DNA from: Ostreococcus lucimarinus
Taxonomy: Eukaryota
Reading direction: 5' to 3' (one strand)
Assembly (NCBI GenBank): GCA_000092065.1
Contig: CP000582.1
Length of the DNA stretch: 64,000 nt
In this document: positions 1-64,000 of the stretch, piece by piece
How the letters are laid out: every line of letters begins with the position of its first letter
How positions within the stretch are numbered: the first letter of the stretch is position 1
The notes under the pieces: generated by a model
Database searches by the model: none
The model's input: the letters and a program-made list of their open reading frames with translations, nothing else
Told to the model about the DNA's origin: nothing
Position numbers and translations under genes: made by a program

Positions 1-2695
1 GGTCACTAAAAGGCATATCTTCTTCTGGCCACAGGAAGCTGAGAACGCCCTTTTGTCCATGACGACTGCTGAACTTATCCCCTATGACTGGATTTCTATC
101 ATAACGAAGAGTAATAGCAGCACGTTTGTCATTCTTCGTCGCAGCCTGCTTAACAGACTGAGTTAGCACAACCTTATCTACTACCGCTGCGTCTGTTCCT
201 CGAAGACGAATCGATCTACCCTTGGTTACACCATCTGAGCTGTGTAAATTTAGAAGTGTGTCGCCTGGCCGAACAATAGAGCCCAGCTGCACAGAGCCAG
301 TACCGTCGAGCTGCTTATTTTCACTGGTATAGGTGTTATCCCTCCGACTTAATGTCTCATTTGCTGATATACCCTCAACAAGCGTTTTGTATAATGTGGC
401 ATGTGCGAAACCGCGATGGAGCGAACCCTTGTTCACAATCATTGCGTCTTCCATGTCGTATCCAGTGTATGCAATGACGGCTACAACTGCATTTGTGCCA
501 AGCGCATAATCGTCTAGCGAATATTTGTCGTAAGTGCATGTTAGTGCTAAGGGTCGCTGCGGAGTATGTAAACGGTAAAGTTTGGTATCACTCCGGTAGC
601 AAATAGTGTGCATTGGTGTTCCCATCGTCTGCTTGGCCATCTGGCACTGATACATATTACGGGGACTCTGATTGAAGTCGGACCAAGGCGTTAAGCTTGC
701 GACGCAGCTTAGCGCAGAAGTGTTTCTAATCTCTGCGTGCGTATATGATGCATTGTGACTTTCTACTTGATGTGCAGAAATAGAAAGGAAGGCTTGTTCA
801 AGTGTACCGATGAACTCAACTTTCATGCTCTCTACTTGCTTCACTGGTCTCATCAACCTAGAAGGACCATAGAAAATATACAAACCTGGAAACAAACCAT
901 GTTCACCACCGGGATGAATATAAGAGATTTCACTCATGCGCAAAACTGACGTTGTCAAGGTCACCTTAAACGCTCTCAGAGCAGAAATCACATGGGATGC
1001 ATTTTCTGCCGAGATATAGCCTACAAACGAACCTTCCAGCACGACTGGAACATGCGCGTATCCACAGTCATATTGTTCTACACTAATAAGAGCCCTATCC
1101 AGTACCGAGTGTATCTGCAGTAAACGCTTTTGTTGAAACACATGATCTGTGTCAGGCATGACAATTTCACACATCTCTGCCAAATGATTCAGTAAACCAC
1201 AAGGTGATCCATCTGGGGTATGTACTGGGCATAAGAAGCCCCATGATTCGGGTAAGAGCTTACGAACAGTTGTCGTGCGTAGTTCCATAAAATACGCTCC
1301 TCTATGTACGGAGCGAAAGTGTGAAATATACCTGAAGTAATTTAGCTTCTCTGCAACAATAGTAAAACCACTTGTTTGGCTTAAACCGAGCCCAGTTGGA
1401 CTAACTAAGTTCCCGGTGGCTAGGAAATATTCCACTACTTTCCCTACATCACTAGAGCCAGATTCATTGATGAGATGCGAAATAGTCTCCTCACTCCAGC
1501 TGCCCTGTGTGCGTCGAAGATGCGTCACTACCTTCTGGAAAGCTATCCGCACCTTCTCACGAATCATAGCTTGAAGGAGGAGGCCGGGCACCAGGACTTC
1601 TTGATTGACTAGCGAGTCCGGGTCGTCGGGACTACACCGACCCGTCACGATCGACAGAAGCTTACTCAACATGAGAATCAGCAACGACAATTTGTCACCA
1701 TTATGTTGAAGATGAACATAAATAAAATCTTCGAGAAAGCGCTCACCGACAGAAATATCACTTTCGTCAGAAGAAAGATCTAAAAGTGTACGAAAATGCT
1801 GTCCTAAGTAAGATAACGCACACATTTGCGTTCGTATTTGAAGTTCATGACATTCTCGTTGAAGTAGAGCCAAACGGTCCTCAATGAAGGTTTCATCAGT
1901 TCCAGCGCTTCGCAAATGCAGGCACACTTGCCGATACATCTCAGCGTCAGAGCATACTGCAAGTGCCCGTAATACTATGCCAGCTGGTATGAAAAACTCT
2001 TGTCGTCGATGCTGGAGAGCCAGACGTAGCGCACCGGTTCGCATATAGTGCAAGCGAACTATAGACGAGTGCTCATCCTCAGTGACACAGCGAATGACAG
2101 TAGCGAACTCAGAAAACAAAGGTGAGCGTTTCGTAAAAGCTCGTCGGCAGAGTCCAAGAATATGATGCCTCCGTTGTTGTATGATCATACGAATCATTCG
2201 TTCGATACCATTGATGATGAAATATCCTCCTGCTTCGTGTGCTTCTTCACCACGTGCCACTAGTTGTGCTGGAGAAAGTAGTGCGAGCGAGCAAACATCA
2301 GACTTGACCATCACTGGACAATCTCCGAGATTTACAACGCGTCTCTGCACATTTTCTCCATCTATTTGCCAACAAAACTGAACTGAGAGTGGCGCCTTGT
2401 AACTTTCACCTCCTTCACGACAACCTCTGGGCGTCTTTTGACTCTCCGTGCGTCCCGAAATGCGATGGCGAAATTTAAGTGACTCCAATTTCAAGTCCTC
2501 AAGCCATAGCATGAGTTCTGGACAGCCAGCCGATTGTTGGAACTTTTCAGGTTTCACACATCGCAATATCTGATCGAATCCCAGATTGGTGAGGTGATTA
2601 AACGAGTCTACGTGACAAGCAAACAACTTCTTTATTGGTACCTCGGAAGGAACCGAGTCGCCTGTTATTTCTGGCGAGTTTGCGTTACGCATCCT
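1..2695 (-). CDS. RPA2: DNA-directed RNA polymerase I second-largest subunit (A135/RPA2). The N-terminal ~898 aa are present; the gene runs off the window start. Not in the ORF track because it is edge-truncated.
   Basis: Hand translation of the minus strand from 2695 (MRNANSPEITGDSVPSEVPIKKLF...) to position 1 gives one uninterrupted ORF. Pol I-specific motifs are present: NQSPRNMYQCQMAKQTMGTP (Pol II has ...NTYQSAMGKQAMG), GYDMEDAMIVNKGS and DKFSSRHGQKGV. Confidence 0.85.
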
Positions 2696-3082
2696 CTTTC
2701 GCTACAGAACGATTGTCGAACTCGTGTAGGATGGTGTGGTGTATACGCAACAATCTTCCACGGCGTACAGAGGCGTTCAAGAAACGCATTCCAGCGTGCG
2801 TTCTTCCGCGTGTGTTCTGCCGCCGCCGCCTGCCCCTCACCTTCTCCTTTTGACGAACGACATGTGCCATTACCATGTGATATCTGATAGGGTTAATTGT
2901 ATCTGTAATAGTTAAAGTCTTTAAGTGTTGTTGAAATATAGACATCTATATTTGATGTCGAGATATAATACATGATTCCAGAGGACGATGTTCGCGAATA
3001 AAACGACAAAAGGTTTCTCGCCGGCAAACGTAGAAGCCTGGGGCTCACTTCGAGGTTCAAAGCTTCGAAAAGGGTACCGCTC
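2696..3082. promoter_or_regulatory. Bidirectional promoter region between divergent RPA2 and HisC
   Basis: A 387 bp AT-rich interval between head-to-head start codons at 2695 (-) and 3083 (+). Confidence 0.4.
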
Positions 3083-4718
3083 ATGATCTCGCACGTTGGT
3101 TCCATTAGAAACTTCAAAGGTCTAAGTTGTAGCCGGTCGCAGCACAAGACTCATACGTCCAGGAAAAATCATTCCGCCAGTCGTTTATGCTCAAGACTCC
3201 AAAGCTCTTCTGGCGATATCAGCTCATCGAATTTCGTGCGGAAGCATATTTTAGATCTGCAACCATACACTCCTATTGTTCCCTTCGAAGTGCTTTCGGG
3301 TCAGTGCTTTTTGGAAGTTCCTCTCAATTCTTTGTCCTTAACTCGAGTCTAGAAAAACTCCAGCGCCCTATCACAGAAATAGTCAAACTAGATGCGAACG
3401 AAAATCCGTATGGTCCGCCGCCAGGTACTTGATTTTGACATCAGACATTCAGAAACGTTGAGTAATCCTCAGATGTGTACGATGCACTTCGGGACATCAA
3501 ATATCCTCACATATACCCGGATCCTGAGTCGAGACGGTTGCGAGCAGCACTCGTAAGTGGACCTAATTTACTTTGAAAAGATATACCGGTTTGATTTTCC
3601 ACTTCTTAGGCAGCCGAATGCGCAGTTCCGACAGAAAATTTATTAGTTGGTTGTGGTGCTGATGAGGTGGGACGATATCTGGCGATAAGTGCTATTTATA
3701 ACCCAATTCCATAGCTAATTGATTTACTGTTAAGAGTGGTTCTGGAGCCAGGTGATAAAATAATCAATACACCACCAACTTTTGGAATGTACTCTTTCGA
3801 TTGCAACATTAACGGTGCGTGAAACTAATGACTTATATTCACACTATGCTCAAAGCTACCCCAGCTGGTGACGTGATCGATATATGCCGTGGGCTCTCAT
3901 TCAAGATAGATGTCGAGGCGATTGAAGCTGCCGTGAAGACTCACAGCCCGAAGCTTCTGTTTCTGACATCTCCAAATAATCCAGACGGTAGTCTTATTGA
4001 GGAAGACGATCTCCTCCGCCTGCTTCGTCTTCCAATACTGGTCGTGCTGGATGAGGCATACATCGAATTCGCCAGTGCGAAGAGTTACATAACACAAGTG
4101 CCGAGCCGCAAGAACTTGATCGTTCTTCGAACTTTCAGTAAGCGGGCTGCGTTAGCAGGTGGATTGCTCAGATGTGTTTCGAATTTTTACTGACGCATAA
4201 TCACAGGTCTTCGGGTAGGCTACGGCGCTTTTCCGTCCGATCTGATCGAATATATATGGCGAGTAAAGCAACCATATAATGTGTCTGCTATCGCTGAGAC
4301 AGCTGCGCTGGCAGCGTTGTCAAATCCTTCTTACTTGCAGGTACGAGTCATCGATCGACGCAAATGATAGTTTTGACATGTTAGTTCAGGAAGTACGCGA
4401 TAAAATTGTGTTCGAGAGGGCTCGGATGTTTGGGTTACTATCTGAGTTCGACTTTCTTGAACCGTTTACATCAGAATCGAATTTTATTCTTTGCAGGTGA
4501 GCAGTTGCTTACTTCAGCGCGCAAAACTTGTTGTAATTTTTTGTCCCAGGGTCAAAAGAATGAGCGCCGAGTACGTGAAAGCATGTTTGCTTGAACGCGG
4601 TGTTGTCATTAGGCACTACTCTTCTCCGAAAGAAATCGCCGACTGCATACGGATTTCAGTTGGTAGACCAGAAGATACAGATGCAGTGGTGTCCGCACTA
4701 GCTTCAATCAAACTTTGA
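3083..4718 (+). CDS. hisC: Histidinol-phosphate aminotransferase (HisC/HPA-type), multi-exon, about 8 exons. The first intron is 3304-3356.
   Basis: Exon peptides include ...[14 protein letters not shown]|[25 protein letters not shown]|[27 protein letters not shown]|[18 protein letters not shown]...[38 protein letters not shown]...[18 protein letters not shown]|VGYGAF...[24 protein letters not shown]. These match plant-type HPA closely. Introns are GT..AG and 50-60 bp. Confidence 0.8.
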
Positions 4719-4843
4719 TTGAATAGGAGTAAGAGGACCGTAGAATATTAAAATATCTCTGAAAGACGAAAGTATTTAAACACAATTCACTTCCTTCGTT
4801 CGCCTATGTTTGTCCTAATGAACTTTTTAGAGCTGAGTTAGTT

Positions 4844-5261
4844 TTATAGAGAAGTCACCACCTTGAACTGTGCTTGGCGGAGACGAAACACGCTTTGAGG
4901 TATCTTATAGCACGGATCTTTTGCTATCCTCTGCCTGTGATATTTTAACTGCATTATGGCGGTCTGAAACAAACATGGAAAACCTCCTTCATGAGTATCG
5001 TAAAAAAATCGCACCTCTATGCAACTGGCGTCTGTACTGTCACCTGTACTGTCATCTGTGAGCTTCTCTAGTGCATCAATGAGGTTGTCTAAACTCTTCA
5101 ACTACGGCTTATTCATACGGCATATTCGACATGTACAAGGTTTAAAGTACCTGTCGGTGCGGCCAGCGATGTATACCGTATTGTCGACACCTCTTTTTAA
5201 GAGCAGTCGTCCCCATTCCCAACTCTTTTGCGGCGTCTTCAATTTTGAGAACGGCATACAT
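4844..5261 (-). CDS. RWP-RK domain protein, 2 exons (5151-5261 and 4844-5101, intron 5102-5150)
   Basis: Exon 1 reads MYAVLKIEDAAKELGMGTTALKKRCRQYGIHRWPHRQ, which has the RWP-RK signature. A GTAC...CGTAG intron of 49 bp follows. Exon 2 reads LKSLDNLIDALEKL..., the conserved helix that follows RWPxRK. Confidence 0.5.
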
Positions 5262-5266
5262 ACTTA

Positions 5267-5737
5267 TCAATTGCTACCTATTTCTGAGTGAAGTGAATCG
5301 GTGATACGACATCGTTGCGCACCTGCTTGGATGTCATTTGATGCGTGATATCTCCACGCCTCGTAGTGTTCCTCGCAGTATTCCTTTCGATCTCCTCGAA
5401 GCATTTCGTAACGCTCGGCGAGCGTTACACGAGCGTCGCTCGCGTAAACGCTTGAAGCTCTATCATGGTCCGGATATACTTTCGGTCTGATAACCGGATA
5501 ATTTTCATTGTACAATTGTAGGATTAATACGTGCGTGCTTACAGCTACATCCTGATGGAACATACGATAGCAATAATTGCGCGTCCAATGCTTCGAGCCG
5601 TATAATCGGGCGAAACACCAGGCAGTCAAATCGACTGGTTCGGACACTTCAGCACTTGTAACCCGATCCTCACACAGCCCGTCGACCTCAAAATACCGCT
5701 CAAAATAACGAGAGGGGTGCGCGAAAACCTGCAGCAT
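5267..5737 (-). CDS. Hypothetical protein. It may be the N-terminal part of the RWP-RK gene, joined through a short intron.
   Basis: A 157-173 aa ORF on the same strand ends 5 bp upstream of the RWP-RK ATG. Its frame can be joined to the RWP-RK exon by removing a 41-nt GTAGCA...TTGAAG interval. The ATG at 5788 would overlap the YchF start, so Met at about 5737 is more likely. Confidence 0.3.
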   Translation of the reverse strand: MLQVFAHPSRYFERYFEVDGLCEDRVTSAEVSEPVDLTAWCFARLYGSKHWTRNYCYRMFHQDVAVSTHVLILQLYNENYPVIRPKVYPDHDRASSVYASDARVTLAERYEMLRGDRKEYCEEHYEAWRYHASNDIQAGAQRCRITDSLHSEIGSN

Positions 5738-5764
5738 AGTAAAAGGAACTGAACGAATCTCGAC

Positions 5765-7024
5765 ATGCTGGCACAGAAGTTCGCACATACAACGTTGAGA
5801 AGTTCGGTGGCGCTTCGAGGTGACGGCTGGTTCTTAAGCGGCAAGTTAACCCTTCGTACGAAAAGTTTTGGCCCTGCACGCTCACGCACTTTGCACTCAA
5901 ACTGCCGAGCATCCCTAAAAACTGGTATAGTTGGACTTCCCAACGTCGGCAAGAGTACACTTTTCAACGCATTGGTCGAGAACAGTCGAGCGCAGGCAGC
6001 TAACTTCCCCTTTTGTACAATCGAGCCTAACTTTGGGACTGTGCCGGTGTTGGACGGCCGCCTAGATGTTTTGGCCCGGATATCAGGAACGAAAAATATT
6101 GTGCCAACTGCGGTCGAGATCGTCGACATCGCCGGACTCGTGGAAGGAGCGTCAGAAGGCCAAGGTTTGGGTAACAAATTCCTTGCAAACATTCGCGAGT
6201 GCGACGCCATCATTCACGTCGTGCGTTGTTTTGATGATGATAACATTGTTCACGTGAACGGAAGTGTTGATCCGAAGAGAGATGCAGCAATCATAAATTC
6301 AGAGCTTGCATTGTCTGATATGAGCCAGATTCAAAAACGCATAGATAAAGTGCGTAAAAGTAAAGGCAAGGTGCACATCGATGGGCAGACGGCTGAAACT
6401 GAGATTGAAATACTTTCAAACATTCTTACGCAGCTTGAAGACGGTAAACAAGTAAGACAACTCAAACTTAACGAAGACGAACTTTTCGTAATTAAAGAAC
6501 TCAATCTCTTGACGGCAAAACCTTGTATATATGCTGCCAACCTACCAGAAGGTGATCTTCCAACAAATGGGGCTACTAACGTCCATTTCCAGGCCTTATC
6601 CAAGCTTGCGACCGACTCAGAAGCTGGACTTTGCGCTGTTTCGGCACAGGTTGCCGCAGAGTTGAAAGATTTAACGCAAGAAGAGCGCGATGACTTTCTT
6701 TCTTGCATCGGAGTGGAGAGTGATGGCACAAAAGAACTAATTGAAGTCGCGTATAGGCAACTCAACTTGCTGACATATTTTACAACAGGCGAAAAAGAAA
6801 CGCGCGCGTGGACGATAAAGAGAGGCTTTACGGCTCCACAAGCAGCAGCTGTAATACATACAGATTTCGAAAAAGGGTTCATAAAGGCTGAGACGGTTCA
6901 TTATGATGACTTTGTGACAAGTGGAGGATTTGCAGGGGCCAAAGAAAAGGGAGTTTGGCAACTGGAAGGCAAAGACTACGTTGTTCAGGAAGGTGATGTG
7001 ATAGTTTTCAAGGTCAACGCATAG
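5765..7024 (+). CDS. OLA1: Obg-like ATPase YchF/OLA1 with a short N-terminal extension, intronless
   Basis: GIVGLPNVGKSTLFNAL, NFPFCTIEPN, DIAGLV.GAS.G.GLGN.FL and a C-terminal TGS domain (...TAPQAAAVIHTDFEKGFIKAE...). 419 aa. Confidence 0.85.
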   Translation: MLAQKFAHTTLRSSVALRGDGWFLSGKLTLRTKSFGPARSRTLHSNCRASLKTGIVGLPNVGKSTLFNALVENSRAQAANFPFCTIEPNFGTVPVLDGRLDVLARISGTKNIVPTAVEIVDIAGLVEGASEGQGLGNKFLANIRECDAIIHVVRCFDDDNIVHVNGSVDPKRDAAIINSELALSDMSQIQKRIDKVRKSKGKVHIDGQTAETEIEILSNILTQLEDGKQVRQLKLNEDELFVIKELNLLTAKPCIYAANLPEGDLPTNGATNVHFQALSKLATDSEAGLCAVSAQVAAELKDLTQEERDDFLSCIGVESDGTKELIEVAYRQLNLLTYFTTGEKETRAWTIKRGFTAPQAAAVIHTDFEKGFIKAETVHYDDFVTSGGFAGAKEKGVWQLEGKDYVVQEGDVIVFKVNA

Positions 7025-7032
7025 CTTAGCTA

Positions 7033-8756
7033 CTAGTTCAAGTCACTAGAATTTATAATCGATCCATCTGTGCCCATGACCAATGTTCTTGGCACCCAGC
7101 CACGACCGTAGTCATCGCAACCTAAATCGCGCAGTGCCGCACTTCCAACATCAATACATGACCTCGGATGCAAAGCCTTCAGGTCGTGGAGTTGAGCTGT
7201 CACATTATTGGCCACGAGATAATCCTAGTATATGCTACTTTTAAAAAATAAGAAGGTAAAACAATGATGTTCATACCCTGGTATCCTGATTTCTAACCGC
7301 AATATTCCTGATGAGAATACAGCATTGACGAAGAACTTTACCACAAGTTTCCTGTGGCATCAACTCTAACAGCTGATCGACCCCACCATTTGCTCTCAAT
7401 TCATTAGAAACTTCTACATTCCGAAGCGCCAAAGCCGCCAAAATACTGATCGAGTTCTCACGCACTGAACTTACTGGGGTAATTTACACTCAGATACAAT
7501 GCGATAGAGTAGTAAACCGCTCACCTTCGCACGTCATTAAGGAGACAAAAGTTTTGATAACGTCGAACTTTAGCAGGATTTCTTTGCGCGAGTCGGACAA
7601 TATAAGGCGCCGAACGCATCTGCAGCAATGGTTCAGTAATACTGCGTCCCTTCGACGAGATATTATTGCCTGTGTGGACATGACAAAATTTGACATCGAC
7701 ACAACATCAAATTCACATACCAGTAAACTACTTAAAACATCTTCTGGCACGCTCCTACATATCTTCTCGCTTGTCAACAGGTGAGAAAACTGCATATGCT
7801 GTGAAACAAGATTCTTGCATAGGGAAGCTTTACTTACTAGCTTGAATAAGACCACAGATGTCTCAAGCTGACTCGACTGTACTTGTTGGAGAATAGCTGC
7901 GGTTCCTCAGATTGCTGATTTCACAGGGACGGAAATTACTACATACCGTCATTAACTTTCGCCAACAATCCATGCTCGTGTAATATAAGCGCATGTCTAT
8001 ATTTATTGCTTGTTGAACTCTCTCTGTCATCGTCGATTAAAATCGCGGAGAAGAGTTCACAAATCGCCCGCATCAAGACTACATCAGAGGCACCAAATGC
8101 TTCAGTGAGGATGGTGAGCGTGCGCTCCTGGCATCTCTTGAGTCTTGTTCAATGAAGAGCGAAAAGTAACGTACGGTCTTCATCAAAATTATTTTCGCAT
8201 CACCGTGCTCCTTCGTGACACTTGCTAAGAAAGAGCACAAGGAAGTCGACAACGTTCGGCATTCCAGTAAAGTGAGGAATGCGGCACTTTTCAAGACTAG
8301 ACGTCGGTTCTCGTGTATGATCATCATCGCTGTGTAGGTACGAATGAGACAAAAAATACGAAAAAAACTTTTACACGCACCTGTTAAACAATTTAGAGCG
8401 CGGTCGCGTAGTGTTTGAGCCAAAGTTGTTTTGCAGCAAAATTTTAGAAGAATTTCTATGATTTCTCTTTGACCAGCAGTGCAAGCGAAGTCGACGATGT
8501 TTGGACGGAAAACAGACTGATCTGACAAATATGATTCGAATGAGACGATCGCAGACGTGAGCTTGTCTTCTTCACTATTTCCCCAGGTTTCATCTTCTAT
8601 CTCAGCAAGAGGACAGATCGAAGTCAGAAAAGTTTGCACAACTGCTGTGAAAGTATTGCAGTTGACTTGTGATAAGCTTGTCGCAATGCTTGAAATATCG
8701 AAGCCCTGCAAGGCAAACTCCTCTCTAGCTTCAATCTGGGCTGTAGTCGCATCCAT
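7033..8756 (-). CDS. Armadillo-repeat protein (ARMC6-like), at least 4 exons
   Basis: Consecutive minus-strand ORFs 8079-8756, 7490-7855, 7271-7465 and 7033-7215 carry ARM-like repeats (...NGGVDQLLELM...LIRNIAVRNQDTRV...). The C-terminal ...GSAALRDLGC... resembles the ARMC6 C-terminus. Exon joins were not resolved. Confidence 0.45.
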
Positions 8757-9200
8757 TCCGAAGTTTTCTACGTACGAAGTAACAGCTTCATCGTATGCTT
8801 CCTGTAGGTCGGTTGAACAAAATACCCAAAAACAGGCTCATGACCGACCTGTGAGAGACGCATCACATTCGGTCGCTTTCGCTAGATTTAAGACTATTGC
8901 TCGCGACCTAGGTGAAAACGTAACAGTTGAAACTCACCGCGCGCGCTGGATTTTTGTTAAACTTGAAACTGTGCGTCTTCAAACTAGGGCGCTCGGCGCT
9001 TCGCCGTCCAGTTTGTCTTTGCACCACTCTGCAGTCTCGTCTCCCGCTTTCTAGCCTTCATACGCTCTAAGATAAATAAAGTTCAGTCGACAATTTGACA
9101 GATGAAACCACTCCGCGAAAACAGAAAACCGAAGCAGTTACCCATAGTCGCTGGACTACTTCGTGTCGGGGGACGCTGTGCTCACCAAGGACGGCAGTAA
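8757..9200. promoter_or_regulatory. Bidirectional promoter (ARM-repeat gene / THOC2)
   Basis: Head-to-head start codons 444 bp apart. Confidence 0.35.
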
Positions 9201-12200
9201 ATGTCGAACACAGATGATCGCTTTGCATCTCTCATGCAAATTTCACGCGATGACCCCAGTAATTCAGATGATTACTTTTGGGTGCGCTTGAGTGCCGCGG
9301 AAAGCTCGGCGCTCAGTGTCGATCCGTTGACCCTTCAGAACGAGATACATGCGGATCATGCGATGGTCAATGGGCTTTTGCTGAATGCAGACACAAATTT
9401 CATAGAAGCACAGCGATTAAGCATCGGTTCCTGGTCCAGAAAAGAGTTGAGAACGAACACGAAGATCACGTACCAACTACCGAAATCGGATTTACTTGCA
9501 GAAAATCTCGAAGGTTATGCACGAGCGCTGTCAACACTTAGAATGGATTCGCTCACGACGTCAGGAAGACGTCACTCGAAATTGATCGTCGAAAGCCACA
9601 CTCTTATGGGCCTTTTCAAGCTAAACCCTCTCCGGGTGTTCGATTTAGTCTTTGACTCAGTCAGAGAACTTGCTGACTCCAAACACGGCGATGCTTTTGC
9701 AACATCGTTGGAATCTAGTACTCATTTAAGCGATATAATAGGGTTTCGCTTGACAAGGTGCGCCGATTTCAAACGACGACACAAAATCGCCCAGTTCGAG
9801 CTGAAAATCGCTGCTGAAAAAGAGAACACTGAAATCGGTAGACTGTATCCTTACCTGCTCCCAGTTGACCGATCTCTGTATGATAAAGCCCGAAGCTTGC
9901 AAGGTGTATCGCCCGTAGACGAGTTATACTCTGATGAGCCAAAGTTTTTGTTTCTGGAATCGACTGGAAGTAAAGCCGGTTTGTTGCCTATTCAAGCGTC
10001 GGTCGAAAGGATCATCAGACTGGGTTGTGGTACTCATGCCCTGCCGAAACTTCGGGCGAAAATGTGTGAGCAACTTAAAAAGAGAATACATGACGAGAAG
10101 GAAAAACATGACGAGAACCAGAAATTGGAATCTATTCTCCGCATCGTCTTCTTTCTTGGACCAAATGTATGCTGTGATGCAGCTCTAACGACTGAACTTC
10201 TTAAGTACTTCCAAAGAGTTGTCGCGAATAAAAGAGAGCATTTGAAATTGATCGAACCTGCTATTGCAAAGTGTTTGCTACCAGGATTACCACTTCTGAG
10301 GCCGAATCCTTTAATATGTGAATACATCTGGAAAGTTGTCCATCAACTTCCGCTTGCATCACGCGGAAAAATATACAAACACGCCATGTTTGTCACGTGT
10401 AGCACTCGACTGACTCAGATAAAGAGTTCAGCCGATAAATCAATAATGAGGATCTTACGAAGATTGTCAAATCAAAATGCAAAAGAGCTCGGCCGTAAAC
10501 TTGGTAAGCTCGCACTTTGTCACCCTTTAACGGTGACGAAAGCAGTACTGCAACAGGTTCAGGCGTATCCAAACATGATTGCACCGATCGTGCAAGCTTT
10601 GAAATACTGCACCGCACTAACTTTCGATACTTTGACCTTTTCTGTCCTCGAACATTTTACCGAGACAAAATCCAAACTCAAAGAAGATGGCCAAAACTTT
10701 TCGCTATGGTTTTCTGCTTTGTGTTCTTTTTCTGGAACATTGCTCAGACAATACCATGACATTGAACTTAATGACCTATTGCGGTACATTTTGAAAAAAT
10801 TAGACGAAGGTGAAGTGTTGGATTTATTGATATTAAAGGATCTTATATCGAAATTGACTGGTATCGAAATCTTGAAGGATGTCAGTTCGCTTGAGATTCA
10901 AAGAATGGCGGCTGGAGAAAAACTTCGAGGACTTCACGAGAACTCTACGAGCACTGACTCAAAACGACGGATGAAAGGAATTTTGCGTTTACGCACAGCA
11001 ATTGAAGGGTCGGACGCTTCGAAGAGTATGATGCTTCGATTACTATTAGCAATAGCGAAATGTCGCCAACGAATTGTTCTGAAGACGGCAAGTGCTCAAA
11101 TGAAATTTTTGGGTCAACTTTTTGATGAATGTCACGTTGTTCTATTGCAGTATATTTCGTTTCTTCACACAGCTTACAGTGTAGCAGAGCTCAAGAACTC
11201 GCTGCCAGAGATCCAATCTCTTCTGTGTGAACACCAACTTGATGCTGCTGTCGTTTTCCATTTGTATCGTCCAATTCTTCGGCAAACACTATTTTCATCT
11301 CTGGATACAAGCAGCTCCCTTGCTGAAAGTCACAATCAATACTGGAAGAAACTAAGCAGAGATGTTAAGGCAAGTCTCCATTCTGACGAGCTTTGGGGAT
11401 TGGTATCGCCAGAATTCTACCTCACTTTTTGGTCGCTCAATCTCGAGGATGTTTACGTACCCAAAGAGCTGTATGCAAAAGCGCGCGCGCGGACTGTGAA
11501 ATATGGTTCAACTGCATCGTCAACGTTTGATCAAGTTACTCAATTGCCTAGTAATGTTGTTCACGACGAACTGGCCGAGAGTTTAAACGTAGAGCTGCAA
11601 CAACTTATTGAACATGTTTCCAGAGGTACACAGTGTATTCTGAGAAAGAACTCAACCTGGGTGCAGACTGCGGATAATTTGTCTCCTGCGAGTGTCATTT
11701 TGGAAACATGTGTACTACCAAGGTGCAAAATCTCACACGCTGATGCGTTGTATTGCTCAAATTTTGTGGAGCTTGTTGGTCGAAGTGACACAGATTCCTT
11801 CAGTTTTATTCAGTATTACGATACACTATTCCGTAACGTATCATATCTCATCTATGCTTGCAGTGAATTTGAAAACAAATTTTTTGCTACTTTCTTGACG
11901 AGTGGTATGGCTCAGCTCACACGTTGGAGAGCGTGTGATGTATATAAGAGAGAGTGCTGGCAGCGCTCTGAATTTCGTAATTGCTTGAATCAGAGCAGTG
12001 TCGAAGCAAGTTTCAAAGACTACTTGAGGGTTCTGTACAAATGGGAGCATAGGTTGACGAAAGGCATCCTGCGTAATCTACAGAACGAAGACTACATGGA
12101 AGTCGCCAATTCGTTGAGCTCTCTAATAGCAATCGTTGATACATTTCCTGTCACTGAACTTTTAGGCAACTATATCTACAGCCAAGTCAAAAGAATCAGT

Positions 12201-12320
12201 ATGAGGGACAAGAGGGACGACATCAAAACAATATCGAACAGATACCTATCACTTCTGAATTTAAAACGGGCAAGTTGGAAATGTGTTCCACCCGAGGACG
12301 ACAGTGCAAGTCAGAGTTGA
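9201..12320 (+). CDS. THOC2: THO complex subunit 2 (Tho2/THOC2), intronless 1039 aa
   Basis: Collinear similarity to THOC2: ...DELWGLVSPEFYLTFWSLNLEDVYVPKELY... matches [20 protein letters not shown]; ...CVLPRCKISHADALYCSNFVELV... matches [22 protein letters not shown]; ...LTRWRACDVYKREC...YKWEHRLTKG... matches VTRWHSDRATYEKEC...VHKWHYKLTKA. Confidence 0.8.
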   Translation: MSNTDDRFASLMQISRDDPSNSDDYFWVRLSAAESSALSVDPLTLQNEIHADHAMVNGLLLNADTNFIEAQRLSIGSWSRKELRTNTKITYQLPKSDLLAENLEGYARALSTLRMDSLTTSGRRHSKLIVESHTLMGLFKLNPLRVFDLVFDSVRELADSKHGDAFATSLESSTHLSDIIGFRLTRCADFKRRHKIAQFELKIAAEKENTEIGRLYPYLLPVDRSLYDKARSLQGVSPVDELYSDEPKFLFLESTGSKAGLLPIQASVERIIRLGCGTHALPKLRAKMCEQLKKRIHDEKEKHDENQKLESILRIVFFLGPNVCCDAALTTELLKYFQRVVANKREHLKLIEPAIAKCLLPGLPLLRPNPLICEYIWKVVHQLPLASRGKIYKHAMFVTCSTRLTQIKSSADKSIMRILRRLSNQNAKELGRKLGKLALCHPLTVTKAVLQQVQAYPNMIAPIVQALKYCTALTFDTLTFSVLEHFTETKSKLKEDGQNFSLWFSALCSFSGTLLRQYHDIELNDLLRYILKKLDEGEVLDLLILKDLISKLTGIEILKDVSSLEIQRMAAGEKLRGLHENSTSTDSKRRMKGILRLRTAIEGSDASKSMMLRLLLAIAKCRQRIVLKTASAQMKFLGQLFDECHVVLLQYISFLHTAYSVAELKNSLPEIQSLLCEHQLDAAVVFHLYRPILRQTLFSSLDTSSSLAESHNQYWKKLSRDVKASLHSDELWGLVSPEFYLTFWSLNLEDVYVPKELYAKARARTVKYGSTASSTFDQVTQLPSNVVHDELAESLNVELQQLIEHVSRGTQCILRKNSTWVQTADNLSPASVILETCVLPRCKISHADALYCSNFVELVGRSDTDSFSFIQYYDTLFRNVSYLIYACSEFENKFFATFLTSGMAQLTRWRACDVYKRECWQRSEFRNCLNQSSVEASFKDYLRVLYKWEHRLTKGILRNLQNEDYMEVANSLSSLIAIVDTFPVTELLGNYIYSQVKRISMRDKRDDIKTISNRYLSLLNLKRASWKCVPPEDDSASQS

Positions 12321-12538
12321 CAGGACACGACTCGCACCAACCATATCGTGGTAATGCTGAATGATGCTAATTTTGAGCTATCGACGCAAACAACTCTAGA
12401 CCTAAATTTAGTGGTTTACCATCAAATGATCACACACGCCGACGGTACGCAACTTGCTATCGAAACCAAGGTTTCTCTCGTAAGTGTTCTCACAGCAGCG
12501 CCTCCAGCACCGTGCGCTTGCATACGTATCATATCATA

Positions 12539-12568
12539 TGATACTACCTCCATTCGGAAAGTAATGAG
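12539..12568 (+). repeat. Left terminal inverted repeat of the transposon
   Basis: TGATACTACCTCCATTCGGAAAGTAATGAG, exact reverse complement of 13928-13957. Confidence 0.7.
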
Positions 12569-13952
12569 AATGAGCCTTGTTATACGCGATGTCACAGGAT
12601 ATCGAGGCGTGCCGTACATGGCTAGAAAGCTGTTGAAATTTCCCGTACGCTGGCGCAAGTTCCCCTGTGTGAATGTGCGTAAAATCGCCGATGCATGATG
12701 ATTTCCATTTTGCTTCATTTACAAAATGATAGGAAAATGCGAAAAAAGTTGCAAAAGTTCGAGAGCGATTTAGCTAAATTTTCACCCCTCTTAGGGTTTT
12801 GTCCTTTTCTCTACGCATGTCCGCCCATCGACGAAGAAACTCTCTACGCGCGTGCTCCGCGCGTCAGCGCGCGCGCGGACGTCACTAATGGACCCGGGGT
12901 GCGACGGAGAGCTCGCACGCTAAGTTTCACATGATTTGGCCGCTTGGTGTGCTAAACCGAGGCACTGAGCGCCGAGGGAGCGACGAGGAGCGCACGCCAT
13001 CAAGTTCGAATCGCGCGCGTCGACGGACGAAGTTGGAGGTTCACGGCGACGCGCGTACGCGACCGAAGAGCGCGAGGCTGCGGAAGCGTAAGGAAACACC
13101 CTCGCGCATAGTTCCCGGCCCTCTGTTGAGTCCGTTCAAGGCTCCAAGCGGCGTGCGCGCGCGCGATGGACGGGAACTGAGCGACACGGAGAGAGCCGCT
13201 TTCGCGAAGTGCATGCACTTTGCGACGCGTTGCGGACAAGCCTCGGTAGCAGACGTATGCAAGGAATGGGGAATAAGCAAGTCTCATGGATACAAGATCT
13301 TAAATCGGTGGCGAACGGAGGAGAGCGTCCAGTCTCGACCCAGAAGTGGGCGCCCACGCGCATTGACGGAGGAGGACATGCACACGCTCGAGTGCCTGTC
13401 GGAAGAGCTCAAAGGTTACTTCACGTGGGAATCGCTGGCGAAGCGGTTCACGGAAAAAACAGGTAAGCGCGTGTCGTGTACAGCTGTGTATAGTTCTTGT
13501 AAATCAGCCGGCTGGCGCCAAGTGTGCGAGCGTTATGTACCTTGCCTCAGCGCAACAGACGTGGCGAGAAGATTGGAGCAATACCATGAATACCATGACC
13601 GCGAGAGACTTGAGAGGTGCTGGGATGTCAAAACCGCAGTCACTAAATGCATCCTCGACGCCAACGGAACGAACGATTACAAGCTACCGCACGGTATCAA
13701 GCACGAGGAACCCATTTTTGTCGATATTTTCTTAGATTCGGACGATACAGACGATCCGGTGGCGCGCACTTTGGACTACGAAGGTCTGCATGCCTCACTC
13801 CCTTCTTCTCTCCCACGATAAATTTATGTTGCAAAAGTTGCGACCCCCTCGATTTTCCTCGAGTTGTAACTCAAGAAAAAAAACGCGGAAAAAAGACCCC
13901 CTCACGATTTCACGAATCACGAACCGTCTCATTACTTTCCGAATGGAGGTAG
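12544..13952. mobile_element. Tc1/mariner/IS630-like DNA transposon remnant, about 1.41 kb, flanked by TA
   Basis: A perfect 30/30 inverted repeat: TGATACTACCTCCATTCGGAAAGTAATGAG at 12539-12568 and its exact reverse complement at 13928-13957. TA dinucleotides lie immediately outside positions 12544 and 13952. The internal ORF has a paired-like HTH transposase N-terminus (...ESVQSRPRSGRPRALTEEDMHTLECL...). No DDE domain is recognisable. Confidence 0.6.
12931..13821 (+). pseudogene. Truncated Tc1/mariner-type transposase ORF (HTH DNA-binding part only)
   Basis: WGISKSHGYKILNRWRTEESVQSRPRSGRPRALTEEDMHTLECLSEELKGYFTWESLAKRFTEKTGKRVSCTAVY matches the bipartite HTH of Tc1/IS630 transposases. The first ~90 codons are R/K-rich read-through of GC-rich sequence. 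No catalytic DD(E/D) motif was found in any frame. Confidence 0.45.
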
Positions 13953-13957
13953 TATCA
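13928..13957 (-). repeat. Right terminal inverted repeat of the transposon
   Basis: CTCATTACTTTCCGAATGGAGGTAGTATCA, exact reverse complement of 12539-12568. Confidence 0.7.
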
Positions 13958-14921
13958 GTATATATTACTTGCCACGTCCCTAATACGTGCGTGCCATCGG
14001 AAGTGCGTACGAACCCCGTTTCTCAGTTAGACTTCCAATTCCTCAAATTATATCGGCGTTTATATCATTAAATATGTCACATGTGATCGTGTACTCATCT
14101 TTAAAACTACGGTGCGTTACGGACAGGTCACGTGGCGTTTCCCCTCGTTTGTCGGACGTATACTTCGTCACTCCTGATCAATCTTTGAGAGAAATGGACG
14201 GCGTTTGGAAGCTGAGAAGTGTGTCCAAATTTGTGACGACCGACAGCCTCTGGGAAATGGGTCCACACCGATACTCGGGTTTCATACGCTACAACGTGGC
14301 TGGGGGGCTCGTTAGCGTGTGCTTTAGTCCTTACGACAAAGTAAACCATTTGACAATTTTCACTGGGCGATCTTCACAGGGGTTGATATCCTTCGTCAAG
14401 GTTGATGACTCTCCACTGTTTCACTTATCCACGCTCTAAAGATTTGTAGGTTGCGCTCGCCCTATACGTTACCTTGGTGAGTTGTTTTCGTCATAAAGTA
14501 GTTGCCTATGCTGGTAAAGTATCTGTACACGCAAGTACGTCGTTCTGATGGTCAGGAATCGCTCACGAAATTAATCTACGAAAGGCGGCGTTGTTTCACA
14601 TATTCTTCACACGTTCACTGGACAAGTATCTGCGGCTGCAGTAGAGGTTAGTCAGTTCTGATTTCTTAGCAACGCACACCAATTTTGTGAATAGGGAAAA
14701 GGGGAATTAAAAAGAACTTATGCGCTTTACAAGGTAATGACTCTTTTCATGACCGAAACCTTCATTCAAGAGAAAGTTTTCGCCTAGTATGGCCCATGTT
14801 TGAACATGTTATCCTTGAGAACACACGAAGAGAAAGAAAGACTTTGCCTTATATGGAAAAAGCTGTAAATTATCGGAATGATGAGCAAAGAGTACAAAAA
14901 CGGTACTCCAGAAGTGCACAG

Positions 14922-16644
14922 CTACCAAGGCACCTTAGTATAGCTGTGCATGTCATGTATACCGCCCTCTCGCTGAGCTGCGCCAGTTCGCGCCTCCATC
15001 GTCATCGTTCCACTAGCTAAAATCTGATGCGCTTTTGTAAGTGAATCCGCTCCGAGATCTTGAAAACCTTGCTTGACACCGTGCACGAGATACGGAATCA
15101 TAGTTTTCACAGAGCCCTTGTCTCGAACCGTACCAGATACACCTTGAGCAATCTTCAGGTGCCCAGATTCGCTCAGATAGCGAGAATCGCTCCCCTTCTT
15201 CATAGCGTCAAGGCTACCCATTCCACGATACTTTTTTACGCGGACGCCGTCTTGATAGAAGTATTGTCCTGGTGCTTCTGTGGTACCCGAAAACATAGAA
15301 CCACACATGGCGACACTAGCCCCAAGCGCCAACGCTTTGACAATGTGGCCACTGTTTTGGATGCCTCCATCGGCGATGATAGGAACATTGAACTCTTTAG
15401 CTATTTGCCCCACCTTGTAAACGGCTGTCGCCTGTCCTCGACCAACGGCACATACTTCTTGTGTTGTACATATACTGCCGGAACCCATACCAACGCGAAG
15501 CCCGTCAGCGCCAACTTCGAGTAGACGTCGAGCCTGATTCTGTGTGACAACATTTCCAGCGATTACATCCACGTGCGGAAGCTCGTTTTTCAAGTACTTG
15601 ATCATTTCTAGCTGATAAATAGAATCGCCTTGAGATGAATCCAGAATGATGGCATCCACTCCAGCATCTGCGAGATATTTAGCGCGGACACGATCGGCGT
15701 CTCGCGTTCCGATGGCGGCCCCACACAGCAAACGACCATGTTTATCGATAGAAGGAACTCCACTTGGTGGTCTATTTAACCTATCTTTTATGGTCGCTCG
15801 CGTCAACAAGCCAATCAAATATCGCTTTGCATCTACGATGGGTAGCTTTCCCCTTTTACTCTCAAGAAGAATTTGCTCGTTCTCTTGTGCACTCTTCTCG
15901 GTAGAACCGAGCACCAGGTCGTCGACGGAAGTCATGACTTCAGAAAGTAAGGTGTTGCGATCGCGCACAAGTTCAGCGTCACGAGTAGTTACTAAACCGA
16001 GTAGAGCACTACCACAAGTTCCACTTTCACTGATGCAAACTGAGCTGAAACCTCGAGCTGCGCGCAACTCGTCCAAATCTCGAAGTGTTGCACTTGGGCG
16101 CAGAACTGCCGGATTTGCGACGTATCCGGGTCTATGCGACTTGACTATCTTCGCATGTTCAAGTTGAGATTCCATCTACGACGAATCATAAGTTAGAGAC
16201 GTAAAAAATGCGTTGGACTGTCGTACCGCCATGTTGTAGTGAAGGAAACCCATCCCTCCAGCCTCAGCCATTGCGATGGCCATATCAGACTCGGTGACTG
16301 TATAAATCCATTAAGCCTTGTAAATCGTAAAGATATAGTTGCGACCAACCTGTATCCATCGGAGAGCTCACCATTGGCGTTCGGATCGACACATTTCTAC
16401 TCACTCGTGTTGAGAGATCAACCTGTGGGTGTTTGAATCAAGTTGCTGTTAAGTGCGTGCCGAACGATCAAACGTACCTGGTCAGCCGCAAAATCGATGA
16501 AACCAGGATGGAAGATAACATCATCGTATGTGTAGCAAAATCCTAGTCATGAAATTGGTAAGCCGCGAAGAGTCGAAACACACTTCGGCTTCACTTACCC
16601 TGGTTGAAAAGAGCCTCGCCGGGGAAGCCATCGAGGGAAGCCAT
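14922..16644 (-). CDS. IMPDH: Inosine-5'-monophosphate dehydrogenase (IMPDH), at least 4 exons
   Basis: The last exon 14922-16175 gives ...GLLTRATIKDR...LLCGAAIGTRDADRVRAKYLADAGVDAIILDSSQGDSIYQLEMIKYLK...GMGSGSICTTQEVCAVGRGQATAVYKV...IADGGIQNSGHIVKALALGAS... Upstream exons: MASLDGFPGEALFNQG|...IRTPMVSSPMDT|VTESDMAIAMAEAGGMGFLHYNMA|. Introns are 51-57 bp GT..AG. Confidence 0.9.
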
Positions 16645-17035
16645 GACGATACGATTTCAGACGCAGATGAGGAATGAAAACGAACAGTAGTGATAAGAAG
16701 TGATATGATACGACGCAGCGACGCAGCGCGCGCGCACCTATGCCGGGGACCGCGCGACGTGTTCAACCCGTTGGGGGTGAAATACAGAGCTACACTAATC
16801 GTTCGTATAATAAAGTTATTACTGGTATCTCCGTTCGAGCGAGTTGTTTCTTGAGCAGACACTTGGACTAGAGGACCCGTCTCCTGAAGTGCCGGCACCC
16901 GCATAAAGCACAACCGTGGCGAGACGAAGACTAGTCGCATACTTCGGTAGTTCGCCAAACTGTAAGCTGTACGTTTGCGGAACTTCTGATCACTTACAAT
17001 TACATTACGGTTGTGAGTGCACTCTTCCTCGTTAA

Positions 17036-18065
17036 ATGCTTTTTCAGGCAACGAGGAGCGTCGCGAGGAAAGCTCACAGCTGTCGCTATTTTCGTTGCTT
17101 CTCTCAGAAGTCAGCAGCGCCATTCAAAACCGAGACTCGCTTCACCCTAGGAGAACTGCGCAAGAAGTACCAATCATCGAAGCCTATTACCGCCGTCACT
17201 GCATATGACTACCCGAGTGCGAAGCAGGTAAGTTCAGTACTCGTTCAGACAAGCCGAAACTAAGCAATTATAGGTTGATAGTGCAGGCATTGACGTGGTT
17301 TTAGTTGGAGATTCTGCAGCGATGGTTGTGCACGGGCATGAAACAACGTTGCCTATCACACTGAATGACATGATCACGCATACAAAAGCTGTAAAGAGGG
17401 CAGTACAGCGTGCTATGGTAGTGAGCGATTTACCTTTTGGCAGTTACGAAGAGAGTACGGACTACGCCGTGCGTTCTGCCTTGATGTTGATAAAAGAAGG
17501 CCTTGCGGACGCAGTCAAACTTGAAGGTGCCATAGAACCTAGGCTTCGTGTCGTTAGAGCAATTAAAAACGCTGGAATCCCTGTCATGGGTCACGTCGGC
17601 CTAACTCCGCAGTCTGTGAATGTTTTGGGAGGTTTCAAGCCACAGGGCCAGAAAGCAGTCGACGCGATGCAATTGGTGGAACATGCGATTAGCTTAGAAG
17701 ATGCCGGGTGTTTTGCTATAGTTATAGAGTGCGTACCGGAGGCAGTTGCTTCGGCTATTACACGTGTCATCAATATTCCCACCATAGGTATAGGGGCTGG
17801 GCAGCACACCAGTGGGCAGATTCTCGTATATCATGATCTTCTGGGCTTGACTGAGCATCCTCATCATTCAAATGTTGCTCCAAAATTCTGCAAGCAATAT
17901 GCACAACTTGGTATGGTTGCACGTTCTGCACTGTGCTCCTTCAAGGCAGAAGTTGAGAATAAAATTTTTCCTGGCGCAGCGTTTTCTCCTTATACTATGC
18001 AACAAGATGAACTTCAGCACTTCGCAGAAATGCTCAAGAGGCAGGGTTTTGAGCAAATCACGTAG
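17036..18065 (+). CDS. panB: 3-methyl-2-oxobutanoate hydroxymethyltransferase (ketopantoate hydroxymethyltransferase, PanB), 2 exons (intron about 17230-17275)
   Basis: Exon 1 reads ...ELRKKYQSSKPITAVTAYDYPSAKQ. After a GTAAGT...TATAG intron: VDSAGIDVVLVGDSAAMVVHGHETTLPITLNDMITHTKAVKRA...DLPFGSYE...GIPVMGHVGLTPQS...GGFKPQG. Confidence 0.8.
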
Positions 18066-18206
18066 AGCAAAAGAAAAGCGTGACGTTAGTTGAACTGGTT
18101 CCGATGGCTACCATTTTTTGTGTAAAAATTAATTCCCCCCGCCCACATATACTATGTATATTACACGCTGGAACGAGAACTAATTCTTATAGCTTCCCAT
18201 GCTAAA

Positions 18207-21002
18207 TTGAATCAGCGCTCAGCCTGCAAACTTGAACTCCAACCCGTCGCTCGCGCTCTGTTCGTCGCAACGTGGCGCGGGAGAAGACGCGTTTCCCCGT
18301 GTAGTTCCGGTCGAAGAGGCGGCAGATCCGCGACACTACCTCATCGTACAGTTCAAACAACACTGAAAGTAGCATCGCTCTCAGGGGAGAAATTAATGAC
18401 TTCTCCGATCGCAGATTTTAACAGGAAGAGAGATGAGGATTCAGTCGAAGAGCTTTCTCCATTTTGGGGAATAGAAAAAGGCATAGTACTGCAAGAAGCT
18501 CGTTGTTTCAACGATCCACAGTTGGATGCACGTAAATGCCAACAGGTGATCACAAAGCTTCTATACCTGCATGTTCAAGGGGAGTTTTTCACAAAAACAG
18601 AGATAACAGAGATCTTCTTTTCAGTAACAAAGTTGTTTCAGTCGAAAAATAACAATCTCAGAAGGATGCTCTATCTCATCATAAAGGAGATTTGTCCAAC
18701 CTCTGACGAAGTTATTATCGTTACTTCATCGTTGATGAAAGATATGAACAGTAAAGTTGATCTATACCGAGCCAACGCGATTCGTGTTCTTTGTTGCATA
18801 GCGGACTCAGCAATACTAGGCCAGATCGAGCGTTACCTGAAACAAGCGATAGTTGACCGGAGTGATGCCGTGTCTTCTGCTGCCTTGATATCAGCAACGC
18901 ATTTGTCACTTGCAGATGTTGATATCGTGCGCCGATGGAGCAGCGAAATCCAAGAGGCAGTCAATTCGTCTTCTCCTGAGGTACAGTTTCATGCCTTGGG
19001 GCTTCTGTACGAGATTCGTAAATTCGATAGACTCTCAATCAACAAGCTAGTCGCGCAATTGACCCGAACACAACTTAGATCCCCGTTAGCACAGTGTTTG
19101 CTTATCAGGTATGTTTCAGAAGTGATTAAAGACAGTGCGGAAGATACTGTGGCTCCACTGCACACGTTTCTACAGAGCTGCATGAGGCATAAATCAGAAA
19201 TTGTCGTCTTTGAAAGCATACGTGCAATCACGTCTCAACATGACTTGGAAGCGCACCAATTGGTGTCGGTTGTGAACGTTCTCCAGCTCCTGCTATCGTC
19301 ACCGAAACCAAGTTCACGCTTTGCCGCGATGAGAGTTATCAATAAATTGGCTTTTCTATTCCCAGATCTGATATCAAACTGCAACGCTGATATCGAAAAT
19401 CTCATATCTGACGAGAACAAGTCAATAGCTACTCTGGCCATAACCACATTGTTGAAGACAGGCGGCGATGCTGCGGTTGAACGTCTGTTAGCTCGCATTC
19501 ATTCGTTTATGTCAGAGATTCAAGACGAGTTCAAGATAATGATAATAGAGGCAGTGCGAATAACGTGTATACGATGTGCCCATAAGTATCGCATTTTGCT
19601 ATCATTCTTGTCCACGTATTTGCGCGAAGAAGGAGGGTTCGAGTACAAACAATCAATCGTGCGATCTATTGTGCAACTATTTAACGCAATACCAGAGGCA
19701 AAGGAACTTTCACTTTCTTATCTATCAGAGTTCATTGAAGACTGTGAATACACGCAGCTTTCATGCGAAGTGCTGTATTTACTCGGAAAAGAGACACCAT
19801 ACACGACTGATCCTGGAAAGTATCTGAGATACATCTACAATAGGGTGATTCTTGAGAATCCTTCCATTCGAGCGGCCTCTATTTCGGCAATGGCGAGCAT
19901 CGCTGTGCATTGCGAGATGTTAAAGGGACGTGTCTTAGTACTTTTGCGCCGCTGTCTTTTCGATAGTGATGATGAAGTTCGAGATCGAGCGTGCGCATCA
20001 ATTGCACTCCTTGAGAAGGCATCTGCTCAGAAAGCTGGATCCCTTACAACACACACAACTGAAGCTTTCGAAAATGTGTTACTCAAATACTGCCAGTCAA
20101 ACTCAGATGAACCTATTGATCTGCAGACTATCGTCACTTCAAGTTCGGCAAACAGTGAGTCTACTAATAGCGCTTCGGTTCTCGAACAAGAACACGTGAT
20201 TTCTGACATCTCATACTCAAATATAGCTTCAGTGCCATATTTTGCAACGTGTGGCGACGTTTTCAAGAGCTCTATGAAAATTGATCTGACAGAAGACGAA
20301 ACTGAATACAAAATATCGTGTGTCAAGCACATCTTTGATAGTCATATCGTCTTCGAATTCATTTGCAGCAACACTATCAAAGAGCAAGCATTGACAAATG
20401 TGACTGTCGCTATGGAGGCGTTGGGTACAAGTGGGCTCTTAGAGCCGACTGTGCTGCCTCTTAATGTTATGCCACTTACGTCGTATGGGTCAACATTTGT
20501 TGTGTTCGATCATGAAGTCGGCACACAGGTAGAAGAAAGATTCGCTTGTACGTTGAAGTTTGTTTCGAAAGAGATTGACCCTATCACTGGGGCACTCGAA
20601 GATGATGGTTACGAAGATGAGTACTCAATAGAAGATGTTGAGCTTCTTGCTACTGACTTCATGCGTAGTGCTCGGGTTCAAGAATTCAGTCAAGTCTGGA
20701 GCGAAAGTGAATCTTACGTCGAGAACACTTTTTCAAATATCGTCCTGCCTCATGATACGGTTGAAAAATCTGTGAGTCATTTTTCTTCACTGCTTGGCTT
20801 CAGTCCGTGCATTGGGAAAACTGTCACGCGTAATGCAACTTTGCACACCGCGTGTTTTGCCGCAGAATTGTCAACTGGGGAGCATGTACTCATTAAAATT
20901 GCACTAAGTATGGAATCGCAGTCGAGCGTGACCGCAACCGTCACCTGCCGAGCTCCTCAAGCGCAGCTTTGTAACCAAGTACTTAGCGTAATCACTTGTT
21001 AG
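18207..21002 (+). CDS. COPG: Coatomer subunit gamma (COPG), intronless. The probable true start is the Met at 18396.
   Basis: ...FNRKRDEDSVEELSPFWGIEKGIVLQEARCFNDPQLDARKCQQVITKLLYLHVQGEFFTKTEITEIFFSVTKLFQSKNNNLRRMLYLIIKEI... is collinear with the COPG N-terminus. An appendage domain is at the C-terminus. Confidence 0.85.
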   Translation: MNQRSACKLELQPVARALFVATWRGRRRVSPCSSGRRGGRSATLPHRTVQTTLKVASLSGEKLMTSPIADFNRKRDEDSVEELSPFWGIEKGIVLQEARCFNDPQLDARKCQQVITKLLYLHVQGEFFTKTEITEIFFSVTKLFQSKNNNLRRMLYLIIKEICPTSDEVIIVTSSLMKDMNSKVDLYRANAIRVLCCIADSAILGQIERYLKQAIVDRSDAVSSAALISATHLSLADVDIVRRWSSEIQEAVNSSSPEVQFHALGLLYEIRKFDRLSINKLVAQLTRTQLRSPLAQCLLIRYVSEVIKDSAEDTVAPLHTFLQSCMRHKSEIVVFESIRAITSQHDLEAHQLVSVVNVLQLLLSSPKPSSRFAAMRVINKLAFLFPDLISNCNADIENLISDENKSIATLAITTLLKTGGDAAVERLLARIHSFMSEIQDEFKIMIIEAVRITCIRCAHKYRILLSFLSTYLREEGGFEYKQSIVRSIVQLFNAIPEAKELSLSYLSEFIEDCEYTQLSCEVLYLLGKETPYTTDPGKYLRYIYNRVILENPSIRAASISAMASIAVHCEMLKGRVLVLLRRCLFDSDDEVRDRACASIALLEKASAQKAGSLTTHTTEAFENVLLKYCQSNSDEPIDLQTIVTSSSANSESTNSASVLEQEHVISDISYSNIASVPYFATCGDVFKSSMKIDLTEDETEYKISCVKHIFDSHIVFEFICSNTIKEQALTNVTVAMEALGTSGLLEPTVLPLNVMPLTSYGSTFVVFDHEVGTQVEERFACTLKFVSKEIDPITGALEDDGYEDEYSIEDVELLATDFMRSARVQEFSQVWSESESYVENTFSNIVLPHDTVEKSVSHFSSLLGFSPCIGKTVTRNATLHTACFAAELSTGEHVLIKIALSMESQSSVTATVTCRAPQAQLCNQVLSVITC

Positions 21003-21168
21003 GTGTCATCAGTTTGATGTTATGAATCAGCTACGAGTCTATGATCGCGCCTGGGAAAACGATGAAACGAGTTGGGAATGAGAAATATTTACCGTTACCT
21101 ATGGCACAGACGGTGGTATGGTATGCACGTGCGAATTGGTCTTCTACCCCCCATGCTCCCTATAGGAC

Positions 21169-23555
21169 TTACTCAGACGCTGAAAAACACGTTAAAGATC
21201 TTAAATCACGCACGCTTTCATGTCGGCATGATAATAGATACTCAATCGCTCGTTGAATAATGATTTCATTCTCTGAATGCCCAAGACATTTCAAAGTTTG
21301 AACAAACTCGCCAACAAGTTCAATATCTTGTGCTTCTTGTAAGTATGGTAAGTAATACATAAGAAACCTCCGCTCGATGTCATAGGACGTCAACTTTGGT
21401 TTTATGGTGCACCACGACGTGTTTGTGAATATTCTGTGTGTTACGAAATAGCACTTCTCTTGAAATGCTTTCAATGATGTAAGTTGTGACTGTCTCTATG
21501 TTATGCACAGAATTTTAGAGAAAGTAAAATCCCTACCTCACGTTCCAACGACTCAACTGATGTAGTGCACATGTTTTCAACGGCCTCTTCACATATGCCT
21601 TCAACCTTCATCTCTGTTCCGCGAAAGAAGAAAGACCAAATCATGACTGAATTGAGCAGATCATAGGACAATGGAGTCGTCTTACTAATGCCTATGTAGT
21701 CATATAAGTGCCATCGAGGTGCAGCAGATCTTATACAATTTTCAAGTCCCCCAATATCGAATGACATTCTTTTCAGAGCGTACAAAGCTTCGTTTGAGTA
21801 CAGAATATCTTCAGGTAACATTGAAGCATCGAATGTTTTGTGCATTTGTAACCAATGTGTAGCAACACGTTTAGTTGCCTGCAAACAATACTCTCTTGTT
21901 CTACCCTGTGCATTAATCGAAAAGAAATAAAAGGACACTAAAATGTCGCTCCCCCACTCGGAAAAAAACGTGTCGCATGCTAGCACCTCCCTTTCCAAAT
22001 ACTCAAGCGCGTCATGGATAATGGTGCTTCGTTCTGTTAGTTTCGGAGTCCTTGCTGGATCATAATACAGCTCTGCACAACAGAAATTTACGTATGTGGG
22101 TCCCCAATGACTCAGCAGATACGCTAATGTTCGAGTCAACACTTCTTCGTGAACTGTGCTGGTTTCAGTAATACGAAGAACGGGTACAAGTTCGAGAAGC
22201 TTCTCGCCCAAGAGGGTGAACATGCCAATTTTTGCTGGTTGAATATCAAATCTGGGCAAACTTTGCCATTCAATAGTCCGTATTACTTTGATCGCAAGAT
22301 GACAGAGCGAACGGGTATCATAGTTCCAGGGCATGGATGCACAACTATTCACACTCGGAAAGTTTGCATGCGACGCCTCCACCGTGTGGCTGAGAGCCAA
22401 GCAGAAATCCATGTGCGAACTACCAAAAACTCTTCGCATTGAAACGATCGTAGAGTAAATATCGTGTAGACTAGGCCTAACATTAAATGAAGTTGAGAGG
22501 TGGTCTTCCACCGAGCATTTGATAAACTCTAACTCAACCATCGAAAGGCTTGTGCAAATGTACGGTGCCTCACCCCTTGCCACACAAATACCAGAAATAG
22601 CCAAAAGTAACTCATTCAATAGCCGCTTATAAACAATCTCATTCAAACCTTGATACATAGAAAAATTCTTTCGGTTTTCAATCGCCTGGAGTGCCCACGT
22701 ACTCGACACGTAAAAATTTGGAAGAAAAATGGGTTTCCCAATTTCTCTCAGCGACAGTTTCTTTTTGAGCAAGTCTTGAAAATAATTGCAAAGCCGCTGT
22801 GCACCTGCCTTCAACTTACTGATACAATCTGCAACTCTTCTCGTAACTGCTTGAGCGGTAGCACGCTCAACCAATTCCATAAAATCAGCGTGAGTTGCAT
22901 CACCATCAAGTGCGTTCTGCTCTGGTATGCAGAGAACAAGCTGAAGCACCTCTCTGGAAATACTTCTCCTAGTTGAAAGAAGATCATGCAGTGTATCATC
23001 AAAGTATATGAATGAACGCAACAAAAGGAAGCAACTCGCTTGCAGGTCTACAGGCGGCATTTCGCAAAAAACACTTGCTGTGTGAAAATTTAGCCATAGT
23101 CGCTCAATAATGGATTTGATTCCGTATTCAGGACCAGTCATCGTAGACGTGCATGAAACTCCATCTACAAACTCTTTCAAATGGGCCCAAACAATTCTAT
23201 TTACTGATTGAACTTGCACGAAGTCAACGCTTTTGTTCAAGCTAATGTATTCTTCATGCTCTACGGTGCGTGCAGGAAGCCTGGTCAACCATGTATGGTC
23301 GCTGTTTTCCTGAGAAAGATAACGAACCACAGGATACCTTTCTTGTAGATGTGTGAAGAACTCGTCGAAATTCTTCGCCAAAGAGATGCTCATCCTCTCG
23401 AGTACTGCCACAAGATTTGAGGGTTTATCACGGATCGCCGTGTAAGAGGACGAAGCTTGAGATGCTGACCTTAAGTTCTTGATCGTACTTAGTAAGTAGC
23501 TAACGAATAGATATTTAAGTTCATCAAAATCTTTCTGAGTTGTATTCATCGTCAT
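21169..23555 (-). CDS. Large hypothetical protein, mostly alpha-helical by composition. Exons are about 21501-23555 plus 21169-21474.
   Basis: A 684-aa uninterrupted ORF plus a downstream 101-aa ORF on the same strand. Codon usage matches neighbouring genes. I could assign no family motif. Confidence 0.45.
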
Positions 23556-23803
23556 CCTTGATCTTCAAAATATGTCAACAGTAGCTCTGACAAGTGAGGT
23601 GCCAGACTTACCTGCCAAATTCAACATTACGACTGAGCGCGAAATTCATGCTTTCTTCAGCATCCATTGGCTCGCTAGAACCAATATGGATGACGCAGAA
23701 TCTACACTGACGGCGAACATATTCATCAACATCACAAAAAACGTTATTGTTGGATATTGAACGACTGAGATTGACGAACTCATTGACACGTGCCTAAAGT
23801 GGG

Positions 23804-25102
23804 TTAAGATATGTTGAAATCTAAGCCACGTGACTTTACCTTAAGTAAACTTTCGGTGGAAATATCGTCAGCAGCTTTCTGGTACCGTTTATTGCAAACA
23901 CTCACGAGTCGAAATTCATCTTCTTCTCGTATCATTCTATGAAGGAACTGTTCCGTAAAAAGTTTTGAGAAGTCACCGTCGAGTTTCCTTTCATCACACA
24001 CGTGAATCAAACGTGTCGTGCATCCGATGATTTTCTTAATATGACAGGAATCGTCAAATAGCTCCCCTTCAAAACCTGGCAAATCAACAATTTCGACACC
24101 TGATTTCAAGCGAGTGCTCGGGATCTCGAGTGATATAAAATTCAGAAGTCCCCAGCGCGAGTGGTTACCACATGTCACGCTATGCAGAACATTCTTGATG
24201 TATACGAGATCTTGAAATGATGTGCAATTTTTTAAACTACAGGTAAAAACGCGCCCCAGAGTTGCCATAACGTGTTCTGGCAATAGAACATCATCGTCCG
24301 TTAGCTCGGTGATATCAAAAGAGGAGGGAAATCCTAGCATGGAAAGTGCTCGCTGAAGACGTTCATCTTTGTTTGAAATCAAAGACGGACAGAAGTTACT
24401 TTTGGATCCTACTGTACCACTGATGACACCTTCAAGATACAAAAGCTCGTGCTGTCTCTGAGACCTCTGTAAATTACGAGCCGCTAATAACTTCTTGAGT
24501 TCATTGTCAACTTGGGCGGGCGAAGCGTAGGCAAAAGTTATTCTTGCATGGTTACCATAGAATACGTGAATAGGTACTTTTGTAGTGCAAAGCATGTCTC
24601 CCTCCGGCAATATACCGGCGCTGACATCTTGCTTGTCGAGTTGTGGATAGAACTGAGGTAATCTGTTGTCACTTGTACCTAGCGAAGACCCAAGATGAAA
24701 TAACTGCGGGGTCCAGTAAATACTTTCATCGAAAGAATCAAGCACAGTTACTGTCAAACTTTCTTTCATTTTTTGTTCCGTCAGGGCAGGCTCAACTTTA
24801 GAGTCAAAATCGTGCCGTAGTAGCCAATTCAGTAGATGCGTCTTCCCACTACCAGAGCGACCGATGAGACAGACGGTGGTGTAATCTTGTCCTCTCGCAC
24901 GAGACTGAACTTTTTGCAGTTGTGTTTTGAGAAGTTCCAGTCCAGCGCTAAATTTGCCTTGAGCTTTGGAGTCGTCCTTCAGCAAAGAACGTTTGAGCGT
25001 CGAAACGGTCGTGCATAAGGAATATGCTTCTCGAAGTAGTGTAGTGGCATTATCCTTTTTACCCTCTGAATTGGAGCAACCCACGTGCTGAAAGTCTCGC
25101 AT
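23804..25102 (-). CDS. Atypical P-loop NTPase or GTPase, 432 aa, intronless
   Basis: Walker A/G1 motif LIGRSGSGKTHLLNWLL near residue 85. A dynamin-type G3-like motif VEIVDLPGF lies near residue 345. The spacing between them is unusually long (~260 aa) for dynamin- or IRG-type GTPases. Confidence 0.5.
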   Translation of the reverse strand: MRDFQHVGCSNSEGKKDNATTLLREAYSLCTTVSTLKRSLLKDDSKAQGKFSAGLELLKTQLQKVQSRARGQDYTTVCLIGRSGSGKTHLLNWLLRHDFDSKVEPALTEQKMKESLTVTVLDSFDESIYWTPQLFHLGSSLGTSDNRLPQFYPQLDKQDVSAGILPEGDMLCTTKVPIHVFYGNHARITFAYASPAQVDNELKKLLAARNLQRSQRQHELLYLEGVISGTVGSKSNFCPSLISNKDERLQRALSMLGFPSSFDITELTDDDVLLPEHVMATLGRVFTCSLKNCTSFQDLVYIKNVLHSVTCGNHSRWGLLNFISLEIPSTRLKSGVEIVDLPGFEGELFDDSCHIKKIIGCTTRLIHVCDERKLDGDFSKLFTEQFLHRMIREEDEFRLVSVCNKRYQKAADDISTESLLKVKSRGLDFNIS

Positions 25103-25136
25103 GAGAGGAAGAGAGGAAGAGAGGAAGAGAGGAAGA
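25103..25136. repeat. (GAGAGGAA)4 purine microsatellite immediately 5' of the NTPase start codon
   Basis: gagaggaagagaggaagagaggaagagaggaaga, read directly from the sequence. Confidence 0.8.
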
Positions 25137-25550
25137 CCAACAACCGCCAGACGTTTTGTCGGGAACCGAGAACAACGCGTTAGTTAACACGAACCAAATC
25201 TTGAGTGAAAGAGTCGAACAATATTAAACGCATTAGCAACTTGCAATTCTAGTATACTCACGGCCGCCGTCAAGCGACGTCCTCCTATGAAGTATAACTG
25301 AATTTCTGAATCTCGGTGACAACAAGCTCAAGTCGGAAACGCCAGATTCAGAGACCGCCATTTCTGTACAGTGTTTTTACTTTTTCGAGTCACCCTGCAT
25401 GTAACACTTTGCGCTGCCAACTCTTGGGACTCTTGGAGTAGAAGGCGATCTGATACAATCTGTAGCGAGTATTGTACGCACCGCTTCACCTCTAACTCGA
25501 GAAGCGTAATTGTGCACGTTTGTGGGGGAAAGTGTTTTGGGAGCTAAGTT

Positions 25551-26168
25551 TTGCAAGTTGCGTGTAAGACTAGGAAGCGCAACATGCTGGGAACAAAAAA
25601 ACCGCTCTTACTCGCACCCGGTGATCACTTTGAGTCCGATTCAATTCTGAACACCGCTGATATACCACATGTAACAATTAGTAGAACGTCGAAGCTAGTC
25701 CTGGGCCAGCGGCAAAATTTCAAGGTCAGAACCAGCAGTAGTCCAACACCAGGAGCGAACGTCATTGGCATCGTCACTAAAGTCTCACAGCAAAGTATTC
25801 ACGCCATGATCAATTCTTCGCTCGATGCTGAGATTCCAATTACCTGTCTTACTCACAGTCAGCGAAACGTGCGGGTAGGGTCTGCTATCCAAGCTACTGT
25901 TCAGTCGGTGTCGTCAAAGAAAGTTCTTTTGACTTTTGATGTAAACGAAAAAGGAGTCGCAAACGGCGTGCTTCACAAAGGTCGTGTATTTAGCTTCAGG
26001 CAGCAAGTATCTATGGGCTGCCGTTGTAAACGCTGGAAGATGCAGGCGAGAATGAAGGCGACTTGTCCCACAGACATTGTACTAAGTCTGAACCAGCAAA
26101 TGTGGTTACGAACGACGCAGCGCCGAAAAACACGCGACGTTCACACTCTATTACTGGAATGCATGTGA
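25551..26168 (+). CDS. Possible exosome component CSL4-like protein (S1/OB fold plus a C-terminal Cys cluster), uncertain
   Basis: A 205-aa ORF in a 1.5 kb gap. LLLAPGDHF, PGANVIGIVTKV...VRVGSAIQATV...VLLTFDVNEKGVANGV and the C-terminal CRCKRWKMQARMKATCP show weak collinear resemblance to CSL4. There is no strong motif. Confidence 0.3.
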   Translation: MQVACKTRKRNMLGTKKPLLLAPGDHFESDSILNTADIPHVTISRTSKLVLGQRQNFKVRTSSSPTPGANVIGIVTKVSQQSIHAMINSSLDAEIPITCLTHSQRNVRVGSAIQATVQSVSSKKVLLTFDVNEKGVANGVLHKGRVFSFRQQVSMGCRCKRWKMQARMKATCPTDIVLSLNQQMWLRTTQRRKTRDVHTLLLECM

Positions 26169-26628
26169 TGGACCAAGTCGACGCGTACTCCTTAAGCTTA
26201 AACTCCTGGAATTGGTGCACCAGTGACTAGGTCATAGACTGTACACCAATACGCGAACATGCATGAAGAGCTCTGTTTTACACCATATAATGTGGGCACT
26301 GCTCCGCGACACGACAACACTTCAGTCACCGTTTCGGATATAAGACAAAACGACGAACACGTGGACGATCGATTCCTTGTTCAATTGCAACGAAACTTCC
26401 AACTTCAACAGCACATGTTAGACATCAAGAGGCAGATGCTTCACTCGAGCGGTTGAGGCGATGGAAAAATGAAGGCGTGACGACATCAAACGGTTTGCTC
26501 AGAGGAATTGCTAGAAAAATGTATTAATAAGTCCTGATGAAATATCAATTGCCTGATAGCGGAAAAAACACCGAGAGTATTCAAAGAATAACTCCGTCGG
26601 GGGTAACCTAGGCACTAAGCGGGCCCAT

Positions 26629-28378
26629 TTAGCAACTACCTGTGATGTAGCACGGGTAGCTCTTCATCGGAGCGTAGGCACCTTGTGCGAAGAACGCCGC
26701 CGTGGAGAAGCCGACGATGACGAGGGTGATGATCCAGCCGAACACAGTTTTACCGATGATGAACCAGTTGATGCCCTTGCGGCCTTCGAGTAGGGCGACG
26801 CCGACGGTGGCACCAACTTGGCAGTGAGTGGTAGACAGCGGCCAGCCGAGACGGGATCCCATGATGATGACGCAAGCCGCACCAAGCTCGATGCAGATAC
26901 CGCGACTCGGGGTGAGCTTGGCAATCTTGGTACCGAGAGCGTGAAGAATCTTGTAGCCGTACAAGGCGAGGCCACAGACGATGCCGGCAGCGCCAAGACC
27001 GAGAATCCAATATGAATCGTCGCCCATTTCAGCTTCCTTCGAAACTTTACCGCTCTTGAAGACGACTACCATAGAGGCGAAGGGACCGATAGAGTTGGCC
27101 ACATCGTTGGCGCCGTGCGCGAACGAGTCGCAGCACGCGGTGAGGATTTGCAAGTATCGCATGCAAAGTTCAGTCTTTTCGTCAAACTTTTCGGCGTTTT
27201 CGTGGATCGCCAATACAGCCATGTCTTCGTCAAGAATGTCTTCAGCCTTGTGGGCGAGTGAAGATTCAAGATGATCTTGCAGAGCGTACCACATGCGACG
27301 CGGCGCGCCAAAGACACCGACAGGATACTCGCGCGGTTGACGGACGACCTTCTCTTCGGCCTTCTTGCCCGAACCACGCTCCGCCTTTTCGAGCTGTTGC
27401 TTCTCGAAGAGCTCATCGGTCGTCTTGAGGATGTAAGGGGTAACGAAGAAGTACGCAATAATGCCACATCCTCCGCCGATGCCGAACGCGATGGCGCACG
27501 CCGTACCGACCGGTGTGTCGTCGAGCTCAAGGAACTTGGCGCCCTTGTACACGATGAAGAAGATGTTGATGATGAGAGTGCACGCAAGCAACACTGGGAA
27601 CGCGACGGCAGTACGAGAATAAGAATGTTCGGAACGCATGACGAGAGTACGCAGGGTCACGAAGAAGACGAACGCAAAGGCGCCAGAGATGACCGGGGAC
27701 AAGAGCCAGGAGATGATGACGGCGACGACGCCTTTGACGTACGGGAATTCGTCCGCTTTCTTGGTCCAAATGACACACTCGCTACCACGCGCGACCAAAG
27801 TCATTCCAATCATACCACCAACGCACGAGTGCGTCGTGGAGACGGCCATTTCGAAGGCAGATGCGATGACGAGCCAGATGGCGACGGCAAAAATGACGCA
27901 TAGGCAGCCGTACATCAAGAGGCCGGGATCGTTCGCACCACCGGTACCGGCGAAGCATTTCTGGTTAGCAATGCCCTTGCGAATTGTCTTGACGACGTGA
28001 CCGCCCATGAACATGGCACCACAGAATTCAAAGATCGCGGCGAGGACTACAGCGTTTTTAATGGTCAACGCGCCGGACCCGACAGAGGTGGCGAACGCAT
28101 TCGCGACGTCGTTGGCACCTGTAGGTAAATACGATTGATCGCACGACGTCAGTGATGCTTCTAATACACTCCAATCGCACGTGTGCGACCAAGCCGTGTC
28201 ATTAAAGCCTATGAACGCGAAAGGTAAAAAGTGCGCGCATCGTGTGCGTACCGATGCCAAAGGCGGCGAAGAAGGCGAGGAAACTGCCGCAAACGACGAT
28301 CCATTCGAATCTCTTGGTTTCAGTAGCGCCGGCCAAAAGGTGGCGGGACGCTTGAGCGAGCGTATCCGAAGAGCTCAT
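26629..28378 (-). CDS. Inorganic phosphate transporter, PiT/PHO-4 family, 2 exons (intron about 28119-28248)
   Basis: GANDVANAFATSVGSGALT near the N-terminus and ...CCDSFAHGANDVANSIGPF... in the second half: the two PiT signature repeats. There are multiple TM segments. Exon 1 reads MSSSD...FLAFFAAFGIG, followed by a GTACGC...CTACAG intron. Confidence 0.85.
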
Positions 28379-28778
28379 CGTTGTGCGTGACGAGACGGCG
28401 CGCGACGTGTTCTGGCGGCGACCGCGCATATTTCCACGCGGGAATTTGAAAAGGCAAGATTCCGAGAATATTCCTTGCGGAACGAATTCACGGTTCGTGA
28501 ACCTCGAAAGAAGACGCGATTGGTTCCAATCGAGTCCAGAATCCAGGCTCGGGAGAAAATTCATTTGACCATATTGATAGAGACAAAATGGAACCATAGA
28601 GCATTAAATATGGGCGTTTAAGTGATTTTAACCTTTATCAGAGGTAAAAAAGTTTTTACAGATCTGTACCACCGGAGGACGACAAACCGATCGAGAGAGG
28701 GCCGTTCCCAGCGGGACTGCTACGGACGCAGTCGGACCACCTACTTCGCCCATCGCGTGTGCACACGGAGGAACACTC

Positions 28779-29222
28779 TTGAAACGCAAGAAAGCACAAT
28801 TCTGTACTGACTACATGACCACACGCAAGTTGGGGGTAGGCGTTGCCCAAAATTTCAGCAACTCCCAACGCTTGCGGGTACTGGCTCCTTGGGGTTTCAC
28901 AGGTCCAGTCTCCGACGTTGAGTGGAGAGATGTACCCGTACGAGCGGATGAATACCGATCACAATCTCCAGCGTCCTCTTCGCAAGTCGTGGTTCCACAG
29001 ACAACTACCTCGAAAGTTTATGCGACGAGGTATTATATTCGAGATAGCAGAAGAAACAATGTGTCTGAACTTCACGGTTCAACCTTCACAACTACAAAGA
29101 TAAGTAAGGAAACGCTCCGAGATCTGGCAAATACTCCTATGGATTCGGGACAGTACTACGGTCGTTTACGCATTCGTGAGTGCGTGAGCCTTCTCGACGA
29201 CCCCAGCGCTGGGTATGCCTGA
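28779..29222 (+). CDS. Hypothetical small protein (147 aa)
   Basis: An ORF occupying an otherwise empty 0.9 kb gap. No recognisable motif. Confidence 0.2.
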   Translation: MKRKKAQFCTDYMTTRKLGVGVAQNFSNSQRLRVLAPWGFTGPVSDVEWRDVPVRADEYRSQSPASSSQVVVPQTTTSKVYATRYYIRDSRRNNVSELHGSTFTTTKISKETLRDLANTPMDSGQYYGRLRIRECVSLLDDPSAGYA

Positions 29223-29284
29223 AAGCCGAAACTCGAAATTCTTGTACATAATATTCACAACACATTTTACGCACTTTCGATTCC

Positions 29285-29869
29285 TTAAAGTTCATTCGGT
29301 TGCATGTTTAAATAAGCAACACAAAGCTTCTCGATCAACTCTGAAGCGTCATCATCAACGATGAAGTTTGCCCTGGTTTTTGCTGAGACAAAACCCTCAG
29401 CCACAGTGTTGTCCAAGAACTTCAAGAGTGGATTGAAGAAACCGTTCACATTGAGTATTCCAATCGGTTTTTCATGATGTCCTAACTGACGCCAGGTTGC
29501 TATTTCGAATAATTCCTCGAGAGTGCCTAGGCCACCAGGGAGAGCGATGAATGCGTCAGCTCGCGCAGCCATTTGTGTTTTTCGTTCGTGCATGCCTGAT
29601 GTCACCACAACTTGACCTGGGGTCTTACCGCTTATTTCTTCTGGTTCGAGTGAATAAGGAATTATCCCTAGCACCGAGCCTCCATCAGAATTAACAGCTT
29701 CTGCGAGACTACCCATGAGACCGACAGAACCTCCGCCATACACGAGGGAGATGCCCCTCTTGACTAGCTCCCCTCCTAAAAGCCGCGCAGCGACCGAATA
29801 CGACGAGTTCGAACCCACCGACGATCCACAATACACGCACACGCACTCGATAGGACGCCGTTCGGTCAT
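29285..29869 (-). CDS. LOG: LOG-family protein (cytokinin riboside 5'-monophosphate phosphoribohydrolase / TIGR00730), intronless
   Basis: VCVYCGSS.G, LVYGGGSVGLMG and ALPGGLGTLEELFEIATWRQLGHHEKPIGILNVNGFF: the canonical LOG motifs. Confidence 0.8.
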   Translation of the reverse strand: MTERRPIECVCVYCGSSVGSNSSYSVAARLLGGELVKRGISLVYGGGSVGLMGSLAEAVNSDGGSVLGIIPYSLEPEEISGKTPGQVVVTSGMHERKTQMAARADAFIALPGGLGTLEELFEIATWRQLGHHEKPIGILNVNGFFNPLLKFLDNTVAEGFVSAKTRANFIVDDDASELIEKLCVAYLNMQPNEL

Positions 29870-31673
29870 ATTTAGCTCTTTTGAATACGTGAACGACCTG
29901 CTCTATAGTGAAGCTTCTGAGAAGATGTTCGTTCAACCTCTGAACTCTGGCAGCGGACCTTATAGCTTCGCTGATTTCACCTTCAGGCAACGGGTCGAAC
30001 GACCTAATAACTGATGACGATTCGTTCGATGCGTTTCGATAGTGAAGTATAAGCGAGGAAACTATGCACGTCTAGAAAGAACGCTGCGAGCGCCGCTGGG
30101 AGTTTGGAGTCGTGCACACATCGACAATACTACGAGATTTCATGTTTATACATGCAACTAATCCGGAGCAAGAACAAAACCGCAATACTGACACCTGCAG
30201 GACGCTCAGTTGAACAAAGTACCCTATCGAGGGCGCTTTGCCAAGATGTTTATGACTAGCGCTGCGAAAAGTAAAAGAAGTCAAAACTGTTTCTGCCTTG
30301 GTAAAACACTACGTACATATGAAAAGTGCGTTCAAACAGAACAATAAAACTACTGGACTGTAATCAGTGCGCATAGGTAGACTCGCCTGCTCTATAATCG
30401 AATTGGCTTGCTAAAGAAAGAAGTGGTGTTTAGTTTGAAAATGAACTCCAACAAAAGGCGTACCGAAATAGCGTCAGACACGCGCGCTCGGAACTGCATT
30501 ACCCTCGCAAGCTTCTTCGTTTGACGCGTACGCAATTCTTTCGGCTTAGCAGCAAAAGTAATCCGAGCCGAGTATTTTGAGTCAGAGACGAATAGACAAG
30601 TAGCTGTTCTGCGTTTAAAAGCCGATACAGACGTCTTTGGTACAAGTCGACCGTTTCTGAATCTGTCGGAAAGGTGGTTTGTAACAATCGGGCGCACTGC
30701 TCTATCCATGCACGCCTTTTTCACACCACTCCAGCTTTACCGGCGCTCTCTAGCCTCTTTGCTGTCGATGTCCGCAACAGCAGACAAGCGACAGCGACAG
30801 CGCCCGCGTCCCCGAAAAACGAGATCGATGATCATACTTTCTCATGGACATTAAATATGGTACAATTAGCTATTATGCGCGTGAAAAGACGAGTGCTATC
30901 ATACCCCGGTCACTAGCGGCCGCGTCAAACATCCGTCGCGTAACTTCCGGTGTTCATCAACGCGTGATGTCGCACAGTCGTCTCGTTGATCAAGTGACAG
31001 ACGCAGTTGTCGCCCAGGCAAGTCTACTTGTTGAAATTTCTGTTTGTGGCTAATGGCTTTTTAGTACTGCGCACAGTTCAGTGCAGTGAAAGCGCCAGCT
31101 TTGGAGGCGATTCGCGAGCTATTATGCCGGTAAATCTGCTTCATTAACGAATTCGTATGATGACGATAAACTTCGAAAAGATACTTGCGAGATATAAGTG
31201 CAACCGCTTGCGAAAAAGCCAACGCTTCGGTGCGTCACAGGTTGTTTTTGTTCTCACGAACTTTTTGACACATATGTACAGGGACGAACGCTCGTGAACA
31301 CTTTAGATGTACTAGAGATTCTTGCCCAAGATGGAAGCATTCTCGACAGTCTTTTCTTGCACGGACACACAGTAGTTGATAGGAATGATGCGTTGAATTT
31401 GATACGCCTTCCCGGTCAGTTTAGTTTGAAGCGCAAACCAAAAGTATTGTTTATTTTGTCTGAGATTCTAAACGTGATCGTCTAACCAGCTCGCAGCTCT
31501 TGGGAAAGATCTCAACAGTCAGAAGTACTGCACCCGCTTATGTGCCTTCTCATTTACAGGCGCTACCTGGGAAGAGTGCAGTGCGTAAGTCAATCAAGCA
31601 AGAAAGCACTGAATTAACGTCGGTAACTTAGCTCAGCAAGCATTCGATGGAGCCAAAACGAACAGTCCCAAAC

Positions 31674-32087
31674 TCATGTCATACTTTGGTGAGTCTTGTT
31701 TATCATCAAAACTTCCGCACTTACAACTTGTAGAAACTTGATGCTACGCCGACAAAACTTGAAATCGGAACTCAAGAAACTAGTACAATACCTAGTGACA
31801 GACTCTTCAGGAATCATGTCACGAAAAATATGAGCAGTATCACAGTAAGTTGCAATGTTCAACTGTGTGAATCGACATTTTCCTGACAAAATGTAGCACT
31901 TTAACGCTCGACATGGCTCCCAGTACCACATGACCACCGGTACCCCTTTGCAAATTATCACTAGTTCACCATTGTGGCTTATCAGTCTTTCAGGCGAATT
32001 TTGCGAACCTTCTGTGAACACAAAGTCCGGTTTCCATGCGGCCTCTTCCAGAGAATCTCTACTAGCACAAAACACTATTTCAGGCAA
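31674..32087 (-). CDS. Hypothetical protein (137-aa ORF, possibly with further exons)
   Basis: ORF only. The segment ...GVPVVMWYWEPCRALKCY... was not recognised. Confidence 0.25.
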   Translation of the reverse strand: MPEIVFCASRDSLEEAAWKPDFVFTEGSQNSPERLISHNGELVIICKGVPVVMWYWEPCRALKCYILSGKCRFTQLNIATYCDTAHIFRDMIPEESVTRYCTSFLSSDFKFCRRSIKFLQVVSAEVLMINKTHQSMT

Positions 32088-32583
32088 GTTTTCAGTTTAC
32101 GAAATTGGGCCTGCTGAAGGATGAAAGTTGCTGCTGCACAGTGTACGAGTAAGCTAAGTTCGTACTTTGTTCACATGTATCTATCTACACGTAGACTCAC
32201 ATAGTAACAACTCTCATTTAGCGGGACTATATTGCTACATTTCGACATTTCGCTCACTGCGATTGCCAAGATTCTATAGCAGTAAGGCAAGTATACGCAA
32301 TATTTAGGTTGACAAATAAATGTAAAACGTACATGCCCACAAACAATAGCGCCGCACCTCGACGTGGGTACTAGACATCTCTCTGAAGCGCAGTACAGGA
32401 TTGAATCGCACCATCTACAGTACTGATTTGACCGTTCGCAAAAAAAAATAATGTGATATCGTTTACAACACTTCGTTGTTACCGTCGCCTTCCCACAAAA
32501 AAATTTGAGGGCTTGACGACTCAATAGTGAGGTGCGCAGTGGTGTTTTCAAAGTCATGGAAACATATATGTGGCAACATAATT

Positions 32584-33868
32584 TCACATCTTATCACGAT
32601 TAAAGCTGTATTTTTTATCTAATTTGCTTACGTCCTCGAATGAAAAGGTGTTCATTTCATCGCCGCTGCCTTCTAAGAGTACTCTGAGTGAGCCTCCTGA
32701 CGCATCCACGCTTATTACCGAACCGATACAACCGGCATTCTCTCCTCGTATAACTTTTATAGAAGCGCCAATGGCCTAGCTTACGCGTCAGACAAGATAG
32801 AAGGCAGTGAGGACCTCTTACAGGAATTACTGTGCGTAGATGATCAGTCGATACTTTGGCTGAATTGAAAGGACCGATTCCCTCTAGCGTCGCCATCCCT
32901 TTGTAAACGTTTGTGACAATGTACTTCTGTTTTGATTGCTCTCCCGGCGCGCAATAAATACGCATGATAGTTCCAACTAAGTGACTCTTGGCGAGTTGTT
33001 AGACACATGCCACCTTTTAAACTCACTTAGTCTCACCTGCTCCATCTGCGAAAGTTTCTAGAAAGAAAGGTAAGGGGAGTGCATTTCACACAATCACGTT
33101 GAAAGTCACCTCTTTGCGAGTTAAATCCATGTTAAAGCCAGTCTGCTGAAGTTTTAAGCCCGTAGGCTCATGCTGCTCAGGTTTTGCCGGTACTGCTCCT
33201 CGTTTCACCTGCCTCTCAATAAGCTGTGTTTGTTTGTGTGTTGGAACGAAAGATAAAATGAATCTTCAATTTGATTTACCTTTTCTTGCTTTCGCGCCGA
33301 TCCGTCATCCTCATGTGTTCGCTTTCGCGCCACAGCTCCTTGAAAAATCTTGCTCTCAGCATGCAAATATGTTATGAAAATCCCCTTATCGGTCTCGTCT
33401 ATCTCACAAACACCTTCTGCGACAAGGTGATGGACAAATTCAGTAAGGCTCGTCCAACGTGTCGCTGACCATGAGCATGTTAGACTGTGTAGATATGATC
33501 TTCAAAGAAGTCACCATTCATATGCACGTGCGTCTTGTTCGCTATCAACTCGTTGTAAACCTTGTTAGCTGCCACGCGTGAGTTGCGGTGGCTTAAATGA
33601 AGTCAGCAGTGAAAAAAGCTTTGGAACGATTGTCTTACTTTAATGAGAGCTCTGAGATGAACGCTGTCTTGAAGCGCGAAGAAAAGCCATCGACAACCTT
33701 TTTTTGATTCTGAGCAAAAACGGCGAGCTGGCGAACGTGCGCTGGTGAAGAGCAGTGGCACTTAAAACCGTTCTCGTCTCGGCACTGTTTCTCACACAGT
33801 TGACAATACCAACGGAGGCGTTGAAGGCCTTTCGACTTCAGTTGGTTTGATAACGATTTGGCGCTCAT
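32584..33868 (-). CDS. KIN17: DNA/RNA-binding protein KIN17, multi-exon
   Basis: The first exon MSAKSLSNQLKSKGLQRLRWYCQLCEKQCRDENGFKCHCSSPAHVRQL... is near-identical in pattern to the KIN17 zinc finger (KSKGLQKLRWYCQMCQKQCRDENGFKCH). The C-terminal exons give tandem SH3-like/KOW barrels: ...RIYCAPGEQSKQKYIVTNVYKGMATLEGIG... and AIGASIKVIRGENAGCIGSVISV...EDVSKL. Confidence 0.75.
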
Positions 33869-33996
33869 TTTAGCGTTTCATGAAACCATAGTTCAATGAG
33901 CAAACGCCCTCGCCACTTTCGCACTACGTGCTGTGTAGTAGCGACTGACCGGAATTTCCGGACTGGACCCCTCAAAATATCAAACTCACCTCGACA

Positions 33997-34025
33997 ACGT
34001 CATTACGTGAAGACGTCATTACGTG
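33997..34025. promoter_or_regulatory. Tandem duplicated ACGT-core motif (ACGTCATTACGTG x2, 3 bp spacer) in the KIN17/SNW1 bidirectional promoter
   Basis: acgtcattacgtgaagacgtcattacgtg. It contains TGACGT/ACGTCA (CRE half-site) and TACGTG cores. It lies about 75 bp upstream of the SNW1 ATG and about 130 bp upstream of the KIN17 ATG. Confidence 0.35.
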
Positions 34026-34098
34026 CCGCTACACCGCAGCTTCATTAGTTGAGAAAACACGTTAAGAAAACACTTTAGCGCCTATCCATTGAAGACAG

Positions 34099-35210
34099 AT
34101 GGCGGTTCGAATGTTGCAATACGGCGACGAGCGAGCCTCGCGTGTTGACGACGTCGGCGGCGACGGTGGCGCTTTTCCTGAACGACGGCATATCGAAACC
34201 GGGGGCTCCCCAGCGTCGTTGGCTCAAGATTCGACACGTATAAGCCCGCATGGTGCCGTGTCGACATCGATCATAGATACAAAGGAAATATCCGTCGTTC
34301 AAAGTGATTTGCGGCTCGCTCGGTCTCAGGTAAGTTTTTTGTTGCTGTGAGCTTGTGTCTTCGACTGAGTCTCGTCTCTATCTAGATAATCACACCAGAG
34401 ACCAGGGCAAAACAACAAAAACAGCTCCAAGATGCGATCGACGGCAAGCTATACCCTCAGAAACATCTTACTGATCTGAAGGGAGGGAACACCCACGCCC
34501 AATACATCAAATATGCGCCGGTGGGTGCTCGAGAGCGAGTAATTAAAGTGCAGCAGCTACAACAAGACCCCTTGAGTCCACCAGCATTCCGCCTAAAAAA
34601 GGTTTGAAGCTTGTGGAGTGTTTCTGTTTCACATCTGAGATTTTCGATAGGCTCCTAGTGAAGCAAAGCCCACTGCAGTCGCAGTCGTTCAGAGTCCTCC
34701 ACGCAAAGTAACCGAAGAAGATAAAGAGGCATGGCGGATTCCTCCGTCAATATCGAATTGGAAAGTACGTCGAACTTTGTGTGAAGTTTATACCTTCTCA
34801 ATATTCTACTTAGAATTCGAAGGGCTACACTATACCCTTAGATAAGCGCCTTGCAGCAGATGGCCGAGGGTTAGTCGATGTGAAAATTAATGATAACTTT
34901 GCAAAATTTTCTGAGGTATCTTTACTATTGCATCGTCACTTCGGACGTGTTTGAATTGATTCATAGGCACTGTATGTTGCCGAACAATCTGCACGCGTTT
35001 CAGTTGAGACACGTGCAAATGTGCAAAAACAAGTGGCACTGCAGGAACAGATTTCGAGGGAACAAACTATTCGGCAAGTAGCGGCTCAGGCCCTTCGTGA
35101 TCAAAATGTAGAGAGCGAAGGTCTAGAGGAAAAGGTGAGTGGCATGCGAACACTACAACCTTTTATTTGACATCAAACTACAGTTAAGTCACAAGCGAAT
35201 GAAAAAATGA
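34099..35210 (+). CDS. SNW1: SNW-domain splicing factor (SKIP/SNW1/Prp45), 6 exons
   Basis: ...VGGDGGAFPE..., ...AQYIKYAPVGARERVIKVQQLQQDPLSPPAFRLKK|...AWRIPPSISNWK|NSKGYTIPLDKRLAADGRGL...NDNFAKFSE|ALYVAEQSARV... is collinear with the SNW domain (GDGGAFPE, SNWKN, GYTIPLDKRLAADGRGL). Introns are 47-55 bp. Confidence 0.75.
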
Positions 35211-35242
35211 GTTGATCATTTTAGAGTTTGAAGCTTTCATGT

Positions 35243-37231
35243 TCAGAGCCTCTCCAGTGGTTCAATCCCTAACAATGAGAAAGTCAATTTCATTGTATAT
35301 AGTGTCCGCTCACACAGATAAATTCTACTTTCTTCATTGTCTCCACCTATTACTTTGCATTCCGCATAGAAGTTGTTGAAGGTACTACAAAGCGTGTAAA
35401 GGTACTCGCAGAGCTTTGAAGGTGCTAAGTCTTGTAGCGTTGTCAGTAGAGCATCTTGAAACTTGATAATCTGAATAGCTAAGAGTCGCTCTTCCTCGTG
35501 ACTGATACTGAATTGATCAGGTCGTCCTGCAAAGGAAGATTTTTGTAATATTGTCGCAACCCGCGCGTGCGAGTACTGCAGATACATAGCCGTGTTTCCC
35601 TTTAGGTCTAGCATTCTATCAAACGAAAATGTGTAGTTCGTCAGCCGATTGTTCTGAAGGTCAGCATATTTCACTGAACTCACACCTAGCACTTTGGATG
35701 CGTGCTTTATTTCGTCAGTAGTGAGATTTGTACCCTTTTCTTCTAAGAACTTAAAACATCGTTCTTCGGCCTCATCTAGTAAAGACTTCAATTTGACTGT
35801 TTCACCAGATCTCGTACGTAGACGTTTTCCATCTTCACCTAAAACAACACCAAAACCAACGTGCTCTAATGCCACTTGTGCGTCCCCCCACCCTGCTTCG
35901 TTCGCAGTTTTAAAAATTGCTTTGAAATGTTTGTGCTGCCCTTGATCTGTTACGTAAATGATTTTATCCGCCTTTTCGCTCATGATTCTGTGACGTACTG
36001 CCGCCAAATCTGTCGATGCATAGTTGAAACCCCCATCACTTTTGCGACAAATTACTGGGGTATCATCAGACTCAGTGAAAATGCAAAGCGCACCAGCATC
36101 TTCCACGATTAACCTTTTAGATTGAAGCTCATCAAGTACCGATGGGATCATATCGTTGTAGAAACTTTCTCCCTTCTCGACTATTCGGATTTTTAATCGG
36201 TCGTAGATCGTCTGAAACTCAGCTCGGCTTGCACTGCAGATTTGCCGCCACATATGTGCTGTTTCTGGATCATACGACTGAAGCTTGACGACCATATCTT
36301 TTGATTTTGCCTTGAAATCATCGTCAACATCGAATTTCTGCTTAGCTTGCTTGTAGCAAGCTTGCAGATCACTTACACTCGAGTCCGGTGATATGCCATT
36401 TTCCTTCATGAACTGAATCAACATTCCAAACTGAGTGCCCCAATCACCAACATGGTTCACGCGAGTGGTGGTATAACCACAGAATTCGAAAACATTGCAG
36501 AGAGTATCACCAATTATAGTGCTACGAAGATGACCGACATGCATTTCCTTTGCAATGTTTGGGGAAGAAAAGTCTACCAAAACGTGCCTTTTGATAGTAG
36601 GACCCAACTCTGCACTTTTGGTTTCTCTAAAAAGTTCCGAACGTATGTAGTTATCGGACAGGCGAAAGTTTATGAACCCAGGTCCGGCAATGGTGATGGA
36701 ATCAAACATTTCCCTTTCAGATATTCCGGCTACGATTTCATCAGCGACGTCACGCGGACTGCGAAAGCTAGTTTCCCCAGCTTTTGCAAGTGCAGAAAAA
36801 ATTTGCATAGCACTACTACTCTGGAAGTCGCCCAGCGAAGTATTAGCGCATTCCGCAACATCTATCGGTTTGTCGTAGTCAGGAAACCGCTCACGCACGG
36901 ACGACTCAACCATCCCTCTAAGCGTGCCGAGGATAGTATGTTCCGTCACACTAGCTTCTGCTGAACACTGTCGCCGCACGGCGCCTGGTCTTCGACGCAC
37001 GCCGCCAGTTCTTCGGCGCACAGCAGTCTGCCTTCCGGATTCAACGTGAATTCTCATATAATTCGATTGAAACGCTACATTTCGTAGCAAGCGGGCTGCG
37101 TAAACCATCGCAGACGACAACCCGGTGTTTCGGCCACGGCGCGGGGTTGACGCCAGGGCTATCCTCCTTGTTTTCTTCGATATATTCTTTTGCGTTTTTG
37201 GTTCAAATTTACAGCTGATGCTCGTAATCAA
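35243..37231 (-). CDS. RARS: Arginyl-tRNA synthetase, intronless 662 aa
   Basis: SSPNIAKEMHVGHLRSTIIGD (class I HIGH region), the anticodon-binding DALR domain ...YSHARVATIL..., and an overall ArgRS layout. Confidence 0.9.
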   Translation of the reverse strand: MITSISCKFEPKTQKNISKKTRRIALASTPRRGRNTGLSSAMVYAARLLRNVAFQSNYMRIHVESGRQTAVRRRTGGVRRRPGAVRRQCSAEASVTEHTILGTLRGMVESSVRERFPDYDKPIDVAECANTSLGDFQSSSAMQIFSALAKAGETSFRSPRDVADEIVAGISEREMFDSITIAGPGFINFRLSDNYIRSELFRETKSAELGPTIKRHVLVDFSSPNIAKEMHVGHLRSTIIGDTLCNVFEFCGYTTTRVNHVGDWGTQFGMLIQFMKENGISPDSSVSDLQACYKQAKQKFDVDDDFKAKSKDMVVKLQSYDPETAHMWRQICSASRAEFQTIYDRLKIRIVEKGESFYNDMIPSVLDELQSKRLIVEDAGALCIFTESDDTPVICRKSDGGFNYASTDLAAVRHRIMSEKADKIIYVTDQGQHKHFKAIFKTANEAGWGDAQVALEHVGFGVVLGEDGKRLRTRSGETVKLKSLLDEAEERCFKFLEEKGTNLTTDEIKHASKVLGVSSVKYADLQNNRLTNYTFSFDRMLDLKGNTAMYLQYSHARVATILQKSSFAGRPDQFSISHEEERLLAIQIIKFQDALLTTLQDLAPSKLCEYLYTLCSTFNNFYAECKVIGGDNEESRIYLCERTLYTMKLTFSLLGIEPLERL

Positions 37232-37338
37232 ACTATTTTGTAGAGTATCTTTGATTTATAACGAGCGGCCTCGATTATGTCCAGTAACGCTAAAAAACGT
37301 GCGAGGCGCCAAGGACGAGCATCACTTCGAAGCGCTTC

Positions 37339-37729
37339 ATGGATCCGCTTTCCCCTGCGATTACGTTCTTCGACAAAGATGGCAAAGGCCGAACAAGTTA
37401 CATCGGTAGTCTAGTGCCAGATAAGCTGTTTTCTCCGATCCCAGGCCTTTGGTTCACCAACCAAGGCTCAGAGGTAACTCGTTCCAACGAACAAGCAAAA
37501 AACCTTTCGTTAGACAATAAGTCAGGTGTTGGAGCGACTGATGGATGCATACGAGAAGAATCCATATCCAGTACAAAACGAACTATGCGCACTCGCTAGA
37601 GAACTGAACGCGCCCGATTCACAAAAGGTAGGACTGTTTGGGCAATAGACGATAAGCCTTCTCTCACATTTTCAGATCGAGTCATTCTTCCGAAATATGC
37701 ACATGCGTTCGCAGCTTAGCTCTCAGTAA
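37339..37729 (+). CDS. Small homeodomain-like (HTH) protein, 3 exons, tentative
   Basis: Exon 2 reads TISQVLERLMDAYEKNPYPVQNELCALARELNAPDSQK and exon 3 reads IESFFRNMHMRSQL. This resembles the KN/TALE homeodomain helix 1-3 pattern (L..W...H..NPYP..E...LA..TGL...Q+..WF.N.R.R). No N-terminal basic arm was found. Confidence 0.3.
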
Positions 37730-37902
37730 GCACTGGTCTAAAGATCCTGAGATGAAATAACTACTCCTGGATTACCATATACTTTTTTTTGTAATCACAG
37801 ATCGTGAAAAATTGTATACCAGCCAACTTCAAGCAGCAGCGCATGGAAATTTCATCTAAAAAGTCTATGCGCCAAAATAACTGTGCTCGTGGTGTGCTGC
37901 TG

Positions 37903-39570
37903 TCATACATTTTGTAGCATTAAATCTTGTATATCTCGAAGGAGCTCTTTCACTACTCCTCTATCCGGCAAGCCGTGAGCAAGTCCATATATAGGCGCCT
38001 TGCCTCCGGGAATCTTATCAAGGGTCCGTGATGTTTGAACAGCTTGTTTCAGATCATCAATCAAAGCATCAACAGACGAAATATTCGCTGGAGTTATACA
38101 AAAGTGAAGTGCGCTTGGATTCTGTAAAACAGCAAGTCTCCAACCTTTTGAAGATAATATATCATTGAGCACATAAACGTTGTTTGTTCGATCAGTTGTA
38201 CGCCACGCAACTACCATGGTTGCGTGTCGCCCAATCAGCTCCAAACCGTCCGTATCTGCCACCGCTTTACGGAGCTTAATCGCACTCTCAATTATTTCGT
38301 GTGCTACTCTTGAATATCCTTCGCGCCCCATATGTAACATGGCAGCCCACGTCTGTGCAATTAAACCTCCAGACCGTGAACCAGCAGGGGTTGGAGAAAT
38401 GTAGAGACCTCCTGTCCAGTCAGCAACTGAAGTATACTGAAACTGACGCAATACAGATGTTGAATACAGCACCACCGATGAACCTTTTTGTGCGTAGCCG
38501 TACTTATGCGTGTCTAAACTCATAGATGTAACACCTGCAAGTGAAAAATCAAATTTTGGGACGTGACTCTCAATCTCGCGCCCACTCAAGAACGGTAGGA
38601 TAAAGCCCCCCAAACAAGCATCAACGTGTAAGCAACACCTTTGACCTAGTGCTATATCAGAGAGCTCCTCGATCGGATCTATCACCCCATGAGGGTAAGT
38701 TGGGGCTGATGCGTATATCAAAATTGTCCGACGACTGAGTGCACGTTTTACAGCAGCCACGTTCATTTGACCATGTTCATCTGTGGGAACGCGCACGATG
38801 TTTATTTTGAAATATTCAGCTGCCTTGTACACTGCAGCGTGCGCAGAAACTGACACGATCCTATAAAAACTGTTTGTCATGATCAGCACTATTTATTTTA
38901 TAACTCAAACGTACATTTCTGGTCGAGAGATATGCTTGCTGTAGCACATAAAATCACGAGAAGCCCTGATTGCCGTAAGAATGCTTTCTGTGCCACCTGA
39001 TGTCACAGCACCACAAATTTCTGAATTGCTATCATTCGACACCAACATGCTGGTCATACTGACAACTTCAGACTCCATTCGTGCGACGCTAGGGAACGCA
39101 TCACCATGAAGTGGATTCGTATGGGCGAAATTACAGTACATCGAATTGCAGAGCTCGCGATGGGTGAGCTCCGTTGCGTATACTGTGCCGGTCATTTTTG
39201 AGGTGTGAAACAAGTGCTTACAGTCGTGTCCTTTGAGTTTATCTGCTTGTTTTAGAATCTCATGAATAGATTGACCCTCGCATGGCAAGTCTTGAGTCCT
39301 GTGTACCGGCAAAACTCCTGACTTCAAACCACTTTCAACTTCTGATAGTATTTTCTCTTTAGAACGCGCCACGAGATTCCGCACACCCGGTAGACTTCGC
39401 GCCAATCGAAAGAGCTTCTCCACATCTTGTCTTTGAGTTCTAAGTAATCCGTCGAGGATCTTGCACACGCCCGTAGCGAGAATATAGATCAGGAGTCCAC
39501 AAACCAACAATATTGGACTGACTCCACGTTCAAGGAGCGGAAACAAAGTTTGAAAAAAGTACCCGCACAC
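37903..39570 (-). CDS. SGPL1: Sphingosine-1-phosphate lyase (PLP-dependent group II decarboxylase), 2 exons (intron about 38886-38932)
   Basis: ...CGAVTSGGTESILTAIRASRD...|IVSVSAHAAVYKAAEYFKINIVRVP...CCLHVDACLGGFILPF...THKYGYAQKGSSVVLY...GSRSGG... is collinear with SGPL1. The intron is 47 bp GT..AG. Confidence 0.85.
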
Positions 39571-39946
39571 GTTGACTGTGACGTAACATTAGATGGCATG
39601 AACAGGACGAAGGAAAACTAGGTGGCTTACGATGCAGAACACTTGCGCGAACTACTAAAACTATCATCGTAGTTGTAGCGGGCCGGCGCCTTCCAGTTAC
39701 ACAGTTACTGTTTCTCAGTTTCAGAGGCGACTGCAAAAGTATGCTTATGTCTACAGCTACATATGATATAGACCCATAGAGTAGTCGTAGGAAAGCTAAA
39801 CCCTCCTTCTCCCACCCCCGAGCGATAGAGGTAGTCGCTATAGGCTAGAGCTAGTACGCCTTCGTTCAGGAAGCTGTATCATTGCACGAAGCAATCAGAC
39901 GCGCAGTTTGTGGAGAGACCTGAAAGCCATCGCGCGCCGTTCTCGA

Positions 39947-40413
39947 CATGGGCGCCAACCGTTCTGCATCTGAGGTCCGAAAGTTGGCTGAAGCTCCGTT
40001 AAACTTTGGCAAGGGCTCCCGCGCTTGTCTTTATTGCAAGCTAGTTCAGACGTACGAGCAGGTAAGTTGCTCACATACATTCGTTGTCTACTGAGTAACT
40101 GGACAATTTAAGTTCATCGACAACGGGTGCGGAAACTGTGTTACTTTGAACATGAAGGGGGACAAGGATCGTGTATCTGAACTAACAACGTCAAATTATT
40201 CTGGGTACGATGATCAGTCGCTTCTCCATTCTACACATTGAATATTCCTCAGGATGGTGTCACTATTAGATGGACGCGCGTCCTGGGTCGGCAAATGGCT
40301 AAGACTAGGTACTTGTGCTGAATGTTGAGACTCTCCTGGCTGATCACGCAACAGATACCTGTGTTCCTGGTTGTTATGCCCTTAGTTTGCATAGTTCTAC
40401 GTCCATTCGATGA
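39947..40413 (+). CDS. SPT4: Transcription elongation factor SPT4, 4 exons
   Basis: ...RACLYCKLVQTYEQ|FIDNGCGNCVTLNMKGDKDRVSELTTSNYSG|MVSLLDGRASWVGKWLRL|DTCVPGCYALSLHS matches [26 protein letters not shown]...MKGN...V.ECTSSSFDGIIAMM.PE.SWV.KWQRI..F.PGVYA.SV. Introns are 50-52 bp. Confidence 0.7.
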
Positions 40414-40508
40414 TTTGGATCTTGCTGATTTTGAATCACACTTGTATTCTACATCATCAGCACTCGTATGCGTCACATTTCGATAGCAAGTCTTGGAGAA
40501 CTGCACGA

Positions 40509-40544
40509 GGACACACACACGCACACACGCACATACACACACGG
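40509..40544. repeat. Imperfect (CA)n / CACACG microsatellite
   Basis: gacacacacacgcacacacgcacatacacacacgg, lying between the convergent SPT4 and SufE genes. Confidence 0.8.
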
Positions 40545-40565
40545 ACTTGTAGAACTCAGTACGCA

Positions 40566-41058
40566 TCAAATGAAGCTACGCGCTTGCATTTGCATAAGAT
40601 TGAGCATATTAAGGAGTCCATTAGTCCGAGACGGCGTCAGAGCCGTTTTTAAACCTAGTTCCCCAAGGAATTCCGGTTTCACTTCTGCTATGTCTTGTGG
40701 TGAATTTCCACTCAAGCCTTTAATAAGCAGTGCCGCTAAACCTTTCGTGAGCTGAGAATCTGACTCCGCTTCGTAATAGACCAAACCTCCTCTGAAAGAA
40801 GGCACTATCCAAACCTTCATACGCTTAAAAATAGTCATGAAAAAGTGCGTTTAACGCGTACCTGCGACACACACCCCGGAACCTGCAAAAGTATCAGAGT
40901 TGGCCATTCAGTTGTATGCAGTACATACCTTGTAACGATCATCTAGAGCTTCCTGTTGATACGAATATAATTCCGATCGAGAATATCGAAAACGAACTCA
41001 CGGTGGATAATGGCTTCAGGGCCTTTGCCATGAACAAAAGTTGCCGGTATCTTTGCAT
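40566..41058 (-). CDS. sufE: SufE-like Fe-S cluster assembly sulfur acceptor, 4 exons
   Basis: MQRYRQLLFMAKALKPLST|EALDDRYK|VPGCVSQ|VWIVPSFRGGLVYYEAESDSQLTKGLAALLIKGLSGNSPQDIAEVKPEFLGELGL...LTPSRTNGL matches SufE (..VPGCQSQVW..V.F.ADSD.QIVKGL.A.L..GL.G.TP.EI). Introns are 45-50 bp. Confidence 0.6.
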
Positions 41059-41519
41059 GGGGTCAGGAACCTAGACGAGCCTGGAAAGTGAACCTGTGAT
41101 AACGTCGAAAGTAACGTGCCCATACCGCTTGAAATGACTGAACCAGCGCTGATAGGCTCTCCGGCATACTTTCGCGGTCTATTGCCTTAACTCTCGTCAA
41201 GTATGTGCGTAAACGTGCGTGTGCCGTATGTCGACACCTAAAGCGAGCGAAATTCGTGTTCGGAGTGGCTGTGGTTTGGTTCGTGCTCACACGTGTCGTC
41301 AACATGGACATAGACACCCCTAGTCGCCGGAACAAGCAACGTGGCTATCCAGCACCCGCGTTCGCGCGTGTGTGTGTGGCTGGAATACGGCAGGGAGTGG
41401 GCAGAAAGAACGTTTTAGAAAAACAGATAGGCATCACTTTTCCACAGTATTACAAAAGCGGAGACAACAAAACATTACATTCGTGCGACGGAACGAAGCT
41501 CGTCGCCAGTCTGATGTGG

Positions 41520-43109
41520 CTAAATTCCTTCTTTTTTATTCGAAACGCTTGGGAACATCGTCATCGCCGTTGCTTCGTCGCTCCGTGGAGTATGTGTTTG
41601 CGGCAGACCTGTGGCCGATATCGGTAAATCATGACTCTTCTCAGAGCTCGGTGTGTTCTCCATAATAGAGATCGTCGAGCTCGGGATATCATCTCGTACA
41701 ACCATACTTTGTTGACGACGCAGAGCCGCGACGTGACGCTCATTCTCGTATTGAGATTTATCAAGGCTGGCTGAGAAGCCCTTTTCGCTCTTTTCGCTAA
41801 TATGCTCGACGTCAACACTGACATTACGAGTATTAGTCGAATCACGTGGTACTTCGTGGAAAGGCACACTGGGTTTGCAGGTCATCTTCGACAGGTTTTC
41901 CAAAAGATGTGCTCGAACCCCTTCAAGATATTCGCGAGTATTTTGATTCTCCATGTTGCTCGGTTGGATATGCAGTGTGTGAGTTGGGCCAAAATATTCT
42001 GAGTAGTCGTTTTGTGGCATAGCATCTACCAGTTCTCGATCAAGTAAGCAACCCGTTTCGTATGCCCAGCATCTGGCTACGTTCCGTATCGTGTAACCAC
42101 CGCCCCCAAGTACAAGTAAAGGTACGTTGAACGTAGTCATGTATTTGAGGCACTCTGCGTGACCTTTGATGGACAGATTGAAACAACCCAAACGGTCTCC
42201 AGAAAGAGAGTCTGCCCCAGATTGAAATACAACTGCATCGGGCTGATAGATCTCCATGACTTTTGACATCAACGGCTTGTAGAGAAGCTCGTAGCTTTCA
42301 TCATCTATTCCATCCTTTAGGGGTACGTTGACACTATAGTACTTGCCAGCATGTTGGCCGATGTCCTGCAAGTGCCCAGTCCCTGGGAAATATTCGCCGA
42401 ATTTGTGAAACGAAACCGTCATTACTCTGTCTGTCGTGTAAAACGCTTCTTCAACCCCGTCACCGTGATGAATATCTATATCAATGTACAAAACCCGCTG
42501 ATGTTGCTTGAGTAACTCCAATATCGCAAGTACAATATCGTTAACATAGCAAAACCCACTTGCTTCACTCTTTTTTGCGTGATGAAGCCCGCCAGACCAA
42601 TTTATGACAGTTTCTGATAGTCCATGATTCAAGCGGACAGCCCCTCCAACAGAGCCGCCTGTGTACAGTTGGCAGAAGCGGAACAGTCCGTCAAATACCG
42701 GGCAGTCCTCAGCAACATTGAACCTCTTCAACTGGCGCATGTGTTCATGCTGATTATCAGGGGTGACAAGGCGTAGAAATTCAATGTATTCGTCGCTATG
42801 AAATTGCGTCATGTCATCGGCTTGCGCGGGCGTGGGTTGAAACACCTACACGTGGAGAGTCAAGATCATGGAACACGTGATTTTCAACGGCTAGTCCACC
42901 GCTATCATCGCAACAACGTACCTCCATGTCTTTGTACAAATCGTAGTGTAAGAGCAGATTATGTGTCATTCTCATACGGTGCGGTTTCATTGGATGTCCC
43001 TACGAACGTAACAATCAGAAGCTGTTGCGTGATCCCTCTTCGTTTCTCACCTGTCCGTAGTAGAAGTTTCCCACTTCTTGGTCATAAAAGTATGCAATTT
43101 TCTTCTTCA
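41520..43109 (-). CDS. HDAC1: Class I histone deacetylase (HDAC1/2/RPD3-like), 3 exons (introns about 43000-43048 and 42847-42921)
   Basis: Exon 1 reads [20 protein letters not shown], exon 2 reads [27 protein letters not shown], and exon 3 reads ...[20 protein letters not shown]...[28 protein letters not shown]...[15 protein letters not shown]...[19 protein letters not shown]...[14 protein letters not shown]... Confidence 0.9.
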
Positions 43110-43385
43110 TCGCTGTCCCAGAATGATCCCTACGATATGGCGTTGCGTGTGCGTTCGCTCTCCAGGTTGCGTCCAGTAGTCGCGCGGCTGCGTTTCGCAG
43201 TTCTTCGGGCGAGAACCTTTTCCAGTTTGACTTGCGCGAAGCGCGAAACATAGCTTTCAAATAATCTATATATTGTATCTTTAGAGGCCGCTGACAAATT
43301 CAGCTCCAGTTGGTGTCTACAGTTGCCAGGTCGAGCACGTCGCGCTTCATACGTCGAGTACGCACATTTGTCCTCGTATGGGCCA
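43110..43385. promoter_or_regulatory. Bidirectional promoter (HDAC / V-ATPase proteolipid)
   Basis: 276 bp between head-to-head ATGs at 43109 (-) and 43386 (+). Confidence 0.35.
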
Positions 43386-43910
43386 ATGTTGATCGCGCGG
43401 GGTGCATTTTTCGGGTTTGCGGGTGCGACATTTTGTCTAGTACTATCATGTACGTCTACAATCGTGCTTTGATTTGATAACGAAACTTACTAATACTTCT
43501 GACGCCTAGGTTTGGGTGCTGCGTATGGTACGTCGCAAGCTGGGATCGGGCTGTGCAGAGGATCCGCAAAACGTCCGTCCGTCACTATAAAAGCGATAAT
43601 ACCAGTTGCCATGGCTGGTGTTCGAGGGATTTATGGACTAGTTCTGAGCATAATCATCTTAGCAAGTGCTACAAGTGCTGGGGAAAGCTACTCTGAATTC
43701 AGTGGTCTACTGCATCTATGTGCAGGCGTTTGTTGTGGTATGGCGCAGTTCGCGAGCGGAATTACAGTTGGAGTAATCGGTGAGAGCTCAACGCAAGCTA
43801 TTGTCACAAGACCAAGGCTGTTTGCACCCGCCATTTTGATTCTCATTTTCTCCGAAGCTCTTGCACTGTATGGACTGATTTCTGGTATGATTCTTGTGCA
43901 AACTAGCTAG
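43386..43910 (+). CDS. ATP6V0C: V-type ATPase 16 kDa proteolipid subunit c, 2 exons (intron 43450-43509)
   Basis: MLIARGAFFGFAGATFCLVLS|C LGAAYGTSQAGIGLCRGSAKRPSVTIKAIIPVAMAGVRGIYGLV...PRLFAPAILILIFSEALALYGLISGMIL; the conserved Glu in TM4 is present. The intron is a 60 bp GTACGT..CCTAG. Confidence 0.85.
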
Positions 43911-44032
43911 CAAAATGAAATGCAGCAGCGCGGCATTATACGGAAGTGCGAGGAAACGCTTTCAACTAAATCACTGCAGACTAGTCGTCCCCTGATCTTG
44001 CATGCTTAGATTCTGCATACTTGACGGCACGT

Positions 44033-45901
44033 CTATTTGCTACTAGACGAAAGCTCTTCACTCAACTCATCTTTACTTATAAAACGTGCCACGGCTGCAA
44101 ATCTTAACAAGCTTGGCGTTGCCCGAAAAAGTGTAGGTGTAAAAATCAGACTTAGGGCTGTAGTTCCGAGGAGTAGAAGATAGAGCTTTCTCTCAACAAG
44201 GTTTGCACCAGAGGCTCTTGAAAGCAAAACGAAAGACAATTCACCCACTTGTGCGAGAGATACCCCAACTGTAAAACTAGTGTACAAATTATACCCGAAC
44301 GCCCGCACTACTACTGCGATCAAAGTTGTCTTAAATATAATTACGGCGAAAACTGACATGACCAGCACGTCCAAGTGTAACCATAGGAAATATGGGTTCA
44401 TGATAAGTCCAATCGATGTTAGAAAAAGCGCCGTAAAGATGTTACGAAAGGGTTCGAGACTATGGAGCGTCTGATCGGCGTAAGGCGTCGCCGACACCGC
44501 GACGCCAGCGACGAAAGCACCCAGTTCCATGGAAAGTCCTAGACGCTCCGAGGCACAGGCTACGATCAAGCAAAACGCAACACCCGTTAATTGATAACTC
44601 TCGTCACTGTGAGCTGCTACGAATCTGAATATTCGTTTAGTGATAATTCCAGAAAGGAGTGTAAATACTAGCACAAATATTATCATCTTCACAACAACGC
44701 CCGCAAAGCTCCAAAGTGTGGAGCCCTGGCTACTAGCAAGAACTGGTATAAGTGCGAACAACAAGCCTATAGTGCAGTCCTGCAAAATCAATGTCCCCAT
44801 TGTGATTTGTCCACAGAGCGTTCGGAGATTGTCTCTTTCTATCAAACACTTACCGACGACAGCTGTCGAACTCACGGAGAGAAAGGCACCGACAAATATT
44901 CCTTCTTTGGCAGATGCACCGGCAAAGTCACTCACTACACCGCAAACGAGCATCGAAAGAAGCATTTGAAGAAACCCACCATATACGGCCACACTTTGCA
45001 CTTGTCGAAGTTTCGTGATGTCAAACTCTAGACCAAGGCCAAACAGAAGAAAAATTATACCAAATTGGGCAAAGGTCTCAACTTGAACTAGTTCTACTAT
45101 CATGCCAAACCCACCAGGACCAACTAGTGAACCCGCAACAAGATAACCGGTGATTAGCGGCTGTTGTAAAAGGGCAAACAAAGAACCACCAGCAGCAGCT
45201 GAGCAGAGCATAATGACAAGGTCATTTATAAGTCTTAAATCTTGTTGTAGTTCCATCGTTCCCCGCTTTGGATTGGATATCACGAACTCGTTGTCGGCGG
45301 CATCGACTAAGCGGTCAACGTCTTCGGAGTTTTCCTTGTTCGCTCCAAACGCACGATCTATATCGCGTTTAACACCGACGAGCTGCGTCAGCAACGTGGT
45401 TTCTCTTCTGTTTGCCTGTTGACTATCTTCTGCCCCCTCCATACTCAACTGTTCCAGAGCTTTTTCTGCCTGGATATGTGTCTTTGTTTCTCCAACTGTT
45501 GCTTCATTTCGTTGTGTTGATACGCTCTCCACAACTTTATGAGATGCGTCGTCCTTCAGGTCTCTGGTGGCATCGTCAGAAGGTTCCGTAGCTACTTCTC
45601 CTCCGCGTGGCCTGTGAAGTCTAATGACAGTCTCCAGTGTTCCGCCTTCACTTCGAACGGTATTACTGAAACTTCTCCCTGCACCAGTTGCTGTTCCATG
45701 TACCGCCGTCTCCTCGTCTTCGAACTCTTTTTGTAAAAGTGTGTTGAATTGGGCCGCGATAGTCTTGTTGAAGACTCGCTCCTTGTCGGTATCCGCGGCA
45801 GCGAGTTCACTGTCCAGCAACTGACGGGCAAACGTACCACGTCCGTGTGCGCACGCCGGAAGCACTAGTACGACGATGAAACACAAACGCCAACATTGCA
45901 T
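44033..45901 (-). CDS. K+/H+ (cation:proton) antiporter, CPA2/KEA-Kef type. The start is probably the Met at about 45901; the ORF stays open up to 46198.
   Basis: A Na+/H+ exchanger-fold core: ...GYLVAGSLVGPGGFGMIVELVQVETFAQFGIIFLLFGLGLEFD..., about 12 TM segments, an N-terminal signal-like MQCWRLCFIVVLVLPACAHG, then a long soluble acidic region. No C-terminal KTN/RCK domain is seen. Confidence 0.75.
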   Translation of the reverse strand: MQCWRLCFIVVLVLPACAHGRGTFARQLLDSELAAADTDKERVFNKTIAAQFNTLLQKEFEDEETAVHGTATGAGRSFSNTVRSEGGTLETVIRLHRPRGGEVATEPSDDATRDLKDDASHKVVESVSTQRNEATVGETKTHIQAEKALEQLSMEGAEDSQQANRRETTLLTQLVGVKRDIDRAFGANKENSEDVDRLVDAADNEFVISNPKRGTMELQQDLRLINDLVIMLCSAAAGGSLFALLQQPLITGYLVAGSLVGPGGFGMIVELVQVETFAQFGIIFLLFGLGLEFDITKLRQVQSVAVYGGFLQMLLSMLVCGVVSDFAGASAKEGIFVGAFLSVSSTAVVGKCLIERDNLRTLCGQITMGTLILQDCTIGLLFALIPVLASSQGSTLWSFAGVVVKMIIFVLVFTLLSGIITKRIFRFVAAHSDESYQLTGVAFCLIVACASERLGLSMELGAFVAGVAVSATPYADQTLHSLEPFRNIFTALFLTSIGLIMNPYFLWLHLDVLVMSVFAVIIFKTTLIAVVVRAFGYNLYTSFTVGVSLAQVGELSFVLLSRASGANLVERKLYLLLLGTTALSLIFTPTLFRATPSLLRFAAVARFISKDELSEELSSSSK

Positions 45902-46231
45902 GCTGCAAGCACGACTGTGCGCAGCGCTCGAGCGTGCAATTATTCCGCGGAAACCTGAACGACACAAGCGATCGTCGAAATTTTCGACTCGGAGACGAAA
46001 GTAGATTTTCCACAGAGAAAAATATAGAGACAAGTGAGCCATTAACATTATACTAGTATAAAATCCGCGAAATATAGCATAATTCCGCGTAATATATGAA
46101 AATCTATATCTACGTGAACCATGATCGCACCCTTTCCTTTCGCAAGAAAACCTTGGTACATTTAGATCATGATATACATCGGCGGCCTTCACACCCACGC
46201 CTTGTGTGAAACATAGGTAATTCTTTTACAC

Positions 46232-47197
46232 ATGATCGTACGCTGCCACGGTCCGCCAGCGTCACGTGTATTCTCACGACTTGGACGTATTCGTACGGCT
46301 CGAACGAGGACGGCTTTGAAGGGAGTAAGAGCCTTAGACGCGGCGCAGCCTTTTGACGGCGAGAACAAGCAACGGATGAGGGAACATAAAATAAAGTTGA
46401 AAATTGGCATTATAGGCTTCGGCAACTTCGGGCAATTTCTTTCGAAGCACTTCGTCGATCAAGGACATACAGTGATAGCTACATCGCGAGGCAACTATTC
46501 AGACATAGCCAAAGATCTGCGAGTTAGATTCTACCGAGATGCCGATGACTTTTGTGAGGAGCATCCAGACGTTGTGGTTGTCTGCACGAGTATACTGTCT
46601 ACTGACGCGACTCTGAGGAACTTCCCTCTACAGAGACTCAAAAGAAGTACTCTTTTTTGTGATGTGCTATCAGTGAAACAGTTTCCAAAGCAACTTTTCC
46701 AGCAACTCTTACCACCTGATTTTGATATATTGTGCTTGCACCCGATGTTTGGTCCGGATAGCGGCAAGCACGGTTGGAGAGACTTGCCTCTCGTTTTCGA
46801 TAAGGTTCGAATTGGGACCGAACCTTGCAGAGAAGAACGCTGCGCGAGACTCCTTGGAATTTTTGAGGCTGCTGGCTGTCGAATGGTGGAGATGTCGTGT
46901 GAAGAACATGATCGCCAAGCGGCCTCTTCTCAGTTCATAACCCATACAGTGGGCCGAATGCTCGGTACGATGGAGCTTACAGAAACAACGATTAGCACGA
47001 AGGGTTTTGAATCACTCCTATCACTTGTCGACAATACCTACAACGATTCGTTTGAACTCTATTATGGGTTATTCATGTATAACAAAAATGCAACTGCTGA
47101 GCTTTCTCGACTTGAGCTTGCATTTACAAAAGTGAAGGGTGAGTTATTCGATCGTCTGCATGAACGCATACGAAACGATATATTTGAGGAAAGTTGA
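46232..47197 (+). CDS. tyrA: Arogenate/prephenate dehydrogenase (TyrA family), intronless
   Basis: A Rossmann motif KIGIIGFGNFGQFLSKHFVDQGHTV and ...DVLSVKQ...LCLHPMFGPDSGKHGWRDLPLVF... are typical of the plant-type arogenate dehydrogenase. An alternative start is the Met at 46376. Confidence 0.7.
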   Translation: MIVRCHGPPASRVFSRLGRIRTARTRTALKGVRALDAAQPFDGENKQRMREHKIKLKIGIIGFGNFGQFLSKHFVDQGHTVIATSRGNYSDIAKDLRVRFYRDADDFCEEHPDVVVVCTSILSTDATLRNFPLQRLKRSTLFCDVLSVKQFPKQLFQQLLPPDFDILCLHPMFGPDSGKHGWRDLPLVFDKVRIGTEPCREERCARLLGIFEAAGCRMVEMSCEEHDRQAASSQFITHTVGRMLGTMELTETTISTKGFESLLSLVDNTYNDSFELYYGLFMYNKNATAELSRLELAFTKVKGELFDRLHERIRNDIFEES

Positions 47198-47214
47198 GAG
47201 GATTTGCATATTAT

Positions 47215-50200
47215 TTAACACTGGCGATCGCTCCAAGAGAGACAAACCGTTGCTCCATTGAGGGAAATGTCTTTCATTTCACCGCGAAATAATTCGCCAG
47301 CGACAGTGCAGTATTCACGTGCACTTAAAATAGCCTCGATCTCGTCCACTTTCGAAGAACCTTGCACACTGACACTATCCATTTTGATCTTTGGTCGAAC
47401 AACGCTTATATTCATACAAAGTGCCGATGATATCTCAAAATTGTCCCGGCCAAACACAACGTGTCCGTCATCTTTCTCTATGGTTGGTATGCAACCTAGA
47501 GACTTAGAAATATAGTCACCTTGAGAGTCCAGCATTTGGTGGATGAATTCTTCGTCGCCGTCTCCCGTAATAGTGTAAAGCACTTGAACTTGATCGTTTG
47601 TACGAAGTCCAGCACTTTTACGTAGCTTTTGGACACGGTTCACAAGCAGGCGAGCAGATGCTGAGAACAAAATAGAACTGTCGACGCTTAGATCCAGTAT
47701 GACCATACCTCCATCGTCCACTGTAGCATAAGCTACGTTAGCATCCTCTTGATGATTGAAATGATACTTAACGATGATATCCGAAGAAGTAAGTTCATGA
47801 CCTGCAATTACGGTTGACTTGCCACTCTGAAAAGTCGCAATTTTGAACGGATCCCATGATTTGATTTCTTGTGAAATTTCTTTCATGGACTTGCCTACTC
47901 GTTTACCCAACGCGGCAAAATTAGGTTCGGCTTTTAGCGTCGCAAACTTTGCCGGGTCGGAGCTCACCTCCACACGTCTCACATTCAGCTCATCTCTCAA
48001 GTATGATAGAAGTGCGTTCTGCGAGTCCTCAAGAAACTCAGTGTCAGAGTCGACAATCGTTATTGCTGATAAAGGCATTTTCAGTGGCTTTCCGGTACGT
48101 TCGCGTACAGCTCGAACGGTCTCTATCACAGCCTGCATCTTTGAGACGGAGCTCTCGATGCGAGGGGAGGAGCTTTGATTGAACCGAGGGAATTCACAGA
48201 GGTGAATACTTTCCTCTGATTCTGGCAGACAACGGCGTAAGTTCTGGTACATATTTTCCACAAAGAAAGGTGTGAACGGAGCCATTGTCTTGCATATAGT
48301 GAGAAGGACGTTGAACAACACGTCCAGGGCACATCTTGACTCGTCCCCGCCGTCTTTTCCTTTCAACCTACCCCGGTTGTAACGAACGTATACATTAGTC
48401 AACTGACTTATAAAAGAAATCAGCCTTGGCACAACGGTGTACAACCTGTAGCTATGCATCTCTTCGGTGACAAATTGTACGAGCGAGTTGGTTGAAGACA
48501 GTATCCATATATCGAGCACGTTTTTTGACGTCGGCTCTCCTTCACTCGGTGTAAAAGGGATCGATGCGGTTTCCTCAAGAAGACGAACGTTTTGCACGAG
48601 AAAGCGATACGCATTGTACCAAGGTAAGAAGACATCCTTCAAGACTCCAAAAACACCCTCCTCTTTGAACCTGAGAGGTTCAGCTCGCACAACAGGACTA
48701 TCAATCAGATATAAGCGAAGAGCATCTGCTCCGTACTTGTCTAAGATGGTGTTCGGATCAGGATAATTCTTCAGTGACTTGGACATCTTCTTCCCGTCTG
48801 AAGCCAGTACCAGACCATTGCAAATCAAATTTTTAAACGCAGGTTTGTCGAACAAAGCAGTTGAAAGCACCATCAGAGTATAGAACCAACCTCGGGTCTG
48901 ATCTAGACCCTCTGCTACAAAGTCTGCTGGAAAAGCGCTTTCAAACCTTTCTTTATTCTCAAACGGATAGTGTTGTTGGGCATATGGCATACTTCCACTT
49001 TCGAACCAACAATCAAAAACATCTTCGACGCGACGAAGTGGTGGGAACTCTGGACCGCGACTCGATGGTATTTCAAGATGGTCAATGAAATGACGATGTA
49101 AGTCGGTCACAACTTTCCCAGTTAGTTTCTCAAGCTCTGCAATTGAACCCACCACAATAGTCTCATCACCAGATGGAGAGGACCACACAGGTATGGGTGT
49201 CCCCCAATATCGATTTCTAGATATTGACCAATCATGTGCACTTTCAAGCCAGTTGTGGAAACGTTTTTCTTTCACGTATGTCGGCACCCACTCAGTTTGC
49301 AAATTGTTTGCGACAAGTCGCTCTTTGATCTCCTCTACTTTCACAAAAAACGAGGCCACTGCCCTGTAGATGAGAGGCGTTCTTGAACGCCAGCAGAAAG
49401 GGTAAGAGTGCACAATTCTCGCATTATCAATCAGACGACCACATTCTTTCGCCTGCTGAATTAGTAGTTTATCAGCATCTTTGATGTACATGCCTATGTA
49501 CGGTTGGGCCGCTGGTTCCATAAAACACCCATTCGCATCCACCGGGTCAGGAAGCGCGTCATCTTTTTGGAGAACATTATTTTCAATGCACACACGATAA
49601 TCATCTTCACCATACGCGGGAGCTTGATGCACAACACCCGTCCCTGAGTCATCTGTCACATAAGAATCACAACACACAGTGAACGCTTTTGGTCCCAAAG
49701 AACCCTCAAACCAGTCAAATATCGGTTTATACTTCAAACCTGAAAGTGAACGACCACTGACTGATTTTAAAATGCACCACTCATCGTTTAGAACCTTAGT
49801 AATTCCCTTGCTTTTTTTTGTTGCATGAGGTAAGCTTTCCATGCGAGCCTCGGCCACGATATAAACATTGCCTTCTGGGTCCTTAAGGTAAACGTATTGT
49901 AATTCTGGATTGACACATAGCGCTGTGTTTGACGGAAGCGTCCATGGAGTTGTTGTCCACGCTACAAGCGACGCTCCAAGTTCACAGCCAACGACTGGAA
50001 ACGCAATCTGCGCAGAATATGATTTCACAATACCAAGCTGAAATAGACGAGCTTACCATAACCGCTGGGTCAGACACATCTCTGTAGTCCAGGCCAGCCT
50101 CAAAGTTTGATAGGGGGGTGTTACAGGCAGTAGAATATGGCATAACTTTAAATCCCTTGTAAATCTACCGAAGCGTTTTAAAAATGGGCTACATCATCAC

Positions 50201-50992
50201 GTGAAGGAAGTTAATACCAGTTTTTTATCGTCCAATGACTTGAAAACCCACCATATGCTTTCCTGCGCAACGCAATAAGAACATGCTACTTGTACTACCA
50301 GAAGACGTACCATGAAGTTTGGATCCATCGTTTTGTAATCATTTTCGAAGTCGATCCATCGGCCTATTCTTTTAACTGTTTTCTCCCACTCTGCAGAATA
50401 CCGAAGGACAATACTTCTACACTCTTCGTTGTAGTTTCCGATACCCATTTTAAGAACGTCTTCTCTCCCACCAATTTCTGAAATTTGACAGTGTGAATAC
50501 GATGTTCGTATTTTCAGAAACAAACGCACTTAATTTTTTGTCTATCTCATGCTCCACCGGTAGGCCGTGGCAGTCCCAGCCGAAGCGTCTCACGACGTGC
50601 TTCCCAGTTGTAGATGCAAATCGGGTCACGATATCCTATAATCGGATGAAACTGCTGTCGAACACGTCCCAAGCAACACAAACCTTGATGGTACCCGCCA
50701 AAAGGTGGCCATAGTGAGGAAGACCAGTCGCAAACGGAGGACCATCGTAGAAGACAAACCTGTAGAAATCAGTCAAGCAGTTGAAGTTTGAGAGGAGAAC
50801 GAGACTTACTCGGGTTTGCCCTCAGTGCGGCGTAGCTGTTCGCCAAACGCATCAATGTCGTCCCATAGTTTCAAGATGCGTAGCTCCTACGTCGAGTGCG
50901 TGAATTTGGCGCAGTTTACAGCGTTTCGTTGGGTCTCGCACTTCGTCGGGAAAAGAGTATTGCTGCCCTTCGACGACCTCATATAACGTCAT
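47215..50992 (-). CDS. IARS: Cytoplasmic isoleucyl-tRNA synthetase, about 8 exons. All introns lie in the 5'-most ~0.9 kb; the 3' 2.8 kb exon (47215-50028) is uninterrupted.
   Basis: Upstream exons: [17 protein letters not shown]|[26 protein letters not shown]|[25 protein letters not shown]|[35 protein letters not shown]|[58 protein letters not shown]|[15 protein letters not shown]|[36 protein letters not shown]|. The large exon gives IAFPVVG...[14 protein letters not shown]...[12 protein letters not shown]... Confidence 0.9.
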
Positions 50993-51347
50993 TCTGGGCG
51001 ATGACGCAGAAAGCTCCTTTGAAAGCTGCTGTCGAAGTTTTCGTCGTCTTGAAGCCGTGCCGCTTCGTGAGGAGGGCTTTGTGTACACCGCGTTGAGGTT
51101 TTGGCCCTTCCGAGGTATTTATTACTGTTCGTATTTTTCGACTTGTAGCCACAAATCTACATGGTATAGCCTGAAAACGCCATCATGAAAAAACAACATC
51201 CTTCGTACTTACACAGAAAATCCATCTTCTTCACCCACACACCGCGAACTAACTATAGTAACTAGTACAGTACAGATCTACCTGTTCTGTGCCTGTAACA
51301 CGCGCGCGCCCGCCGCCACACCTGTCGTCAGCGAGGGACGACGAGCT

Positions 51348-52532
51348 ATGGGCGATACGAGCATGGTGCTGGAGCGCGCATCGCAAGATTTGATGAAACT
51401 AGAACTCGCTGGTATCATCACACCGCAGGAACGTAAGCATATATTTTCAACGCGCTCCAAACATGAGAATTCGCTGGCACGGCAGCGTGGTTCCAGTGAA
51501 CGCGCTTTTCTTGCATACAGTTCGTATGAGCTCGCTCTTGAGACTACGCTGCGGCTACGAATGAGAAAGAGCCGACATCACGCTCTCGCATCGACAGTCC
51601 AACAGCACGTACGCCGAGTCCTGGGTCGCGCTGTTCGTCAAAATACTTCGAGCCTTCATCTCTGGTACGTATTTGTACAGTACTGCGAGAAGCATGGTAG
51701 CAACAAATTATTATCTCGTGTGCTTGCGAAAGCGCTGAGATATCACACCGACAGCGTTGGACTTTGGTTGTATGCCGCAACCTTCGAGTTTCAGAAAAAC
51801 CTCAATGTGAATGCTGCTCGAGCTATCTTGCAACGTGCGCTGCGAAACTGCGCCGAAAAAGGCGACATCTGGTTAGCTTACTTCAAGATGGAAATTATGT
51901 ATGCGAACGTCATCAAGTCTCGGAAAGCGGCGCTACTATCCCAAAGTTTGACCGAAGCGACTGAGAGTAGCAAGGGTGGGATCCAACTGAAGGTTGAAGA
52001 TGGCGCGATTGCATTTCTGGTCTTTCACAAGGGCGCGTCTCAACAAGAACGAGATTCAAACTTGTGCCTGAGGATGCTCTGTGCTGCCATGGGCCTACAT
52101 CACGCTAGTACACTAATCGAGCGCATGCTCGCATCACGCATAGCATACGAGCAAGAGACAGCTACGGTAGCAAATTTTATTCTTCATAAGAAACGAACTC
52201 GTGCTACTTATCGCAGCTTGCATAAGTTGCTTAGTACGCGCGACGTATCAGCGCACATGGTGAACCAACTTCATGCCCTCCGGCGGACCCTGGAAGAATC
52301 TGAACTCAGCACCAGTACCTGGAGTAAATTATCTTTCCTATTAAAACGTGTCCATTATTCGGTGGAAGAAAAAGCCTTGCAAATGTTGAACAAGGCGCTC
52401 GTACTGCATTCGCTTGGTGTGGACACAAGATTTTCAAAGAGGCAGGGCGCACACGCAATGATAACATGTTTCAACTTTGAAGAACACGAATTTCTACAAA
52501 AAGGGCACTTTTTCAGTGCCCGAATGTATTGA
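51348..52532 (+). CDS. UTP6: U3 snoRNP protein UTP6-like (HAT-repeat protein), intronless 394 aa
   Basis: An N-terminal ...LERASQDLMKLELAGIITPQERKHIFSTRSKHE... (UTP6 N-domain pattern), then HAT/TPR-like repeats ...SLHLWYVFVQYCEKHG...VGLWLYAATFEF...GDIWLAYFKMEIMY... Confidence 0.6.
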   Translation: MGDTSMVLERASQDLMKLELAGIITPQERKHIFSTRSKHENSLARQRGSSERAFLAYSSYELALETTLRLRMRKSRHHALASTVQQHVRRVLGRAVRQNTSSLHLWYVFVQYCEKHGSNKLLSRVLAKALRYHTDSVGLWLYAATFEFQKNLNVNAARAILQRALRNCAEKGDIWLAYFKMEIMYANVIKSRKAALLSQSLTEATESSKGGIQLKVEDGAIAFLVFHKGASQQERDSNLCLRMLCAAMGLHHASTLIERMLASRIAYEQETATVANFILHKKRTRATYRSLHKLLSTRDVSAHMVNQLHALRRTLEESELSTSTWSKLSFLLKRVHYSVEEKALQMLNKALVLHSLGVDTRFSKRQGAHAMITCFNFEEHEFLQKGHFFSARMY

Positions 52533-52625
52533 CTCATAAATAACCACCGCTTATACCTACCATCTGAAACAGAATCACATTGCAGAAGTTGGAAAATAAG
52601 AGTCGTGCAGTCACGTGTTACCAGT

Positions 52626-55600
52626 TCAACATCGGTACTTCAGTTCCTGTGTTCGACATATCGATGTGGGTACTCCGTAAATTATGGGTGCCGCTCCAAC
52701 AAGGTACTTTAGCTGACACGCGTATCGTGCAACTCGTACAGCATCACTCGCACATTGGAACTCCGGAGATTCGTTCATAGAGTACGATAACCACTGCTCT
52801 AGCAATCGCGAAGAGAACCTATCAATGTCGCGATCAGTGACGTCCCACATATTAGCTATCACGATGGGAGCGCCAGCAAGTAGATATAGCATAGAGATAC
52901 TAGATAGTGATGAACACTCCATAATATCATATACACCACTCGAACAGCCCATTAATACCGTTGCAGTACAAATTGAAGCATCCTGGAAGGAGCCCGTCTT
53001 CAAAATATCTTGTCCTCCACCATGACCGAAATAAAGGTAGAAATCAAAGCTCTGGAGTGATTGGATCAATTCACTTGCGGTAGGCGACGTTCCGCTGACA
53101 CCATCCCACCCTGCTTTTGTCAGCAAAGGTTCAAGCTGTTGCTGTGTGCCGAGTAGATCGCCAGTCGGATTCAAAACAAAAAAAGTACTACTAATATTCT
53201 TTGCATGTCTTGTGTTGCTCTGGAAATCAGCGATACTTTGAGCGATAGCAACTGAGGGCGTTCTATATATGCGCTGATTATTTAAAGAATCAAGAGATTC
53301 CCAGGTGAAATGTCGCGTGACATCGTCAAGTGAAACAATGACAGCACTCCGCTGCAAAAAGCAACCAGCATTTGTCAGAGAAGTAGTTCTCTTCAGTTCA
53401 GCCAGATATTTCCGCGCAAAAGTGACCATGTCAGCAACATGTTCGCACGTGGATATTTTCTGTAACACGCTTTGTTTATCAGAAGATAAAACTAGGCACA
53501 CTGGAGCTGATTTATGTTCGCATGGATTCAACAGAAGAGACGAAAGTGCGAGCCTGAACTCGTCGTCTGTCATGCAATCTAAGCCATGGATAAGTAGCCG
53601 GAGCAGCTGCGAAGCTGATGCAACAAGCTGTAAATCTAGCTTTGATGCAAGAATCCGAAGTCTAGACATGAGTTCATCGTATAAATCTCGAAGTTGTTGT
53701 TGTTGCTGCAGCACTAAATCACCAAGTAATAGAACCCTCCACGCACCAAGTACGTCTATGTCAAGTTGAGAAAGTATCTTGCGGAGGCTAGCATCAAGTT
53801 GAAGTCGCTTTTCCCACCAGACAATTTTTGAACTTCTGCTGTCCACCGAAGTAGGTAGATTTTTCTGTTCTTTGATGATCCGTGAAAAGTTATGAAATAT
53901 TTCGCTAAGAAATGGGTTGGCGATTTGAACACAAAGCGCAGATCCGTCGACGCCACTTACTCTGGAGATGATCAGTTTGTCGCGGCGATTATCGTTGTCG
54001 GTGTGAGTGCACTTCACTATCCCTATTGTCAGCACCGGTGAACCCGTGATCGCTGTCTGTCGACATTTTTCTCCCAAGGCATTGTCTACACCAGCAAGTT
54101 CAGCGATTTCTTCACGAGATACTTGAAGACACTGGACTGCAGACGCAAACTGAGGAAATTGATCGCATTTCATCTTTCTCATCTTCCGAACGAAAGCCTC
54201 GTCGCACTGTAGCCACTTGACGGTTTTGAGCGTCAGTAAAGCTAGATACTGACTCCTTGTGACTGCTCCGTAGCAAGTTTGTAATCCGCTTGCTACTTTA
54301 CAGGGACTTTGTGTGTGATCAGAAATCATCAACGACAGAAGTCTCGACTGTAGTTCCCAAAGGATGATAGGAGTGTCACGACATCGCCATAACAGCTCCA
54401 TTACTTTGTTTCTCATTTCTATGGACATGCACACTGCGGGAGAGCGTGAATCCAAGCCCGGGCGAGGCATATCAAGTGGAAGGACTATTGAAAAGTCAAG
54501 CTTCAGTTCACATGAAAGTGAGAGAGCAACCAAAATTGGCTCATAATTCCGACAATCTTTCAACAGAGCCCCCAGGAGTGAAAATGATGTATCTGTATCT
54601 GGATCGTCCGAAGGTGTTAGAACTCCAAGATATAATAGCCTCGCATAAATTGAGCGAAAAGGACCCAACAACGAGGCACAAAGTGAGTGTTGTAAATGGT
54701 CAACATGCGCATTCACCTGACACCCACGTGACTCTGCCCTTCTATGCACAACGGCAGATATTTCGGCTATGGTTTCTCTAACTCGTGATATGTTCGTACC
54801 ACGAAACTCGGACTTATGCTCGTTTTCACAACACGAGCACTCTATGATTGAAGATAAAACCTTCGCATACACGTCCATCCTGGTATCGAAGATACTTTCT
54901 TGCGTTCTTCGGAAAAGGGCTCCATCGATAACCTCATGATAAGTCAAAAGCTCATCTCTAGCTTCTGTCAACCTTCCAAGTCGTTGATAAGTACCCGCCT
55001 TGCGTAAGTGTACAGCTCCTTGCAACGCATGCGAGCATACTCGGCGAGATAATTTCAAAGCTTCATCAAATGCGTGCAGGCTGGAAGACACCATGCCTAT
55101 CTCAGCGCAGATAGTTGCTTTCGTGCAGAGCGCTGATATGTAAGTCCCGACCACAAAAAAGTAGGAAACTTTTGGATCACATATACTTGCTTCTCCAGTT
55201 ACCTCTTTCACCGAGTCATGGTAGGAGCTGAGGCAATTTCGCAGGGAAGAAAGAGCAATTTCCACATAAGAGAATGCCTCGCTAATATGTCCTCTTTCTG
55301 CAGCAACACCTGCTAGAAGAAGTTTGGATCTCCCCTGATGAGCGCTACACGTTTTGGATATGCGTCTCTGCCACGGACGATGTCTATGAAGCGATAGTAG
55401 TAGACATGGCGCCGGAATTGGTGCCAGAAGAATAGCAGCAACATGGCTTGTTGTCTCCGGACAAATGAAATGTCTTAGCCTGTTTGATAAATGAGTAGAA
55501 CCTAAGGTATTCAACTTCTCGCAAATGTCTTGTATAGCTTCGAACATGCGTCGAACACCGTCTGAACTTTTTGCATTCAAGTGCTCTTCAAACACGCGAC

Positions 55601-57878
55601 AAAATTTTTCCAACTCGTGCAAACTGATTTCTTCCTGGATAAACATTTGTGCATGTTTAAAAGCTCCGCTTTCGTTGATGCTGATCAAAGCTAACGCAGT
55701 ACGACATGCGAACTCAATTGAAACCGCTAGGCGCAAGTATTCAGCATCAATTGCGCGCGCAACTTTCAGTAAGACATCATGATACACTTGTATTATTCCC
55801 GACTGTCCACACACCGCACATGCGCGGGTACGACACTGTCCAGATCCATGCGACACAGGAGGGAACATAACTTGGAGAAGATCAGAAACAGCTGCGATAT
55901 GCGCTGAGCTATAATTAATTCGCAACTTTTGCCAATCACTGAGCACTTCGATTGCGAATGTGAACAATGCGCTTTTCAACTGATGCCTCAAACACATGGA
56001 AATATTTGAACTGTCCCAAAATAGACATTCCTCAATAATTCTGATCAATATCTCGACAGTTTTCTCACGCTCTACTAATTGGGGAATGAAAGGTTTGAAT
56101 GTTTCCTTGTTTCCTGCAAAGCTGGTTGAGATTTCGGCATAAAGTACCAATATTGCTTTGAAAGGCATTTCAGACGTTCCGTAGTGATGCGATTCACTTA
56201 ACAAGAGTTTGACAGCATTTTCTTTTGACGTTTTGTGCAAGTGGTGGAATAGAGTTTTGATTCGACCATGTCTTTCGCCGCTTGTGTTGACTTCATTTGC
56301 TTCGAAACCACCCAAATGATCGCAACACCGCAAAGTTGTCCTGTAAAGTGCCTCTGCGGCTTCTTGGTGTCCTGTCTCGGCGCACTTCTGTGCAAGCGTG
56401 TGGATAGATCTACGTGTGGCTAAAGTATTGAAGCCATTCAAAAGCACGAGTTGACTCAAGGTGTGCATCGCAATCGAATCGTGTGTGAACTTGTGTTCCA
56501 AGTTATTCGTCTCGAGCTGAATGGCAAGCAGAGCGTTTGATAAGCATAGACTTGGCAATGCAGCACAGAAAGCATGGGGTGTTGTATCAATTTTCAGGCT
56601 ATACTCTGCAAGCTGCGCTCCGATTATAGCGAACTGTCGTATTTGGCATAAGAAGTCTGCGGTGCAATTCAAGTCTGCAGCACCTGCATCATATGCAAAG
56701 CGTTGGACTTCTCGTGCAAGTAAACAAAATGTGTGAAACAAATACTGAGGGTGGTCCAATTCTAATGCTCGTGAAAGCTCAACATTTGCGCACGCCAGTT
56801 CGCGCGACAAAACATTCTGATTGGACCGCAGAGTAAAATGAAGTGCAGTTTTTAGGGTCACAAGAAGCCAAGGTTCAACAGCACTTGGCAACATCGTATC
56901 AAGAAGTCGGAGGGCCTCAGCTTGAGTATCTGTTTTAACCGCTTGCTGCATAAGCTGCTTATAAATTGAAAAGAGCATGTCTTGCGTCATAAGCGCTTGC
57001 ATACGCGTCAAAGTTTCTCTTGAGATATCCTTGGCGCTACTATAGCATACAAGTTTCGTCGAAACTTGGAGCAAATATTCTTTGTTAAAGGTAGAGTTTT
57101 CCAGACAAAAGAGTATGACTTGAACAAATTTCTGCCGCGTATACATGGCCTCAGAAGAATTAGTCAAGCCTGATATCACGATGAAAGCTTTCAAGGCACT
57201 GTTTGTAAAACTGCGAACATATTTATCGGCGAAATCCCCAGACTGAGCAAGAACAAGTTTGAGGACAGGCTGCATGATGTTTGATACCTGTAGATAACCG
57301 TCCACCAGAATTTCCCTTCTATCTGGACTTGCTATCAGCGCGCTGATCAAATTCAAAACCAATCCAATAACCATCGTCACAAAAAGTTTATCTCCTCGTC
57401 GTTCGCCACAAATTTTCTCTACTTGAGATAGATCAAAGTTCTCAGTGCGCAACTGTTGAAAAAGATCTTTGAGTAACGCCCAGCAGTTGTGGATTGTCTT
57501 GTCATTTTCATGTAACGCGGCTAATCTTCGGATCAAAGTATATCGCAGACCAGAAATATTATCATCGTCGCCAGGTTTTCTCAACACCCAGAGCACATCA
57601 CACAGTTTTTCAGCAGCTGCCAAAAAACGTTGACGCTGTGACTTTGATTGTAGCGAAGTGCCAGCCAATAGCTTCAACGTGTCTTGTACTGCAGTAAACA
57701 TGTCTTGCATAAGATGATCTGATAGTGTCTGCAACTGCGATCGGTCTACTCTGATGAGTAAGTTGCAAGCTTCTGTAGTGAGAGCCTCAAAGTTCAGACA
57801 AGCTTTTCCGTATTCTGCTTGAGTGTGCGCGGCGGAATACTGACGGACAAGCCTTGCTATCTGTGCGTGCGAGTCCAT
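52626..57878 (-). CDS. ESP1: Separase (Esp1, peptidase C50), intronless 1750 aa
   Basis: The C-terminal caspase-like domain has the catalytic dyad ...FYLYFGHGGGQDIL...ATVLMGCSSGVYD.... A long N-terminal helical/TPR-like region is typical of separases. Confidence 0.85.
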   Translation of the reverse strand: MDSHAQIARLVRQYSAAHTQAEYGKACLNFEALTTEACNLLIRVDRSQLQTLSDHLMQDMFTAVQDTLKLLAGTSLQSKSQRQRFLAAAEKLCDVLWVLRKPGDDDNISGLRYTLIRRLAALHENDKTIHNCWALLKDLFQQLRTENFDLSQVEKICGERRGDKLFVTMVIGLVLNLISALIASPDRREILVDGYLQVSNIMQPVLKLVLAQSGDFADKYVRSFTNSALKAFIVISGLTNSSEAMYTRQKFVQVILFCLENSTFNKEYLLQVSTKLVCYSSAKDISRETLTRMQALMTQDMLFSIYKQLMQQAVKTDTQAEALRLLDTMLPSAVEPWLLVTLKTALHFTLRSNQNVLSRELACANVELSRALELDHPQYLFHTFCLLAREVQRFAYDAGAADLNCTADFLCQIRQFAIIGAQLAEYSLKIDTTPHAFCAALPSLCLSNALLAIQLETNNLEHKFTHDSIAMHTLSQLVLLNGFNTLATRRSIHTLAQKCAETGHQEAAEALYRTTLRCCDHLGGFEANEVNTSGERHGRIKTLFHHLHKTSKENAVKLLLSESHHYGTSEMPFKAILVLYAEISTSFAGNKETFKPFIPQLVEREKTVEILIRIIEECLFWDSSNISMCLRHQLKSALFTFAIEVLSDWQKLRINYSSAHIAAVSDLLQVMFPPVSHGSGQCRTRACAVCGQSGIIQVYHDVLLKVARAIDAEYLRLAVSIEFACRTALALISINESGAFKHAQMFIQEEISLHELEKFCRVFEEHLNAKSSDGVRRMFEAIQDICEKLNTLGSTHLSNRLRHFICPETTSHVAAILLAPIPAPCLLLSLHRHRPWQRRISKTCSAHQGRSKLLLAGVAAERGHISEAFSYVEIALSSLRNCLSSYHDSVKEVTGEASICDPKVSYFFVVGTYISALCTKATICAEIGMVSSSLHAFDEALKLSRRVCSHALQGAVHLRKAGTYQRLGRLTEARDELLTYHEVIDGALFRRTQESIFDTRMDVYAKVLSSIIECSCCENEHKSEFRGTNISRVRETIAEISAVVHRRAESRGCQVNAHVDHLQHSLCASLLGPFRSIYARLLYLGVLTPSDDPDTDTSFSLLGALLKDCRNYEPILVALSLSCELKLDFSIVLPLDMPRPGLDSRSPAVCMSIEMRNKVMELLWRCRDTPIILWELQSRLLSLMISDHTQSPCKVASGLQTCYGAVTRSQYLALLTLKTVKWLQCDEAFVRKMRKMKCDQFPQFASAVQCLQVSREEIAELAGVDNALGEKCRQTAITGSPVLTIGIVKCTHTDNDNRRDKLIISRVSGVDGSALCVQIANPFLSEIFHNFSRIIKEQKNLPTSVDSRSSKIVWWEKRLQLDASLRKILSQLDIDVLGAWRVLLLGDLVLQQQQQLRDLYDELMSRLRILASKLDLQLVASASQLLRLLIHGLDCMTDDEFRLALSSLLLNPCEHKSAPVCLVLSSDKQSVLQKISTCEHVADMVTFARKYLAELKRTTSLTNAGCFLQRSAVIVSLDDVTRHFTWESLDSLNNQRIYRTPSVAIAQSIADFQSNTRHAKNISSTFFVLNPTGDLLGTQQQLEPLLTKAGWDGVSGTSPTASELIQSLQSFDFYLYFGHGGGQDILKTGSFQDASICTATVLMGCSSGVYDIMECSSLSSISMLYLLAGAPIVIANMWDVTDRDIDRFSSRLLEQWLSYSMNESPEFQCASDAVRVARYACQLKYLVGAAPIIYGVPTSICRTQELKYRC

Positions 57879-58247
57879 CCCGACTGTGGTACTCTACTCG
57901 CGCATATCTAACTCCATTCTTTTCTCTTTTTCGCTGCTTCCTTTCAGCAGTGACGGCGTTGCCCGAGAGCTGTTTTTTTGAATTCCCTCGCTTGCTCTGG
58001 TGCGCGCTCTCGGCGGTTATCTCTCTCGTTCGAGAGCCGGTGCTTACTGGCGTGAGAACATATATTAACAATCTCTAGTACTATATATTGTATATTTCCA
58101 CTTTTTCGGGTAAATCATGTTATCTCCGCTTTAGTAAAAAAGAGGAGCACATCCACCTGCCATACATATAATGTGGCAAGATATGTCAAACTTTGCCTTT
58201 CTACGTTGGGATTTTGAATCGCCTGTTTTCGAGTAAATTGAACGATA

Positions 58248-58879
58248 TCAAACGGTGTACCGATCCTTTGCCCTACGCTCCAGTCGAATGGCATCATCGT
58301 GTACCATGTACCCGATTTTCTCACTTTCAGGGATGTCCAAAATGTCTTTCAAATGTCGACCAATAGCTACCTGTTCAGGTTCGCTTGACGCTGTCTTTGT
58401 CCACAAGGCGATTCGATGCTGCTTCTGCCGCACACTGATGACGGCTCCGCAAACTTCGGTGGTTTCACTGAATTGCTCGCCAATCATACACAAAAGAAGA
58501 TTCAACCAACTTTCGTCAAGCTCTTCCCCATCTTTCTGCTTTGGGACATAATATGTCCATTTGCCACCTTTTGCGCATGTCTCATCTTCCCACTTTGGCT
58601 CGATGCCCTCCTTGAACAAATGAAAATCCGTACCCATGATTAATTTGGAAGGTGTAAGGATGTTGTTGTACAGACACCAAAAGTCTTCCACAGTGTTGAA
58701 AGTATATACACTCCGAAGTGTTTGTCCCCATGTGGTCTGCTTCTGGCGACTGTGTGCTTCATCATCAATTCGGAATAACTAATTTGATGGAATGTGACTC
58801 ACCCGTTTGGATTATCAAACCACAAAGTCCACGTGTGTTCGAGGGGGTGCTTCGTCATTTGTTTGAAACCCTCGCTCAT
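58248..58879 (-). CDS. EIF4E: Translation initiation factor eIF4E, 2 exons (intron 58743-58802)
   Basis: Exon 1 reads MSEGFKQMTKHPLEHTWTLWFDNPNG. Exon 2 reads KQTTWGQTLRSVYTFNTVEDFWCLYNNILTPSKLIMGTDFHLFKEGIEPKWEDETCAKGGKWTY...VCGAVISVRQKQHRIALWTK.... The cap-binding Trp residues are conserved. Confidence 0.85.
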
Positions 58880-59220
58880 GTTCGCTCTCGGGTTCGCACG
58901 AGCCCGGGATATTTGACGATATATGTGTACGCGCGCGTGGCGTAGCGGTCTACGTAGCTGTAGAGCGTTCCTGAGCAAACACGGGGTGCGGCGAGCGCAA
59001 GTGTCGGATCTTCCCGAGAAGGGACATACACGACCTGCGTTGCCAACTCTTTTTACACCACACTCTGTACTCAAACGTGAACTCCTCACAACTGATTAGG
59101 GTTTCATCGAAGTGTTTATTTTACACAAATAATAAAAATAAATAAACGAAGAGAGACGCGTCGCGAACCCACGCACGGTTCGCTCGTAGTTCTGCATCGC
59201 CGTGCAAACACACGCGCGAG

Positions 59221-62200
59221 ATGTCGCCGGGCGACGAGGAGTTCGTGCCGCTGGGTGAAGTCGAGGATGACTTGGTCACTTTCGACGAGGAGGTGAGCTT
59301 TCGCTGTACATCAAACAATTCCAGCAATGACGGTCGTTCACTAACAGGCGGCAATGGTGACTCAAGATGAGCAGAAAGCAGAGCTATTGGAATTAAAAGC
59401 GGAGGGAGAACTTCCACTAGATCAGCTACTTCTTCGATACGGAATTCAGCACGCGATTGATAAAGGGGGCAACACGAAGCAAGAGTCGAGGGAAACAGGG
59501 GCAGCTCGACAACCAACAGTTTCCTTGCGCTCCTTAAAAGTGGAGCCCCAGGCAGTAGCTGACAATACTGTTGCGTACAACGAAGCGGTATCCATCGCAG
59601 CTGAAATCACCAGTGAAGAGAACATAATACGTAGCTTCGAAAAGTTGTTGCACAAGACGGAATCGACAAAACCACTCCCACATTTTCCAGAGCCAACGAA
59701 AACGAAAAGTCACTGGCTTCACACGTTGGAGGAAATGTCTTGGCTTTCAGGCGACTTTTCGCGAGAGCGAAAATGGAGGTAAGGAATTCTAAAACCCGAC
59801 AATCTCACGTTTTAAATAAATAATTGACGCTAGGAAACGTTCGGCTTTGAAGGTGGCAACAACACTTTCAAAAATTCGTAAACGAGAAGTTCAAACCGAC
59901 ATGAAAAAGGCACACGAAGAATTAGTACTAGCCCGTAAGACGGCAAAAGCAATCGCAGGGTCTATTCTCACATTTTGGAACAAGGCTAACAAGGTATGCT
60001 TCGAAATTTGCCGCTTTTTTATCAACTCAGATGGCGTTTAGGTATTGTCGTTGCAACGCCAAGCAGCCGACGCACAAGCGCAGAAGATGAAGCTCGACGC
60101 ACAGTTAGGTATAAAACTTACACCTGTCAGAAATTTCACGCCTTACATATCAGTAGATGAGCTCGTCAAGGTCACAGAAGCCTACTCAGCGCGACTCGCC
60201 GCAAAGTTGAATACAAATCAGCCTTTTCCTTGCTACGGTGGAAACGTACGCACAGAGCAAAAACATAACATTGAACCTTCTATTGGCAGTGGATCAAACC
60301 TTTCTGTTCAGACTAGGAGTAACTGTTCTTCTACTGATATACTAGACTTTTCATTGCTCAAACATAGTTTACGTGACTATCAGCTGGAGGGTGTCAGGTG
60401 GTTAAGAAATTGCTATATCAATAATTTGAACGTACTATTGGCAGATGAAATGGGCTTGGGTAAAACTATTCAGACTATCGCTCTTCTTTCTATGCTCGCG
60501 ACCGAGTTTGGAAACTGGGGACCACACTTGATTGTTGTACCCACATCTGTTATGCTCAACTGGGAGGTTGAATTTAAGAAGTGGTGCCCAGCTTTGAAAG
60601 TGTTCACCTATTTTGGTTCTGTTCGCGAGAGGCGTTTGAAGCGGCATGGGTGGAGTAAGCCGAATAGTTTCCACGTTTGCATAACTTCTTATCGCATTGT
60701 TACTCAGGATCAGAGTATCTTTCGACGTAAAAATTGGGAGTATCTAATACTGGATGAGGCCCACATGATAAAGAATTGGCGATCACAGCGTTGGCAAGTA
60801 CTCTTAAATTTTAGTACGAAGCGTAGGCTCTTGATCACTGGCACTCCACTGCAGAATGAATTGATGGAACTGTGGGCGCTGATGCACTTTCTGATGCCAG
60901 ACTTATTTGGATCTCACTCTGAATTCAAAGACTGGTTTGCGAATCCAATGAGTGCTATGGTGGACGGCACTCAGTCGGTAAATGAGTTGATAGTTACCCG
61001 TCTACATTCTATCCTCCGACCATTTATTTTGCGTAGGTTGAAAATGGACGTCGAAAAGACGCTTCCAGAGAAACACGAACACATCGTGAAATGCGTCCTA
61101 TCCCGCCGGCAAAGGCGCCTGTACGAGGAGTACATATCCTCTAACAACACACTCAGGACACTAGCAAGCGGGAACGTCATGGGTGTGATGAACTGTCTCA
61201 TGCAGCTTAGAAAGGTTTGCAATCACCCAGACTTGTTCGCCGGAAGGCAGATATGTAGTCCATTTGATGTGAAACATGTATGTTGGCTATCATATTTCGT
61301 GTTGCTCACGAGTGCGCGCCTCAAATCGGCAAGATGCGGGATTAATCTTCGACTCAGTGGACCAAATGTGGCCGGCAATGGAAAAGAATTGAACCGCTAT
61401 AGATCGCGAGATCGAATTGAAGAACAGCATAATGTCGGCACTTCTTTCATGGAAAATATCGTGCTTCCATTATCAGAAGTACGAGCCGAACGCACAACAT
61501 TTCAAGCGACAAGTCTATCATTTTATGCCGCTCAAGCTCTACTGTCCAATATCACGGCACATACACGTTACGCAACAACTATATTCCCCAAAACAAAACA
61601 TCTATCACAGTTCGGTAGAATTGGCCAATTAGCTTGGTTTGAAGACTCAGCTGTCATAGATAATTTGATTCGCTTCACATTTATTATCCCAAATGTGAGA
61701 TCAACAACGCCATCCGTATGGTCTCTCAATGAATCAACACACTCTAGTGGTGGTCGATTTGAAGAATGCGCTCTCGGTCTTATGGCCCCAATCAGGAAAT
61801 TCGTCGCCAGGCAAAGTATGTTCGTTCCAGATAAACGCTTAGTACAGTTCGATTGCGGTAAATTGCAGATTTTGGCAACACTACTCCGAAAGCTGAAACA
61901 GGACGGTCACAAAGCATTGATATTCACCCAAATGACAAAAATGCTGGATGTATTAGAAGCATTTCTGAACTTGCACGGCTACACATATTGTCGCCTTGAT
62001 GGTAGCACCGGTGCTGAGCAGCGCCAGTTACTCATGCAACGGTTCAATAGCGATAAAAGACTTTTTGTCTTTATTTTGTCAACACGTTCCGGCGGATTTG
62101 GTATCAACTTAACAGGAGCAGACACCGTTATTTTTTATGATTCTGATTGGAATCCGGCGATGGACCAGCAAGCTCAAGATCGCTGCCATCGTATCGGTCA

Positions 62201-62588
62201 GACGCGGGAAGTGCATATTTACCGTTTGATAAGCGAAGGGACAATTGAAGAGAGTATACTTCAGAAAGCGGTCCAGAAACGTGAATTAGACAACATGGCG
62301 ATCCAATTGGGCAATTTCAATACGACGTCATTCAGTACACAGCAGGCACATTCGCAACAACATGCTGTCTCTGGTGAGACTTTGGAAAATGAGGCTATGT
62401 TTGAGCAAAAAAGATTTGAACGAATACATGATGTTGCAGCGCTAGGGGAGAGCGCTGCCGCCCACACGACTGAAAATACTGTAGACGAACACTACAAATC
62501 ACAACTACAGAGTGAAGATACGTTTGACCTGCAAGCACTCTTACCAGTTGAAAAGTATGCGCTCCTCAAGTGCGCTGCACAAAGTTGA
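59221..62588 (+). CDS. SWR1: SWR1/SRCAP-type SNF2 chromatin-remodelling ATPase, 4 exons (introns about 59293-59347, 59780-59833, 59994-60041)
   Basis: An HSA-type N-terminal (...KTKSHWLHTLEEMSWLSGDFSRERKWR...). An ATPase with LADEMGLGKTIQTIALL...HLIVVPTSVMLNWEVEFKKWCPALKVFTYFGS...LILDEAHMIKN. A long insertion typical of the SWR1/INO80 split ATPase. The helicase C part reads ...ALIFTQMTKMLDVLE...CRLDGST...VFILSTRSGGFGINLTGADTVIFYDSDWNPAMDQQAQDRCHRIGQTREVHIYRL. Confidence 0.8.
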
Positions 62589-62816
62589 GTGTGAGAAACC
62601 GATGCGAGAGTGTGAGAAACTCTCAGAGTGATGCTTCGATCCATGTCACTTTGAGAGCTCGAAGCTCGAGTTTTATCTCTCAGAGTTTTCAAGATATGCT
62701 TTGAATTACATATAACTATAAATGGTTTCTATATGTACCCAAAGATGTTCACTGTTCTACTGAGGTTCTGGACAAAAGTAAAATATATATCTCCATGGAA
62801 AATACCAGTAATCACT

Positions 62817-63850
62817 TACCTGATCTGTTCATATTCAATCTCCCGTTGTAGACGGCGCTGGCGGATTTTCCGCGGAGTTTTGGTTTCTGGACTTCCCATT
62901 TTCCTTGTTCCCTGTCGCAGAGAGAAGCGTTAGATACAATCCAATATTTTTGCGAGTCTGGCCTACCTCTAAAGCATGTGAGTATCTAGCCGTAGAAAAT
63001 TGGTAGCTAGATTCGTAGACGCCAGCGTTCAATCGTTCCTACATATCGTTTCTCAAATTCGCGCCGTCATAACCTGGAGTAAGGCATACCAGCAACTCAT
63101 TTTCAATACTCGAGTCCAAACGCGCCGCCACTTGAGCCTTGTTTTCACGAAAGTTAATATTCGTATGCAAATTGTGTGCGCGAGAGACTTTACCTTACTT
63201 TCCGCTCTCGCATCGCGCTGTGTATGTCGTGCTGGCATTGTTTGGATTTTTTCCCTAAAGTCAGAGTAAATGAACTCGTCACGAACCAGTTGCACCTGAC
63301 TCACCTCCCAACTTTTTCTAATTTCCTTGAACGTATGAGTAGCTGAGTCAACTTTGTCAGACGTTGCTTGCTCTTGTGAACTAGAAACTTTGGCCTAATC
63401 CGCTTATCACGATCCTGTTCAAACGTTTCGGAATTTACTCACCAATGTCTCAGAGAAGAGTTTATCTGTTCCAGAGCTTCCGCATATTTGGGACTGAGTT
63501 CCGTCTTCTCCCACAACTTTGAAGGCATATGTGAACGCTCTACAGTCTTTGTGTATAGGTTGAGGATGCCTAGTTGAGTAAGTGAATTTCAGAACTTCAC
63601 AGTTCGCTAAGAGTAGCTCACCACACTCTTCTCGAATCGTCGCGTACTGACTGTTTGAAAGTGGACAAGAACTTCGGTTGCACATTCCAGTCAAGCTAAA
63701 TTCATTCCGACAAAAATTGGACGTCTCTGATGTAGCCCTATAGCTACATTGTCCATGGTTAATGATCTGTGTTATAGTATGGATGACGGGAAGAGTAGGA
63801 TCAAAAGTATCGTGCGGGCGCACCTGCCAAACTACTTCGTCACTTTGCAT
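62817..63850 (-). CDS. MAK16: Ribosome biogenesis protein MAK16, multi-exon. The exon joins in the middle region are not fully resolved.
   Basis: Exon 1 reads MQSDEVVWQ|[47 protein letters not shown], matching the MAK16 N-terminus ([27 protein letters not shown]). Then |...[39 protein letters not shown]|[21 protein letters not shown]... The C-terminal exon ends ...[13 protein letters not shown] with the conserved MAK16 EIEYE tail. Confidence 0.65.
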
Positions 63851-64000
63851 GGCTTTCGCCAAAGAGGAGAGAGAAGCGCGCGCAGCGGTAGGCTTATATA
63901 TATTCGACGGTATCGACCGATCGGCCAGCGAGCTTCGCTTGTCGTCGAAGATTGACTCGCCAGTACAACCTGCACTCAAAAGACGAGAACGTGCGCGGCG

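Follow-up and report, generated by a model that had tools for sequence, protein, structure and literature searches.

A probable non-autonomous, internally deleted IS630/Tc1/mariner transposon downstream of THOC2 in Ostreococcus lucimarinus

The 64-kb window of Ostreococcus lucimarinus CCE9901 DNA analysed here (~46% GC) contains, shortly after the THOC2 gene, a stretch of about 1.4 kb with inverted repeats at its ends and an ORF inside. A first reading, made from the sequence alone, had taken this stretch for the remnant of a Tc1/mariner/IS630-like transposon. This raises the questions of whether it is mobile DNA at all, why it encodes only part of a transposase, and to which family it belongs. 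In our view the feature is very probably (about 90%) a non-autonomous, internally deleted cut-and-paste DNA transposon of the IS630/Tc1/mariner superfamily. Of the features of this superfamily, the TA duplication, short terminal inverted repeats (TIRs) around a single transposase gene (~1.3-2.5 kb), the bipartite HTH and, at the level of the family, the catalytic domain are all found. The copy in the window lacks the catalytic domain that autonomy requires and is hence a deletion derivative.

Boundaries, target site and the neighbouring THOC2 gene

The two arms of the inverted repeat (12539-12569 and 13927-13957) are 31 nt long and 100% complementary in the repeat search, and they are the sole long inverted or direct repeat within the window. 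TA dinucleotides are located at 12542-12543 and at 13953-13954, and of the ten distinct copy ends detected in metagenome contigs nine have a TA immediately outside CTACCTCC. In L039, an environmental allele whose site is empty, the sequence is ...CATATGA-TA-TCAGTATAT..., so that only one TA is present and the element is missing. Therefore, the true TIR comprises 26 bp (12544-12569 and 13927-13952), and the TGA/TCA further out is a palindrome that belongs to the target DNA and not to the TIR. The repeats are thus as perfect as the sequence-only reading had stated, but the length of 30 bp given there corresponds neither to the arms nor to the TIR. The interpretation of the TA flanks as a target-site duplication is confirmed by the copy ends and the single TA of L039, and the empty site fixes the limits of the element exactly where they had been proposed (Table 1). 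The base composition of the element is foreign to the window, with a GC content of up to 0.64 compared to a window mean of 0.459.

Table 1. Features of the element, in positions of the 64-kb window
Feature	Position	Strand	Basis
Left copy of the TA target-site duplication	12542..12543		9/10 copy ends; single TA in L039
Left TIR, 26 bp, CTACCTCCATTCGGAAAGTAATGAGA	12544..12569	+	Perfect inverted repeat; same ends on copies elsewhere
Whole element, 1409 bp, internally deleted, non-autonomous	12544..13952	+	Empty site in L039; colinearity with L016
296-aa ORF, truncated transposase	12931..13821	+	Identical to XP_001416162.1 / ABO94455.1
Bipartite (paired-like) HTH and YVPCL linker, ORF residues ~101-216	13231..13578	+	Pfam, hhalign
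Deletion junction, 5-bp microhomology TGGAG	13574..13578	+	Window compared with L016 element
Retained C-terminal tail (..RCWDVKTAVTKCILDANGTNDYKLPHG..LPSSLPR)	13579..13818	+	Aligns with C-terminus of full-length relatives
Right TIR, 26 bp	13927..13952	-	Inverted repeat; copy ends in metagenome contigs
Right copy of the TA target-site duplication	13953..13954		Copy ends; empty site in L039

Short inverted repeats are generally frequent, but nothing further speaks for a chance or structural palindrome that would not be mobile DNA. The 25-mer core of the repeat occurs exactly twice in the window, compared to 0.00 expected occurrences in 100 shuffles, and the same ends are found at other loci. Together with the empty-site allele and the transposase homology of the enclosed ORF this refutes such a reading, whose probability is practically nil.

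The THOC2 ORF (Pfam THOC2_N, Thoc2, Tho2) ends at 12320 on the same strand, 223 bp before the element, in agreement with the distance of about 220 bp noted before. Given this proximity past the stop codon, the main role of the element could be that of a part of the THOC2 gene, providing its 3' UTR or polyadenylation or termination signals. A wild haplotype (L025/L031) has even lost 203 bp, so that the left TIR is only 18 nt plus TA away from the stop codon, and the THOC2 transcript must therefore run into or end inside the element there. However, the element-free allele L039 encodes an identical THOC2 protein, so that the element is dispensable for the gene, and in a sister clade a different gene directly follows THOC2. 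A main role in THOC2 expression is thus rather unlikely. The locus had also been described as an otherwise single-copy housekeeping region with the element as the lone mobile signature. There is indeed no other transposase among the large ORFs of the window. The low GC content, however, suggests that the window belongs to the low-GC, transposon-rich part of chromosome 2, a part for which transposon enrichment is known from the literature.

The truncated transposase and its intact relatives

The 296-aa ORF is already present in GenBank as a "transposase-like protein" (exact match). It matches Pfam HTH_29 with residues 101-148 at 29.4 bits, above the curated cutoff of 28.1, and more weakly HTH_23, HTH_32 (121-187), and HTH_Tnp_Tc3_2 (165-216), which confirms the paired-like HTH of Tc1/IS630 type. 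The first 216 residues are 91% identical to the corresponding stretch (1-216) of an intact 522-aa relative (P0335), whereas residues 215-296 match residues 441-522 of P0335 with 90% identity. In the protein alignment the join lies between RRLE and QYHEYH. At the DNA level, the element is colinear with a 2033-bp copy (L016) apart from one clean in-frame gap of 624 bp; compared to the complete element, about 680 bp have been lost. The truncated protein has kept the N-terminal basic region, the bipartite HTH, the linker, and the C-terminal tail, while the catalytic core is gone. Across 50 family members, G391 in the C-terminal part is invariant, and N393, P398, and H399 are conserved in at least 90%. 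The conclusion from the sequence alone that this is an internally deleted, non-autonomous copy is therefore well supported by the gap, the absent catalytic core, and the existence of intact relatives.

Short, unusual introns abound in the genes on chromosome 2 of Ostreococcus (PMC2367439), and it could be imagined that the copy is autonomous and that introns, frameshifts, or a location on the opposite strand conceal its catalytic domain. However, a tblastn search of the whole window with the 522-aa protein found only residues 1-216 and 441-522 and no match for residues 217-440, in agreement with the earlier statement that no frame contains a DD(E/D) domain. The remaining ORFs within the element have no Pfam match, and the tblastn result and the clean gap refute a hidden domain, leaving it a negligible probability.

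Intact ORFs of 522 or 523 aa are encoded by P0335, which represents a cluster of 212 sequences, P0336, and P0338. The 2033-bp copy contains a single 504-aa ORF and is 57 bp short relative to the intact 522-aa ORFs. An autonomous element would thus be expected to comprise ~2.09 kb, the 2033-bp copy plus these 57 bp. The search for full-length copies with a DDE domain was therefore successful at the level of the ORFs, which contain the D-D-D triad, but none of the retrieved contigs yielded a complete copy, in which both TIRs and both flanks would accompany an intact 522-aa ORF. L041, a long contig taken for a full-length copy, was rejected because neither terminus is present. In the first contigs derived from protein matches (L001-L004), which are short or diverged, the TIRs were not found.

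For the catalytic domain, we compared 50 diverse members of the family that originate from metagenomes and algal transcriptomes. D167, E168, D281, and D327 are invariant, and all 50 members have a D/D/D triad. Comparing the profile of these sequences with Mos1 (sequence verified against PDB 3HOS), hhalign aligned the three aspartates with D156, D249, and D284 of Mos1 at a probability of 98.3% (E = 2.5e-14). Pfam searches with the full-length Ostreococcus proteins revealed only HTH domains, for example HTH_Tnp_Tc3_2 (cutoff 31.5) in P0016 and P0028 with 34.4 and 39.1 bits, while DDE_3 and Transposase_1 stayed below threshold; the connection to DDE_3 was reached via distant relatives. Single-sequence and small-profile searches against PDB sequences gave nothing meaningful. 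The catalytic domain is thus tied to mariner only by the profile comparison with Mos1 and by the fold search. The AlphaFold model is of no more than moderate confidence (mean pLDDT 62.7).

The 522-aa transposase would bind the TIRs with its HTH domains, excise the element, and reinsert it at a TA. The copy in the window cannot mobilise itself but, because its ends are intact, would probably still be movable in trans in a genome that also contains an intact copy. Class II elements with internal deletions usually arise by interrupted or microhomology-mediated repair, and this is probably also the origin of the deletion described here. Like other such derivatives, the element has lost the catalytic part by a microhomology deletion with both ends intact, and like those it belongs to a family with several independent breakpoints (P0022 and P0037 are independent deletion derivatives whose breakpoints differ).

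The 296-aa protein, if made, could perhaps occupy TIRs without cutting and thus dampen transposition. In line with this speculation, the ORF could encode a functional HTH protein, either a repressor acting through competition for TIRs or poisoning of transposase dimers, or a domesticated host DNA-binding factor. The reading frame continues across the deletion and stays open for 296 aa, but one in three deletions is expected to be in frame by chance. The protein has retained the two HTH motifs as well as the linker and the conserved C-terminal motif, and the basic stretch at the N-terminus is conserved between subfamilies that are only 49-59% identical. The same protein or a one-residue variant recurs in many environmental assemblies (cluster of 55 members); however, this near-identity reflects the youth of the copies and not demonstrated selection. 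The other deletion derivatives with other breakpoints also argue against a function, and intact TIRs together with a polymorphic insertion and an empty allele are a pattern unlike that of a fixed, domesticated gene. A functional protein is therefore quite improbable.

Further copies and insertion polymorphism

Near-identical copies of the element exist at at least four other sites. At one of these, that of L009, the copy is 99.1% identical over 1 kb, and the copies at three further sites are 96.3-99.5% identical across the right-hand 190-380 bp. Only a handful of distinct insertion sites have been detected. Many contigs end at the TIR, as expected because the TIR belongs to a repeat. At the site of the window, the identical 1409-bp copy is present in several independent assemblies (L025/L031, L026, L033, L034), while L039 represents a conspecific haplotype without it. 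The insertion is thus polymorphic in wild populations and missing from some haplotypes, and the empty allele shows that the sequence is indeed an insertion. The family has moved recently in natural Ostreococcus populations. The orthologous loci in O. tauri and the sister clade are rearranged and do not provide a clean empty site.

Two contigs (L016 and L032) contain the 2033-bp version at the left flank of this site and were considered as full-length copies at this very site. This was rejected because the right flank of each contig matches neither the window nor the other contig, that of L032 being the flank of the L010/L021 site. In addition, the identity is no higher than 97-98.7% in the right part of the element. 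Probably they are chimeric metagenome assemblies across the repeat, or ectopic recombinants, and they therefore do not fix the place and time of the deletion.

Viral contigs contained neither an exact match to a 20-nt TIR pattern nor a tblastn-confirmed relative of the transposase, so that a prasinovirus vector is unsupported. Nothing of what the sequence-only reading had named as evidence against itself has been observed; instead, other copies, intact ORFs with the triad, an HTH match above threshold, and an empty allele were found.

Relation to plant mariners and other known elements

The nearest named relatives of the family are the DD39D mariner-like (PlantMar) transposases of angiosperms. 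The family profile scores angiosperm proteins with 206-317 bits, classical mariners with 83-84 bits, and Tc1/IS630-like proteins with 73-112 bits. In a neighbour-joining tree, which is small and contains few outgroups, a bootstrap value of 100% supports the split of the algal and plant groups from the classical mariners and the Tc1-like sequences, and the algal/marine clade (96%) is placed beside, not inside, the angiosperm clade (100%). Proteins from Salvia and Silene share the D-D-D triad with the family as well as the motifs [IV]DEKWF, KVMF/GL-AVARP, FDGKIG, RNSK, QQDNA+PH, QPANSPDxNxxDLxFF, and GxNNYKxPH. PlantMar elements (Soymar1, Osmar5, Ppmar1/2) and Stowaway MITEs have a TA duplication and short TIRs like the element described here. 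A TIR start of the CTCCCTCC type is shared by the Stowaway MITEs. The start TA/CTACCTCC agrees with TA/CTCCCTCC of bamboo Ppmar2 (PMC6696609) in seven of the first eight and nine of the first twelve bases, a suggestive resemblance. A TIR start different from CAGT had been regarded as a hint to an uncharacterised family, but the resemblance to Ppmar2 and the grouping of the transposase beside plant DD39D speak against this.

There are also clear differences to PlantMar. The spacing between the second and third aspartate is 45 in Ostreococcus and varies from 38 to 60 across the 50 family members, unlike the 39 of PlantMar, which is found in a Salvia protein (P0360, manual count). The N-terminus of the algal family contains HTH_29 and HTH_Tnp_Tc3_2, whereas the plant proteins match the DUF7769 model, and the host is a prasinophyte alga and not an angiosperm. 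The classical mariners (Mos1, Hsmar1/SETMAR; DD34D) have the TA duplication, the bipartite HTH, the D-D-D triad, and the fold in common with the family, and hhalign aligns WVPHEL of Mos1 with the YVPCL linker and SPDLAPSD with SPDTNLND. However, the identity is only ~19-21%, the TIR sequence differs, and the spacing of 45 instead of 34 sets the family apart from mariner sensu stricto. Transposase_1 and HTH_48 of Pfam do not match the Ostreococcus proteins at E up to 10, whereas a true mariner (P0418) matches both. Stowaway MITEs are shorter than ~500 bp, non-coding, and present in high copy number, in contrast to an element of 1409 bp with a 296-aa ORF at a handful of sites. A literature search for DD45D or similar designations revealed nothing relevant.

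Tc1/Mariner elements have been reported from the low-GC BOC1 region of Mamiellales chromosomes based on automated EDTA calls, including a ~1-kb element adjoining a housekeeping gene in O. tauri (bioRxiv 10.1101/2025.04.21.649811). These share host order, kind of compartment, and superfamily label with the element described here, while that survey does not seem to describe TIRs, triad, plant affinity, or insertion polymorphism. According to Dupeyron et al. 2020 (PMC7325037), PlantMar is present only in angiosperms and a few oomycetes, and Chlorophyta have no Tc1/mariner elements. The profile search revealed about 3000 clusters at 50% identity. We consider it an even chance that the family constitutes a large, undescribed algal/marine sister lineage of PlantMar that is still transposing in wild Ostreococcus and extends to Pyramimonas and to many metagenomes of marine protists.

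The copy in the window itself is a dead copy in a known transposon-collecting compartment, with an ORF already labelled transposase-like. As a case, however, it is cleanly resolved: the exact boundaries, the empty-site allele, the mapped deletion junction, and the sister copies elsewhere show recent Tc1/mariner movement, in natural populations, in one of the most compact genomes of any free-living eukaryote. The intact 522-aa transposase and the 26-bp TIRs could be a candidate genetic tool for Mamiellales. The family adjoins the plant DD39D mariners and supplies green-algal representatives that were missed by the published survey of the superfamily. If it is indeed their sister lineage, plant-type mariners would be ancient in the green lineage and not horizontally acquired by angiosperms, and both the published restriction of PlantMar to angiosperms and oomycetes and the absence of Tc1/mariner from Chlorophyta would need revision.

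Ends of the element and its target site

A repeat search across the 64-kb window found no second long repeat, inverted or direct, and the 25-nt core of the inverted repeat occurs exactly twice in it, compared to 0.00 occurrences expected by chance. A 20-mer of the terminal inverted repeat (TIR), used to scan metagenome contigs, matched at 20 loci, with at least four distinct left-end and at least six distinct right-end contexts. Despite the differing flanks, TA represents the two bases outside CTACCTCC in all true copies except one. Contigs encoding the identical 1039-aa THOC2 protein were retrieved. In one of these, L039, the site is uninterrupted: window positions 12500-12543 run directly into 13955-14006 across a single TA, and two SNPs separate these 96 nt from the window flanks. 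The boundaries of the element, the length of its TIRs, and the duplication of the TA follow from this empty site and from the TA outside the copy ends. The extra TGA/TCA, by which the repeat extends beyond the TIR, belongs to the target DNA, whose sequence is palindromic here (TGA-TA-TCA). The sequence-only reading had proposed perfect inverted repeats of 30 bp; the repeat is indeed perfect, but its arms comprise 31 nt and the TIR proper is shorter. The TA target-site duplication proposed there was found, as were further copies with differing flanks. Because the identical site with the 1409-bp copy is present in several independent assemblies (L025/L031, L026, L033, and L034) and empty in L039, the insertion is polymorphic among wild haplotypes.

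Features of the element and its surroundings in the window
Feature	Position	Size	Remarks
THOC2	9201-12320
Flank absent from L025/L031	12339-12541	203 bp
Inverted-repeat arms	12539-12569 / 13927-13957	31 nt	perfect; within 12400-14100
Element	12544-13952	1409 bp	26-bp TIRs, duplicated TA
Window ORF	12931-13821	296 aa	exact match to XP_001416162.1 / ABO94455.1, "transposase-like protein"
N-terminal extension of window ORF	12931-13176		residues 1-82; basic, contains SSSNRARRRTKLEVHG and SPFKAP
TGGAG common to both gap edges	13574-13578
ORF just right of element	13987-14439	150 aa	no Pfam match
GC-rich stretch of PHO4 gene	26601-28100		GC maximum 0.59, mean 0.46
PHO4 ORF	26629-28260, minus strand		phosphate transporter

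Internal deletion and mobility

The window ORF matches the Pfam profile HTH_29 above threshold (29.4 bits, threshold 28.1) and, more weakly, HTH_23, HTH_32, and HTH_Tnp_Tc3_2; the remaining ORFs of the element have no Pfam match. A protein search returned 77 relatives. In the full-length proteins P0016, P0028, and P0042 the HTH region is followed by the motifs DIDEKW, VQMDGARPH, and QPANSPDTNLNDLCFF, and these by a C-terminal tail shared with the window ORF. In addition, a profile search identified intact 522/523-aa ORFs (P0335, whose cluster contains 212 sequences, P0336, and P0338) that have the N-terminus of the window ORF. Residues 1-216 of the window ORF are 91% identical to residues 1-216 of P0335, and residues 215-296 are 90% identical to its residues 441-522, whereas P0335 residues 217-440 have no match anywhere in the window. 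At the DNA level, a 2033-bp copy encoding a 504-aa ORF (metagenome contig L016, 345-2377) and the window element are colinear, save one 624-bp gap in the latter with TGGAG at both edges. Because the L016 copy lacks 57 bp that other copies have, a length of about 2.09 kb is expected for the complete element. P0022 and P0037 are further deletion derivatives with different breakpoints, and such a structure is the usual pattern for internally deleted class II elements. The element derives by deletion from a Tc1/mariner-superfamily transposon and is non-autonomous. This had already been the main interpretation of the sequence-only reading, including the HTH in the ORF and the missing catalytic domain, and it is correct. 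The structure, boundaries, deletion, family relationships, and polymorphism were observed directly; full-length relatives with a catalytic domain also exist.

Two metagenome contigs (L016 1-2400 and L032 7800-10400) join the left flank of the window to the 2033-bp version. Their right flanks differ from each other, that of L032 being the L010/L021 site, and the contigs reflect either chimeric assembly over the repeat or ectopic recombination between copies. A 94-kb ENA contig (L041 2837-4687) contains an intact 522-aa transposase ORF (P0336) with 89% DNA identity to the element, adjoining a JmjC gene. Because 223 bp at the start and 13 bp at the end are missing, this copy has no TIRs; it may supply transposase without being able to move, or be a candidate for domestication.

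The N-terminal extension of the window ORF is in frame and recognisably conserved even in subfamilies that share only 49-59% identity (P0337, P0339). It is probably translated and perhaps a nuclear localisation region. Some gene callers choose a downstream Met as start, a position that is Leu (CTG) in the window copy. With a GC content of up to 0.64 the interior of the element is the strongest GC outlier of the window (mean 0.459, standard deviation 0.036) and compositionally foreign. The only other stretch with a GC content of at least 0.56 is in the PHO4 gene.

Over 1036 bp, a copy with a different left flank (L009, assembly GCA_014466335.1) shares 99.1% identity with the one in the window, and right-end fragments at three further sites show 96.3-99.5% identity. 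Older copies have diverged to 84-93% identity, some with decayed ends or non-TA flanks. Many contigs end at the TIR or just inside, and assemblies commonly stop at repeats. The near-identical copies elsewhere, the contig ends, and the empty-site allele together indicate recent transposition in O. lucimarinus-like populations. Viral contigs contained no copy in an exact search for the 20-nt TIR pattern and a tblastn search for transposase relatives. As expected from established knowledge on Tc1/mariner elements, the 522-aa protein would bind the TIRs through its paired-like HTH domains, excise the element, and insert it again at a TA. The ends of the window copy are intact, but because it lacks the catalytic core it would only move in trans. 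The deletion probably arose by interrupted gap repair or microhomology-mediated joining. A role of the 296-aa protein as repressor is speculative.

The THOC2 neighbourhood

The large ORFs around the element encode housekeeping proteins (YchF/Obg-like ATPase, THOC2, IMP dehydrogenase, coatomer gamma, PHO4, two aminoacyl-tRNA synthetases, histone deacetylase, SNF2, and separase), and there is no second transposase among the large ORFs of the window. The THOC2 orthologue of O. tauri is located on chromosome 2. In PMC2367439, PMC5082852, and bioRxiv 10.1101/2025.04.21.649811 this chromosome of Ostreococcus is called the "big outlier", and one region of it is described as low in GC and rich in introns and transposons; the last of these papers also mentions Tc1/Mariner elements there. 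Based on GC content (about 46% for the whole window) and synteny we infer that the window, which comes from O. lucimarinus CCE9901, lies in this region. As had been claimed, the element is the only mobile signature among the large ORFs of this housekeeping locus, but the inferred compartment is known to collect transposons. The ORF had already been annotated as transposase-like.

In one wild haplotype, that of a 360-kb JGI contig (L025 8632-8634 / L031 8138-8139), the 1409-bp element is present and 203 bp of the flank separating THOC2 from the left TIR are absent. The loss of a flank exactly up to the transposon end suggests a transposase-induced adjacent deletion. In general, a role of the element in THOC2 3' end formation is speculative; it is plausible in the L025/L031 haplotype because only 20 nt (18 nt plus TA) separate the THOC2 stop codon from the TIR. 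The existence of the empty-site allele shows that THOC2 is independent of the element.

The THOC2 neighbourhood of the sister species O. tauri has collected different transposons. Just downstream of THOC2 (L027, chromosome 2, 62-77 kb) there are two other transposase-like genes: the product of one is 877 aa long and matches DDE_1 weakly, that of the other is 573 aa long and has Plant_tran/DDE_Tnp_4 (Harbinger-type) domains. THOC2 itself (window protein versus P0327) has diverged very fast for a housekeeping protein: that of O. lucimarinus shares only 43% identity with O. tauri and 41% with another environmental clade. In a related environmental clade (L028-L030) the gene order is different (IMPDH ... 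YchF ... THOC2, with ABC1 as the next gene). Of these eukaryotic contigs, one belongs to assembly GCA_002718195.1, which appears to be a mis-binned MAG because the protein is named 'Euryarchaeota archaeon'. Several metagenome assemblies annotate the 150-aa ORF next to the element as a gene; in the sister clade, a 150-aa gene upstream of THOC2 has a faint ARMC6_N match.

The transposase family and the plant mariners

Searching 1.84 billion representative proteins, the family profile retrieved 2993 clusters at E <=1e-3 and 162 at <=1e-30. When 50 diverse members were aligned, D167, E168, D281, H286, Q316, S320, P321, N324, D327, and G391 proved invariant, and all 50 contain a D/D/D triad with a D2-D3 spacing of 38-60 (45 in the Ostreococcus group). 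The Pfam catalytic models detected none of the Ostreococcus proteins; DDE_3 was reached in P0306, a distant member. Against Mos1 (sequence verified against PDB 3HOS) the profile gave 98.3% probability (hhalign, E = 2.5e-14), with the three aspartates aligned to D156, D249, and D284 and YVPCL to WVPHEL. Membership in the IS630/Tc1/mariner superfamily, as first assigned, is thus well supported by the triad, the DDE_3 match, and the Mos1 alignment.

The 50-sequence profile also retrieved named land-plant proteins of Salvia miltiorrhiza, S. splendens, and Silene latifolia (E 1e-89 to 1e-55), which contain the motifs IHIDEKWFY, KIMFxCAVARP, FDGKLGIFPF, IQQDNAKPH, QPANSPDTNVNDLGFF, and GGNNYKIPH and the DD39D signature, the defining mark of plant mariner-like elements (MLEs; PMC4054914; PMC7325037). 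Plant proteins score 206-317 bits, compared to 83-84 for classical mariners and 73-112 for Tc1/IS630-like sequences. In a small neighbour-joining tree built from 364 columns with 300 bootstraps, plant and algal sequences together stand apart from Mos1-type mariners and from Tc1-like sequences with 100% support; the angiosperm clade has 100% support, and an algal/marine clade of Ostreococcus, Pyramimonas CCMP1952, MMETSP, and metagenome sequences has 96%. The TIR start of the bamboo element Ppmar2 (TA|CTCCCTCCGTCC, PMC6696609) is identical to the one here (TA|CTACCTCCATTC) at 9 of 12 bases. Plant MLEs and the algal family would work alike and are related. However, plant MLEs are defined by a spacing of 39 while that of the Ostreococcus family is 45, and in the small tree the family is placed beside but not inside the plant clade. 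For these reasons we do not file it under PlantMar.

The novelty is at the family level: within the literature that could be searched, this putative algal sister group of the plant mariners, with its DD45D triad, seems not to have been described. According to Dupeyron et al. (PMC7325037) PlantMar is restricted to angiosperms and a few oomycetes, and their survey contained no Tc1/mariner elements from Chlorophyta. The Ostreococcus family may bear on the question of how PlantMar is distributed.

Follow-up and report, generated by a model that had tools for sequence, protein, structure and literature searches.

A truncated gene model on chromosome 2 of Ostreococcus lucimarinus probably conceals a divergent dynamin-superfamily protein with a DUF6895 domain

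An ORF in the genome of Ostreococcus lucimarinus strain CCE9901, the product of which is annotated as "ATP/GTP-binding protein, putative" (XP_001416411.1), combines a Walker A motif with a distant, dynamin-like DLPG motif, and this raises the question of whether the locus encodes a true dynamin-superfamily GTPase and whether the annotated protein is complete. The ORF lies within a 64,000-nt stretch of chromosome 2 (contig CP000582.1, hereafter the window), where the uninterrupted frame of 432 codons described in the initial annotation is indeed present, on the minus strand (25102–23804). The GC content of the window is 0.42–0.53; the genome average of O. lucimarinus is about 60%. The gene is located in the low-GC region of the chromosome, which, according to the literature, is a candidate mating-type locus (PMC8557840). 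The role of this region (sex chromosome versus species barrier) is still debated.

The gene structure was deduced by comparison with related loci, and it indicates that the 432-residue ORF is very probably exon 1 of a six-exon gene, and that the public model is truncated (Table 1). In the predicted structure, five GT–AG introns of 41–54 nt join this ORF to downstream ORFs of 684 and 101 residues, and the spliced coding sequence (3,834 nt, zero internal stop codons) would encode 1,277 residues, in place of the intronless model assumed at first. The 3′ end of the gene is 28 nt from a convergent coatomer-gamma ORF (stop at 21002). Two syntenic metagenomic loci of Ostreococcus-like organisms, L003 and L004, harbor introns of 42–53 nt at the positions of introns 1–4, with matching phase for introns 1 and 2. 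At the site of intron 5, GTAAGA.. donors are found at the equivalent place in both loci and the acceptor was traced in L004 only, so that L004 has the full intron, and introns are found at all five positions across the two loci. For intron 3, an alternative acceptor 6 nt downstream would give an intron of 47 nt, the 41-nt and 47-nt options being indistinguishable; a third acceptor (68 nt) was ruled out as out of frame.

Table 1. Positions in the window of the predicted gene, its exons and introns, and the sequence features of its product.
Feature	Position	Strand	Remarks
Six-exon gene (predicted)	25102 to 21031	-	product of ~1,277 residues
Perfect microsatellite (TTCCTCTC)x4.25	25103..25136	-	directly abuts ATG; 5′ UTR or core promoter; TRF score 68, 100% matches
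Exon 1	23840..25102	-	421 codons; N-terminal helical hairpin and entire divergent dynamin-type G domain
G1 / P-loop GRSGSGKT, residues 81–88	24839..24862	-	family consensus GxSGxGK
Insert A, residues 97–163	24614..24814	-	between helix alpha1 and switch I; extra strand and helices
G2 / switch I LPEGDMLCTTKVP, residues 165–177	24572..24610	-	candidate catalytic Thr is T174
Insert B, residues 195–294	24221..24520	-	34-residue helix and small subdomain; between beta3 and helix preceding G3
G3 DLPG, residues 340–343	24074..24085	-	preceded by conserved WGLL....E.P......G.E..D
G4 position NKRY, residues 404–407	23882..23893	-	straight after strand 398–403; specificity Asp missing
Intron 1	23794..23839	-	46 nt, GTAAAG..TTTAG, phase 0; holds stop codon ending 432-residue ORF
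Exon 2	23612..23793	-	182 nt, open frame; ARVNEFVNLSRSIS...NVEFG; homologous peptide in L003, L004, Bathycoccus
Intron 2	23563..23611	-	49 nt, GTAAGT..TGAAG, phase 2; also phase 2 in L003 (51 nt) and L004 (42 nt)
Exon 3	21537..23562	-	2,026 nt, the 684-residue ORF; middle region with little conservation, and start of C-terminal domain; tblastn to L003, L004
C-terminal conserved domain, residues 989–1277	21034..22043	-	spans introns 3–5; Pfam DUF6895, squalene-cyclase-type QW-like repeat
Intron 3	21496..21536	-	41 nt, GTAGGG..CATAG, phase 0; matching introns in L003 (46 nt) and L004 (49 nt)
Exon 4	21214..21495	-	282 nt; most of the 101-residue ORF; YFVTHRIFT...ELVGEFVQTLKCLG, core of C-terminal domain
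Intron 4	21160..21213	-	54 nt, GTGCGT..CTATAG, phase 0, in-frame TAA; L003 and L004 counterparts just before G-x-W motif
Exon 5	21099..21159	-	61 nt; GAWGVEDQFARAYHTTVCAI(G); aligns to Bathycoccus DGSWLQSEISDRKYHATVCAVG
Intron 5	21051..21098	-	48 nt, GTAACG..CCCAG, phase 1
Exon 6 and stop	21031..21050	-	TAG at 21033–21031

The GC content of the five introns (46, 49, 41 or 47, 54, and 48 nt) is 0.32–0.43, and their lengths fit the 40–65 bp class of the big outlier chromosome of Mamiellales. A higher share of introns of this size has been reported for chromosome 2 genes (PMC2367439), and introns of the low-GC region are EST-supported (PMC3491373). The short introns were described as devoid of canonical splice signals (PMC2367439), whereas GT..AG is present in all five introns proposed here. 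The exact spliced protein was absent from a collection of 15 billion proteins, and no exon junction is spanned by any of the 15 members listed for the 90% cluster.

An exhaustive HMMER search revealed a protein of Bathycoccus prasinos (P0133; 1,219 residues) collinear with all three ORFs. When the spliced model was compared with this protein by BLASTP, residues 23–470 aligned to 21–467 (E-value, 3e-27) and 968–1276 to 884–1205 (E-value, 1e-41), across introns 1, 3, 4, and 5. The Bathycoccus ortholog is one uninterrupted ORF, as are most of the listed members of its 403-member cluster, yet the larger part of it is missing from the public models for Bathycoccus (448 and 471 residues). Two homologs that are more distant, P0142 and P0143, likewise carry a G domain together with the C-terminal domain in a single protein, and conservation of the two terminal domains extends from Ostreococcus through Bathycoccus to more distant marine relatives. 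All the relatives recovered are unnamed or labelled "hypothetical", and the literature search found no description of the family. A word-indexed homolog search initially returned only a self fragment, a later run added only the Bathycoccus models, and a second word-indexed search, in which a full-length alignment was used, returned mostly low-complexity candidates. At 99.9% identity, the related-strain contigs L001 and L002 are too close for comparative tests.

The initial annotation also pointed to a purine repeat next to the start codon. A perfect repeat does adjoin the ATG (8-bp unit, about 4.2–4.25 copies, no mismatches), although in the gene orientation it reads as pyrimidine-rich TTCCTCTC. 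It is unique in the window (3 overlapping matches vs. 0.04 expected by chance). The copy number is equal in contig L002 (99.87% identity), and the L003 and L004 orthologs have no such repeat upstream; the sequences compared display neither conservation of the repeat nor variation in its copy number.

The Walker A motif reported previously was confirmed, and the DLPG motif follows it by 259 residues, in agreement with the earlier estimate of about 260. Such spacing might be produced by a hidden intron, and a 45-nt in-frame GT..AG candidate (24464–24420) is found in exon 1, near an intron site of L003 and L004. This candidate was rejected, since the 15 residues that it encodes (RSQRQHELLYLEGVI) correspond to part of an exon in L004 (RVEKLNYLDIAR) and since GTCTCA is a weak donor; judging from the alignment, O. 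lucimarinus lacks the intron that L003 and L004 have near this place. The spacing is not removed by any intron, and the long G1–G3 distance is real. It is accounted for by two inserts, A (~67 residues) and B (~100 residues). Insert A is present in all Mamiellales homologs, and its elements in the AF2 model are helices 109–115 and 132–137 and strands 116–121 and 139–141. In insert B, the motifs RALSxLG ... P......LG are conserved in the family alignment, and the model has helices 195–228 and 247–255 and a strand at 285–290, with pLDDT mostly 88–96 (61–72 over residues 231–250).

The intervening region had been described as lacking a recognizable G2 or switch; it contains the motif LPEGDMLCTTKVP, which is the most conserved of the family (consensus LPEGD....T.VP). 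Nine of its positions (L165, P166, E167, G168, D169, M170, T174, V176, and P177) are invariant in seven Mamiellales sequences. The switch I Thr of dynamins stands in a T-x-x-P context, and we take LPEGDMLCTTKVP to be comparable to dynamin LPRGSGIVTRRP. Pfam Dynamin_N aligns residues 164–400 to profile positions 23–162. The Bathycoccus ortholog is an exception, with Ala in place of the switch I Thr. The family consensus at G3 is D.PG, and D.PS is found in Bathycoccus, L003, and P0124 (DTPS in the first two). The G4 position varies across the family (NKRN, TMTR, NNLR, CDR, CDK, IDK, GDR), and no [NT]K.D motif is found anywhere in the protein, which makes guanine specificity uncertain. Given the Ala of Bathycoccus switch I, the degenerate G4, and the DTPS of Bathycoccus and L003, hydrolysis may be weak or lost in some lineages. 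The conserved Cys/His-rich tail proposed earlier did not hold: neither the Cys nor the His residues keep their positions within the family, and a conserved metal site was rejected for this reason; the conserved elements are G..SxWGLL before G3 and D.R.LDGD after it.

Bioinformatics analysis revealed Dynamin_N as the best Pfam family match (24.0 bits; E-value, 4.6e-5), a score below the gathering cut-off of 27 bits; two distant relatives reach 29.7 bits (P0137) and 29.2 bits (P0139). This agrees with the reading favored at the outset, a novel GTPase of the dynamin superfamily with DLPG as its genuine G3. The AF2 model of the G-domain region, built from a 21-sequence alignment, has a pLDDT of 82.7 and a pTM of 0.84 (pLDDT of 38 on the single sequence), and includes helices 13–41 and 48–73, as well as helices after the G domain. 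The modelled G-domain fold is closest to solved dynamin-family structures: the top 30 Foldseek matches all belong to the bacterial-DLP / SynDLP / mitofusin group (probability, 0.82–1.00; E-values up to 0.045). In a profile search of PDB sequences, the G3 region matched BDLP, IniA, and Campylobacter DLP, and the P-loop region matched septin and EngA. It is therefore very likely that the protein represents a very divergent, uncharacterized lineage of the dynamin superfamily, with putative GTPase activity.

The predicted protein differs considerably from the known members of this superfamily. Identity to bacterial and cyanobacterial DLPs (SynDLP, Nostoc BDLP, Campylobacter DLP1/2, Mycobacterium IniA) is only 12–21%. 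The G1–G3 distance in bacterial DLPs is roughly 90–100 residues, in contrast to the 259 residues, with two inserts, of the algal protein, in which, in addition, NKxD G4 is lacking and neither a hydrophobic paddle nor a transmembrane segment could be detected. The algal protein is also eukaryotic and nuclear-encoded, and its DUF6895 domain is absent from the dynamin-family matches examined. Compared with mitofusin / Fzo1, with which the plant chloroplast FZL is grouped, neither transmembrane segments nor a heptad-repeat tail were identified, the G domain has extra inserts and no G4, and the C-terminal domain is different. By a crude test, no transmembrane-like segment is found in the 1,277 residues (top 19-residue Kyte-Doolittle mean of 1.44 vs. 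a threshold of ~1.6), and hence a mitofusin/BDLP mode of membrane attachment is not evident. In comparison with classical dynamins, Mx, OPA1, and Mgm1, the protein falls below the Dynamin_N cut-off, and has a longer spacing and a degenerate G4; no Pfam matches to the dynamin middle, GED, or PH domains were found. EHD ATPases have an EH domain, absent here, and different inserts, and match in sequence only at the P-loop.

The C-terminal domain matches Pfam DUF6895 (26.6 bits with the 856-residue tail as query, 29.8 bits with the 289-residue domain alone; cut-off, 23.8 bits), and five of six family members score above the cut-off (best E-value, 5.4e-10). The aligned portion covers only profile positions 166–286 of 289; it is the C-terminal ~100 residues that pass the cut-off, with a unit DxELVGE..Q.LK.LG......A..(Y/W)L.....GxW resembling a cyclase repeat. 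A profile search of PDB matched the domain to squalene-hopene cyclase repeats; in contrast to that enzyme, only one clear QW-like unit is present, and the scores of the squalene cyclase models are far under the respective cut-offs. A reference title in PMC13352647 names one DUF6895 member as a lasso-peptide epimerase. Nothing indicates an activity shared between the C-terminal domain and the cyclase or the epimerase.

Several other explanations of the locus were weighed. The annotated 432-residue protein might be a true stand-alone G-domain product, with the 684-residue ORF as a separate gene: it is the public annotation (XP_001416411.1) and has its own stop codon, and the 684-residue ORF has an ATG only 7 nt past the proposed intron 2 acceptor. 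That stop, however, is found inside the 46-nt GT..AG interval, the position and phase of which are common to two diverged orthologs (47 nt in L003 and 53 nt in L004), while Bathycoccus reads through uninterrupted. The final 11 residues of the ORF (VKSRGLDFNIS) are thus probably intron 1 read-through, with ~850 more residues following in the spliced protein. Furthermore, the 182-nt stretch between the ORFs is open, and its peptide has homologs in L003, L004, and Bathycoccus; in the last of these a single ORF covers the entire protein, and both domains are combined in P0142 and P0143. Separate genes are, on this evidence, quite improbable. Decay of the gene in a non-recombining, mating-type-like region would be in line with its location in the low-GC candidate region (PMC8557840), the degenerate G4, the altered G2/G3 of some orthologs, and the frameshifted copy P0122. 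The 3,834-nt spliced coding sequence without a stop and the conservation of both terminal domains argue otherwise, and the frameshift of P0122 is attributed to the assembly, because the only indels of the contig (L002) are five single-base homopolymer insertions; a pseudogene is very improbable.

As regards the protein itself, an assignment to non-dynamin P-loop NTPases (STAND, AAA, ABC, KAP, or septin-like), with a coincidental DLPG, draws on weak P-loop-only Pfam matches to MMR_HSR1, ABC_tran, NACHT, AAA_16, and Septin, the PDB profile matches of septin and EngA at the P-loop, and a PADLOC match to PtuA (E-value, 4e-5) limited to residues 67–113. KAP_NTPase is absent from the Pfam matches, and those to STAND and AAA families (NACHT, AAA_16, nSTAND, NB-ARC) are centered on Walker A, span ~20–65 residues, and are below the cut-offs. 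Such an assignment is extremely improbable. A role in immunity or conflict like that of the large GTPases Mx, GBP, and IRG or of the Leo dynamins of bacteria, instead of housekeeping membrane remodelling, also seems unlikely. The immunity-associated (IRG/GBP/AIG1) alternative raised by the initial annotation found little to sustain it: AIG1 matched at the P-loop level only (E-value, 0.11), Foldseek gave no significant match to IRG or GBP structures, and IIGP is absent from the Pfam matches. The small outlier chromosome of O. tauri is called the "viral immunity chromosome" in the title of PMC5082852, whereas the gene studied here is located in the big outlier chromosome region.

The dynamin-superfamily reading, gene model and architecture taken jointly, is thus held with high confidence. 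The predicted protein would consist of an N-terminal helical hairpin (residues ~13–73), a G domain with intact G1, G2, and G3 and a modelled fold nearest to the bacterial-DLP / SynDLP / mitofusin group, a middle region of ~500 residues with little conservation, and, at the C-terminus, a DUF6895 domain of ~290 residues that resembles terpenoid cyclases. If the protein works like other members of the dynamin superfamily, nucleotide would be bound via the P-loop, switch I Thr174, and DLPG, and binding would lead to dimerization of the G domains and movement of the helical regions, with the C-terminal domain providing partner or ligand binding; any link to membranes and any cellular role would be equally putative. 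A further reading, speculative and rather doubtful, is that the protein is the founding member of an undescribed eukaryotic dynamin branch with a bacterial-DLP/mitofusin-like G domain (two unique inserts, no G4) and DUF6895, found in Ostreococcus, Bathycoccus, and mostly marine metagenomic relatives, and maybe acting as a sex-linked or organelle-specific fusion/tethering machine, given that the closest structural relatives tether or fuse membranes. As a joint part of this reading, and just as doubtfully, the C-terminal domain would recognize a lipid or peptide ligand.

If the proposed structure is right, the public model XP_001416411.1 accounts for just one third of the gene. This would illustrate how gene models are fragmented by the short introns typical of the outlier chromosome in Mamiellales, and it would account for metagenomic gene callers reporting the family only in pieces. 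The pairing of a dynamin-like G domain with DUF6895 was not seen in any match examined here. The corrected protein would represent an uncharacterized dynamin-superfamily lineage in abundant marine picoalgae, and, for the study of dynamins, a naturally occurring case of a G domain able to accommodate ~165 inserted residues and to do without G4.

In the ORF reading of the window, a 432-codon ORF is found on the minus strand, and its product is identical to XP_001416411.1/A4RSY7, named "ATP/GTP-binding protein, putative" (exact-sequence look-up). Nine ORF products, looked up in this way, assign the window to O. lucimarinus CCE9901, on a contig of 895,087 bp. A word-indexed protein search with this ORF returned nothing beyond a fragment of the ORF itself, and an exhaustive HMMER search recovered 24 relatives. 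One of these, a protein of 1,219 residues (P0133), has matches in three ORFs that follow one another on the minus strand; its sequence is shared by two NCBI Bathycoccus models, so it is assigned to Bathycoccus prasinos. Once five introns are excised, the coding sequence is 3,834 nt long, is free of internal stops and encodes 1,277 residues. BLASTP aligns this spliced model collinearly to the Bathycoccus ortholog at either end, with matches that extend over the junctions (residues 23–470 to 21–467, E-value 3e-27; residues 968–1276 to 884–1205, E-value 1e-41). Judging from sequence comparison, the 432-residue product is very probably a truncated gene model, the gene itself being about three times longer.

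Features of the proposed gene (positions in the window unless given as residues)
Feature	Position	Strand	Remarks
CT-rich repeat	25103-25136		perfect, 4.2 copies; gene strand reads TTCCTCTC; abuts ATG
432-residue ORF	25102-23804	-	matched by P0133
Intron 1	23839-23794	-	46 nt, GT..AG
Intron 2	23611-23563	-	49 nt, GT..AG
684-residue ORF	23555-21501	-	matched by P0133
Intron 3	21536-21496	-	41 nt (47 nt with next acceptor), GT..AG
101-residue ORF	21474-21169	-	matched by P0133
Intron 4	21213-21160	-	54 nt, GT..AG
Intron 5	21098-21051	-	48 nt, GT..AG
Insert A	residues 97-163		AF2 model; between helix alpha1 and switch I
Insert B	residues 195-294		AF2 model; between beta3 and helix preceding G3

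The metagenomic cluster of P0133 has 403 members, and most of those listed are the identical, uninterrupted 1,219-residue ORF. A single 90%-identity cluster of 33 members contains the products of both the 432- and the 684-residue ORF, even though these have no sequence in common. The 15 members listed include none that spans an exon junction; a member outside this list may extend over both ORFs and would then be independent evidence for a single gene. An exact look-up of the spliced protein found no match in the protein collection. In the two NCBI Bathycoccus models (P0146 and P0147; 448 and 471 residues), the G-domain N-terminal part is fused straight to C-terminal pieces, leaving out most of the 1,219-residue ORF, which is itself found uninterrupted in hundreds of metagenomic contigs; both models look mis-spliced.

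A metagenome scan recovered two diverged Ostreococcus-like loci, L003 and L004, where the coatomer gamma gene lies downstream in convergent orientation, as in the window. The positions of introns 1 and 2 are occupied in L003 (47 and 51 nt) and L004 (53 and 42 nt) in identical phase, with intron 1 junction peptides K|ARVNEF in O. lucimarinus, E|ARIEEL in L003 and Q|ARLEEF in L004; the Bathycoccus protein is continuous at this point (LLRLREL). Since intron 1 is supported by these orthologous loci, the last 11 residues of the 432-residue ORF are probably read-through into it. Counterparts of introns 3 and 4 (GT..AG, 46–51 nt) occupy the same positions in both loci, and intron 5 has a complete counterpart in L004 and, in L003, a GTAAGA donor at the corresponding site. 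The lengths fit the 40–65 bp reported for introns of chromosome 2 genes (PMC2367439). The coatomer gamma gene of the window (18207–21002, +) has only 62–63% identity to the L003 and L004 copies, so these loci represent either distant species or opposite-mating-type versions.

According to the initial annotation, the P-loop and the DLPG motif are separated by about 260 residues, and this spacing is real: GRSGSGKT (G1) occupies residues 81–88 and DLPG (G3) residues 340–343, 259 residues apart, and no O. lucimarinus intron accounts for the distance. A 45-nt in-frame GT..AG candidate (24464–24420) was rejected: it has a weak donor, and its 15 encoded residues align to an L004 exon, so O. lucimarinus has no extra intron in the G domain. 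Both L003 (6460–6508, 49 nt) and L004 (6472–6522, 51 nt) carry a GT..AG intron there, after the LKKLL helix, an intron gain or loss within a genus-level group. In the structural model, the added G1–G3 length is predicted to reside in inserts A and B, the latter consisting of a 34-residue helix and a small subdomain with conserved RALSxLG and LG motifs.

The dynamin-superfamily reading offered initially gained support. Dynamin_N is the best Pfam family for the 432-residue protein (residues 164–400 to profile positions 23–162), although its 24.0 bits fall below the 27-bit cut-off, which two distant relatives exceed; the remaining Pfam matches cover the P-loop region only. The family alignment contains four conserved blocks: GxSGxGK..LN, LPEGD....T.VP, WGLL....E.P......G.E..D.PG and D.R.LDGD. 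The second is a switch I motif that resembles LPRGSGIVTRRP of dynamin, so the G2 thought to be missing is present. The Cys and His positions of the conserved-looking Cys/His-rich stretch are not conserved. Supplying a 21-sequence alignment raised the AF2 pLDDT from 38 to 82.7 (pTM 0.84), and the best 30 Foldseek matches all belong to the bacterial-DLP/SynDLP/mitofusin group (probability 0.82–1.00). In a sequence-profile search of the PDB, BDLP, IniA and Campylobacter DLP matched at the G3 region. G4 is non-canonical (NKRY after strand 398–403) and its position varies across the family; as the Asp of NKxD is missing, guanine specificity is uncertain. The Bathycoccus ortholog has Ala at the position equivalent to T174 in switch I, and G3 reads DTPS in Bathycoccus and L003 (around 7063–7109 and upstream), with D.PS also found in P0124, another relative. 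Given these changes, some orthologs or lineages may hydrolyse poorly or be pseudo-GTPases.

Residues 422–988 are weakly conserved, and identity between loci over the first 640 residues is 20–31%. Conservation is good over the last ~290 residues, with 54–55% of positions identical in L003 and L004, 33% in Bathycoccus and 22–27% in the long relatives P0142 and P0143, in which the G domain and the C-terminal domain are also joined. Pfam DUF6895 scores above cut-off in the C-terminal region of five of six members. The final unit is similar to the QW repeat of squalene-hopene cyclase; squalene cyclase models score far under their thresholds against this region. No transmembrane-like segment was found in the protein. 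P0143 (2,246 residues) has an additional N-terminal BAH domain (residues 50–148, Pfam E-value 1.3e-14), and the C-terminus of P0139 (1,140 residues) carries a zinc-finger-like CxxC...CxxC motif; both features hint that some branches of the family have a connection to chromatin or the nucleus. The relatives are almost all metagenomic, none of those looked up bears a functional name ("hypothetical protein", "unnamed protein product" or unnamed), and a literature search found no paper on the family.

The microsatellite noted 5' of the ATG is indeed perfect, abuts the start codon and occurs nowhere else in the window. Its copy number is unchanged in a near-identical contig (L002), and the orthologs in L003 and L004 have no such repeat upstream. 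On the gene strand it is CT-rich, and there is no sign that it is anything beyond a species-specific tract of the 5' UTR or promoter.

Several other explanations were weighed. Intron positions conserved in orthologous loci, together with the single Bathycoccus ORF, contradict a 432-residue protein that stands alone, and fold matches extending over the whole domain contradict a non-dynamin P-loop NTPase. An immunity-type role is conceivable in function but has no specific support: no IRG or GBP match was obtained, and the LeoA and LeoBC matches are weak. A pseudogene is unlikely, as the 3.8 kb coding sequence is open and conserved. The sole frameshifted copy (P0122, 188 residues) comes from L002 (JGI contig Ga0527078_1291), which is 99.87% identical to window 20900–25600 and differs from it by one SNP and five insertions of a single base, each within a homopolymer run; the frameshift is thus an assembly artefact and not a variant allele.

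The initial observation is therefore confirmed in part, with two sequence-based corrections, the presence of G2 and the greater gene length. The analysis establishes the motifs and, by comparison with related loci, the six-exon structure; the G-domain fold is predicted to be dynamin-like. By analogy with the dynamin superfamily, nucleotide would be bound via K87 and T88, T174 and D340, binding would make the G domains dimerise and the flanking helices move, and the C-terminal domain could serve as a binding or enzymatic module.

The GC content of the window is 0.42–0.53, against a genome average of about 60% in O. lucimarinus, so it is assigned to the low-GC part of chromosome 2. This part has been called the big outlier chromosome region (PMC3491373) and described as a candidate mating-type (MT-) locus in the CCE9901 strain (PMC8557840). 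A "transposase-like protein" ORF (XP_001416162.1; 12931–13821, +) fits the reported transposable-element enrichment on chromosome 2. The IMP dehydrogenase ORF (14922–16175, -) has 417 residues, and NCBI and MMETSP proteins of the same cluster have 502; this, too, is apparently a low-GC-region gene with several exons that looks truncated when read as a plain ORF. The main value of the present gene lies in its unusual architecture, its corrected annotation and its position in a candidate mating-type region.
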